This document shows positions 1 to 64,000 of a DNA stretch of 64,000 nt, piece by piece. The stretch comes from Eledone cirrhosa (lineage: Eukaryota), in assembly GCA_964016885.1 (NCBI GenBank), contig OZ024763.1, positions 24,490,001-24,554,000 of the forward strand. Direction: 5' to 3'. Under the pieces are notes generated by a model that had not been told where the DNA came from, made no database searches, and saw nothing but the letters and a program-made list of their open reading frames with translations. The translations under genes were made by a program, and so were the position numbers. Every line of letters starts with the position of its first letter. The stretch's first letter is position 1.

Positions 1-87
1 TATATATATATATATACACACACACATATATATACATACACACACACACATATATATATATATATACACATATATACACACACATAT

Positions 88-146
<59 letters not shown>

Positions 147-506
147 GGAGGTGAGTTTTATTGTAGCACAATAAAGCAATGCAAATATCGGATAAGTAGC
201 ACTCTACAGTTTGTAGGACTGGAGTATACATAATATAAGATCAAAAGATTATTATGTGAACATATTATTATGCGCATTTCAAAAACAACTATCATCATGA
301 GATGATATCTGCGTTTTCATCAGATAAAATAGAGATGATATGTTGATTTAAAAGTTCACTATTCACAAGTGTTTTTTAAGCTTCATATCATAGATCCCTA
401 TTTTATCTGATGAAAACGCAGATATCATCTCATGATGATATTTGTTTTTTAAATGCGCATAATAAAATACTTGGAACTCTTTTAACCATCTTTTGATCTT
501 ATATTA
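147..506 (-). mobile_element. Fold-back HHR-bearing element (family B-related), PLE-derived, in (TA)n
   Basis: Diverged inverted arms at ~231-340 and ~385-506, plus an unpaired tail at 147-230. TA tracts on both sides. HHR core in both arms. Confidence 0.7.
262..331 (-). ncRNA. Type I hammerhead ribozyme motif
   Basis: Minus strand reads tattttat CTGATGA aaac...gttttt GAAA TGCGCA TA ataata, with palindromic stem III ATGCGCAT. The mirror copy at 399-469 (+) has TAAA in place of GAAA and a perfect stem I tattttat/ataaaata. Confidence 0.7.
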
Positions 507-524
507 AATATATATATCTATATA

Positions 525-653
<129 letters not shown>

Positions 654-933
654 GCATATGTGTGTGTGTGTATATATATATATTTGTGCATGTATATATA
701 TATATCCGATCCAAATATGGAAGCGTGTCAGGTGTTATGAGCTGTGTGAGAAAATCACTTTTTTTTTTCAAATCATAGGGCTCCCACCCCCTCCTGTCCC
801 TCCTCCTGCCCCTCCTCCTCCTCATCATCATCATCGCTACAAGCATAATCTTCCTACACCTCCTCCATCTTCTCTTCTACATTAAAGTCACACTTACCGC
901 CCCCTCTCTCTCCCTCCTATTCTCTCTTTCACC

Positions 934-964
<31 letters not shown>

Positions 965-1318
965 TCACTCTCTCTCTTTCTCTTTCTCTCGCTCTCTCTT
1001 TCTTCCTCCCTCACCCTCTCTCTCTCTCACTCCCTCTCTCCCTCTCTCTAACTCACTCTCTCACTCCACTCCACCTCTCTCTCTCTCCCTGTCTCTCGCT
1101 TGCTCTCACCCCCCCCTCTCTCCTAGATATCTTCAACTCCCCCTCCCCAGTCCGCCATCTTTCCTACCCGTGTGTGCCGCCATATTGTCGCCTTTATCCC
1201 CGTTTTTCCCCCTATTTTTCCTTTTTCCTTTTATTTTTCTCAAAAATGATTGAAACCTCCATTGCGCCATGAACTCCTTGCTGCCATGTGGGACACTTAT
1301 GGCACACACACACACACA

Positions 1319-1910
1319 CATGTACACCTAACCACATACACACACACACATGTACACCTAACCACATACACACACACACATGTACACCTAACAACACACA
1401 CACACACACATGTACACCTAACCACATATATACACACACATGTACACCTAACCACATACATACACACACATGTACACCTAACCACACACATACACACACA
1501 TGTACACCTAACCACATATATACACACACACATTCATACACACACATACATACACACACATGTACACCTAACCACATACATACATACACATGTACACCTA
1601 ACCACATACATACACACACATGTACACCTAACCACATACATACACACACATGTACACCTAACCACACACACACACACACATGTACACCTAACCACATACA
1701 TACACACACATGTACACCTAACCACATACATACACACACATGTACACCTAACCACACACACACACACACATGTACACCTAACCACATACATACACACACA
1801 TGTACACCTAACCACACACACACACACACACATTCATACACACACATACATACACACACATGTACACCTAACCACATACATACACACACATGTACACCTA
1901 ACCATATACA
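1319..1910. repeat. 30-bp minisatellite (tgtacacctaaccacatacatacacacaca)n
   Basis: About 18 tandem units directly visible. Confidence 0.95.
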
Positions 1911-2689
1911 CATACACACACAGACACATACACAGACAGACATATACACATTCATACACACCTATACACATTCATACACACCTATACACATGCATGCATA
2001 CACGCATTCATACACACACACATACACATATACACACACACATACATACACACACATACACACACATGTACACCTAACCACATACACACACACACATTCA
2101 TACACACATATACACATACGCACACAGACACAGACACACAAACACACATATACACATACACACATTCATACACACATATACGCATACACACACAGACACA
2201 TACACAGACAGACACATACACATTCATACACCCCTATACACATACATGCATACACGCATTCATACACACACACATACCCATACACATATACACATACACA
2301 CACGTCTATGAACAGATATGCACACATATTCATAGGCACACACTCACACATACACATACATACACATACACATATCGCGCACACACCGCACACAAAGATA
2401 CACACACAGAGCTCTGGCACGAATGCACACAAACACATATATATGTATATATATAAACACACCATAAGCATACACACACATACAAACACACTCAGACATG
2501 CACACACCATAATGTGCATGTGTATACATAAACACAATAGGAATTGTACTACAAAGTGTGTTACATATACACACATTAATGCATACATTACAGTAATAGA
2601 AAGGTGCACGCAGCTACTCAGAAAAAATTAATAAATTTGCATATATTTGCACCTGCATCTTACACACGTATTGTATGTGTGTATGTGTA

Positions 2690-2726
<37 letters not shown>

Positions 2727-2792
2727 CACACATAAACACACACACACACTCACGCACATATATATATATATATATTTATGTATATATGTATG

Positions 2793-2850
<58 letters not shown>

Positions 2851-2890
2851 TGTATGAATACACGCGTATGAATATATATATGTATAACAA

Positions 2891-2933
<43 letters not shown>

Positions 2934-3304
2934 ACACACATACACATACGAACACAATACAATATAATTTATGTATTTGTATGAGTGTATGACACAGTGT
3001 GTATGTATATAATATATATTCGTGAGTGTGTGTGTTAGTGTGTGTGTGGGTGTAATATGTAAATATACTTCTTGAAAGATACCACCCCCTCCCCCTCCTC
3101 TAACGCCCCCTCCCCCTCACACCGAAATATTTAAATGAAATTAAAACCAAATTGAAAACAAAACGTCTGTTGATAAGATGAGAGAGACATCGTAAATGTA
3201 TTGAATAAATAGTTGTTACCATGGCGACAAATGTCTAATAATAATGATGATGATGATGATGACGATGACAACAATAGCCATAATAACATTGACAATAATT
3301 ATAA

Positions 3305-3500
3305 TAATTGTTTCTACTTTTGGTACAAGGCCAGCAATTACCCCAGTGCATTACTGGTACTTTATTTTATCGACCCCTGTAAGGGTAGGATGAAAGGCAA
3401 AGCTAACTTCGACGGGATTTGAAATCATAACTTATAGGGCCATAACTCTATGCCGCAAAGGATGGTGTCCGACGCTCTACCGATATTGCCCATCCCCCAA
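3305..3500 (-). mobile_element. SINE family D, diverged copy
   Basis: Matches the 18038-18223 copy (gtttctact...ggcacaaggccagcaatt...ggtactttattttatcgaccc...). Has an (AAT)n tail. Confidence 0.85.
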
Positions 3501-3514
3501 CCAATAATAATAAT

Positions 3515-3710
3515 AATGGTTTCTTATATAGGCGCAAGGCCAGCAATTGGGGGGGGGGAGTCTTTTAGATCAATCCCAGTGCATTACTGGTACTTTACTT
3601 ATCGACCCCTGTTAACCTCGGCGAGATTTGAACTCAGACCGTAAAGGGCCATTACTCTATGCTGAAAAGCATGCTGTCTGACCCTCTACCGATACTGAAA
3701 ATCCACCGCC
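3515..3710 (-). mobile_element. SINE family D, diverged copy in tandem with the previous one
   Basis: Same family, ending in ...atccaccgcc (the 5' end on the minus strand). Confidence 0.85.
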
Positions 3711-3804
3711 CAATAATAATAATATTAATAATAATAATAATATTGACTAAAATGAGAATTCTGATGAGTAGAATAGTGTGGAAATATACTTAGTATTGAT
3801 AATG

Positions 3805-3835
<31 letters not shown>

Positions 3836-6290
3836 TGTGGTGGTGGTGTTGTTGTTGGTGTGGTGGTGGTGTTGGTGGTGTGGTGGTGGTGTTGTTGGTG
3901 TGGTGGTGGTGGTGTTGGTGGTGGTGGTGTGGTGGTGATGTTGTTGTTGGTGTGGTGGTGGTGTTGGTGGTGTGGTGGTGGTGTTGTTGGTGTGGAGGTG
4001 GTGGTGGTGGTGGTGTTGGTGTGGTGGTGGTGGTGGTGGTGGTGGTGGTAGTAGTGTGGTGGTGATGTTGTTGTTGGTGTGGTGGTGGTGTTGTTGGTGT
4101 GGTGGTGGTGGTGGTGGTGTTGGTGTGGTGGTGGTGTTGTGTTGGTGGTGGTGTGTTGGTTGTTGGTGGTGTTGTTGTGTGGTGTGTGTTGGTGTGGTGG
4201 TGGTGTGTTGTTGTTGGTGTGGTGGTGGTGTGGTGGTGTGGTGGTGGTGGTGGTGGTGTGGTGTGGTGGTGGTGTTGTTGGTGTGGTGGTGGTGTTGTTG
4301 TGGTGGTGGTGTTGGTGGTGTGGTGGTGGTGGTGTTGGTGTGGTGGTGGTGTTGTTGGTGTGGTGGTGGTGTTGTTGGTGTGGTGGTGGTGTGTGGTGGT
4401 GTGTGGTGGTGGTGGTGGTGGGTGTGGTGTGTGGTGGGTGGTGTGTTGTTGGTGTGGTGTGGTGGTGGGTGGTGGTGGTGTGTTGTTGGTGGTGGTGGTG
4501 TTGGTGGTGGTGGTGGTGGTGGTGGTGGTGTTGGTGTGGTGTGGGTTGTGGTGTGGTGGGGTACTGTTGGTGTGGTGGTGGTGTTGGTGGTGTGGTGGTG
4601 GTGGTGTTGGTGTGGTGGTGGTGTGTGTGTGGTGCGTGGTGTTGTTGGTGTGGTGGTGGTGGTGTGGTGGTGGTGGTGTGGTGTTGGTGTGGTGGTGGTG
4701 TTGTTGGTGTGGTGGTGGTGTTGTTGGTGGTGGTGTTGTTGGTGGTGTGGTGGTGGTGTGGTGTGTTGGTGTGGTGGTGGTGTTGTTGGTGGTGTGGTGG
4801 TGGTGTTGGTGGTGTGGTGGTGGTGGTGGTGGTGTTGGTGTGGTGGTGGTGTTGTTAGTGTGGTGGTGGTGTTGTTGGTGTGGTGGTGGTGGTGGGTGTT
4901 GGTGTGGTGGTGGTGTTGGTGGTGTGGTGGTGGTGGTGGTGGTGTTGGTGTGGTGGTGTGTGTGGTGTGGTGGTGGTGTTGTTGGTGTGGTGGTGGTGTT
5001 GTGGTGTGGTGGTGGTGGTGTGGTGGTGGTGGTGGTGTTGTGGTGTGGTGGTGGTGTTGTTGGTGGTGGTGTTGTGGTGGTGTGGTGGTGGTGGTGGTGT
5101 GTTGGTGTGGTGGTGGTGTGGTGGTGGTGTTGGTGGTGTGGTGGTGGTGGTGGTGGTGGTGGTGTTGGTGTGGTGGTGGTGTTGTTGGTGTGGTGGTGGT
5201 GTGTTGGTGTGGTGGTGGTGGTGGTGGTGTGGTGTGGTGGTGGTGTTGGTGGTGTGGTGGTGGTGGTGGTGGTGTTGGTGTGGTGGTGGTGTTGTTGGTG
5301 TGGTGGTGGTGTTGTTGGTGTGGTGGTGGTGTGGTGGTGGTGGTGGGTGGTGTTGGTGTGGTGGTGGTGTTGTTGGTGTGGTGGTGGTGTGTTGGTGTGG
5401 TGGTGGTGGTGTGGTGGTGGTGGTGGTGGTGGTGGTGGTGGTGTGGGTGTGGTGGGTGTGGTGGTGGTGGTGGTGGTGTGGTGGTGGTGGTGGTGGTGTG
5501 GTGTGGTGGTGGTGTTGTGGTGTGGTGGTGGTGTGTGTGGTGTGGTGGTGGTGTGGTGGTGGGGTGGTGGTGGTGGTGGTGTTGGTGTGGTGGTGGTGTG
5601 TGGTGTGGTGGTGGTGTGTTGGTGTGGTGGTGGTGTGGTGGTGTGGTGGTGGTGGTGTGGGTGTGGTGGTGGTGTTGTGGTGTGGTGGTGGTGTTGTGGT
5701 GTGGTGGTGGTGGTGTGGTGGTGGTGGTGGTGGTGTGGTGTGGTGGTGGTGTGTTGGTGTGGTGGTGGTGTGTGGTGGTGGTGTTGTTGGCGGTGTGGTG
5801 GTGGTGGTGGTGGTGTGTTGGTGTGGTGGTGGTGTGTGGTGGTGTGGTGGTGGTGTTGTGTTGTTTGTGGTGGTGGTGGTGTTGTTGGTGTTGGTGGTGG
5901 TGGTGTTGCTGTTGGTGGTGGTGGTGTTGTTGTTGGTGGTGGTGGTGGTGGTGTTGCTGTTGTTGGTGGTGGTGGTGTTGCTGTTGGTGGTGGTGGTGTT
6001 GCTGTTGTTGTTGGTGGTGGTGGTGTGGTGGTGGTGGTGTTGCTGTTGGTGGTGGTGGTGGTGTTGCTGTTGTTGCTGTTATTGTTGGTGGTGGTGTTGT
6101 TGGTGGTGTGGTGGTGTTGTTGGTGGTGTGGTGGTGGTGGAGGTGCTGTTATTGTTGGTGGTGGTGGTGTTGTTGGTGGTGTGGTGGTGGCGTTGTTGCT
6201 GTTGTCGCTGTTATTGTTGGTGGTGGTGTTGTTGGTGGTGTGGTGGTGGTGGAGGTGCTGTTATTGTTGGTGGTGGTGGTGTTGTTGGGT
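3805..6290. repeat. Degenerate (GGT/GTT/GT)n low-complexity array
   Basis: ~2.5 kb of almost pure G+T on the plus strand. Confidence 0.95.
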
Positions 6291-6537
6291 TGTGATTATT
6301 ATGTTGATGATGATGATGATAATGATGGTGATGATTTTGATGATGATGACGGTGATAATGATGATAATTCTGATGGTTTTGATGATAACGATGATGATTA
6401 GTATAACTGTGAATATGTTGGTGGTGGTAACGACGATGATGATGATGATGATGATGATTAGTATGACTTTGAACATGTTTTTAGTGGTCGTGACCATGAT
6501 GATGATGATGATGATGATGGTGATTACGATGATAATA

Positions 6538-6895
6538 GCGCTATGGGATTCCACTATTCAAACGAACCATAGACTTGAACACATCACATGTGATAATATT
6601 GTAGTCATACACAGAAATAGGACTGAATGTCAGATTATTGACGTTCTTATCCCAGGGGACCACAAAAGAGAGTTAAAAAATATTGAAGAAAAATAACAAA
6701 ATTTGCTGTCTTGAAGATGGAAATTTCTCGAAAGAGGTTAATACCACCGCACAACATCAATATATTTCTAGTTTTTATCGGAGCTCTGGGGTCAATACCA
6801 CAAAAGCTAAGACGTGGTTTATCTGAAACAAACAAAAATTGACAAAAAGTAACAAAATATACTGACTTGAAGATTGAAATTGGGAAAACGTTACG
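6538..6895 (+). pseudogene. Restriction-like endonuclease fragment of a non-LTR retrotransposon (R4/Dong-like)
   Basis: Translation LWDSTIQTNHRLEHITCDNIVVIHRNRTECQIIDVLIPGD...EEK, continuing after frameshifts to IGALGSIPQKL. Fits the LWD-IQTD-(R)PD-IIDV-P-D-EK-KY-IGALG pattern. Follows a (GAT)n tract. Confidence 0.8.
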
Positions 6896-7019
6896 GGTTT
6901 ATGGAAGCCTAAAGATGTAATTATAATTTATCAGTGATAAAAAGTAAAATATAATGTTCAGTAACTAAAGATGTTATGTGAACTATCATACACTGGGGGG
7001 GGGGGGGGAGGAGGAGAAG

Positions 7020-7265
7020 TTGGTTAAATCGATCCCCGTCCATTACAAGTACTTTATTTTATCAAAGGGCTGAAGATTTTGCTTGGGGTGGGTTTCTTTT
7101 CTGAAGACTTTCTGCTGTCCAGCTCACCTGAGAGTTGGTTACCACCATCGAACGTGTAGATATGAAAGGCAAAGCTAACCTCCGAAAGATTTGTACTCAG
7201 AACATTAAGGAACGTAACTATATGCCGCAAAGCATGTTATGTGACGTTCTACGGATACTGCTAAT
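7020..7265 (-). mobile_element. SINE family D, old copy with an internal insertion
   Basis: Contains tactttattttatc and atgaaaggcaaagctaacctcc...ggatactgc, separated by ~95 bp of unrelated sequence. Confidence 0.6.
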
Positions 7266-9258
7266 ACAATAATGACAGCAATGATAACAAGAACAATATG
7301 TATAAGAAGAATAACAAAGTTAAAAATAATATTTACACACATATAATGTATACATATATATACATACATGCAGGCCTCTATACATACATACACACATGCA
7401 TACATACAGACATACGTATATACATACATATCTAAATAGATACATGCATACACACACACATATATATATATACATACATAAATGCATACGGACATACATA
7501 TATACATATATATCCATGCATAAACATACATATACGTATACATATAAGCACATACATACACACATACACAGGCGTATACATATAAGCACATGCATACATT
7601 CATACACGTATAGATATAAGCACATACATACATACACAGACGTATACATGTAAGCACATACATGTATACATATAACCACATACTTACATACACAGACTTA
7701 TACATATAAGCACATACATCCATACACACACACAGCCAGCAATACCCCCCCCCCCCCTCTTCCCAACCACACACACACAAAGAAGGTTCTCTTTTTAACT
7801 GGAATTTTCTCGTCGAAAACTTTTGGCACTGAACCAACCGTTAAAGAAATCACACAAACATATACACACATATACACACATACATACACACACATACACA
7901 CCTACACACTTATGCACACAACAACAACAACAACAGCAACAACAACAACTACAAGGAAATGAAGATAGGAATGGTGACATGTTCGGCAGATCTTTGAAAG
8001 AAACATAATTAGACAGAGTTTATAAACGGTGGATTATTGTAGTCAGATATATATATACAGAGAGAGTGAAAGAAAGAGAGGGAGGGTGAGAGAGGCGGGG
8101 AGAGGGAGGGGCAGATTCATATATATATATATATATGTAGAGAAAGAGAGAGACGGGAGACACATATACAGAGAGGGAGAGAGAGAGAGAGATACATATA
8201 CATAGAGAGAGAGAGAGAGAGAGTAAGAGGAGAGGAGACACACACACACGTATACACATATAAACATACACACACAATCACATAAAGAAGGAGAGTGGGT
8301 GGGGGAGATACACAGATAAATACATACATATACACACATATATATATATACACACATACGTATCAGTTCACACACATATATATATATATATATACACATA
8401 CAAACACACATATATTTACACATACATACACACACATATATATGTATACACACATACTCACGCAAACACACACACGCACACATATGTATATGTATATATA
8501 TATATTTATATACGTGCATACACACACACATACATACACACATATACACTTACATACACACATACACAAATATACAGACACACAGTTACACACACACAAA
8601 CACAGATACACACAGATACACACACACGCACATACACACATATATATATATACATGTGTGTGTATATATATATATATTTATATAGGTGCATACACACATA
8701 CATACACGCATATATACACACATATATACACATATACATACACACATATACACATACACACACATACACACATACACACACACAGATACACACGCACATG
8801 CGCACACAGCTAAAGAAATTGGGGAGTATTTTTGGAAAGAGTCTAAAAACGATATTGGAAGCAGATCAGAAAAATGGCGGTTGAGAGTTTTCCTACAATC
8901 ACAGCCGATATTATAGCGAGGGAAAGATTAAATGATAGAGATGGAGAAACAGAAGGGGTGAGTGAGTCTATGTGTGTGAGTCCAGGTGTTTGGGTGTGGG
9001 TTTGTTGTGTGTGTATGTATATATATATATATACATATATATATTATGATTATATATATATGTATATATATATATGTATATATATATGTATATATATGTA
9101 TATATATATATGTGTATATATATACATATATATATATGTATATATAAGTATATGTATATATAAGTATATGCATATATAAGTATATGTATATATAAGTATA
9201 TGTATATATGTATATATATATATATATAATATATATATATAATATATATATATATATA

Positions 9259-9295
<37 letters not shown>

Positions 9296-9341
9296 GACAT
9301 ATATATATGTATATATAAGTATATATATATGTATATATAAC

Positions 9342-9418
<77 letters not shown>

Positions 9419-9429
9419 ACATGTATATA

Positions 9430-9497
<68 letters not shown>

Positions 9498-9510
9498 CAT
9501 ATATATATAC

Positions 9511-9544
<34 letters not shown>

Positions 9545-9566
9545 ACATATATATATATATACATAC

Positions 9567-9601
<35 letters not shown>

Positions 9602-9683
9602 GTGGAATTGGTAAAGACATACTGTAGAAAATTACAAGGTAAGCAAAGAAAATGAACATAAATCAACCAAATTGCATGAAACG

Positions 9684-10125
9684 ACAACAACAACAACAAC
9701 AACTCTACTTAAATACAACAACAACAACACCAGTACCTACACATAACAACAACGCTACCCACATCAACAACAACTGCATCCACAGCAGCAAAAACAACAG
9801 CAACAACAACAATCGGAACTGCAACGACAGCAGCAACAACAACAACAACAACAACAACAACAGCAACAACAACTGCATCCACAGCAGCAAAAACAACAAT
9901 AACAATAACAATCGGAATTGCACCGTCAGCAGCAACAACAACAACAACAACAATAACAGAAACAACAACTGCATCCACAGCAGCAAAAACAACAGCAACA
10001 ACAACAATCGGAACTGCAACGTCAGCAGCAGCAACAACAACAACAACAGCAACAACAACTGCATCCACAGCAGCAAAAACAACAACAGTAACAATCACAA
10101 CAACAACAACAACACCAACAACGAC
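9684..10125. repeat. (AAC)n-rich array with a ~90-100 bp higher-order unit
   Basis: The blocks aactgcatccacagcagcaaaaacaac and aatcggaactgc recur. Confidence 0.85.
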
Positions 10126-10311
10126 AAGAGGAATCATTATAGTAATTTCTGTACAACAATTGGAACATGTATCGATATATATATATCAAAGTAGCATATA
10201 TAGTTCGGGTCTATAACAGGGAATTATTTCTGTGTCTCTCTCTCTATATATATATATATGTATATGTATATATATGTATGTATACATATATATATATATG
10301 TATGTGTATGT

Positions 10312-10377
<66 letters not shown>

Positions 10378-10383
10378 GTATGT

Positions 10384-10457
<74 letters not shown>

Positions 10458-10601
10458 ACATATATATATATGTATACATACATATATATATATATATGTA
10501 TACATACATATATATATATATATATGTATACATACATATATATGTATACATACATATATATATATATATGTATACATACATATATATATATATATGTATG
10601 T

Positions 10602-10639
<38 letters not shown>

Positions 10640-10670
10640 ACATATATATATATATATATATACGTATATA

Positions 10671-10701
<31 letters not shown>

Positions 10702-10784
10702 ATATGTATGTATATTTATATATATGTATATATATATATATTTATATATATGTATGTATATTTATATATATGTATATATATATG

Positions 10785-10904
<120 letters not shown>

Positions 10905-10934
10905 CATATGTATATATATATATATATATATATA

Positions 10935-11320
10935 AACATGAGAAGAAAGAAGAATACTGCGTGGTTTGCAAATGGGTTACATATGAATAAAGTTAGTCCT
11001 TCGTCAGTGATTTTCCAACCATCATTGGTATTTCATCGCATTAAAAATCAGATACCTCAGGTTGTTGCGAGCAATAATCTAAAAAAAGTTATTGGGACCA
11101 GTAATCGCGTAAAGCGAGGGGGACAAGTAAACAACATAGAAGGATAAAAGCAAACTGAAGATAGGAAAAGAAACAAGCAACATGGTTGTCCGGTCAGCAT
11201 AAACTGGGTGGATTTCATGAGCGAGAGAGGTATAGACCGTGTTGATGTGTGTGAGATGTGAGCAAAAAGAGACCCACACAAGCCAAACGGGAGGAACTGA
11301 GAAGGGGAGAAACTGGCACA
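10935..11320. repeat. Dispersed repeat family H (second copy ~45345-45780), TA-flanked
   Basis: Shares aatactgc...agtcct..tcagtgattt...atttcat.gcattaaaaatca.atacctca with the 45345 copy. Confidence 0.6.
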
Positions 11321-11339
11321 TGCATGTATGTGTGTATGA

Positions 11340-11391
<52 letters not shown>

Positions 11392-11418
11392 GTGCATGAA
11401 TGTATATATATATATATA

Positions 11419-12091
11419 TGCAAAAGTTCTATTTAAATTGTTGGTATACAACAAGCAAATATTTTATAACTGATATAAAGCACTCGACAAGTATTTGGAG
11501 TAAATATACGATATTAACAAATGGAAACTATATTTATAAAACCATATCTATTTTATTATACATATTTCAAGGATGCCATGTTAAATGATGGTATGCTTTC
11601 ATCAGACAAAATACAATATATACCAGTTTTATAATTAAATTTTGACATAACCTTTCAAAATGCAACCGTTACATTTGGAAGACATCAGGGATATTGGATT
11701 TGTTTATCTTAGTAAGTCATTGTGTTACGGAGAAGGAAAAAAGTCGGAGAGAGAAAAACCGAGAGAGAGAAAAGTGGAGAAAGAAAGAAAGGGAGATATT
11801 TCCCTTTCTTTCTTTCTCCACTTTTCTCTCTCTCGGTTTTTCTCTCTCCGACTTTTTTCCTTCTCCGTAACACAATGACTTACTAAGATAAACAAATCCA
11901 ATATCCCTGATGTCTTCCAAATGTAACGGTTGCATTTTGAAAGGTTATGTCAAAATTTATTTATAAAACTGTTATATATTGTATTTTGTCTGATGAAAGC
12001 ATACCATCATTTAACATGGCATCCTTGAAATATGTATAATAAAATAGATATAGTTTTATAAATATAGTTTCCATTTGTTAATATCGTATAT
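11419..12091 (-). mobile_element. Fold-back element family B: 588-bp near-perfect palindrome plus 85-bp tail
   Basis: Arms 11504-11797 and 11798-12091 are reverse complements with no loop; the mirrored ORFs 11660+ and 11717- in the track confirm this. Tail at 11419-11503. (TA)n flanks. Confidence 0.9.
11982..12046 (+). ncRNA. Type I hammerhead ribozyme motif (mirror copy 11549-11613, minus)
   Basis: TATTTTGT CTGATGA aagcataccat-catttaac-atggcatcctt GAAA TATGTA TA^ATAAAATA. Stem I is 8 bp and the core is intact. Confidence 0.8.
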
Positions 12092-12174
12092 ATATATATA
12101 TGTGTGTGTGTATATATATACATATGTATATATATATATATATAAACATATATATTTATATGTATATATATACT

Positions 12175-12278
<104 letters not shown>

Positions 12279-12386
12279 TATATTTATATATATACATATA
12301 TATACATATATATATACATATATATATACATATATATACATATATATAAATATATATATGTATATATATATATATACATATATATG

Positions 12387-12436
<50 letters not shown>

Positions 12437-12507
12437 TATAAGTATATATATACATAGAAATATATATGTATATATATGTATATATATATACATATGTATA
12501 TATATAT

Positions 12508-12540
<33 letters not shown>

Positions 12541-12762
12541 CACACTCATACAAATATATATATACATATATATATATGTATATGTATCTATGTATATATA
12601 TGTGTGTGTATGTAAGTGTGCATATATGTAATTATATATATGTGTATGTATGTATGTAGCGGTATATATATATATGTATATGTAAGTTAAACGTATGTAT
12701 GTCAGTATGTATATTTGTGTTTTGTGTGTATAGATGCAATTTATGTAAGCATATATATATAT

Positions 12763-12883
12763 AAGAAATATGGTGTGGTAAGAAACCAGGTGGACCATAA
12801 CGCACCAGAGTACTCAATACTTAGGGTAGTAGAGTGGGTAATAGGATAAGAACCAGGACCCCGACGGCAGAGCTCCGGCCGTT
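12763..12883 (-). mobile_element. Family A (PLE 3' end) fragment
   Basis: aaccaggtggaccataacgcaccagagtactcaatac...gaccccgacggc matches 34095-34200. Confidence 0.85.
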
Positions 12884-12902
12884 TATATACATATATATAT
12901 AC

Positions 12903-12956
<54 letters not shown>

Positions 12957-13184
12957 AGTTTAGCGAGGTTTTTTATATGAAATCGTGTGCCGAAACAAAT
13001 ATTGTTATACTTGGGGAGGGTCATATTTGTGTAATATTGCCAGAATTAATAACAGAACACACTCACTGTTTGGTTGGTTTTCGCTTCTCGCTGTCTTTTA
13101 TATCTGCGATCTAACTTACTCGGTCCTCAATGTTGCCATTGACTGACCGACGGTCAAAAATAATACAGATACAATATAGACACA

Positions 13185-13256
13185 AACACATATATATAGT
13201 TTACATAATTTACATAAATCTTTCGTTGCACATCTGCAACATCGTCAGTGGTGTTA
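13185..13256 (-). ncRNA. Hammerhead-like motif in the inverted pLTR
   Basis: Minus strand reads aacacca CTGACGA t GTTGCA gatg TGCAAC GAAA gatttatg. Core and stem II are clear; stems I and III are imperfect. Confidence 0.55.
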
Positions 13257-13440
13257 TATTTTTTCCTCCTGTTGTGTTGTATGTCTACGCCATTTTTTAT
13301 TCAGTCTGTCTATATATTTATTTATTTATTTGCTTGTTTGTTTATTTTATTTTGTCTTCTTTGCGCATGCGTTTGCGTGTGTGTATAGTGTTATGTTTGC
13401 TGTGTGACTAGTGTGTATAGTGTTGTGTCTGCTGGGTGAC

Positions 13441-13770
13441 ACAAGATGTACAGAGGGTACTTGCAGAAACATGACAACAACATACATAGGTGAGACAGCT
13501 CGTAGCATAGGTGAAAGGGTAGACCAACACTGGGGGGAACTAAAAGGACGAAAAAACGGGTCAGTACTATACGAACATGCTAGACAACAACATGACGGTA
13601 ACATAGACAACATAGAAATTAGAATAATATCTAAACATAGGAATGACCCAGCAGATAGGCAAATCAGAGAGGCCAGTGAAATAGAAATTAGAAGACCAAA
13701 GCTAAACAGAAAGAATGAGTGGAACAACAACAACACCCAAACAAACAACACTGACCTAAGAGAAGTATAA
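13441..13770 (+). pseudogene. PLE GIY-YIG endonuclease C-terminal fragment
   Basis: CTEGTC...TYIGETARSIGERVDQH...LYEHARQQH...RQIREASEI...LNRKNEW carries the YIG, R, H, E and N motifs. Confidence 0.85.
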
Positions 13771-14050
13771 ATAAGTAAATAAAATAAAATAAAATAAGAT
13801 AAATAAATACATACACAAGCACAATAACAACAAGCACATAAACACACACTAGTCACCCAGCAGACACAACACTATACACACTAGTCACACAGCAAACATA
13901 ATACTATACACACACGCAAACGCATGCGCAAAGAAGACAAAATAAAATAAACAAACAAGCAAATAAATAAATAAATATATAGACAGACTGAATAAAAAAT
14001 GGCGTAGACATACAACACAACAGGAGGAAAAAATGACCCTCCCCAAGTAT

Positions 14051-14261
<211 letters not shown>

Positions 14262-14267
14262 TATATT

Positions 14268-14485
14268 GAAGGCGTGTGGCTGAGTGGTTAGAGAATTGGA
14301 TTCGCAATCGTAAGGATGTGAGTTCGATTCCTGGACCAGGCGATGCGTTATGTCCTTGAGCAAGACACTTTATTTCACGTTGCTCCTTCTACCTGGAGTT
14401 GCGACCGATAGATAGTATTAGCAATTGGAAAGACCAACGGAAACATTGTTCCCTCGGTCCGATTTGACGAAAGTCGATCGTTCCT
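14268..14485 (+). mobile_element. tRNA-derived SINE family C
   Basis: A box TGGCTGAGTGG, B box GTTCGATTCC, central tgtccttgagcaagacacttta. Ends in gatcgttcc(ta)n. Confidence 0.85.
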
Positions 14486-14577
14486 ATATATATATGTATA
14501 TATATATATGTATATATATATATGTATATATGTATATATATATATATATATATACACATAAATATATATATATATAT

Positions 14578-14609
<32 letters not shown>

Positions 14610-14623
14610 ACATACATATATAT

Positions 14624-14664
<41 letters not shown>

Positions 14665-14669
<5 letters not shown>

Positions 14670-15520
14670 GTAAGTCCGAATAATCATTTGATAAAATATA
14701 TACAGTATTTCCTCTCCCAATCAGTATAATTTAACCAGACAAAAAATCATTTAAACGCGGCTATAAGTTTAAAATGTACTCATGAAGAAATAATAGATAA
14801 ATGATACAGATACTTTTCCGCGATGTACAGCTACATGACATCTACCTCGCATTTCTCCTAGCCGGTAGAATTTGACTAGAGAAATAGTTAATTAAGCAGA
14901 ATTAGGTACAAAATTGAAGTTAGAAGAAAAAATGCACATAAATTTTACCAAAATTCTCAGTCTTTACCAACCGGCGTTTTCGTTCCACTTTTTGGATATA
15001 TCTGGTCTTGGATAAATCCACGAGGCTCGAAACTACGCAGGAGATACCTCAGACTGAACTAAGATTCTTCTATCATGAACCCCGGCAGAAGTGAATTCAA
15101 AATGGCTAAGAACCATTACGTAGCCAGTGGTCAAGACAGAAAGTTTGTGATTGGTGCCTGTCGGCGAGTAGGCTGGAGGCTAGCCGAATAATGCCTAAAG
15201 TTTTACTCAACCGTACGGGTGTATATATTAAATTCAAAGGGTATATATATATATATATATATAAATTAGACAAAGTCACAAATACATATATGCGTTTGGC
15301 AACCATTCACGGTGTGGCTCAATGAAGGATTAATTAAATAATTATTTATCAGAGCAATTTATAAAAATGTAAGTCCAAAGAATCATTAGATAAAATATAT
15401 ATTGCTCTGATAAATAATTATTTAATTAATTCTTCATTGAGCCACACCGTGAATGGTTGCCAAACGCATATATATATATTCGTGACTTTGTCTAATTTAT
15501 ATATACCCTTTGAATTTATA
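14665..15520. mobile_element. TA-flanked element combining a partial tandem repeat and a fold-back
   Basis: Inverted arms at ~15228-15360 and ~15400-15518. The direct repeat aaatgtaagtcc...atcatt.gataaaatatata occurs at ~14667 and ~15366. Confidence 0.6.
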
Positions 15521-15837
15521 TATGTATATAGATATATATATATATGTATAGACGATCTGAGTTCAAACCCCGTCTAGGTTAACCTTTCCTGCGATCCTTA
15601 CGAAGTCGATAAAATAAAGTACCAGTAATGTACTGGCTATATATATAATAGAAAAAATGAGAAAGTTTCGTTTACATATGAAAAACATTGATTGGATATC
15701 GACTTGTTACGCGCGTTTCGCAGAGGATTGGCTCAAGGTGAACCACTCTATGCACAGGCAGAGTGTATATAATAGAAAAAACGAGGTTTCGTTTACACAC
15801 ACACACACACACAAACACACACATATATATATATATA

Positions 15838-16045
15838 ACGAAGGAAATGTGGTAAGGAACCAGATGGACCATAACGCACCAAATTACTCAATACTTAGGG
15901 TAGTAGAGTGGGTAATAGGAACGAGTAGGACCCAGACGGCTGAGCTCAAGCCGTTTCGACGGCTAATTCTGGACCCGACGGCTATTTCTATCCAGAATTA
16001 GCCGTCGAAACGGCTTGAGCTCAGCCGTCTGGGTCCTACTCGTTC
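15838..16045 (-). mobile_element. Family A fold-back copy
   Basis: Tail plus inverted arms carrying the HHR 3' half (GAAAcggcttgagctcagccgTC). TA flanks. Confidence 0.9.
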
Positions 16046-16052
16046 ATATATA

Positions 16053-16102
<50 letters not shown>

Positions 16103-16104
<2 letters not shown>

Positions 16105-16420
16105 GATAACGGGGAATCAGTGTTGCATCAAAACACAATATATTAACATATTACATATGTTTCTCCGTCGATCAGCTCAGGGCAAGATCTGTTATAGATC
16201 GAACCCGACTCTGCAATCGCCAGTTCCTCGGCTCGATCTGTAACAGATCCTGCCCTGAGCTCATCGACGGAGAAACATATGTAATATGTTAATACATTGT
16301 CTTTTGATGCATCACTGATTCCTCGTTATACATAATATTATACTCTGCTCTGCGCGAGCATCGAGTGCACAAACGGCATACCGCATACGGACGCATTTAA
16401 TTGCAACCATACAAGAACCA
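16103..16420 (+). mobile_element. Fold-back element family F plus tail
   Basis: Arms at ~16105-16198 and ~16234-16329, tail at ~16330-16420. Related sequence at ~17390-17620, 53480-53728 and 62100-62347. Confidence 0.8.
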
Positions 16421-16464
16421 TATATATATATACATATATACATATATATATATATATACATATG

Positions 16465-16525
<61 letters not shown>

Positions 16526-16533
16526 TGTGTATA

Positions 16534-16670
<137 letters not shown>

Positions 16671-16808
16671 TATTTACGTATCGAGAAAGAGAAAAAAAGG
16701 GGAGGATAGGTGATACATATAGTTATTTGCGAGCAATGAACCCTGATGTGGATTTAACCTCCAAAACTCTTTCCGAGCAATATAAGGAACACTTGTGATT
16801 ATTTATGC

Positions 16809-16843
16809 CCTTGAGAAGCCCAACTGGGCGAAACGGACGTAGG
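16809..16843 (+). ncRNA. Minimal hammerhead motif, U3-A8 variant
   Basis: cc TTGAGAA GCCC aact GGGC GAAA CG ga CG TA^gg. Confidence 0.55.
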
Positions 16844-16911
16844 TGCTGTTTTAAATAAACATGTTTTAACGGTCTATTCTCCGATTTCTTACTTTCCCAC
16901 GTATATATATA

Positions 16912-17059
<148 letters not shown>

Positions 17060-17073
17060 CATATATACATATA

Positions 17074-17107
<34 letters not shown>

Positions 17108-17111
<4 letters not shown>

Positions 17112-17301
17112 AACGAGTGGGACCCCGACGGCTGAGCTCAAGCCGTTTCGACGGCTAATTCTGGACTACAGAATTAGCCGTCGAAACGGCTAGAGCTCTG
17201 CCGTCGGGGTCCTATTCGTTCCTATTACCCACTCTACTACCCTAAGTATTTAGTACTTTGGTGCGTTATGATCCACCTGGTTCCTTACCACATTTCCTTC
17301 G

Positions 17302-17302
<1 letters not shown>
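17108..17302 (+). mobile_element. Family A fold-back copy
   Basis: The short arm starts taggaacg and the long arm ends catttccttcgt(TA)n. Confidence 0.9.
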
Positions 17303-17392
<90 letters not shown>

Positions 17393-17654
17393 CAGTGTAA
17401 TGTGCAGTCACTGTAGGTTCAGCCGAGTGAGCACTCAATACGTACATTACCGTCAGTAGCGAGGTGTAGAACTGGACAGAGTGTAATATAATAATGCAAG
17501 GACGGGCTGTTAAGCCTTCATTACGTTTATTGATTGGGGACATGTGTTTCGCTATTGATCAGCTCAAGGTTCGATCTGTATCGATCTGGTCCGTCTCTGG
17601 AATGAAAAGGTCGTAGGATTTCTGCAATTGTAATGACAGAATGAATATATAGAA

Positions 17655-17935
17655 CAGGCATGTTTAACTGAAAGTACTTCGAGGGCCACATGGATCACAT
17701 ATGTGTTGTCTGAGGGTCACATGTGTCACATATGTGTTGTCTGAGGGTCACATGTGTCACATATGTGTTGTCTGAGGGTCCCACATGACAACTAATTGCG
17801 CACATTACAACTAATGTTTTCTATTTTATATTACGAAGATAAAACATACTTGCGCTGTAAATATCTTTGTGCGGGCCGTAGGTGTGCTTGTAAAGGGCCG
17901 CATGTTGCCCGCGGGCCACATGTTTCAATTGCCTG
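17655..17935. mobile_element. hAT (Charlie-like) MITE
   Basis: Termini CAGGCA...TGCCTG with subterminal gggccaca/gggccgca motifs. The 8-bp flanks ATATAGAA/GTATAGAG match 6/8. Contains an internal tandem repeat. Confidence 0.7.
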
Positions 17936-18037
17936 GTATAGAGCATCGAGTCCGTAACCACTTGGATTCGTTTATGCTGGTCAGTCCTTGATGTTTTGAT
18001 TGAGGGTTATGACGGATGTTTTGGAATCTGTGATAAT

Positions 18038-18223
18038 TGTTTCTACTTTAGGCACAAGGCCAGCAATTATCCCAGTGTATTACTGGTACTTTATTTTATC
18101 GACCCCGTAAGGATGAAAGGCAAAGTCAACCTCGGCGGGATTTGAACTCAGATCGGAAAGGGACGTAACTATGCTGGAAAGCACGGCGTCCGACCCTCTA
18201 CCGATACTGCCAATCCACCGCCA
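18038..18223 (-). mobile_element. SINE family D, full length with 17-bp TSD
   Basis: TSD ttggaatctgtgataat at 18021-18037 and 18224-18240. B box GAGTTCAAATCC on the minus strand. Confidence 0.95.
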
Positions 18224-18921
18224 TTGGAATCTGTGATAATGTGGGGAAGGAAGATAGTGACGAGATGATGGTGGTGGGGAGCGATGGTTGGTGTGAGTTA
18301 CGGTGGGGTGGTGTTTTGGCTTGCCATAGACATTTCGGCGTGTATATGGTGAGGTGAAGGTAGCGGGTGTGTATGCATGTATGTACTTATGTACAGTATA
18401 TATGTTTACCTTGTGTCTTACTATTTTACAGTTTAAATTCCTTCATTGGGGTTTTCCCGTAATTTCTAATATGATTACTATAGTTTTATAAAACTGCATC
18501 AGTTTCCATATTTCGTCAATGTTTATTTTAGAGCAGGAAGTAAAAGTTGACGAACGACACTCCGGGTAGTGGATGATATCAACGCTTGGCTAAGTTTGAT
18601 ATATATATTCGTGCGGCTGTCACAGTATATTGAACATCGTGTTTGATTCCTAGACTGCTGGAATATATTTGTTATTTTCACAACTGCGTTATTATGAGTA
18701 ATCAGAAATATTTCAATTAGGTGACGTAGGTGTGAGCCATTCAGAAAGCTTCGGTGGCCGCAGGTATCCCATGACTGGTATACATAGATATGTATACCTA
18801 TTGAAACTAGAAAGTTGTCGTTTCACAAGCCCCCCCCCCCCCCCCCCCACACACACACACAAACATTTTCTCATACGTCACATAAAATTCTGTGCACCTG
18901 TAGCTTAATTGCTATACATTA

Positions 18922-19012
18922 ATTTTTCTACTTTTGGCACAAGGCCACCAATTATCTCAGTGTATTACTGGTACTTTATTATTATCGACCTCGTAAGGAT
19001 GGAAGGCAAAAT
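18922..19012 (-). mobile_element. SINE family D 3' fragment
   Basis: ttctacttttggcacaaggcc...ggaaggcaaa. Confidence 0.8.
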
Positions 19013-19398
19013 GTTATGTCTCTCGTCTCATACTCCACTGGACTGAGTTTGGCTTATGTCAGACACTGTGACCCGGATGAGCCAGCAGTGATTCTACTAG
19101 TGGTCGAAACTGCCAAAGTCCATCTTAACGGCCGACGACCCTGGAGTTCTGTTTCCTTCGTTTGTATTTTTATTTTTTCTTGAATAATTTTGCCATTAAA
19201 ATATTGTTTTTCGTTTTCTCTTGTTTCCGTTTGTTGTCTTATCCTCACTTTGTATATTGAAAAATATACTTGAATAGATGAATATATATTTATATATGTA
19301 AGAGGTCGGCAAGAGCTCACCCTACACTTTACAATAAAACCATATTCCAGTACTCTGTTAAGTAATAGTCTAACAAGTTTCATACCGAATCCATCCTG

Positions 19399-19443
<45 letters not shown>

Positions 19444-19448
<5 letters not shown>

Positions 19449-20290
19449 TTATTGATGTATTGTTTTATTGATATTTTTTATCTGTTTGTCCCGAATCTTC
19501 TATTATCGATTTTTTATCGTATGGTTGACTGTAGACTTGTTCTATATGTGACGGTATTTTAACGATAGTTATAGCTCTGATTCATCTGAATTATTGAGCC
19601 CTCTGCCGCTCATTTCGAATTTTGTTTATCGTGAACTCGTGCGCCGATTTTTCGATACTCGATCTTTCTAATATTTTTAGCTCTGGACATAGCTATCCAC
19701 CAGTTAATTTTATTGCTCATTTTTTGTCGATTCTATTGAGTGATGAATAGCTTTTGTTTTATTTTAACATGTCTATTGAGCACTCTTATTCGATATGTGT
19801 ATTTCCACATTCCCTCGAATAGTTTTCGCGGATATAGAGGTTATCTCCCTTGTCTAATGCCATGTGCGTTTTTCACTGGTAGTTAGCCCCTTTTCCGCTA
19901 GGAAAAAAGCTCGTTGAGAAAGTAAACTCCGTTCCTCTTGCTCTAGTAGGCTTTTATATTTATATGTGAGCTGATAGAGTACAGTCTAAGGATTTACAGA
20001 AACCCATGAAGCTAGATTTAACACCTTTCTAGTGGGTCCGGGTATGATTTTACATTCATTTAAATTATTGATGTATTGTTTTATTGATATTTTTTATCTG
20101 TTTGTCCCGAATCTTCTATTATCGATTTTTTATCGTATGGTTGATTGTAGACTTGTTCTATATGTGACGGTATTTTAACGATAGTTATAGCTCTGATTCA
20201 TCTGAATTATTGAGCCCTCTGCCGCTCATTTCGAATTTTGTTTATCGTGAACTCGTGCGCCGATTTTTCGATACTCGATCTTTCTAATAT
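19444..20290. mobile_element. TA-embedded element with ~230-bp direct terminal repeats (unit ~616 bp)
   Basis: 19444-19672 is nearly identical to 20060-20290. No TG..CA ends and no ORF. Confidence 0.75.
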
Positions 20291-20306
20291 ATATATATAT
20301 ATATAA

Positions 20307-20376
20307 AACCTATGGCAGAGCTCGAGCCGTTTCGAAACGACTCAAGCTCTGCCGTCGGAGGTCTTGACGATTTACC
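20307..20376 (+). mobile_element. Family A minimal hairpin copy
   Basis: ggcagagctcgagccgtttc|gaaacgactcaagctctgcc folds back at the ribozyme GAAA. Confidence 0.7.
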
Positions 20377-20559
20377 TATATATATATATCATATGTATAT
20401 ATATATATCATAAGTATGTATATATATCATATGTATATATATATATCATATGTATGTATATATATCATATGTATATATATATATATCATATGTATATATA
20501 TATATCATATGTATATATATCATATGTATATATATATATATATCATATGTATATATATC

Positions 20560-20633
<74 letters not shown>

Positions 20634-20639
20634 CATATG

Positions 20640-20691
<52 letters not shown>

Positions 20692-20724
20692 CATATCATA
20701 TGTATATATATATATATACATATC

Positions 20725-20811
<87 letters not shown>

Positions 20812-21212
20812 AGTATGTATGTATAGATTATCAATTACTCATAATAATGCAGTTGCGTAAACAAAAAGAACATGTCAGCAGTCCAGCAAACGTACTGGGT
20901 AGATAACATACAGCGGACTGCCGCATGAGTCTAAATAAATATATTGGCGTATGTCAGCAACAACGGACAATAAATGCCGCATATATAGGACGCCATTTTA
21001 TTGTACGCACCATTGACACATAAATTCACACCAGACCCCGACCAAACGGACGCCATTTTGTCTTTCCCTAAAACATATCAATTGGCGCTAACTTCTTTAA
21101 ATGAATTAAATAGAAGACGCCTCTTGTTTCGCTCCACTAGATTCCAGATCGACCGTCCTTCCTTACATTTTTCTCATGTTATTTATCATGTGTATATATT
21201 TTTGTATGTATA

Positions 21213-21306
<94 letters not shown>

Positions 21307-21312
21307 AAATAC

Positions 21313-21343
<31 letters not shown>

Positions 21344-21597
21344 TTTATAAATATATATATATATATATATATAACTGTATTTTATCTATATTTATGAACC
21401 TTGTATGTGTTTACATGTATGTTGAAGTCTCTCTCTCTCTCACTCTCTCTCTCTCTCTCTCCATATATATATATATATATATATGTGGGGTGGGGGTGGG
21501 GTTATTGTATCATATATATATTTATATGTAACAACTATAATATTAACACACACACATGTATATGTATCTTTATATGTAACATATACATATATATGTG

Positions 21598-21733
<136 letters not shown>

Positions 21734-22347
21734 GATGTGGATATATATATATGTGTTTGTGTGGGGGGTTTATATGAAAAACTGTTTTAATGAAAATCTT
21801 ACATATAATTGTGAAATGTAATAAATATTAAGAAATTAACACAAAACAGGGCGAGAGAACAACAGTCATTGGTTGGTTGGGTCTGGTTGTGATATATGGA
21901 CATTTAGAAACACATGCACCCACACATATACACAGACATACACGTATATGAACACTCACATATATGCACACACAAGCACGTATATGCACACCCAAGCACG
22001 TATATGCACACCCACATATATACGCACACATATACTCACATACAAACGCACATATTTACACACATATATTCACATATATATCCACATATATATTCATATA
22101 TATATATATTCACACATATACACACGCACTCATACACAGATACACACGCATGTAGACAAACACAGCCACAAATATGCACATACATACATATAGGTATTCA
22201 CACTCACACACGCACGCACACACACATACACACACACATACATATATGTGTTTGAGCTTTGAATTATTCTTTGCCATATTTGGGTGTTATAAACTCTTCT
22301 AAACTATACATATATATATATATATGTATATATGTGTGTGTATATAT

Positions 22348-22381
<34 letters not shown>

Positions 22382-22412
22382 ACATATCTTTATATATATA
22401 TATAAAGTTATG

Positions 22413-22443
<31 letters not shown>

Positions 22444-22456
22444 TTATATATATATG

Positions 22457-22513
<57 letters not shown>

Positions 22514-22514
22514 G

Positions 22515-22703
<189 letters not shown>

Positions 22704-22707
22704 GTAT

Positions 22708-22741
<34 letters not shown>

Positions 22742-22858
22742 GTATATATATAAAGATATGTATATACATATATATATAAAAGAAATGTATATACATATAT
22801 ATATATATAAAGATATGTATATGCATATATATATATAAGATATGTATATACATATCTA

Positions 22859-22909
<51 letters not shown>

Positions 22910-22941
22910 ATATGTATATACATATATATATAAAAGATATG

Positions 22942-22996
<55 letters not shown>

Positions 22997-23201
22997 TTAT
23001 ATATATGTATATATATATATATATATATTTATATACATATATATATATCTCTTTATATACACACACATATATATATATATGTATATAAAGATATATATAT
23101 ATATCTTTATATATATAAATATATGTAGATATATAAAGATAAATATATATATGTATGTATATATATAAAGATATATATATATATATATATGTGTGTGTAT
23201 A

Positions 23202-23297
<96 letters not shown>

Positions 23298-23399
23298 GCG
23301 AGAGAGGGGTGGGGGGTAGAAAGTGGCAAACTGTTTACATATAATTAAAATGATTTGTAACATAACACAATAAATTTATTATAGGATAAGAAGTTCTAT

Positions 23400-24220
23400 A
23401 ATTGGTAGCTTTTGGTGGTGGTGGTGGTGGTGGTGGTGGTGGTGGTGGTGGTGGTGGTGGTGGTGGTGATGGTAGTGGTGGTGGTGGTGGTGGTGATGGT
23501 GGTGGTGATGGTAGTGGTGGTGGTGGTGGTGGTGATGGTAGTGGTGGTGGTGGTGGTGGTGATGGTAGTGGTGGTGGTGGTGGTGGTGGTGGTGGTGGTG
23601 GTGGTAGTGGTGGTGGTGGTGGTGGTGGTGGTGGTGGTTGTTGTAGTGGTGGTGGTGGTGGTGGTGGTGGTGGTGGTGGTGGTGGTGTTGTTGGTGGTGG
23701 TGGTGGTGGTGGTGGTGGTGGTGGTGGTGGTGGTGGTGGTGTTGTTGGTGTTGTTGGTGGTGGTGGTGGTGATGGTGGTGGTGGTGGTGGTGGTGGTGGT
23801 GGTGGTAGTGGTGGTGGTGGTGGTGGTGGTGGTGGTGGTGGTGGCGGTGGTGGTAGTGGTGGTGGTGGTGGTGGTGTTGTTTGTGGTGGTGGTTCTATTA
23901 TTGGTAGCTTTTGGTGGTGATGGTGATGGTAGTGGTGGTGGTGGTGGTGGTGGTGGTGGTGGTGGTGGTGGTGGTGGTGGTGGTGATGGTAGTGGTGGTG
24001 GTGGTGGTGGTGATGGTAGTGGTGGTGGTGGTGGTGGTGATGGTAGTGGTGGTGGTGGTGGTGGTGATGGTAGTGGTGGTGGTGGTGGTGGTGATGGTAG
24101 TGGTGGTGGTGGTGGTGGTGATGGTAGTGATAGCTTTGGTGGTTGTGCTGGTGGTGGTTCTATTATTGGTAGCTTTTGGTGGTGGTGGTGGTGGTGGTGG
24201 TGGTTCAATTGTTGGTAGCT
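23400..24220. repeat. (GGT)n array with GAT/AGT interruptions
   Basis: Directly visible. Confidence 0.95.
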
Positions 24221-24849
24221 TTTTGGTGGTAGGATCAGTAACCGTAGCAACAGTGGTGGTAGTTGTGGTGGTGTCTGTGATTGTGGTTGTGGTGGTGGTT
24301 ATTGTTGTAGAGGCAGTAGTGGTGGTGACAGCAGTGCTTGTAGTTGGCGGTGATGGTGGTTGTAGTTGATAAGGTGGTGGTGGTTGTGTTGTTAGTAGTT
24401 GTGGTTGTTGTGTTTGAGGTGGCGCTCGTGGCTGTTCCATAATTTGTAACTTTTGGTGGTGGTGGTGGTTTGTGATGATGGTGTTGATGGTATTATTGTT
24501 GTTGGTGTCGGACTGTAGTACTATATTATAATGCGGTGTTGGTAATGATGGTAGTTTGGTGATTATGGTTGTGGTTGAGAAATCGTCTAACGGTAGGGGT
24601 ATTCGTAATTGCTTTTATATGGTGGCGGTGGGAAGCTGCTGGTGGTGCTGCTGCTTGTGATGATGAGGATGATGATGTTAATGTTGATGATAACGGTAGT
24701 GGTGGTGGTGGTGGAGAGGAGCCACTTGTATTGCTAGAACCAGCGCTCCATAATCCTAATAATATTTAGTCCGTGTAACAAAAAACTTCTCAGAAATATT
24801 TTACTAACGTTTTATAATACTTTTCGTCTTCACTTAATTTCATGCATAA

Positions 24850-25190
24850 ATACTACTACTTTGACGCTAAACACCGCCAGTTGTAGACTGCGCATCAACA
24901 AGAGATATTTTTCTCCTCAAAGTTCGATCACCAGCAGCAAAGTTGAAAGAACAAAGATCAAGTCCAGTCCATAGGTTGACATTATCAAGCCATCGTTTTG
25001 GCTGCCGGCCTTTGCTTCTCTTACGAGTCAACCTTCCTTCCAGGCATAACCTACTCACACTATGAGTTGATCTTTTTATATGGGCGTATAGTTTGAGTAC
25101 TCTTGACTTGACACTTGATGTAATTGGTCTAAGTCTGGTAATGTTGAGCAGCTCACTGATACAGATACGGTCGCTGAGCCGCTTGCCAGT
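24850..25190 (-). pseudogene. RTE-clade LINE 3' end (post-RT C-terminus)
   Basis: RVLKLYAHIKR...LCLEGRLTRKRSKGRQPKRWLDNV...AAGDRTLRRKI fits the RTE EG-R-RGRP-RW-D...A-DR pattern. Short (GTA)n tail. Confidence 0.8.
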
Positions 25191-25654
25191 CATAAGTCTC
25201 TTGATGTGGTTCTGGATCAAATATTTGTAGCTAACATAGGAAGAAGAGTTCGATACGATAACAGGAGTGGCAGGCACGTACATCTATCACTTTAGTGTTT
25301 ACAAAACTTTGAAATGATATGTCGAACGAAACGTTACGAGGTGTTAGAGTTTAAAATGGCGCCCGTTGTAATTTATGTGAATTGCACGTTCGTTTGTGTG
25401 GCAGCGATTCAGTGTATTAATTTTGCCAGGGAATGTCTCTACATTAAATAAAGCCCTGCCAATTTTATGTCCTCTTTTAATCAATGTACTGAACTTATGA
25501 AAAACTGTGATTAGTGAAGATTGGTATAGTTATTGTGATTTATCAGCTGACGGATATACACACACACACATATATATTTTATATATAGTTTGTATGTCTG
25601 TATATATATATATGCATATATATATGTCTGTGTGTGTATATATGTAAATGAATA

Positions 25655-25709
<55 letters not shown>

Positions 25710-25722
25710 ATACGTATACATG

Positions 25723-25789
<67 letters not shown>

Positions 25790-25979
25790 GGTTGTGTGTG
25801 TGTGTATCCCACATATATGTATGTATGATGTGTGGGGTAAGAGGGAAAAGGGGAGGTAATAGGCATGTTGTTTGTGTGAGTTGCATTATAAATGTGAATG
25901 AACTAAATACCTCCTTTAGCTACAAAGTAGATGCCTTAATCCTTCTGCTCATGTTTATCACTCTATCATTCTCTCTCTC

Positions 25980-26034
<55 letters not shown>

Positions 26035-26110
26035 TCACACCTCTCTTTCTCTCTCTTTCTCTATTCACACCTCTCTCTTCCCTCTCCCCCCTCCTCATCT
26101 CCCCCCCTCT

Positions 26111-26209
<99 letters not shown>

Positions 26210-26221
26210 ATATATATATAT

Positions 26222-26391
26222 AACAAACAACAAAGAAGGTGTGTTGAGAAACCAGGTGGACCATAACGCACCAGAGTACTCAATACGTAGGGTAGTAGAG
26301 TGGGTAATAGGAAAAGCGTCAGGACACCGACGGCCGAGATCCGGCCGTTTTCCACAGCTAGATCCGAACGTGTTCGGATTCTATATATACT

Positions 26392-26463
<72 letters not shown>

Positions 26464-26518
26464 AATATATATACACACATACCAGAGCTCAGTCGTCGGG
26501 GTCTTGACGCTTTTCCTA
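26222..26518 (-). mobile_element. Family A subfamily fold-back copy interrupted by microsatellite
   Basis: Long arm at 26222-26380. Inverted arm at 26482-26518 ends in ttttccta. Confidence 0.75.
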
Positions 26519-26625
26519 TATATATATATATAGGTTTCCGACTCGTGTTGGTGGGCAACCACAGTTAGAAAAAGAAATTCAGTACATTGGTAGAGTATCG
26601 GCGTCTATATGTATACATTGTATAT

Positions 26626-26945
26626 GGTGGCTGCCAACTCGTTTTCGAGTACGGCCACTACTCTATATCCATGTAGGAGAACCCCTACCGATGCGCTGAA
26701 CGAGTGTGACTTTTTAGTCCAGCCAGCGACTTGAACACTCTGGTACAAACACTACACTTGTGACAATTATTGACACATAGTGCTGGGCCCATGGTACCAT
26801 GTGACGACAAGTGCAGAGAGATCTCCAGATATAAAGCAATGCCTGTGCCGTGAAGCTTTTATAGTGAGCAAAGGCACTGCACAAAGCCAGTCCCACTCTC
26901 TTAACCAAGATGATATTTACCAAAAAGAAGAACAAGTCAACATCA
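26626..26945 (-). mobile_element. Short element with an RTE-type LINE 3' end (family E)
   Basis: Minus strand encodes CSVCTRVFKSLAGLKSHTRSAHR* (C2H2 finger), then a short UTR. Other copies at 33097 and 44256. Confidence 0.75.
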
Positions 26946-27030
26946 TTGAATACAATCAGGGTTGCAGGTGTTATATCAGAGTTTTCCTTCTCCTAGAATT
27001 CTGCCTTGACAAAGGCTAAGGGGTCATCTA

Positions 27031-27084
<54 letters not shown>

Positions 27085-27086
27085 GA

Positions 27087-27185
27087 AGGAATTCTACAGA
27101 CCTTGAACTATTTTATTCGTATGAAATCATCAGGAGTGTTGATGATTTCAAACAAATGGAACACTCCAAGTGCTGTAGAAATCAA
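27087..27185. mobile_element. Family G degenerate hairpin with HHR remnant
   Basis: ttctacag...tcatcaggag / tgatgatttc...ctgtagaa. Related to 31293, 38843 and 42855. Confidence 0.55.
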
Positions 27186-27187
27186 TC

Positions 27188-27233
<46 letters not shown>

Positions 27234-27243
27234 AGAGAGAAAG

Positions 27244-27368
27244 AGTCAGGAGCCCGACGGTTGAGCTCGGGCCGTTTCGACAGCTAGATCCGAACTCTAC
27301 TACCCCAAGTATTGAGTACACTGGTCCGTTATGGTCCACCTGGTATCTTACCACAACCTCTTTGTTAT
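27244..27368. mobile_element. Family A fragment with internal inversion
   Basis: ccgacgg...ccgtttcgacagct, followed by a forward tail ctctactacccc...ggtccacctgg. Confidence 0.7.
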
Positions 27369-28044
27369 GTATATATGTATGTATGTGCGTGTATGTGTGT
27401 GTGTCTGTTGGTATGTGTGTGTGTGTTTGTGTGTGTTTGTGTGTGTATATGTGTGTGTTTGTGTGTGTATATGTGTGTGTTTGTGTGTGTGTGTATGTGT
27501 GTGTTTGTGTGTGTATATGTGTGTGTTTGTGTGTGTATATGTGTGTGTTTGTGTGTGTGTGTTTGTGTGTGTGAGTATGTCTGTATCCTGTATTTATCTA
27601 TCCAGCCATCTATCCTGTGCTTGTTAAACCAATTCGTAAACATACATTTATGCCTGCGTTTAGACACACACACACACACACACACGCACACACACGCACA
27701 CACACGCACACGCACACACACACACACGCACACACACACACACGTACATACACACACGCACACACATACACACACATACATACACACACACATACACACA
27801 CACCAGCACATACACACGCATACACACGCATACACACACACACACACACGCACACACACACACACGCACACACACACCCACACACGCGCAAACACACGCG
27901 CACGCACACACACACACACGCACACACACACGCACACACACACACACACTCACACACACACGTACATACACACACGCACACACATACACACACATACATA
28001 CACACACATACACACACACCAGCACATACACACGCATACACACG

Positions 28045-28129
<85 letters not shown>

Positions 28130-28324
28130 CACTTAAACATAAGTAAGTTTCTCAGAAGGTTTGTATTTCATTTATCTTCCTATCATCCGCCATGTTCTCC
28201 CAACCTAGCATTTATTTAACTATCCTTTCTCTCATCCATCTAATCGCTGTCTCCTTTCATGCACGTACAACACTAGCGCCGCCTACAATGTGGGCTCCAT
28301 CAGGCCACTACCAACACCACAACC

Positions 28325-29630
28325 ACCACAGCTATCAACTACCACCACTACCAACACAGCTATCAACTACCACCACTACCAACACAGCTATCAACTACCA
28401 CCACTACCAACACAGCTATCAACTACCACCACTACCAACACAGCTATCAACTACCACCACTACCAACACAGCTATCAACTACCACCACTACCAACACAGC
28501 TATCAACTACCACCACTACCACCACAGCTATCAACTACCACCACTACCAACACAGCTATCAACTACCACCACTACCAACACAGCTATCAACTACCACCAC
28601 TACCACCACAGCTATCAACTACCACCACTACCAACACAGCTATCAACTACCACCATTACCACCACAGCTATCAACTACCACCACTACCACCACAGCTATC
28701 AACTACCACCACTACCAACACAGCTATCAACTACCACCACTACCAACACAGCTATCAACTACCACCACTACCAACACAGCTATCAACTACCACCACTACC
28801 AACACAGCTATCAACTACCACCATTACCACCACAGCTATCAACTACCACCACTACCAACACAGCTATCAACTACCACCACTACCAACACAGCTATCAACT
28901 ACCACCACTACCAACACAGCTATCAACTACCACCATTACCACCACAGCTATCAACTACCACCACTACCACCACAGCTATCAACTACCACCACTACCAACA
29001 CAGCTATCAACTACCACCACTACCAACACAGCTATCAACTACCACCATTACCACCACAGCTATCAACTACCACCACTACCAACACAGCTATCAACTACCA
29101 CCACTACCAACACAGCTATCAACTACCACCACTACCAACACAGCTATCAACTACCACCACTACCAACACAGCTATCAACTACCACCATTACCACCACAGC
29201 TATCAACTACCACCATTACCACCACAGCTATCAACTACCACCACTACCAACACAGCTATCAACTACCACCATTACCAACACAGCTATCAACTACCACCAC
29301 TACCTCCACAGCTATCAACTACCACCACTACCAACACCACAACCACGACAGCTATCAACTACCACCACTACCAACACCACTACCAACGCCACGACCACGA
29401 CAGCTCTCATCTACCACCACTACCAACACAGCTATCAACTACCACCACTACCAACACCACAACCACCACTGCTATCAACTACCACCACTACCAACACCAC
29501 TACCAACGCCACAACCACGACAGCTATCATCTACCACTACTACCAACACAGCTATCAACTACCACCACTACCAACACCACAACCACGACAGCTATCATCT
29601 ACCACCACTACCAACACAGCTATTAACTAC
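28325..29630. repeat. 28-bp minisatellite (acagctatcaactaccaccactaccaac)n
   Basis: More than 35 tandem units; explains the 556-aa and 508-aa ORFs. Confidence 0.95.
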
Positions 29631-30456
29631 CACTACCCCTACCAACGCAGCAATCAACTACCACCACCACCACTACCAACACAGCTATCAACTACCCCCA
29701 CCCCCACCACCACTCGCAATATGGTACCCATTACATCAACAACATCACCACCACCACTACTGGCAATATGGTACCCATTACACCAACTATACCACCACCA
29801 CCAGTACCACCACTAACCACATCAACAACAACAACACAACCACCATCTCATTCGCTCCCTAACGTACGTTAGATTACATACAGATCAACTAAACATGTTA
29901 TCCCCAGCAGGCGTTGAGAATCCCTCACCTCCTCCTCCTCGTTCTTGCTAATGAAAGGTAAAAAGAAAATGACAAATGGACGACGACATCTTCATCTCTA
30001 CTTTCACTTTCACATTCGCCTTCATTCCCTAGTTTCACTTTCACTTTAGACTTTCTACGTTTTTCTTTTTTCTTTTTCGCAATTCGCCGTCTTTCAGCTG
30101 TTTGCCTCGTTTGATAACATATTTAATGCCAATTTAACATCTCCTGGAAGCCATAAGCCAAGATAAATTGACTGGCGTCAACCAATGACGGTGATGCGCC
30201 ACTAATACTGAAATACTTAGATTCACCTCTTTTTCCTCTCTACCTCACCTTTAACAACAACCCTCTTTTATTTAAGAGAGAGAGATGCTGGCGTTATTTT
30301 TTTGTTTTGATTTAGATTTTATAATATACGTGTGTGTATAGGTGAGTGTGTGTGTGTGTGTGTAGAAGTGTGATCGTCTTACTCTGTGTGTGTGTGAGTG
30401 TGCGTGTGTGTGTACGTTTGCATAGGTGAGAGAGTGTGTGTAGAGGTGTGATAGTC

Positions 30457-30505
<49 letters not shown>

Positions 30506-30654
30506 GTGTGATATTCTTACTATGTGTGTGTCTATGCATGCATATATATATATATATATATGTGTGTGTATGTGTGTGTACGTTTCTATAGGTGAGAGAG
30601 TGTGTAGAGTTGTGATAGTCTTATTGTACATATATATATCTCTCTCTCTCTCTC

Positions 30655-30743
<89 letters not shown>

Positions 30744-30883
30744 GGATTTAAATGGATACAGTTCAGTAAAAGGAATTTATTGACACGTGTTTCTTTTGAA
30801 ACTACAACTGGAACCGTCAAGCAAACCCTACGTGAGCTGTCCATCTACTGTGTGTAATATTCATATTACAACACTACGGAATA

Positions 30884-30942
<59 letters not shown>

Positions 30943-31101
30943 AGGGAGTTATAGTCCACCTGAAACATTGTGTAATGAGGTATAAACGTTTGTATATGTA
31001 TAATAAAGCCAAAACAATGCAGGTATGGACATAGAATAAAGAATGCAAATGCAAAAGATATTGTTGACAATTAGTCTTTTACCTTAGATTTATTTAAATG
31101 T

Positions 31102-31136
31102 CCTTAATTTTCAAGATAATATCTCTTCTTCGGAGG
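31102..31136 (-). ncRNA. Minimal hammerhead motif, U4C variant
   Basis: Minus strand reads cct CCGAAGA a GAGAT att ATCTT GAAA AT TA^agg, within a TA-flanked island at 30940-31180. Confidence 0.5.
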
Positions 31137-31180
31137 GAAGTAAAGCGGTTAAACCAGTCTTCTAAATAGCTTGCCAAGTC

Positions 31181-31212
<32 letters not shown>

Positions 31213-31290
31213 GGAGAGAGCGCGAGAGGGAGAGAGAGCGAGAGAGAGCGAGCGAGAGGGAGAGAGAGCGAGAGAGAGAGAGAGATAGAG

Positions 31291-31345
31291 ATAGATGACA
31301 TTCTACAGGACTAGAATGAAACAGTTCTAGTCCTATTGAATCTCA

Positions 31346-31348
<3 letters not shown>
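31291..31348. mobile_element. Family G mini-hairpin
   Basis: agatgacattctacaggactagaa / ttctagtcctattgaatctcatct. Contains GAAAcagttctagtcct. Confidence 0.6.
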
Positions 31349-31438
<90 letters not shown>

Positions 31439-31739
31439 GTATATATATACGCACGTGTAGGTGAAAGAGTGTGTGTGTGTCGAGCTGTGATAGTCTTACT
31501 GTGTGTATGTGTGGGGGTGTGTAGTAGTCTGCGTGTGCAGTTGATTGTATGTGTGACTGTGTCTGTATATTTATGTATATGATAGTGTGAATGTATGACT
31601 GTATGAAGTTGTGTATGTATGTGTGTGTGTGTGTGTGTGTGTGTAGTTGACTGTATATGTCTATATATATATATGTATATGATTGTGTCTATATGTGACT
31701 GTATGAGGCTCTGCATATGTGTATATATATGTATATATA

Positions 31740-32095
31740 TATATGTGTGTGTGTAGTTGACTATATGTATCAGTATATATATATATATGTTAGTGTATAT
31801 ATGTGACTCTATAAGGCTGTGTATATATGTGTGTGTGTAGTTGACTATATGTATCAGCATATATATATATGTATATGTTAGTGTATATATGTGACTGTAT
31901 AAGGCTGTGTATATATGTGTGTGTGTAGTTGACTATATGTATCAGTATATATATATATGTATATGTTAGTGTATATATGTGACTGTATAAGGCTGTGTAT
32001 ATATGTGTGTGTGTAGTTGACTATATGTATCAGTATATGTATATGTTAGTGTATATATGTGACTCTATAAGGCTGTGTATATATGTGTGTGTGTA
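31740..32095. repeat. Minisatellite, ~85-90 bp unit, four copies
   Basis: tagttgactatatgtatcag...gttagtgtatatatgtgact..ataaggctgtg is repeated. Confidence 0.85.
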
Positions 32096-32209
32096 TGTGT
32101 AGTTCTATATATAGATATACATATACTTCAGGACACGGCCGAGTCTGAACTTATATCATATCTTGACACTGTAGAACATTTGTATTTTTTAGGTTTCATG
32201 TTTGTATGG

Positions 32210-32620
32210 GTGTAGGTGTGTGTGTGTGTAGGTGGGAGTGTGTGTGTGTAGGTGGTAGTGTGTGTGTGTAGGTGGTAGTGTGTGTGTGTGTAGGTGGTAA
32301 TGTGTGTGTGTGTAGGTGGGAGTGTGTGTGTGTGTGTAGGTGGGAGCGTGTGTGTAGGTGGGAGTGTGTGAGTGTGTAGGTGGGAGTGTGTGTGTGTGTG
32401 TGTAGGTGGTAGTGTGTGTGTGTGTAGGTGGTAATGTGTGTGTGTGTAGGTGGGAGTGTGTGTGTGTGTGTGTGTAGGTGGGAGCGTGTGTGTAGGTGTG
32501 AGTGTGTGAGTGTGTAGGTGGGAGTGTGTGTGTGTGTGTGTAGGTGGGAGTGTGTGTGTGTGTGTAGCTGGGAGAGTGCGTGTGTAGGTGGGAGTGTGTG
32601 TGTGTGTAGGTGGAAGTGTG
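32210..32620. repeat. Compound minisatellite (gtaggtgggag(tg)n)
   Basis: Directly visible. Confidence 0.9.
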
Positions 32621-32824
32621 TGTGGATCTGTGTGATATATTGATTATGATAATGTGAACGTGTGTGTGTAGGTGGAAATGTGTAATATATGATGATAATA
32701 ATGATGATATATATATATATATATATATATCCAGGGAGTGTAACTTGAAGTTACTGTGTGGATGTGTGTATATAGATATATATTTAAATAAATATATATA
32801 TCAGTATATATATATATATATATA

Positions 32825-32998
32825 TCAATTCCACCCCGCACGTCCCTTCAATCTATTTTATTTCTCATTCTTTCTTCTGATGAAGGACTAGTGTCCGAAA
32901 CGTTAAGACCCTCTTCCTGTTATTTCAAGCGTTAAACTAATATATTCCTTCCATATACTGTACCGATTCTGTTGTTATTTCTGCTTACCCTTTAAATA
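32825..32998 (+). mobile_element. PLE pLTR-like fragment family J (second copy 43680-43840, minus)
   Basis: Shares tttctcattctttcttctgatgaag...tttcaagcgtt...ccttc.atatactgtaccg with the 43680 copy. Confidence 0.7.
32874..32909 (+). ncRNA. Canonical minimal type I hammerhead
   Basis: tctt CTGATGA a GGAC tagt GTCC GAAA CGT TA^agac. The palindromic stem III AACGTT is typical of PLE HHRs. Confidence 0.8.
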
Positions 32999-33096
32999 CA
33001 CACACACACACACACAGACGCACACATACACTACATACATACATACATACATACATACATACATACATACATACATACATACATACATACATACAT

Positions 33097-33420
33097 GGTG
33101 GCTGCCAACTCGTTTTGGAGTACGGCCACTACTTTATATCCATGTAGGAGAACCCCTACCGATGCGCTGAACGAGTGTGACCTTTTAGTCCAGCCAGCGA
33201 CTTGAAAACTCTGGTACAAACACTACACTTGTGACAATTACTGACACATAGTGCTGGGCCCATGGTACCATGTGACGACAAGTGAGTGCAGAGAGATCTC
33301 CAGATATAAAGCAATGCCTCTGCCGTGAAGCTTTTATAGTGACAAAGGCACTGCACAAAGCCAGTCCCACTCTCTTAACCAAGATGATATTTACCAAAAA
33401 GAAGAACAAGTCAACATCAT
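33097..33420 (-). mobile_element. Family E copy with (ATGT)n tail
   Basis: Near-identical to 26626-26945; encodes CHKCSVCTRVFKSLAGLKGHTRSAHR*. Confidence 0.8.
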
Positions 33421-33496
33421 ACATACATACATACATATATGCGTGTGTGTGTGTGTATATATATATATGTATACATCATACTTACATACATATGTA

Positions 33497-33530
<34 letters not shown>

Positions 33531-33563
33531 CATCATACATACATATGTATGTGTGTGTGTTTG

Positions 33564-33595
<32 letters not shown>

Positions 33596-34057
33596 TATAT
33601 ATATAATGAGAAGACTGTGTTTGTTGTGTCTGTGGTAACAGACTTAAGGAAATGAAAGACAGAGGATATAAAAGGAGATGGAGAGAAAGAGAGAGGGAGA
33701 GAGGGGGGGTGAAAGAGTGATAGAGAAAGTGAAAAAGTGAGAGAGGGGAAGATAGAAAGAGAGAGAGAGAAAAAAAGAGAAAGAGTGAACAAGAGAGAAA
33801 GAGTGAGAAAGAGAAAGAGAAAAAGAGAGTGAGAGAGAATGATGATGACGATGATGATGATGATGATGAGTACAAACAAACCATTGTTCGTGATGACTGT
33901 TCGAACAGGTAATACCAAAGACAAGAACATCACTAAAGCTAATTTCTAGGTGATACAACAGCGTGACTAATGGTTCGATAACCAACCAAGTATAGGTATG
34001 TATATGTATATACTTATATATATTTGTATATATGTATGTATGTATATGTGAATATAA

Positions 34058-34095
<38 letters not shown>

Positions 34096-35376
34096 CGAAG
34101 GAAATGTGGTAAGGAACCAGGTGGACCATAACGCACCAAAGTACTCAATACTTGGGGTAGTAGAGTGGGTAATAGGAACCAGTAAGACCCCGACGGCTGA
34201 GCTCAAGCCGTTTCGACGGCTAATTCAGGACTAAATGAAAATTTATCCTGGTATTTAAATAGCCGATCTTCTCAAGGGGTAATTCCATATATGGTCAAAG
34301 TGATTGTCAAAAATCAGTAGTAATTCTGTGATTGCAAATTAGTAGGGGAGATGGTGGCTAAACCTGCCAGTAGGAGAAAGAGGGGAGGGGGCGGAGTAGA
34401 CCCAATCAAGCGTTGGTAGTGCCAGCTACAGCTGGGTATGAGGTCAAAGAAGATACTGGGGAGGGGGAGGGGGAGGAAGTCGGAACGGTAGGTAGAACAA
34501 TGGGGGGTAAAAATATATATGAAAGAAAAAATACTGAGAGTGAAGAAAAGCGGATAAGTGTAAAGAAAAAAGTAAAGCAAGTTCTACGACCTAGGTCTCT
34601 AGCTATTGTTGGGCTAGAATAAATAAATAAAGAAAGAAAGAAAGAAGTAAAGAAAGAAATAAAGAAATAACGAAATAAGTAAATGAACTAGGTGGGACGG
34701 AATAGGCAAGGACCCTTTTAACAGGTATAAGTACGTAAATGATACGGTGACGGGTCAACAAATGGGGCCAAAATACTAAAGAGACTACCACGAAATAAAT
34801 AATAAAGGTTTCTATCCCGGGCACAATGCCAGCAACCACCCAGTGCAGCAAAGTGAACTAGTACGAGATAATAATTCTGAGTCCCGAAAAAAATATATAC
34901 TAATGCTAACTCTAAAAGATCTAAAACAAGCTACATGAAAGTTCGTACGAAGTAAAGGTAGAATACGGAAAAATAAATTCAGAATCCACCCCGCCCAAAA
35001 GAAAAAGCGAAGAAAGAAATACTGAAACGAGAAAATAAGGCATAAGTGCCACTAAGAAATATAGAAGGCACGGAGAATAGTGGGAGCGGTCGGAAAAAGG
35101 GGGCAAGTATCCGGGGTCTAAACCAACTGCTATAAAAGGCGGAGTCCGCCAAATCTATCATAGACTAGGGAAGGGGGTGGGGGTACTAAGGCTACAAGGG
35201 GCCAAAGGGCAGCCTCGGGTGGGCGAGAAAAGACGCCGACAAAGGAGAAGAGCTGGGGTAGAAGGACTAAGGAGGGAAGAGGGGAAGGAAATAAAGGAAG
35301 CGATAAAAGAATAAAAAGATCTTACGTCTCCCTTGGCAAGCAGGGGTTACCCATTGCAAAATCGGCAAGTGGGGTG

Positions 35377-36262
35377 TTATAGCCCTAGTCTACCCCCCGG
35401 GTCATTATGGGGTTTGAGGGCGAGGTAAGTCCTACGCAATCTATGTTTACATGCAGTAACCAGTTCATCTTTCTTGTTTAGGAGTTGGTCCGTCGAAAAC
35501 AGCATTTGTAAAGTTTCCTCCGAGCATAAATTGCACGGACGGCGTCCTCCCGTGTAAGAGTTGGCTCTGGACAGTAATCTCCAAGTAAGATCATAGGTGA
35601 TGTTGTTGTCCTTGAGGTCCCATATGTGGCCCGAAAGTGTAGTGGCGTGACGCCGGGCCGGGTTTCGGAAGGTATGTCTATGTTGGTATAGCCGGGTCTT
35701 GAAGTCACATGCGGTAAGTCCTATATAGGCTTTGTTGGAGGTATCCGTCCTCACGTTGCACTGGTACATCACATTACGGTCTCTGCATCTATTGTCGAGT
35801 GGGCAAATGGATCTATCCGGACAGTTACACCTCCTGGTCGGTTCTCCACTGCTATTTAGGTTATTTCTGCCATCGGGGTTGAGTTTTTGTTGTTAGAGGA
35901 GACGATGTTTTGTGCGAAGTTTGGTGTAGTGCTGTAAGAGAGTTTGATGGTATTTTTGTTAATTATGTTGTGGTAGCGGTGTTGTAATGGGAAGTGTTTT
36001 TCAATGAGCCTAAAGAATAGTTTCCCAATGGGAGTTGTCACCTCTGCGTTGTGGAGAGGATTGAACCATGTTACATTGCGTGAGCGGCGGAGTCTCCTGC
36101 TGGTTCCGCTAATGGGAGCTGGACAGTAGGATATATCCTCCCGGAAACCACTCCGCTTGAGGGCCTGGTTGTAATAAGGCGCATGTTCATCGAATATCCG
36201 CTCATTAGCTGACAAACGGGATATGCGGAGGGAGATGTTTTTGACCAGGTTGTTTGTGATGG
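35377..36262 (-). pseudogene. PLE ORF C-terminus: thumb/linker, Cys motif and GIY-YIG endonuclease (Nematis/Neptune-like), disrupted
   Basis: YNQALKRSGF...VTWFNP...TIKLSYS, then CNCPDRSICPLDNRC...VMYQC...AYIGLTACDFKTRLYQH...LSGHIWDLK...CNLCSEE...LLNKKDELVTACKH. Frame break near 35856. Confidence 0.9.
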
Positions 36263-36403
36263 CACTACCAACGCTTGATTGGGTCTACTCCACCCCCTCC
36301 CCTCTTTCTCCTACTGGCAGGTTTAGCCACCATCTCCCCTACTAATTTGCAATCACAGAATTACTACTGATTTTTGACAATCACTTTGACCATATATGGA
36401 ATT

Positions 36404-36497
36404 ACCCCTTGAGAAGATCGGCTATTTAAATACCAGGATAAATTTTCATTTAGTCCAGAATTAGCCGTCGAAACGGCTTGAGCACAGCCGTCGGGGT
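36404..36497 (+). ncRNA. Hammerhead ribozyme, U3-A8 core with long stem II (element-sense copy 34187-34280, minus)
   Basis: ACCCC TTGAGAA ga-t-CGGCTAtt...aatTAGCCG-tc GAAA CGGCT tgagcac AGCCG TC^GGGGT. All three stems pair. Confidence 0.8.
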
Positions 36498-36536
36498 CTT
36501 ACTGGTTCCTATATATATATATATATATATATATAT

Positions 36537-36921
36537 CTAAAGGAACGATCGACTTTCGTCAAATCGGACCGAGGGAACAATGTTTCTGTTGGTCTTTCCA
36601 ATTGCTAATACAATCTATCTGTCGCAACTCCAGGTAGAAGGAGCAACGTGAAATAAAGTGTCTTGCTCAAGGACATAACGCATCACCTGGTCTAGGAATC
36701 GAACTCACAACCTTACGATTGCGAATCCAATTCTCTAACCACTCAGCCACACGCCTTCACTTTGAAGTGGACCAGGAGATGCGTTATGTTCTTGAGCAAG
36801 ACACTTTATTTCACGTTGCTCCTTCTACTTGGAGTTGCGACCGATAGATAGTATTAGCAATTGGAAAGACCAACGGAAACACTGTTCCCTCGGTCCGATT
36901 TGGCGAAAGTCGATCGTTCCT
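36537..36921. mobile_element. SINE family C in fold-back arrangement
   Basis: Full copy on minus (36537-36758) lies head-to-head with a 5'-truncated plus copy (36768-36921). TA flanks. Confidence 0.85.
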
Positions 36922-36934
36922 CATATATATATAT

Positions 36935-37256
36935 GTAGAGGTTATATTTAATTTGTTGGGATACAACAAGCAAACTATTTTTATAACAGATATAAAGCAC
37001 TCAACAAATTATTGTAGTAAATATACAATATATTAACAAATGGAAACTATATTTATAAAACCATATTTATTTCATTATACATCTTTCAAGGGCCACCAGA
37101 GCTTTTTTAAGGGTATGTCAATATTTATTTATAAAACTAACCTATATTATATTTTATCTGATGAAAGCGCACCATATTTTGCTCTGGTGGCCCTTGAAAT
37201 ATGTATAATGAAATAAATATGGTTTTATAAATATAGTTTCCATTTGTTAATATATT
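36935..37256 (-). mobile_element. Family B fold-back copy (HHR at 37150-37215, plus)
   Basis: Tail plus inverted arms. tattttat CTGATGA aagcgcacca...tggtggccctt GAAA tatgta TA atgaaata. Confidence 0.85.
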
Positions 37257-37347
37257 CTATATATATATATGTATGTATGTGTATATATATGTGTATATAT
37301 TTATATACATATATATATATATATGTATATGTATGTATGTGGATATA

Positions 37348-37416
<69 letters not shown>

Positions 37417-37844
37417 ATATATATGTATATATATATATATGTATATATATGTGTATATATGTATATATATTTATGTATGTATGTGTATATACGTATATGT
37501 GTATATATGTATGCATCTATGTATGTGTGTCCATATATATATGTATGTACGTAAGTGTGTGTGTGTGTATGCATGTATGTATGTATGTATGAGTATGTAT
37601 ATATGTGTGTACGTATGCGTGTGTGTAGGTATGTATATATGTATGTGTGCGTGTAAGTATGTATGTATATATTTGTATATATCTGTGAACGTATGAATCT
37701 ATGTGTATATTTGTATGTATATATAGCTATGTATGTATATGCATGTATGCATGTGTATATATATATAGAGAGAGATATATATATTTGTTAAATCTAGTTA
37801 TGTAGGTTGATAGATAAATAGGTAGTTTTTTCTAGATTGATATG

Positions 37845-38058
37845 TGTAATGCTGTGTAATGGGATATGTAATGGTATGTGTAATGCTGTGTAATGGGATA
37901 TGTAATGGTATGTGTAATGCTGTGTAATGGGATATGTAATGGTATGTGTAATGCTGTGTAATGGGATATGTAATGGTATGTGTAATGCTGTGTAATGGGA
38001 TATGTAATGGTATGTGTAATGCTGTGTAATGGGATATGTAATGGTATGTGTAATGGTA
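37845..38058. repeat. 34-bp minisatellite, six copies
   Basis: Unit gtaatgctgtgtaatgggatatgtaatggtatgt. Confidence 0.95.
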
Positions 38059-38191
38059 TTGAAGGGTGGAGGGGAGGGGGGTCGTCATTTATTTTGATGA
38101 ATAAACAGTCGATGATTTCAAGGCTGAATTGTTGATAGGTTAAGTGAGATTAATCGGGGGCGAATCAGTCAGGTAGAAAATGAATTGATGG

Positions 38192-38288
<97 letters not shown>

Positions 38289-38373
38289 ACGAAGGAGTTG
38301 TGGTAAGGAACCAGATGGACCATAATGCACCAGAGTACTCAATACTCAGGGTAGTAGAGTGGATAATAGGAAA
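38289..38373 (-). mobile_element. Family A tail-only copy
   Basis: acgaaggagttgtggtaaggaaccag...taataggaa between TA tracts. Confidence 0.85.
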
Positions 38374-38573
38374 ATATATGTGTAAATATATATATATATA
38401 TATATATATAGTAATAATAACAAATTTGAAGACTAAAATCCAAAGAGGGCTTGATAAGGATAAATATATATCAAATATATAAGAACCGTAGAGCAAATAT
38501 TTATTAAAATAACAGATTAAAGTTCAAGCAAAGAATCGCTGCTTTTACCCTTAACGGGCTCTTCTGAATATAT

Positions 38574-38665
<92 letters not shown>

Positions 38666-38832
38666 GTATATGTATATACATATATATATATATATATATA
38701 CACATACACAAATTCAGAAACCAGTTTGTGTTCTACCTGTCTGGATATATATATATATGTATATGTGTGTGTGTGTGTGTGTGTATGTGTGTGCGTGTGT
38801 GCGCGTGCATGTGTATGTGTGTGTGTGTTATA

Positions 38833-38948
38833 TTATAGAAATAACTTCTATAGGACTAGAACTGTTTCATTCCTTAGAAGACATGATGGTTTCTGATTTT
38901 TTACGAATAAAAACAGTTCGAGTTCTGTAGGAGTCATTTCTATAATAA
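38833..38948. mobile_element. Family G hairpin
   Basis: tattatagaaataacttctataggactagaactgttt / aaacagttcgagttctgtaggagtcatttctataata. Confidence 0.7.
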
Positions 38949-38952
38949 AATG

Positions 38953-38983
<31 letters not shown>

Positions 38984-39579
38984 TAAAGTATTGACTCCCT
39001 TTTTCATCAGCGGTGGCCTCGCGATTTGCATCGGAATTCCACAAACACACACACACACGCACATACACATACATATATAATGTGTGTGTTCTCGTGTAAA
39101 GGCAGATGGTTTCGCTGTGATCCGTCTTCTCGCTCCTTCTACATACCTATTTTGTTTGCTATCTACTCTTCCTCCTCTTTCTTTCTCTCCCTTTCCCCCT
39201 CACACTTTCACTCACCCACTCTCTGCTAGCCACCTCTGTGTTTCCCCCTCACCCGACCCTTTAGAAGTCCTTTTCTCACTCACACTCGCAAGGGCCAGAC
39301 GTGTCTCTTTGCTCGTCCGCACAATCTATAACTTATGTTCAGTAATAGTCGTGGACTCTCATATGGAGTTTTCTCTCTTCTAGTTGTTCACATACTCTTC
39401 AGTTTATTGTTTCCCGTTTTTTTTTTTTTTGCTTTTTTTCTTCTTCCCTTTCCCGTCTGTTATTGAACGCACTGGGGGTAGATATCTTGTCTTTAATGCG
39501 TAGAAATATCCGAGATCCCCAGCAGACAACTGACGAGGAAAACTCCTCCCGTTTTTGCTTTCTTCTTATTATTATTTTT

Positions 39580-39966
39580 AAGGTGGATTGGTACTATCGG
39601 TAGAGAGTCGGACGCCATGCTTTGCAGCAAAGAGTTACGGCCCTTGCCATTCTGAGTTCAAATCCCGCCGAGGTTAACTTTGCCTTTCATCCTTACGGGG
39701 TCGATAAAATAAAGTACCAGTAATGCACTGGGATAATTGCTGGCCTTGTGCCAAAAGTAGAAACAATTATTTTTAAAGGCGGTGGATTGGCAGTACCGGT
39801 AGAGGGTCGGACACCATGCTTTCCAGCAGAGTTACGTCCCTTTACGATCTGAGTTCAAATCCCGCCGAGGTTGACTTTTCCTTTCATCCTTACGGGGTTG
39901 ATAAAATAAAGTACCAGTAATGCACTGGGTAATTGCTGGCCTTGTGCCTAAAATAGAAACAATTAT
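39580..39966 (+). mobile_element. Two tandem SINE family D copies
   Basis: Copies at 39580-39770 and 39778-39966, each with GAGTTCAAATCC and an agaaacaattat end. Confidence 0.92.
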
Positions 39967-40552
39967 TTTAAAGCATACCTTATCTAACAACTACAGCCAA
40001 TTCTCTTCTTCATATATATATATATATATATATAATTAGCTGAAGAAATAAATAGCTGAAGAAGTAGGTACCCCCGTGATGTGGTTTCTTTAACTCCTGC
40101 TACTTGAAATAGCAGCTAAATCCTCTTCAATTCATACCTTACTCTCATGGAAAAGGAAGTCTAGGAGAATATATTATATAATTTTCATTAACATTTCTAT
40201 AATTCTAATTATTTTTTCTAATTTTTTTCCATCGAGACAGGTTAGCAAACTCTCGTTCAAACATTTGAACGAGAAGATACGACTCACATTCGTAGCTTAC
40301 AGTTCTGCAGTGCTTGTAAGCTTATGAAACCTGTGGGTCCAGATGGAATGGCGTTTTGTGAATCATATTAGATATATATTAACACTGGCTCTGTTTATAT
40401 ATATATAGAAAGGTCTCCTTGTTGACATTCTTTGTTTCACTTGCATACACATATATACAAAGACAGGCATATATATAGGAAAAGTAAAAAACAAAAACAA
40501 TAACAAGGAGTGCAGTTACGAACAGTGTTTGGAATTAGGTTCGCGCTTATAC

Positions 40553-40628
<76 letters not shown>

Positions 40629-40659
40629 CTGTGTGTATGTATGTGTATATATATATATG

Positions 40660-40733
<74 letters not shown>

Positions 40734-40783
40734 CACTTATGTGTGTATGAGTATATGTGTAAATAAACATACAAATATGTCTG

Positions 40784-40903
<120 letters not shown>

Positions 40904-41365
40904 ATTAAGACGAGAAAGGAGACAGAAAGATGGATAGACTGATAAAGAGACAAAGATGGAGGGACGTAGATCGATAAATAACTAATTTAAAAAAAAAATA
41001 ATATATATAGATAAGTAGACAGGCGGACAGACGATATATAGATAGATATAGTTCAATAGTCAAAACAGATATATTGTTCAATAGATCGATAAATCAATTG
41101 TTAGAAGAAAACAAAAAGAGACTTAAAGTCTGCGATGAAAAGAGAGGTGTGTATAGGAAGGAGTGTATATATATGTAAATAGGTGGTGTGGAAGATGGGG
41201 CTAATTGGTGTGAAGTTACGCATGGAAAAACACAATATACACTGTATACATCATACACTGTCTACATCGACCATCTTGATAGGGTGTATAGCTATATATG
41301 CACAACAAACCTCGAAAATATATAAACATACACACACAGACACACATATATATATAAATATATAT

Positions 41366-41482
<117 letters not shown>

Positions 41483-41675
41483 ACGAAGGAAATGTGGTAA
41501 GGAACCAGGTGGACCATAACGCACCAAAGTACTCAATATTTGAGGTAGTAGAGTGGGTAATAGGAACCCGTAAGACCCCGACAGCTGAGCTCAAGCCGTT
41601 TCGACGGCTAATTCTGGACAAGAATTAGCCGTCGAAACGGCTTGAGCTCAGCTGTCGGGGTCTTACTGGTTCCTA
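41483..41675 (-). mobile_element. Family A fold-back copy
   Basis: Tail plus perfect inverted arms around a ~5-nt loop. The short arm ends in ggttccta. Confidence 0.9.
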
Positions 41676-41720
41676 TATGTATATATATATATATATATAT
41701 GTATAAATATATATATATAT

Positions 41721-42105
41721 ATACGATATTAACAAATGGAAACTATATTTATAAAACCATAATTATTTCATTATACATATTTCAAGGACACCCAGTCAAA
41801 TTATGGTGCGCTTTCATCAGATAAAATATAATATAGATCAGTTTTATAAATAAATATTAACATTTTTTAGGGGTGTGTCAATATTTATTTATAAAACTGA
41901 TCTATATTATATTTTATCTGATGAAAGCACACCATAATTTAACTTGGTGTCCTTGAGATATGTATAATGAAATAAATATGGTTTTATAAATATAGTTTCC
42001 ATTTGTTAATATCGTATTTTTACTCCAAATATTTGTCGAGTGCTTTATATCAGTTATAAAAATATTTGCTTGTTGTATCCCAACAATTTAAATAGAACTT
42101 TTACA
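41721..42105 (+). mobile_element. Family B fold-back copy (tail on the right)
   Basis: Arms at ~41721-41863 and ~41876-42017. HHR is intact in the left arm (minus) and has GAGA in the right arm. Confidence 0.88.
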
Positions 42106-42118
42106 TATATATATATAT

Positions 42119-42327
42119 CTTTAACGATCGACTTCCGTCAAATCGGACCGAGGAAACAATGTTTCCATTGGTCTTTCCAATTGCTAATACTATCTATCGG
42201 TCGCAACTCCAGGTAGAAGGAGCAACGTGAAATGAAGTGTCTTGCTCAAGGACATAACGCATCGCCCGGTTCTGGAATCAAACTCACAACCTCACGATTG
42301 CGAATCTAACCACTCAGCCACAGGCCT
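42119..42327 (-). mobile_element. SINE family C
   Basis: Reverse complement of 14268-14485. TA flanks. Confidence 0.85.
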
Positions 42328-42349
42328 TTATTTATATATATATATATAT

Positions 42350-42388
42350 ATAATAAAATATAATTGATCACAAGAATATCTATTTTGT

Positions 42389-42425
<37 letters not shown>

Positions 42426-42567
42426 CAAAATAGATATTCTTGTGATCAATTATATTTTATTATACATATTCCAGAGGTACTGAGTTAAGTTCAACAGTAT
42501 GTCCTCATCAGATAAAATAAAATGATACATCACATACCCTGACATAGTACATCGTTAAGCTTCAATA
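42350..42567. mobile_element. Family B-related pieces in inverted orientation, with degenerate HHR
   Basis: 42351-42390 is the inverse of 42423-42462. Minus strand reads tattttat CTGATGA ggac...ctct GGAA tatgta TA ataaaata. Confidence 0.55.
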
Positions 42568-42581
42568 TGAGATAACATAAT

Positions 42582-42685
42582 TGTTTCTACTTTTGGCACA
42601 ATGCCAGCAAATACCCAGTGCATTACTGGTACTTTATTTTATCGACCCCGTAAGGATGAAAGGCAAAGTCAACCTCGGCGGGATT
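42582..42685 (-). mobile_element. 5'-truncated SINE family D with 14-bp TSD
   Basis: TSD tgagataacataat at 42568-42581 and 42686-42699. Confidence 0.9.
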
Positions 42686-42716
42686 TGAGATAACATAATA
42701 CAAACATATTATAAAC

Positions 42717-42758
<42 letters not shown>

Positions 42759-42900
42759 ATATCAGTTTATCCCGGGTGGGATCAATCGGGTGTAACAACA
42801 GTAAGTAAGGAACTCAATACACAGCAGAGTTTAAAATATTTAATATAGAAAAGGCTTCTACAGCCCTAGAACTGTTTCACTCGGGAGATATATATGTATG

Positions 42901-43493
<593 letters not shown>

Positions 43494-43606
43494 ATATATA
43501 TATATATGAAGTAAGTGACATTGTCACTACTTTAAAACAATAGCGTAAGGTCTTCAAAATGCTTTTAATCAAGCATACAGTGTATTTTGCAATACACTAT
43601 ATATCC

Positions 43607-43674
<68 letters not shown>

Positions 43675-43855
43675 ATAGATGTATGTAAAAGATAAACAGA
43701 AATAACAACACAAACGGTACAGTATATAGAAGGAAAATATTTGGTAAACGCTTGAAATATGTAAAGAGGTTCTTAAGCTTCATCAGAAGAAAGAATGAGA
43801 AATTAAAAATATAGAGGGGACGGGCAAGGTGGAATCGATATATATGTTTATATTC

Positions 43856-43887
<32 letters not shown>

Positions 43888-43926
43888 TTGTGTAGAAAGA
43901 TTTATAGATAGATAGATTAATAGATA

Positions 43927-44108
43927 CAGTGGAACCTCGGTTCACGAACAATTTTTCTTAACATAAAACGTATTGGTTCAGCAACGCTGTCTCAAGTAAC
44001 GAACACACACTCTCCCTCTAAATATTTCGTAAGGAAAAAAATATTTTCGGCTTACGACCATTTCAGGTGGCGAACTGCCTTCAGGAACGAAATAAGTCGT
44101 CAATCGAG

Positions 44109-44116
<8 letters not shown>
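43927..44116. mobile_element. Tc1/mariner (Tigger/pogo-like) MITE
   Basis: Left TIR TA|CAGTGGAACCTCGGTTCACGAAC; degenerate right TIR gtcgtcaatcgag. Confidence 0.65.
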
Positions 44117-44174
<58 letters not shown>

Positions 44175-44255
44175 ATCTATCTCTATCTCTCTTTCTCTCT
44201 CTCTTTCTCTCTCTCTATCCCCCCTCTCTCTCGCTCTCTCTTTCTCCGTATATAC

Positions 44256-44493
44256 GGTGGCTGCCAACTCGTTTTCGAGTAGTGCCACTACTTTACATCC
44301 ATGTAGGAGAACCCCTACTGATGCGCTGAACGAGTGTGACTTTTTAGTCCAGCCAGCGACTTGAAAACTCTGGTACAAACACTACACTTGTGACAATTAC
44401 TGACACATAGTGCTGGGCCCATGGTAGCATGTGACGACAAGTGCAGAGAGATCTCCAGATATAAAGCAATGCCTGTGCCGTGAAGCTTTTATA
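44256..44493 (-). mobile_element. Family E copy, truncated
   Basis: Matches 26626-26863. Confidence 0.8.
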
Positions 44494-44504
44494 TATACAT
44501 ACAT

Positions 44505-44688
44505 AGATAGTGATGAGGTTTGCTTGAAGCATTGTGGAATAATAAAAATGGTCCTTTTGGAAGCCCCAACAATGCAGATGGGTAAATCTTCGGTTAACAG
44601 AATCAGGTGGTAATGAGAGAGAGAGATCTAAGATAGATTCTATTACCCGGAGATTTACCGATCTGCATTATTGAGGCTTCCAAAACGA

Positions 44689-44696
<8 letters not shown>
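44505..44696. mobile_element. Fold-back element with tail (unassigned family)
   Basis: Arms at ~44545-44606 and ~44636-44696 (ttttggaagccccaacaatgcagat / atctgcattattgaggcttccaaaa). TA flanks. Confidence 0.7.
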
Positions 44697-44782
<86 letters not shown>

Positions 44783-44861
44783 AACTAAAATAAAACGAAA
44801 TAAAATAAAATAAACTAAAATAAAAAATAAGTCAAATGTTTAAAATTTGGCTTCGTTTATT

Positions 44862-44916
44862 ACTGCTATATATATTTCGGTGACAGCCATCTTTGGCTGT
44901 GACCTCTTCAGGCAGT
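44862..44916 (-). ncRNA. Type I hammerhead ribozyme
   Basis: ACTGC CTGAAGA GGTcACAGCCA aaga TGGCTGTcACC GAAA TATATA TA^GCAGT. Core and all stems are intact. Confidence 0.85.
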
Positions 44917-45005
44917 CCGAATTAGTGTAGTATAGACAAGTACATATGTTGTTGAAGTGTATAATTTTGTCAATACTCTCATATGCCCAGCTCCTAGTTG
45001 GATTG

Positions 45006-45052
<47 letters not shown>

Positions 45053-45240
45053 TAAGTGGAAGCTTAGTAAAATCGAAGCTTTGGCTGTGGGCAAGCAAAG
45101 TCGACCTACAATAGGAATGAGTTAGCAAAGCACTCAATAAGGGTAGGTCCTTAGAGTAATAACATACGTTTAAATAGCTTGACAAATAGAACAATGCTGT
45201 AGGCAAGCAACCACGTGAACAACACAATATATAACTACTC

Positions 45241-45303
45241 CATTACCAAAGGTTTCAGGACCCTAGACAATATTAACATACGTCCAGTTCGTTCATCAGA
45301 CAT
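45241..45303 (-). ncRNA. Hammerhead-like motif
   Basis: tgt CTGATGA acgaaCTGGAC...GTCTAGggtcct GAAA CC ttt GG TA^atg. Stem I is weak. Confidence 0.5.
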
Positions 45304-45309
45304 TTATGT

Positions 45310-45341
<32 letters not shown>

Positions 45342-45793
45342 TAATAAAATATAGAGAAAAATACTGCAGGTAGCACATGGATAACATGTAATAAAATGAG
45401 TCCTCTCAGTGATTTGCCGACGATCATAGATATTTCATTGCATTAAAAATCATATACCTCACGTCGGTGCAATAATAACCAAAAATAAGTATTAGACAAT
45501 TGAAACGCGGTAAAAGCGAGTGAGACAGGAGAACAACAAAGAGTATAGCTAACCGTAGGGGAAAGAAACAAGCTTCAAAATTATTCTGTTTAGCATAAGC
45601 TAGGTGAATATATGAGCGCTTTAGAAAAGACCCGACACGGGCGAGTGGCTATGTGAGAAGAGAGAAAAATAGCCTTCGTGGTGTACAGGATGAAAATGAA
45701 GAGAAGAGAAACAGTGAGTGAGTGAAAGTGTGAGGAAGAAGAGTTAACTGACATGACAGAGGGGGAGAAAACAGAGAGAATATATATATATAT

Positions 45794-45913
45794 AATTGTT
45801 TCTACTTTTGCACAAGGCCAGCAAATACCCAGTACATTACTGGTACTTTATTTTATCCACACCGTAAGGATGAAAGGCAAAGTTAACCTCGGCGGGATTT
45901 GAACTCAGATCGT
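45794..45913 (-). mobile_element. SINE family D, truncated
   Basis: aattgtttctacttttgcacaaggcc...gaactcagatcg. Confidence 0.85.
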
Positions 45914-45933
45914 ATATACATATATATATATAC

Positions 45934-45973
<40 letters not shown>

Positions 45974-45974
45974 C

Positions 45975-46006
<32 letters not shown>

Positions 46007-46088
46007 GTATATATATATATATATGTATATATAAATATCATAAAACATGTCTATAGAATCACAAGATAAAATATATACCATTTCCATA

Positions 46089-46128
<40 letters not shown>

Positions 46129-46139
46129 ATATATACATA

Positions 46140-46259
<120 letters not shown>

Positions 46260-46318
46260 ATATATATATATACATATATATATATAAATATATACATATA
46301 TATATATATATATATACA

Positions 46319-46774
46319 TGTAAAGTTATATTTAAAATTGTTGGGTTACAACTAGTAAATATTTATAACTGATATAAAAGCACTCGACAAATACTTGGAG
46401 TATATTTACAATATTAAATAAATGGAAAACTATATTTATAAAACCATATTTATTTCATTATATATATTTCGGGGATATCATATTAACAATATGCTATGCC
46501 TTCATCAGACAAAATACAATATAAACAGTTTTATAGATAAATATATTCGACATACCGTAATAAACATCAACTTCATTTGAAGAGGTTCACTGCTAGAGTG
46601 AACCTCTTCAAATGAAGTTGATGTTTATTACGGTATGTCGAATATATTTATCTATAAAACTGTTTATATTGTATTTTGTCTGATGAAGGCATAGCATATT
46701 GTTAATATGATATCCCCGAAATATATATAATGAAATAAATATGGTTTTATAAATATAGTTTTCCATTTATTAAT

Positions 46775-46780
<6 letters not shown>
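46319..46780 (-). mobile_element. Family B fold-back copy
   Basis: Near-perfect arms at 46407-46591 and 46597-46780, tail at 46319-46406. HHR reads tattttgt CTGATGA aggcat...atcccc GAAA tatata TA atgaaata. Confidence 0.9.
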
Positions 46781-46821
<41 letters not shown>

Positions 46822-46877
46822 ACATATATATATATATATACCTATATATATATATATAGACATATATATATATATAT

Positions 46878-46982
<105 letters not shown>

Positions 46983-47005
46983 CATATATAATATATATAT
47001 TATAT

Positions 47006-47038
<33 letters not shown>

Positions 47039-47081
47039 ATATATTATATATATATATACATATATATATATATAATATACA

Positions 47082-47147
<66 letters not shown>

Positions 47148-47209
47148 ATACCTATATATATATATATATACCTATATATATATATATAGACATATATATA
47201 TATATATAT

Positions 47210-47285
<76 letters not shown>

Positions 47286-47681
47286 CATATATACATATAT
47301 ATACATATATACATATATATATAGTAGTTTGATCTTGCTACAGATATCCAGGTGGGTAGAGCACTCAGTTCGTGGTCCGAGTTATATATAAGACACAACA
47401 GTGACAATGTGCTGATAGTGAAGATGTGTTGGGTTTAACCACCAACTCACTCAGTCGGCCATAGTGTGGCGAGAGTGATTGAGAGAGAGAGAGGGAGAGA
47501 GAGTGGGAGGGAGAGGGAGGGGGCACACACACATATATATAAATGTAAAGACCCGATGAGGGAAAGTTAAAGAATTGTAGACGTAAAGGAAAAAAAGTAT
47601 GGGATGGATAGTGAACGGGTATAGAGAATAGATAGGGAGAGTGATAGAGCAAGAGAGAGGGAGATGATATGTATGAGAGAG

Positions 47682-47730
<49 letters not shown>

Positions 47731-47732
47731 TG

Positions 47733-47766
<34 letters not shown>

Positions 47767-48292
47767 CTAGGAGCGACAGAGGGAGAGAGAATACCAGAAG
47801 CGACAGAGACAAAGAATACCAGAAGCGAGAGAGAGAGTGTTACAGAGAAAGAGAGAGTACCAGAAGAAACAGAGAGAGTTACAAACAGAGAGAGAGAGAG
47901 ACAGCGTACCAGAAGCGACAGAGAGAGTGGAGAGAGAAAGAGAGTGAGAACAGAGTTATAGAGAGAGTACCAGAAGCGTCAGAGAGAGAGGAGAGAGAGA
48001 ACGGATATATATGGACAAAGTAAAAGACAGAAAGTGTGAGAAAGAGAGAGAGAGAGGGAGTGTGAGAAAGAAAGAAACAGATAAAGAAATCTGATTATGT
48101 AAATCTAAGATGGAGTCCATTTAAAATAGAAGGGAAGAAAGAGTAGGTTTAAAAGAAAGACCAGCATCTATCAATTCTGCATAATTTCCCGTGAACTATA
48201 CTATAGGTGCATGTCACTGATTCCATGTAATGGTAAACTGCACGTAGTCACAGCTCCACTCTATCAATTACAAGGTCCCGTTAACTATCCTG

Positions 48293-48323
<31 letters not shown>

Positions 48324-48369
48324 TATCTCTGTATATAATATCTCACTCACCACCACTCTACTCTCTCTC

Positions 48370-48850
48370 TCTCTGTCTACTATCTCGCCACTATCTCTCT
48401 CTCTCTCTGTCTTACTATCTCGCCACCATCTCTCTCTCTCTGTCTTACTATCTCGCCACCATCTCTCTCTCTCTTCTCTCTGTCTTACTATCTCGCCACC
48501 ATCTCTCTCTCTCTGTCTTACTATCTCGCCACCATCTGCTCTCTCTATCTGTCTTACTATCTCACCACCACCATCTCTCTCTCTCTCTCTGTCTTACTAT
48601 CTCGCCACCATCTCTCTCTCTCTCTCTCTCTGTCTTACTATCTCGCCACCCATCCTCTCTCTCTCTCTGGTCTACTATCTCGCCACCATCTCTCTCTCTC
48701 TCTGTCTAACTATCTCACCACCATCTCTCTCTCTCTCTCTGTCTTACTATCTCGCCACCATCTCTCTCTCTCTCTCTCTCTGTCTTACTATCTCGCCACA
48801 TCTCTCTCTCTCTCTGTCTTACTATCTCGCCACCATCTCTCTCTCTCTCT
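48370..48850. repeat. Minisatellite (gtcttactatctcgccacca(tc)n); longer in copy 2 (56765-57655)
   Basis: Directly visible. Confidence 0.9.
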
Positions 48851-48896
48851 TAATTTCTCTCTCTCTCTTAATTTCTCACACTCTCCTTACTTTCTT

Positions 48897-48967
<71 letters not shown>

Positions 48968-49087
48968 GTCTCTGTCTCTGTCTCACACCATCATCTCTCT
49001 CTCTCTTAATTTCTCCTCCTCTCTCTCCCTATCTCACCACCATCTCTCTCTCTCTCAATTTCTCTGTCTCTCTCTATCTCTTTCACA

Positions 49088-49140
<53 letters not shown>

Positions 49141-49281
49141 ACCACCCACCAACTCTCTCTCTCTCTCTCTCTTTCTCTCACTCTCTCTCTCTCTCTCTCT
49201 TTTCTCTCTCTCACTCTCTCTCTCTTTCTCTCACTCTCTCTTTCTCTCTCTCACCCTTTGTCTATCTTTCTCTCTCTCTTA

Positions 49282-49339
<58 letters not shown>

Positions 49340-49673
49340 ACATACGTACACATATACACATAGATATATAATTAGAAAAAATGTTTCGTTTACATGTTTT
49401 ATGTATTTCTTTATTTTCGACGCGCGTTTCACAGATGATTGGCTGTGACGCACGTTTCACAGATGATTGGCTCAACGTCACCTTTGGAATCTATGGCCTA
49501 GCCTGCAGCATCGACTCACACACACAACGCACACACTAAAAACAAGATAATTTGTACTGCCTCTCTGGTTTTTGTTCTCTGATCATTTATTAAACTATAT
49601 ATATATATATATTATATTTTGTGGTGGCCATGTTGCTAATATTGCCAATAAAAAGAAACACACACGCATCATA

Positions 49674-49759
<86 letters not shown>

Positions 49760-51051
49760 CGTACATGCATATATATATATGCATCCATATATACACACAG
49801 GCAGGCTATTATACATGTATATATTCATAGGAATATACATGTGTTAATTTGTAATGAAATTACGGAAATAAGATTTATTTATCAATATCATATAACAGTT
49901 ATCTCTATCTCTATCTCTCTTTTTATACACACATATACACACACACAGATATATATACATACATGTGTATGTGTGTGTGTGGGTGTACTTGTATGTATGT
50001 GTGTAGGTGAATATAAAGATATTTACTGAGAAACACATGTATAATTGTATATATGTATGTATGTATGCATGTATGCATGTATGTATCTGTGTGTGTATGT
50101 ATGTATGTATGTATGTATGCATGCGTATATGTATATGTTTGTATACATATATATGTATATTAATGATCAGAAAGTAGAAATGGGTTTCGAATGTATAAAT
50201 GAAAATGTATATTGTATATATATGTATATATATATATATATTCATATATTCATATGTATATTAAAATATATGTCTCTGTGTGTATACATATTTGTGTGTG
50301 TGCATCTTTATGTATGTATGCATACACAAATACCTACACACCTACACGCAAGCATACATGCATGCCGGAACGAACATGTATACATACACACATGCGTTCA
50401 CACACATGCACAGCTTGAAAAATGTCGGATACACAAGGCAGCCATGATATAAATTCGAAGCCATTAGAATCAGACCGGTAGCAATTAAACGCCACCGTTG
50501 CCGCCATCTTTTATCATGTTTTTCTTGGCGAATCTCCTTGCGTTGTCTTTGTTGTTTTTTATAATTCTACTTTCACTTTCGCTTTCACAGTTTCAGTTTT
50601 CCTTCAAAATTTTCTACATCTTTATGGTGTTTCCTTTGATTGTTTTCATAGTTTCATGTGTATTTTTGAACAAATATATTCTAAAATATGAGTTAAGATC
50701 AATTTAGGAAATTAATAATAATAAACACAAACACACAAACACACACACTCACACATACATACACACCCACTACCGCACATACATACATAAACACGCACAC
50801 ACAACGCCGCATACGGAAACACATAGACACCGCCGCAAATACACACACACACACACACACAGCTGCACACATTTACACACACACATGCGTGGTACATCTT
50901 TTTTCCCTCCCTTTCTTTATTTTATTGCACTGTGCTATTTTGCGATTAAATTATTCCAAATGAAATTGAAAAATGAAAATTTTTAAAGATAAATTATATA
51001 CATATATATATATATATATATATACACCTGTATATATATATATACATATAC

Positions 51052-51137
<86 letters not shown>

Positions 51138-51412
51138 TTGTGTGTGTGTGTGTATAGATATGTATACACATATATATATATATACACACTCATATATATA
51201 TATATATGTGGATGTATATATGTATATATATGAATATGTTTAAGTTTTCCTCTTTAGGACGGATGAGATAAACAATTTGCAGTGGATGTTTTGAGTACGG
51301 GGCGAAGGTGTAGGTTTGTGTGTATGTATCTGCGCGTATGTGGGGTGGGAGTGATGGGGAGTTATATATACATATATATACATATATATATAAATGTATA
51401 TATGTATGTATA

Positions 51413-51454
<42 letters not shown>

Positions 51455-51699
51455 CATAGAGATAGATATATATGCACACATATATATACATATATAAATG
51501 TATATATATATGTATATATATATGTATATATATATGTATATATATACATATATATAAATACATATATATGCATACATATATATACATACATATATATATG
51601 TATATATATATGTGTATATATATACATATATATATATATATATACATATATATGCATACATATATATACATGCATATATATATGTATATATATATGTAT

Positions 51700-51732
<33 letters not shown>

Positions 51733-51825
51733 CACATATTTATATATATATATACACACATATTTAATTATATAAATATATATATGTATATACACATATA
51801 TATATATATAGACTTACATAAACAC

Positions 51826-51903
<78 letters not shown>

Positions 51904-52428
51904 CATATATATATATTCATATATACATACATATATATAACCTTTCCAAACACACATATCGTACACACCCACGCACACAAAACACACACCTTACACACAC
52001 ACACAGGCTACACCCCCACACATACACACACTCGCTACATACACACACACACACCTTGGCCTAATCATAAACTACGTACCATCTACTCCTTTGCCTTCCT
52101 CCTCACTCACTCACTTCATTGCCACTCTTCACACCTCTTATTCTCACTCATACCAACACCCTTGCTGTACATTCTCCTCTATCTCGCTCCGTACCTCTTA
52201 CAGCCACCCACCACTCTCTGCTGCATCTACTCACCTCCCACTACACCTCCTCCTTCAATCTCCTCCGCACCACATCTCTACCTCCCACCACCCCTCATCA
52301 CCTCTTCGCTTTGTTTATTCAAATAATTATATCGACCTATTGTATTCAATTAGAGATTTCCTAACAACATAAAATGTAAATAGTTTGTATAATTCATCTT
52401 TGTTCGAAAATACACACACTTCTCTCTC

Positions 52429-52485
<57 letters not shown>

Positions 52486-52977
52486 CTCTCTCTCTACACA
52501 CACACACGCACACGCATAAACACACTTTTCTCTCCACAAACACACACACACTTCTCTCTCCACACACGCACTCACACACACACACAACACACACACTTCT
52601 CTCTCCACACACACACACGCATACACACACTTCTCTCTCCACACACACACACACACGCATACACACACACACATACACAACACTTCGCATTCCACATACA
52701 TACACACACATACACACTTCTCTCTCCACACACACACATACACATACACACACAATTGTCTCTCTCTTACACACACATACATACACACTTGGCTCTCCCC
52801 ACATACACACACACACTTCTCTTTCTCCACACACACATATACACATATACACACTTGGCTCTCTCCACACACACATGCACACACACTTGGCTCTCTCCAC
52901 ACAAACACGTCACTTCTCACACACATATATAACACATATGTGTGGGAGTCTGTAAACGTATAGGATATACATATAAC

Positions 52978-53158
52978 TGTTTCTACTTTAGGCACAAGGC
53001 CAGCAATTACCCAGTGCATTACTGGTACTTTATTTTATCGACCCCGTAAGGATGAAAGGCAAAGTCAACCTCAGCGGGATTTGAACTCGTAAAGGGACGT
53101 AACTATACTGGAAAGCATGGCGTCCGACCCTCTACCGATACTGCCAATCCACCGCCCC
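52978..53158 (-). mobile_element. Full-length SINE family D with 16-bp TSD, absent from the duplicate copy
   Basis: TSD aggatatacatataac at 52962-52977 and 53159-53174. Single empty site at 61768-61783. Confidence 0.95.
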
Positions 53159-53231
53159 AGGATATACATATAACACGCATACATATACCTCATATTTAAA
53201 CACACACACATATGTATGTGTATATAAATAT

Positions 53232-53288
<57 letters not shown>

Positions 53289-53343
53289 TAGATAGATAAA
53301 ATAACAGGCGGCTCGACTGGTGTAAATCCTTGAAAGGTTTATT

Positions 53344-53401
53344 ATACTATGATTATTTCAATGATTGGGTTCCATATGAATCCGGTGATATCATCAGGTA
53401 T
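53344..53401 (-). ncRNA. Hammerhead motif (duplicate at 61948-62005)
   Basis: ATAC CTGATGA tatcaccggattcatatggaacccaatcatt GAAA TAATCA TA^GTAT. The duplicate has palindromic stem III ATGATCAT. Confidence 0.6.
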
Positions 53402-53422
53402 TCGAAATATAATATAATATTC

Positions 53423-53466
<44 letters not shown>

Positions 53467-53479
53467 TTGTGTGTGTGTG

Positions 53480-53728
53480 TAAAATCAAACATGTATACAC
53501 GTTATAACATATCCGAGGAGCTTCCGATTCCAGAGTCAGGTTCGATCATTAATAAATCGTTCCTCGAGCTGATCGACAGTGAAACATATGTAATACGTAA
53601 TGAAATATGTATATGATGCAACACTGATTTGTTGTTCTCTTATATATTAATACTATGCATACTCTGATACACAAGAGCATGGATTGCTCACTGGGTATAC
53701 CGCTAATGGACGGAACTGAGTTGCTCCT
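53480..53728 (+). mobile_element. Family F copy with long-stem-II HHR-like fold (duplicate 62100-62347)
   Basis: catat CCGAGGA gcttccgatt...gagctgatcgacagt GAAA CATATG TA atacg, followed by tgatgcaacactgatt as at 16103. Confidence 0.65.
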
Positions 53729-53744
53729 ATATATATATATATAT

Positions 53745-53924
53745 AATACCTATATATATATATATATACCTATATATATATATATATATATAATACCTAT
53801 ATATATATAATACCTATATATATATATATATATATATAATACCTATATATATATATAATACCTATATATATATATAATACCTATATATATATATATATAA
53901 TACCTATATATATATATAATACCT

Positions 53925-53956
<32 letters not shown>

Positions 53957-55149
53957 ATACCTATATATATATATAATACCTATATATATATATATATATA
54001 TATAATACCTATATATATATATAATACCTATATATATATATAATACCTATATATATATATATATATAATACCTATATATATATATATAATACCTATATAT
54101 ATATATAATACCTATATATATATATATATATATAATACCTATATATATATATAATACCTATATATATATATATATATATATAATACCTATATATATATAT
54201 AATACCTATATATATATATAATACCTATATATATATATAATACCTATATATATATATAATACCTATATATATATATATATATATATAATACCTATATATA
54301 TATATAATACCTATATATATATATAATACCTATATATATATATATATAATACCTATATATATATATATAATACCTATATATATATATAATACCTATATAT
54401 ATATATAATACCTATATATATATATATATATATAATACCTATATATATATATAATACCTATATATATATATATAATACCTATATATATATATATAATACC
54501 TATATATATATATAATACCTATATATATATATAATACCTATATATATATATATATATATATAATACCTATATATATATATAATACCTATATATATATATA
54601 ATACCTATATATATATATATATAATACCTATATATATATATATAATACCTATATATATATATAATACCTATATATATATATATATATATAATACCTATAT
54701 ATATATATAATACCTATATATATATATATATATATATAATACCTATATATATATATAATACCTATATATATATATAATACCTATATATATATATATATAA
54801 TACCTATATATATATATATAATACCTATATATATATATAATACCTATATATATATATATATATAATACCTATATATATATATAATACCTATATATATATA
54901 TATAATACCTATATATATATATATAATACCTATATATATATATAATACCTATATATATATATATATATATAATACCTATATATATATATAATACCTATAT
55001 ATATATATATATATATATAATACCTATATATATATAATACCTATATATATATATAATACCTATATATATATATATATAATACCTATATATATATATATAA
55101 TACCTATATATATATATAATACCTATATATATATATATATAATACCTAT
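53745..55149. repeat. Compound satellite (aatacc(ta)n); also at 62362-63100
   Basis: Directly visible; runs into the gap. Confidence 0.95.
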
Positions 55150-55349
55150 NNNNNNNNNNNNNNNNNNNNNNNNNNNNNNNNNNNNNNNNNNNNNNNNNNN
55201 NNNNNNNNNNNNNNNNNNNNNNNNNNNNNNNNNNNNNNNNNNNNNNNNNNNNNNNNNNNNNNNNNNNNNNNNNNNNNNNNNNNNNNNNNNNNNNNNNNNN
55301 NNNNNNNNNNNNNNNNNNNNNNNNNNNNNNNNNNNNNNNNNNNNNNNNN
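55150..55349. other. Assembly gap (200 N)
   Basis: Run of N. Confidence 0.99.
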
Positions 55350-63100
<7,751 letters not shown>

Positions 63101-63124
63101 ACCATTATATATATATAATATATA

Positions 63125-63236
<112 letters not shown>

Positions 63237-63514
63237 CGTGTGTATTACCTATACATATATATATATGATAATACCTATATATATATAGGTATTATATACA
63301 TATATATGTATACGTAATACACATATATATATATATATATATATATAAATATATATAACATATATATATATATATATGATATATTATATATATATATATA
63401 TAATATATATATAGAAATATATATATATATATATAATATATATATATATATATTATATATATATATATAATATATATATAATATATATATATATATATTA
63501 TATATATAATATAT

Positions 63515-63638
<124 letters not shown>

Positions 63639-63683
63639 AAAAATATAATATATATATATATATATTATATATATATATATAAT

Positions 63684-63729
<46 letters not shown>

Positions 63730-63818
63730 ATATATATATAATATATATATATAATATATATATATATAATATATATATATATATAATATATATATATATA
63801 TAATATATATATATATAA

Positions 63819-63875
<57 letters not shown>

Positions 63876-63902
63876 TATAATATATATATATATATAATAA
63901 AT

Positions 63903-63945
<43 letters not shown>

Positions 63946-64000
63946 TATATAATATATATATATATAATATATATATTATAATATATATATATATATATAA

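What the first reader, a model, noticed from the sequence alone, without database searches (positions are those of the whole stretch)
34095..36511. A coding Penelope-like element explains family A
A GIY-YIG PLE remnant is bracketed by 252-bp inverted pLTRs, with a 78-bp tail only on the element's 3' side. The inverted arm stops at ...GTTCCTA. The small non-coding hairpins stop at the same position (17108, 41675, 26518, ~16045). The inversion junction falls at TGGCAC (36260-36265), which may be microhomology between ORF and UTR. At least eight shorter relatives in this window form a truncation series from 2.4 kb down to tail-only (38289).
Basis: partly seen in the sequence, partly recalled or inferred. 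Interest (0 to 1): 0.8.

Follow-up and report, generated by a model that had tools for sequence, protein, structure and literature searches.

The report
Penelope retroelement with twin start boxes
This is a broken copy of a known kind of jumping gene (a Hydra-type Penelope-like retrotransposon), but its one-sided "tail" holds a small conserved RNA hairpin that occurs twice in intact relatives and sits just beyond each of the two places where insertions end, which offers a testable explanation of how these elements get their tail and mirror-image end.

Summary
The structure is real: a 5'-truncated Penelope-like element (PLE) in (TA)n, with 253-bp inverted arms and a 77-80-bp tail on one side. 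The junction overlap is 2 nt, not 6. The eight short relatives are stumps of about 0.06-0.3 kb, not a graded series. The pLTR folds as a type I hammerhead with a U3-A8 core. All of this is known PLE anatomy, and this scan noted fold-back PLE stumps before in other genomes.

New in my searches: the tail holds a covarying hairpin box, RCUC-stem-loop-stem-2 nt bulge-GAGYRC. Hydra-type relatives from metagenomes carry two boxes 55-79 nt apart, between hammerhead and ORF. In 7 of 7 informative cases the insertion end lies at a TA 6-11 nt before a box. In 12 of 12 hand-picked fold-backs of this window, exactly one end carries a box. Best model (about 55%): each box positions one reverse transcriptase, the two prime from opposite nicks, and tail length equals box spacing. 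Against: this family's own box is not its favoured fold, and its second box was not seen.

The parts
34095..36511 (-). Whole insertion: 5'-truncated, 5'-inverted Hydra-type PLE in a (TA)n microsatellite
36260..36512 (+). Inverted, tail-less arm (second cDNA in the model); carries a hammerhead copy with core at 36409
36260..36261 (.). Inversion junction; 2-nt overlap between ORF and inverted arm
   Evidence: loose ends at 36261
35886..36261 (-). ORF remnant, frame 1: RT thumb and linker; 45% identity to best relative
35860..35892 (-). Frameshift: a 1-nt indel near 35883 that most other copies lack
   Evidence: table 4 (7400 of 8125 reads in X18 differ from the window here)
35377..35844 (-). ORF remnant, frame 2: C-terminal GIY-YIG endonuclease with CxCx5C (35829-35803), YIG (35727-35719), CxxC (35535-35524), CxH (35451-35443), stop at 35379-35377
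34425..35376 (-). Long pyrimidine-rich middle of the 3' UTR (952 nt; 41% T, 28% C), shared by other copies of the family
34172..34424 (-). 3' arm of the inverted repeat (pLTR part)
34187..34280 (-). Predicted type I hammerhead: stem I 34280-34276 with 34191-34187, core UUGAGAA 34275-34269 (U3-A8 variant), stem II with 37-nt loop, GAA 34214-34212, 6-bp stem III with palindromic loop, predicted cleavage after 34192
   Evidence: not found by Rfam
34226..34233 (.). Zone where both arms of the three small fold-backs stop (inside hammerhead loop II)
   Evidence: depth drop
34172..34174 (-). End site 1 (tail-less end): TA beginning 8 nt before the box
34141..34166 (-). Box 1: ACUC-stem-loop-stem-UU-GAGUAC
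   Evidence: (E 0.0011 with a model built only from metagenome loci)
34095..34171 (-). Tail, from end site 1 to end site 2 (TA at 34094-34093)
15836..16049 (-). Family A fold-back stump (tailed arm left, 16-nt filler)
17107..17304 (+). Family A fold-back stump (tailed arm right, 2-nt filler)
41483..41676 (-). Family A fold-back stump (tailed arm left, 2-nt filler)
26229..26518 (-). Diverged family A fold-back, arms separated by a microsatellite
27250..27368 (+). Diverged family A fold-back with tail only on one side and a shortened arm on the other
12763..12884 (-). Family A stump with tail, no inverted arm
38289..38372 (-). Family A stump: tail plus about 7 nt
20314..20376 (+). Diverged family A stump: tail-less end with a 20-nt fold-back, no box on either side

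Best explanation
Identity (about 95%): a dead, 5'-truncated and 5'-inverted copy of a Hydra-clade PLE family; the small hairpins are shorter products of the same family. Mechanism (about 55%): the element's RNA carries, 3' of its hammerhead and 5' of the next ORF, two copies of a bulged hairpin box, each with a UA 6-11 nt upstream. The RT-endonuclease nicks both strands of a (TA)n tract. One RT, held by the downstream box 2, primes at the UA before box 2 and copies tail, pLTR and ORF. A second RT, held by box 1, primes from the opposite nick at the UA before box 1 and makes the tail-less arm. The two cDNAs are then joined head to head with 0-2 nt overlap or short filler. So the tail is the distance between the boxes, and the inverted arm is a second priming event, not a repair accident. 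Shown here: anatomy, clade motifs, box conservation and covariation, the position of ends relative to boxes, one-sided tails. Inferred: protein binding, two RTs on one RNA, order of events. Taken from print: two internal start sites, and extension of both target strands, for an anole Poseidon element (PMC11167929).
For: Clade: CxCx5C, no CCHH, CxxC and CxH, C-terminal EN, (TA)n; full-length relatives have DKT in 35 of 38 and RWK in 27 of 38 ORFs and a TERT-like fold. Box: strict motif in 23 of 78 metagenome loci on the sense strand against 0.46 in shuffles, and 11 window hits against 0.16. Chosen by sequence alone: 93 sense, 15 antisense, 15.8 shuffled; only the 2-nt-bulge register pairs above column shuffles (0.91, 0.65, 0.55; 0, 0 and 9 of 2000). 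A model from 22 metagenome boxes finds this tail and those of other window families, and 24 of 33 held-out loci, with 40 double changes against 10.5 (0 of 500). Order hammerhead, box 1, box 2, ATG, with 34-69 nt to a >700-codon ORF in 16 of 21 two-box rows. 7 of 7 ends with a continuing copy lie 6-11 nt before a box, four before box 1 and three before box 2 (product of local chance 1.2e-6). None of 19 ends holds two boxes. A TA starts 6-11 nt before box 1 in 19 of 23 and before box 2 in 22 of 23 pairs, background 0.39. 12 of 12 fold-backs have a box at exactly one end. The box that marks an end lies outside the inserted DNA, so it must act on the template or a longer intermediate.
Against: Family A's box 2 was not seen: no full-length copy is in the window and no genome is held. 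In family A the box is not the favoured fold (pair probability 0.07; a competing hairpin is the minimum in 3 of 3 copies); 12 of 48 metagenome boxes also score under 0.5. 18 of 25 ends were uninformative, and the 6-11 window and the relaxed pattern for the seventh end were chosen after seeing data. The 12 fold-backs were hand-picked; the family A stump at 20314 has no box on either side, and symmetric hairpins of unassigned family were left out. Family A's 80-nt tail is at the edge of the 55-79 nt spacing, and its GAAAC-to-box distance (43) is just under the 46 minimum. Covariation counts do not correct for kinship, and alignment A7 was fitted to the structure. In the anole element both strands use both start sites alike (PMC11167929), which by itself would not give strictly one-sided tails. 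No binding or activity was measured.
Confidence: 0.55

Rival explanations
1. The boxes set the ends at the DNA level: a longer-than-unit cDNA, or a self-primed fold-back, is trimmed by the endonuclease at a TA next to each box, which it recognises as a single-stranded or cruciform hairpin. One RT would suffice.
For: PMC8557442 ascribes the tail to endonuclease-mediated resolution of an intermediate; PMC3846280 argues for self-priming from palindromes at inverted junctions; PMC11167929 cites that the Penelope tail is needed for endonuclease recognition. Most varying box pairs are Watson-Crick, which does not tell RNA from DNA. The stump at 20314 looks like a snap-back.
Against: Internal RT starts at the two ends were measured in vitro for an anole PLE. 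Family A junctions carry filler or a gap rather than a perfect palindrome, and in the long copy the two arms differ in length by 1.9 kb. G-U pairs occur on the sense strand in several boxes.
Confidence: 0.2
2. The boxes are conserved for another task (promoter, translation of the ORF 34-69 nt downstream, RNA export or hammerhead control). Ends fall beside them only because the stable hairpin leaves an unpaired UA that any RT would use.
For: Both boxes lie in the 5' UTR of full-length elements; Penelope's promoter and expression controls lie in the pLTR and the 34-bp repeat (PMC2377424).
Against: A passive barrier does not explain the invariant unpaired bases and bulge, the narrow 6-11 nt offset at both boxes, or the one-sided tails.
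Confidence: 0.17
3. The small hairpins are a self-amplifying MITE-like or non-autonomous family, independent of the coding element; ORF and inverted repeats come from separate insertions.
For: Terminal inverted repeats and TA flanks look MITE-like; inner ends cluster at 34226-34233; summed depth over the terminal 145 nt far exceeds that over the body.
Against: The three junctions all differ in arm ends and filler; tails are asymmetric; arms of one insertion share private variants; the UTR and ORF are continuous in other copies, which show other inversion points such as 34261 to 35841.
Confidence: 0.05
4. Sub-question, why the stumps stop at 34226-34236: RT runs off the 5' end of a transcript that starts inside the pLTR (box 2 exists only at the pLTR-5' UTR junction), rather than stalling at the hammerhead's loop II.
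For: Six arm ends within 8 nt; TATA-like and initiator-like words at 34261, 34238 and 34234; Penelope's start site is in the pLTR; summed depth in X1 falls 16-fold beyond 34238.
Against: Such short words are common by chance; loop II variants weaken the TATA-like word; family B fold-backs turn at varied points; the large read-end pile at 34225 in X18 is a restriction site, not biology. No RNA data.
Confidence: 0.35

Closest known systems
Hydra clade of C-terminal EN+ Penelope-like elements (Craig et al. 2021, PMC8557442)
   Same: C-terminal GIY-YIG with CxCx5C linker, no CCHH, CxxC and CxH around E and N; (TA)n target; hammerhead near the 3' end; 5'-inverted copies (noted there for Penelope-13_HM).
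   Different: 3' UTR about 1.28 kb; hammerhead core U3-A8 where all Hydra rows of File S2 have C3-G8; 37-nt loop II and 6-bp stem III; tail about 80 nt, not 30-40. The paper's main text does not contain 'hairpin', 'stem-loop' or the box sequence, though by eye its consensus sequences hold the box.
Hydra-1_Obim (Octopus bimaculoides; File S7 of PMC8557442)
   Same: Same clade and target; thumb and linker align by eye.
   Different: By eye a different family: different protein sequence, short 3' UTR, C3-G8 hammerhead. Not compared by tool.
PAc, Poseidon element of Anolis (Frangieh et al. 2024, PMC11167929)
   Same: Two internal RT start sites whose interval is the tail; both target strands cut and extended; uncleaved RNA is the template; a dimer is predicted.
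   Different: Different clade; starts are reported within one AC-rich stem loop inside the ORF, 30-40 nt tail. No duplicated box is described in the main text, and the inverted arm is not explained. Its supplementary RNA fold (Fig. S2C) was not seen.
PLE hammerheads with U3-A8 core (Cervera and De la Pena 2014, PMC4209133)
   Same: U3-A8 covariant core in pLTRs (Schistosoma Cercyon); palindromic loop III; G10.1-C11.1 pair.
   Different: Here stem III is long enough to fold as a monomer, and loop II is long.
Twin priming of L1 5' inversions
   Same: Two primers from opposite nicks copy one RNA and give an inverted 5' part.
   Different: In L1 the second primer lands at variable internal sites by chance complementarity; here it lands at one fixed site beside a conserved box, so both arms copy the same 3' sequence.

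Membership tests
Penelope-like elements (EN+) | GIY-YIG endonuclease | tested here: met
   Model matches I-TevI, Z 8.8, rmsd 2.4 over 90 residues; Foldseek alone weak (E 0.31); Pfam none
Penelope-like elements (EN+) | Telomerase-like RT in the same ORF | tested here: inconclusive
   RT core is truncated in this copy. Relatives with the same thumb and EN carry YRDD (38 of 38) and fold like TERT; the ORF continues upstream in other copies
Penelope-like elements (EN+) | Inverted pLTR with one-sided tail | tested here: met
   described in PMC8557442 Fig. 2
Hydra clade | EN C-terminal to RT | tested here: met
   Thumb precedes EN, stop follows
Hydra clade | CxCX5C linker motif | tested here: met
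   35829-35803
Hydra clade | CCHH motif absent | tested here: met
   No CxxC between the GIY-equivalent (35772) and YIG (35727)
Hydra clade | [quoted passage not shown] | tested here: met
   35535-35524 and 35451-35443
Hydra clade | RWK and DKT motifs in the N-terminal half | not testable with these tools
   Region absent from the window; present in relatives (27 and 35 of 38)
Hydra clade | Insertion in (TA)n | tested here: met
Hydra clade | Canonical (C3-G8) hammerhead near the 3' end | tested here: inconclusive
   Type I hammerhead fold present but with the U3-A8 variant, also seen in 4 of 53 relatives; cleavage not tested
Hydra clade | Placement in an RT phylogeny | not tested
   No RT core in the window; reference proteins of other clades were not available as tool sequences
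Neptune, Nematis, Penelope/Poseidon | CCHH zinc finger in EN | tested here: not met
Naiad | N-terminal EN with CCHH | tested here: not met
   EN is C-terminal and lacks CCHH
MITE (for the small hairpins) | Symmetric terminal repeats and a fixed internal sequence shared by copies | tested here: not met
   One-sided tails; three different junctions

The most novel reading that the evidence does not exclude
Hydra-clade PLEs carry an undescribed, clade-wide, duplicated RNA element that acts as a ruler: each box docks one RT-endonuclease and fixes a priming site 6-11 nt upstream, so programmed twin priming builds the tail and the inverted pLTR in one step. The abundant small hairpins are run-offs of the same reaction.
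Probability: 0.5. Interest if true: 0.78.

Novelty: new variant of a known kind. Interest (0 to 1): 0.62.

Why it matters
The origin of the PLE tail and of the inverted pLTR has been open for about two decades; the papers read here ascribe it to endonuclease resolution, to self-priming, or to two start sites of unknown cause. A short, covarying, twice-repeated box at a fixed distance from both ends turns this into a direct experiment (delete, move or swap a box). It gives a candidate RNA ligand for the sister group of telomerase RT, and a way to recognise non-coding Hydra stumps that pipelines would call MITEs or unknown repeats; PLE-type insertions picked by hand cover about 12% of this window. 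The copy itself is ordinary and dead.

Tried and rejected
No whole genome is held, so no genome-wide census. Pfam on both fragments: no family. Rfam on 34000-37000: only microsatellite noise; on five relatives: 0 matches. Search for longer relatives by shared words: none of 289 candidates. Search with alignment A6 gave 3550 relatives, none of the 120 listed named as this family. PDB by sequence: nothing. No RNA holder listed among public runs: no evidence on expression. Viral contigs: 46 matches to a 15-mer, none extending to 25 nt, so box 2 of family A stays unseen. Read-end piles in X18 at 35450, 35708, 36182 (CATG) and at 34225, 35964 (AATT) were rejected as restriction sites; the pile at 34236 (511 of 770) may be one too and was not used. 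tblastx hits at 13938 and 32079 were repeat noise and vanished on re-search. Dimer prediction for residues 1-480 of a relative: no answer, score 0.00, no evidence either way. The loose count of 16 U3-A8 cores includes chance hits and was not used. The two 43-nt spacings are nested false starts (59 by the model). Six-nt microhomology rejected. Host species not determined. Literature searches that found no description of the box; scan notes. Subscription papers (Arkhipova 2006, Pyatkov 2004), Repbase reports and the supplement of PMC11167929 were not seen and may bear on novelty.

Full report
OBSERVATION. The insertion spans 34095-36511 between two (TA)n runs. Its inverted arms are 34172-34424 and 36260-36512, 253 nt with 3 mismatches. 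The left side has 77 further bases, the tail; the two junction TAs are 80 nt apart. The minus strand holds an ORF remnant in two frames. Eight shorter relatives lie in the window at 81-96% identity. The tail-less arms of the long copy and of the fold-backs at 15836, 17107 and 41483 all start at reference 34172, of 26 TA sites on offer; 26518 and 20376 end at the equivalent place by alignment, while 27250 stops short. No genome is held, so I laid four public runs on 34093-36265. In 4 of 4 the loose ends at 34172 are (TA)n (3304 reads in X18; 65, 2 and 1 contigs). Other copies match the window to 36261 and then continue the ORF (9, 2 and 1 contigs), so the junction overlap is 2 nt and the proposed TGGCAC microhomology fails. 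A 1-nt indel near 35883 separates the window from 7400 of 8125 reads, so the two frames are one ORF broken in this copy. The short relatives are not a graded series: their inner ends lie at 34166-34233, and summed contig depth in X1 is 3.4 million over 34093-34238 against 0.2 million or less beyond (not a copy number). The read-end piles in X18 are restriction sites and were set aside.

IDENTITY. Pfam misses both fragments, but the second has 5404 relatives at E up to 0.001 and its model matches the GIY-YIG domain of I-TevI (Z 8.8, rmsd 2.4 over 90 residues). It shows CxCx5C, no CCHH, and CxxC and CxH around E and N. These are the features that PMC8557442 gives for the Hydra clade (read: first two parts of the text, section 11, passages, supplement parts 1, 2, 52, 53 and searches). 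Relatives fetched from metagenomes (78 loci) include 38 ORFs of 650 aa or more, with DKT in 35, RWK in 27 and YRDD in 38; a full-length relative folds like TERT. The copy keeps only thumb, linker and endonuclease. An inverted 5'-truncated arm and a one-sided tail are standard PLE anatomy (PMC8557442; PMC3846280 passages), and earlier notes of this scan reached the same reading for fold-back stumps in other genomes.

HAMMERHEAD. The pLTR folds as a type I hammerhead: stem I of 5 bp, core UUGAGAA, stem II with a 37-nt loop, GAA, a 6-bp stem III with a palindromic loop, predicted cleavage after 34192. The folding z-score is modest (-2.2; 6 of 200 shuffles) and Rfam does not report it. The U3-A8 core is known from Schistosoma PLEs (PMC4209133, parts 1-2); Hydra rows in File S2 all have C3-G8, but 4 of 53 metagenome relatives also have U3-A8. 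All arms read across the cleavage site, so the template was uncut there, as found in vitro for the anole element (PMC11167929, parts 1-2 and passages).

THE BOX. Other TA-flanked fold-back families in the window differ from family A in sequence, yet their tails share a motif: RCUC, stem, loop, stem, 2-nt bulge, GAGYRC. A strict descriptor hits the window 11 times (0.16 in block shuffles) and 23 of 78 metagenome loci on the sense strand (3 antisense; 0.46 in shuffles). To avoid circularity I chose instances by the two sequence words alone: 93 sense, 15 antisense, 15.8 shuffled, in 44 of 78 loci. Among 80 distinct inner sequences only the 2-nt-bulge register pairs above column shuffles (0.91, 0.65, 0.55; 0, 0 and 9 of 2000). 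A covariance model built from 22 metagenome boxes finds 34132-34172 at E 0.0011 and tails of other families among 20 window matches up to E 2; it misses the decayed box of the 17107 copy, and four matches are unassigned. It finds 24 of 33 held-out loci (33 of the 56 unused were searched), with 40 double changes against 10.5 in shuffles (0 of 500; alignment fitted to the structure, kinship not corrected). Family A has A-U at the outer pair where most relatives have G-C. Rfam has no match in five relatives.

TWO BOXES, TWO ENDS. In intact relatives the order is hammerhead, box 1 (median 57 nt after GAAAC), box 2 (55-79 nt further on, after correcting two nested false starts), then the start codon 34-69 nt later in 16 of 21 two-box rows. 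Of 25 (TA)n-terminated ends, 7 have a second copy in the same locus that runs on; all 7 ends lie 6-11 nt before a box, four before box 1 and three before box 2 (product of local chance shares 1.2e-6; range and one relaxed pattern chosen after the fact; 18 ends uninformative). Of 19 ends under a stricter filter, 13 hold no box, 6 hold one and none holds two. A TA begins 6-11 nt before box 1 in 19 of 23 pairs and before box 2 in 22 of 23, against 0.39 nearby. In family A the tail-less end is the TA 8 nt before the box. In 12 of 12 hand-picked fold-backs of four families exactly one end carries a box; the stump at 20314 has none, and symmetric hairpins of unknown family were left out.

MECHANISM. 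The box that marks an end lies outside the inserted DNA, so it acts on the template or on a longer intermediate. PMC11167929 showed for a Poseidon element that RT starts internally at two sites whose interval is the tail, that both target strands are cut and extended, and predicted a dimer. I infer that in Hydra elements each box docks one RT-endonuclease; the 3' ends freed by nicks in (TA)n pair with the UA before each box; box 2 gives the tailed arm and box 1 the tail-less arm; and the cDNAs are joined head to head. This fits arms that were alike at insertion (two of the three mismatches are private to the left arm), junctions that differ between insertions (fillers of 16, 2 and 2 nt), and varied inversion points in longer copies. 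I give it about 55%. Against it: family A's box 2 is unseen; the box is not the favoured fold in family A (0.07), though it is in four other window families and in 36 of 48 metagenome boxes; and nothing was measured on binding. Rivals are trimming of a DNA intermediate by the endonuclease (about 20%) and a passive role of boxes kept for expression (about 17%). Why the stumps stop at 34226-34236 is open: run-off at a transcription start in the pLTR (PMC2377424 passages; weak promoter-like words) or a stall at the ribozyme.

NOVELTY. The element is a new family of a known clade; by eye it differs from Hydra-1_Obim. The duplicated box and its link to both ends were not found in print: the main text of PMC8557442 lacks 'hairpin', 'stem-loop' and the box word, and searches (listings and abstract starts), the retrozyme preprint 10.64898/2026.07.22.740005 (part 1 and passages) and the scan's notes gave nothing on it. 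The library lacks most subscription papers and Repbase reports, and I did not see the supplement of PMC11167929. PMC13282606 (parts 1-2) was read only for context; the host was not determined. L1 twin priming is recalled, not read.

VERDICT. Observation mostly right, clade and microhomology corrected. The copy is ordinary; the two-box rule is a new, testable feature of a known kind. Interest 0.62.

Noticed in passing
window 11421-12086, 36938-37256, 41724-42104, 46317-46776: Family B: AT-rich TA-flanked fold-backs with a CTGATGA core and a one-sided tail of about 85-95 nt holding the same box; turning points vary (arms of about 75-290 nt). No coding copy in the window.
   Followed up: partly
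window 147-506 and 16106-16418: Two further fold-back families (C and D), each with a one-sided tail and a box whose upper stem differs in sequence but still pairs.
   Followed up: partly
window 45045-45310 (minus strand): Solo 3' end of another family: hammerhead-like core, box at 45157-45130 and a (TA)n end; no inverted arm.
   Followed up: partly
window 19444-20287: Non-coding partial tandem (616-nt period) between TA runs; both units carry a box (model hits at 19568 and 20184). The second unit ends in (TA)n about 8 nt before a place where the first unit continues into a decayed second box (19680). Candidate non-autonomous PLE.
   Followed up: partly
window 36538-36921, 14267-14488, 42123-42328: A 220-nt element with a tRNA-like head (by eye); 3 of 3 copies sit in (TA)n with nearly the same 3' end, and the one 30 bp from the finding has a PLE-style 5' inversion (152-nt arms). 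Candidate SINE mobilised by a PLE.
   Followed up: partly
window 13258-14034: 5'-inverted remnant with 183-nt arms and the C-terminal part of a different GIY-YIG endonuclease (not Hydra-like by eye), beside (TA)n: a second PLE clade in the window.
   Followed up: partly
window 34801-34847: 46 nt inside the 3' UTR are 81% alike to the 3' part of a common SINE-like family (12 other pieces in the window): an old captured piece, or a shared tail.
   Followed up: partly
window 34106-34120 and 34165-34182: The tail holds an imperfect internal repeat of the sequence around the tail-less end site; role unknown.
   Followed up: no
window 15205-15520, 42353-42460, 44547-44693, 38828-38950, 27089-27183: Other TA-flanked hairpins that look symmetric and were not assigned to a family; some could be tail-less PLE products, which would weaken the one-sided rule.
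   Followed up: no
L002:2210-2300, L006:282-370: In these relatives the second box has a changed 5' word (only the 3' word is intact), so box 2 tolerates more drift than box 1.
   Followed up: no
window 55150-55349: A 200-base assembly gap (N); two near-identical box-like stretches lie at 55420 and 47382 on the minus strand without a clear upper stem.
   Followed up: no

Follow-up and report, generated by a model that had tools for sequence, protein, structure and literature searches.

Octopus OR1 and OR2 are named as CORE-SINEs in the available portions of PMC4824008 and PMC4758252. CORE-SINEs such as Cgi_CORE_1 share with the family described here (family C, from a 64,000-nt stretch of Eledone cirrhosa DNA that we call the window) a tRNA head that contains A and B boxes and precedes the 5' CORE segment. 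Family C differs from CORE-SINEs in its 97-nt tail, in the TA on both sides of its copies, in having no visible TSD and in one head-to-head inversion. It may already have been catalogued without a Penelope-like element (PLE) interpretation, possibly as a described octopus SINE. Non-autonomous PLEs form a second point of reference and include, as far as the excerpts of these sources go, the Chlamys-type MRC1 (PMC8557442), the short Penelope of Heliconius (PMC6685494) and animal retrozymes (10.64898/2026.07.22.740005). Family C resembles them in being non-coding, in the probable similarity of its 3' end to a PLE-type repeat, in its insertion into microsatellites and in having an inverted truncated copy. 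It is unlike them in its tRNA-derived internal promoter, its CORE body and its precise 5' ends, and it has no tandem pseudo-LTR (pLTR), hammerhead or long tail.

Schistosomes also carry SINE-like repeats, SM-alpha and Sj-alpha. These combine a Pol III-type promoter with a PLE-pLTR-like module and are the nearest SINE–PLE precedent; the available portion of PMC6765202 names no PLE as their partner. They have an active hammerhead and tandems, and family C has neither. Helenus, Ajax and Cassandra, TRIMs with Pol III promoters, likewise place a small-RNA-derived promoter on non-LINE machinery, but theirs is LTR machinery (LTRs, PBS, PPT and a 4–5 bp TSD, according to the part of PMC10886601 that was available), of which family C shows nothing. 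Hydra-clade PLEs share (TA)n insertion and inverted 5'-truncated copies with family C, and almost all families of the clade insert in (TA)n (PMC8557442, in the sections available). Unlike family C, they are autonomous and bear a hammerhead, and the printed 3' end of Hydra-1_Obim is by eye unlike the family C tail. A search of the full-text literature returned no description of a PLE-mobilised tRNA SINE in the titles, opening lines of abstracts and text portions retrieved.

Judging from sequence comparison, we put at roughly 0.6 the probability that family C, as a Pol III-type SINE, owes its mobility to a Penelope-like RT/GIY-YIG enzyme that targets TA and acts in trans. The sample behind this estimate is three family C loci, one fold-back and a 25-nt motif. 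A sequence-only reading of the same DNA had already proposed PLE mobilisation, which is still the most likely reading on changed grounds: the argument now runs through a repeat that we call element E, not through a 7-nt match to the PLE family A. We judge the original idea probably correct, with another partner family as the better candidate.

Family C is a 218-nt SINE with a tRNA head and a CORE-type body, present in the window as three loci and four arms. The first locus, C1 (14267–14484, plus strand), is full-length, has TA on both sides and carries the majority base at 153/153 compared sites. The second consists of C2a (36542–36759, minus strand), a full-length arm with tRNA head, CORE-like body and 97-nt tail, and C2b (36768–36920, plus strand), an inverted copy that runs from SINE position 66 with its 3' end outward. 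The third, C3 (about 42123–42330, minus strand), is near full-length, with an 8-nt deletion in the head and TA on both sides. No further copies were found in the 64,000-nt window by blastn-short or nhmmer, no direct (tandem) repeat is present at any of the three loci, and a search of GTDB contigs for stray host DNA gave no matches.

The Pol III A box of C2a lies at 36739–36749 and its B box at 36696–36704, both on the minus strand (SINE positions 11–21 and 56–64). This A-plus-B pattern, at positions 11 and 56, arose in only one of 20,000 shuffled heads; neither ARAGORN nor Rfam scored the head as a tRNA. By eye, family C is colinear with oyster Cgi_CORE_1 (PMC4758252, supplement file 4), with 29/37 identical positions in the head and 24/27 at the start of the CORE; in C2a the latter falls in the 5' part of the CORE-like central domain (36640–36682, minus strand, bounds approximate). 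The three main arms start within a few bases of position 1, that is, with precise 5' ends. C1 contains no TTTT run, and no arm has poly(A). Family C is thus a SINE by the structural part of the SINEBase definition (<700 bp, non-coding, repeated, with an A/B-box head) and, on the by-eye comparison of the 5' CORE segment that follows the head, has the structure of a CORE-SINE. It is not a retrozyme, being without a type I hammerhead and without tandem organisation. From a typical non-autonomous PLE it departs in the tandem pLTR and the tail, and it is like one in target and inversion; the one-arm tail of 30–40 nt typical of PLEs is absent, with only 0–5 extra bases at the ends.

Overall, the 97-nt tail is no more structured than its shuffles (z −0.46). 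Neither a full hammerhead core nor an Rfam ribozyme was detected in it. An active ribozyme in the tail was also considered and rejected. Only a half-core pattern is present, which 68 of 20,000 shuffles also showed, which was chosen post hoc and which element E does not retain.

At the second locus (36537–36922), the full copy and the inverted 5'-truncated copy are joined head-to-head with both 3' ends outward, a geometry described for PLEs in the available part of PMC8557442. The fold-back reported by the sequence-only reading is real: its arms are identical at 144/153 sites and are separated by an 8-nt linker (36760–36767, plus strand). The linker is made of 3 nt followed by a snap-back, 5 nt that repeat the start of the SINE in inverted orientation, or alternatively represents the stub of a 60-nt internal deletion. 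Five extra bases (36537–36541, minus strand) separate the conserved 3' end of C2a from the TA tract. An inverted 5'-truncated copy adjoining the 5' end, a trait of non-autonomous PLEs, is thus found at one of three family C loci. The differences at 9/153 sites rule out an assembly echo. L1-style twin priming is ruled out as well, since the 3' end is present in both arms.

Each arm of the fold-back carries five private changes relative to C1, and no derived base is common to both, which modestly favours duplication at insertion over later copying of DNA; a simple Poisson model gives a Bayes factor of 5.9. This counts against an explanation that we consider quite improbable, in which family C is an ordinary SINE residing in abundant TA, the fold-back came later through a template switch at the DNA level, from one flanking tract of self-complementary TA to the other, and element E is matched by chance. 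A DNA copy would also duplicate one 3' junction, whereas the two junctions here differ (5 vs. 2 extra bases). The snap-back micro-palindrome at the junction would fit such a switch, as would the existence elsewhere in the window of a TA-centred 98% palindrome (42353–42460).

Near-pure TA flanks family C on both sides at all three loci (12-nt TA score 0.91–1.0), so the placement of the family within (TA)n (at 14268, 36537 and 42119), claimed from the sequence alone, is borne out against a background of 12.3% (7859 of 63,753 random sites in the window with TA on both sides). At the second locus, the left (TA)n flank (36510–36536) is common to the end of a family A PLE, and the right (TA)6 flank (36923–36934) abuts the tail of a family B fold-back. 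The frequency of TA on both sides, at 12.3% of sites and in 2/11 copies of the family D SINE, is what an ordinary SINE in abundant TA would need, but at that background three of three has a probability of about 0.002 (0.123 cubed). The family C and family D proportions (3/3 vs. 2/11) differ with Fisher p = 0.027. No unique TSD is visible at family C loci, as had been noted, but this absence is uninformative because any TSD would be invisible within (TA)n. Microsatellite insertion with an indiscernible TSD, another trait of non-autonomous PLEs, is observed at 3/3 loci.

The family D SINE has 11 copies (e.g., 18037–18208, 39595–39961 and 52978–53142), with TSDs of 11–17 nt; one direct tandem is among them. 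The central segment of the family is probably Meta-domain-like. The clean 14–17 bp TSDs attributed to it were seen by eye at 18020, 42560 and 52955 (17, 14 and 16 nt, respectively), and across the family a non-TA shared flank word of at least 11 nt accompanies 6/11 copies. However, 2/11 copies have TA on both sides, as family C does. None of the 11 copies is folded back, and the contrast in fold-backs between the two SINE families was not significant (1/3 loci vs. 0/11 copies, window only; Fisher p = 0.21).

The window as a whole is microsatellite-rich animal DNA; masking for short tandem repeats and N removed 29,202 of its 64,000 bases. In an Rfam scan of the whole window, the 150 matches listed, out of 505, were microsatellites or palindromes. 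A near-identical tandem block lies on the two sides of an N gap (47311–55140 vs. 55350–63823), probably an assembly duplicate or haplotig. This block (about 47.3–55.1 kb and 55.3–63.8 kb) was excluded from most counts; fold-backs were counted up to 53,000, and TA edges and family D copies up to 55,300, avoiding the duplicated segment. We also observed a repeat of about 320 nt with TA-dinucleotide flanks and imperfect terminal inverted repeats (26621–26946, 33092–33420 and 44250–44493), possibly a MITE.

The resemblance originally drawn between the 3' end of family C and the pLTR end of family A amounts to a 7-nt suffix. The string TCGTTCCTA occurs at the end of C1 (14478). It is also present in three copies of family A (17216, plus strand; 17116 and 15924, minus strand). 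In family A it is where the inverted arm, which has no tail, terminates; the main arm is about 80 nt longer. The exact TCGTTCC/TA ending is present only in C1, with 2–5 other bases before TA in C2a, C2b and C3. The chance of the suffix match is 0.009 against shuffled tails and 0.038 against random 20-mers of the window, and a TCC/TA edge is common (7/132 TA-edge ends). We rejected family A as donor of the tail, the match being a 7-nt suffix only and not at family A's true 3' end; the resemblance exists but is weak.

A stronger candidate emerged when the family C tail was compared, end-anchored, with all 132 non-C TA-edge sequences of the window. The best match was element E, with a score of 15 (the next was 7), and none of 5000 shuffles reached 15. 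The last 25 nt of family C and the TA junction of E are identical at 20/25 positions, in register and without gaps; this 3'-terminal motif, common to E, lies at 36543–36567 in C2a (minus strand), and the same 25-nt motif lies at 36895–36919 in C2b (plus strand). Under a cross-family empirical null, 2 of 6291 pairs scored at least 15, both microsatellite-like, which gives a chance of up to about 0.04 over 132 targets, and to that extent accommodates a coincidental match, as the template-switch explanation supposes. This null was used in place of one from random 60-mers of the window (345/5000), into which matches to self and to members of the same family had entered. Free local alignment does not make the match significant (33/300 shuffles), blastn-short and nhmmer missed it, an unanchored search found no homolog of the tail elsewhere in the window, and similarity upstream of the motif is marginal (72/2000). 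The motif pattern occurs four times in family C, twice in E and nowhere else in the window, a specificity that is partly circular because the pattern was built from C and E. Both ends keep, by eye, a CGA-NNN-TCG triloop, on which two families cannot show covariation.

Other comparisons of the tail were negative. There was no match to a further TA-embedded repeat, element F (228/500 and 249/500 shuffles), nor to published 3' ends of octopus Naiad and Hydra elements, by eye or with six 9–10-mer probes. Motif probes gave no matches in the Craig 2021 supplement with two 12-mers and one 10-mer, and one unrelated match among six 9–10-mers; there were none in four of the eight files of the Petrosino 2022 supplement and none in the Nishihara 2016 supplement without file 1.

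Decayed LINE fragments lie at about 6534–6920 (plus strand) and 24870–25283 (minus strand), outside TA and not folded back. We take the former to be a Dong/R4-like endonuclease end and the latter an RTE-like C-terminus. Their presence lends something to the view, which we find unlikely yet worth weighing, that family C is an ordinary SINE dependent on a LINE, and that this LINE (of Dong-R4, Tx1, CR1, RTE or Hero type) uses (TA)n as its target or priming site. On this account, the 3' stem-loop with a short repeat tail would be the usual signal of a stringent-type LINE, and the inversion would reflect a pair of RNAs, one primed on each strand of a palindromic target; two different RNAs would allow the 6% difference between the arms. 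The terminal 41 nt of family C do fold as a hairpin (z −2.0; 9/200 shuffles). The tail, however, shows no similarity to either LINE fragment of the window, neither these fragments nor the 11 family D copies include a fold-back, and the best anchored end match is the PLE-like element E. We know of no LINE that routinely makes pairs with both 3' ends outward. Further in favour of a LINE partner, SINEs are defined as LINE-dependent (PMC3531059, in the portion available), and Dong-R4, CR1, Tx1 and RTE have been recently active in Octopus vulgaris (PMC13282606, as given in its Table 1).

Element E (19445–20290, plus strand) is a non-coding partial tandem in TA and the candidate relative of the partner on the PLE reading. 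Its repeats (19445–19674 and 20061–20290) are identical at 229/230 positions. It contains no ORF, so that no autonomous partner was identified in the window. An LTR/TRIM assignment for E was rejected, with no TG..CA ends, PBS or PPT visible by eye. The junction of the partial tandem mirrors that of a hammerhead-bearing element at 43038–43493. Element F (45049–45309, minus strand) is TA-embedded and pLTR-like and contains both halves of a hammerhead core with stems II and III and a weak stem I, a minimal form of the kind that is listed for Hydra elements. The E repeat aligns with F at a score of 62 (27.5 ± 4.5 in shuffles; 0/500 reached it). The partial tandem and the homology to the hammerhead-bearing F suggest that E is itself a PLE. 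In the resulting chain, sequence similarity makes the link from C to E probable and the link from E to F strong, and F is tied to PLEs by its hammerhead and context.

The surroundings of the second family C locus are rich in PLE sequence. On its left is the family A element (34095–36509, minus strand), with a truncated, frameshifted RT-thumb/GIY-YIG ORF (35377–36284), an inverted arm (36260–36509), a hammerhead with a U3-A8 core and a tail of about 80 nt. Its ORF at 35377–35892 has CxCx5C linker, CxxC and CxH motifs as well as GIY-YIG at the C terminus, so that by sequence it fits the definition of the Hydra clade (GIY-YIG with CxCx5C, CxxC and CxH, and RT upstream). A threshold of E ≤ 0.001 gives the ORF 5463 relatives, and an RT motif is present in the longer ones; a separate search for longer homologs accepted none of 377 candidates, and Pfam gave no RT or GIY-YIG match to family A and nothing informative. 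On its right is family B, a hammerhead-bearing fold-back (36935–37257) whose tail faces C2b.

A census of the window yielded 19 inverted self-matches, from which we dropped three (two cross-locus pairs and one 40-nt hairpin). Besides the family C fold-back there are 15 others, eight flagged as hammerhead-like by script and a ninth with a core and a GIY-YIG-like ORF, so fold-backs in the window are mostly a PLE product. Five TA-associated fold-backs without a script-detected hammerhead (15264–15497, 16106–16329, 27089–27183, 38831–38947 and 44551–44689) are probably decayed PLE ends. The palindrome at 42353–42460 is centred on a TA tract and arranged tail to tail, the opposite geometry to the other fold-backs.

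Several features of these PLEs are worth recording. One-arm tails in families A and B are 80–99 nt long (34095–36509, 15838–16045, 17110–17302, 41483–41673, 11420–12086, 36935–37257 and 41724–42104), longer than the 30–40 nt described for PLEs. Short PLE-like arms at 37103, 41861, 19675 and about 375 start with a splice-acceptor-like T5-6-A(A)G, a motif that the start of the published Hydra-1_Obim consensus resembles. A second PLE type (13258–14054), probably Neptune-like in clade, has a GIY-YIG-like ORF fragment (13408–13770) and an inverted repeat of 99% identity; its hammerhead core is at 13248. It lies upstream of C1 across 212 nt of TA. A U3-A8 core pair, in place of C3-G8, is found in the hammerheads at 36409–36491 (plus strand), 34275–34193 (minus strand) and 16811–16841 (plus strand), a variant absent among the cores listed in PMC8557442 File S2.

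For two of the four 3' ends of family C, the tail of a family B fold-back lies opposite, only 12–14 nt of TA away (36920–36941 and 42102–42123). The two arrangements are not a segmental duplicate, because the two B elements differ in the truncated arm; they may reflect shared site preference or local density. This proximity, together with the wedging of the C2 locus between families A and B, is what one would expect if family C generally depended on a LINE and its copies here were captured opportunistically at nicks made by PLE endonuclease in a PLE-dense TA neighbourhood. We regard such capture as very improbable: it leaves the terminal motif common with E unexplained, and C1, more than 20 kb away, has the same TA context.

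Under the preferred reading, mobilisation by a PLE enzyme, the family would have arisen when a CORE-SINE exchanged its tail for a sequence whose end resembles the pseudo-LTR of a PLE that targets TA. Its RNA would be transcribed by Pol III from the head into the flanking TA, and the PLE protein would bind the terminal stem-loop and nick (TA)n. Reverse transcription would begin internally, at or just past the 25-nt motif, leaving 0–5 variable junction bases. Nicking and extension of both strands of the self-complementary TA would produce a full copy and an inverted truncated copy with 3' ends outward; alternatively, the RT may snap back at the end of the first cDNA. That the partner is a dedicated autonomous PLE, with the 3' motif derived from an E/F pLTR and the insertion behaviour of PLEs inherited with it, seems to us slightly better than an even bet. 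Such a partner would be an autonomous relative of E and F, probably Hydra-like, and not the adjoining family A copy.

Biochemical work offers a counterpart to these steps. In the sections of PMC11167929 available, a PLE protein acts in vitro on AT-rich DNA, both strands of which it cuts and extends, and the purified protein starts reverse transcription inside an RNA stem-loop without target homology, the hammerhead being dispensable. This behaviour would fit a Pol III RNA that lacks a terminator and has its 3' boundary defined by the RT, as well as the variable junctions and the outward-facing pair. The same sections place the protein-binding RNA of an anole PLE within the first 172 nt of the ORF, and the PLE reading fits less well here because family C has no ORF-start binding signal and no long tail.

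SINEs are by definition parasites of LINEs. LTR passengers with a Pol III promoter and PLE passengers lacking a tRNA head are known. If our reading is correct, family C would supply the combination still missing, in which a PLE carries a tRNA/CORE SINE, and would show that the tail swapping of CORE-SINEs can cross retroelement classes. The 25-nt end shared with element E would in that case point to a minimal cis signal by which RNAs are reverse-transcribed in trans by a PLE, and family C would provide a natural minimal substrate for studying the RNA signal of the PLE RT and the origin of inverted structures.
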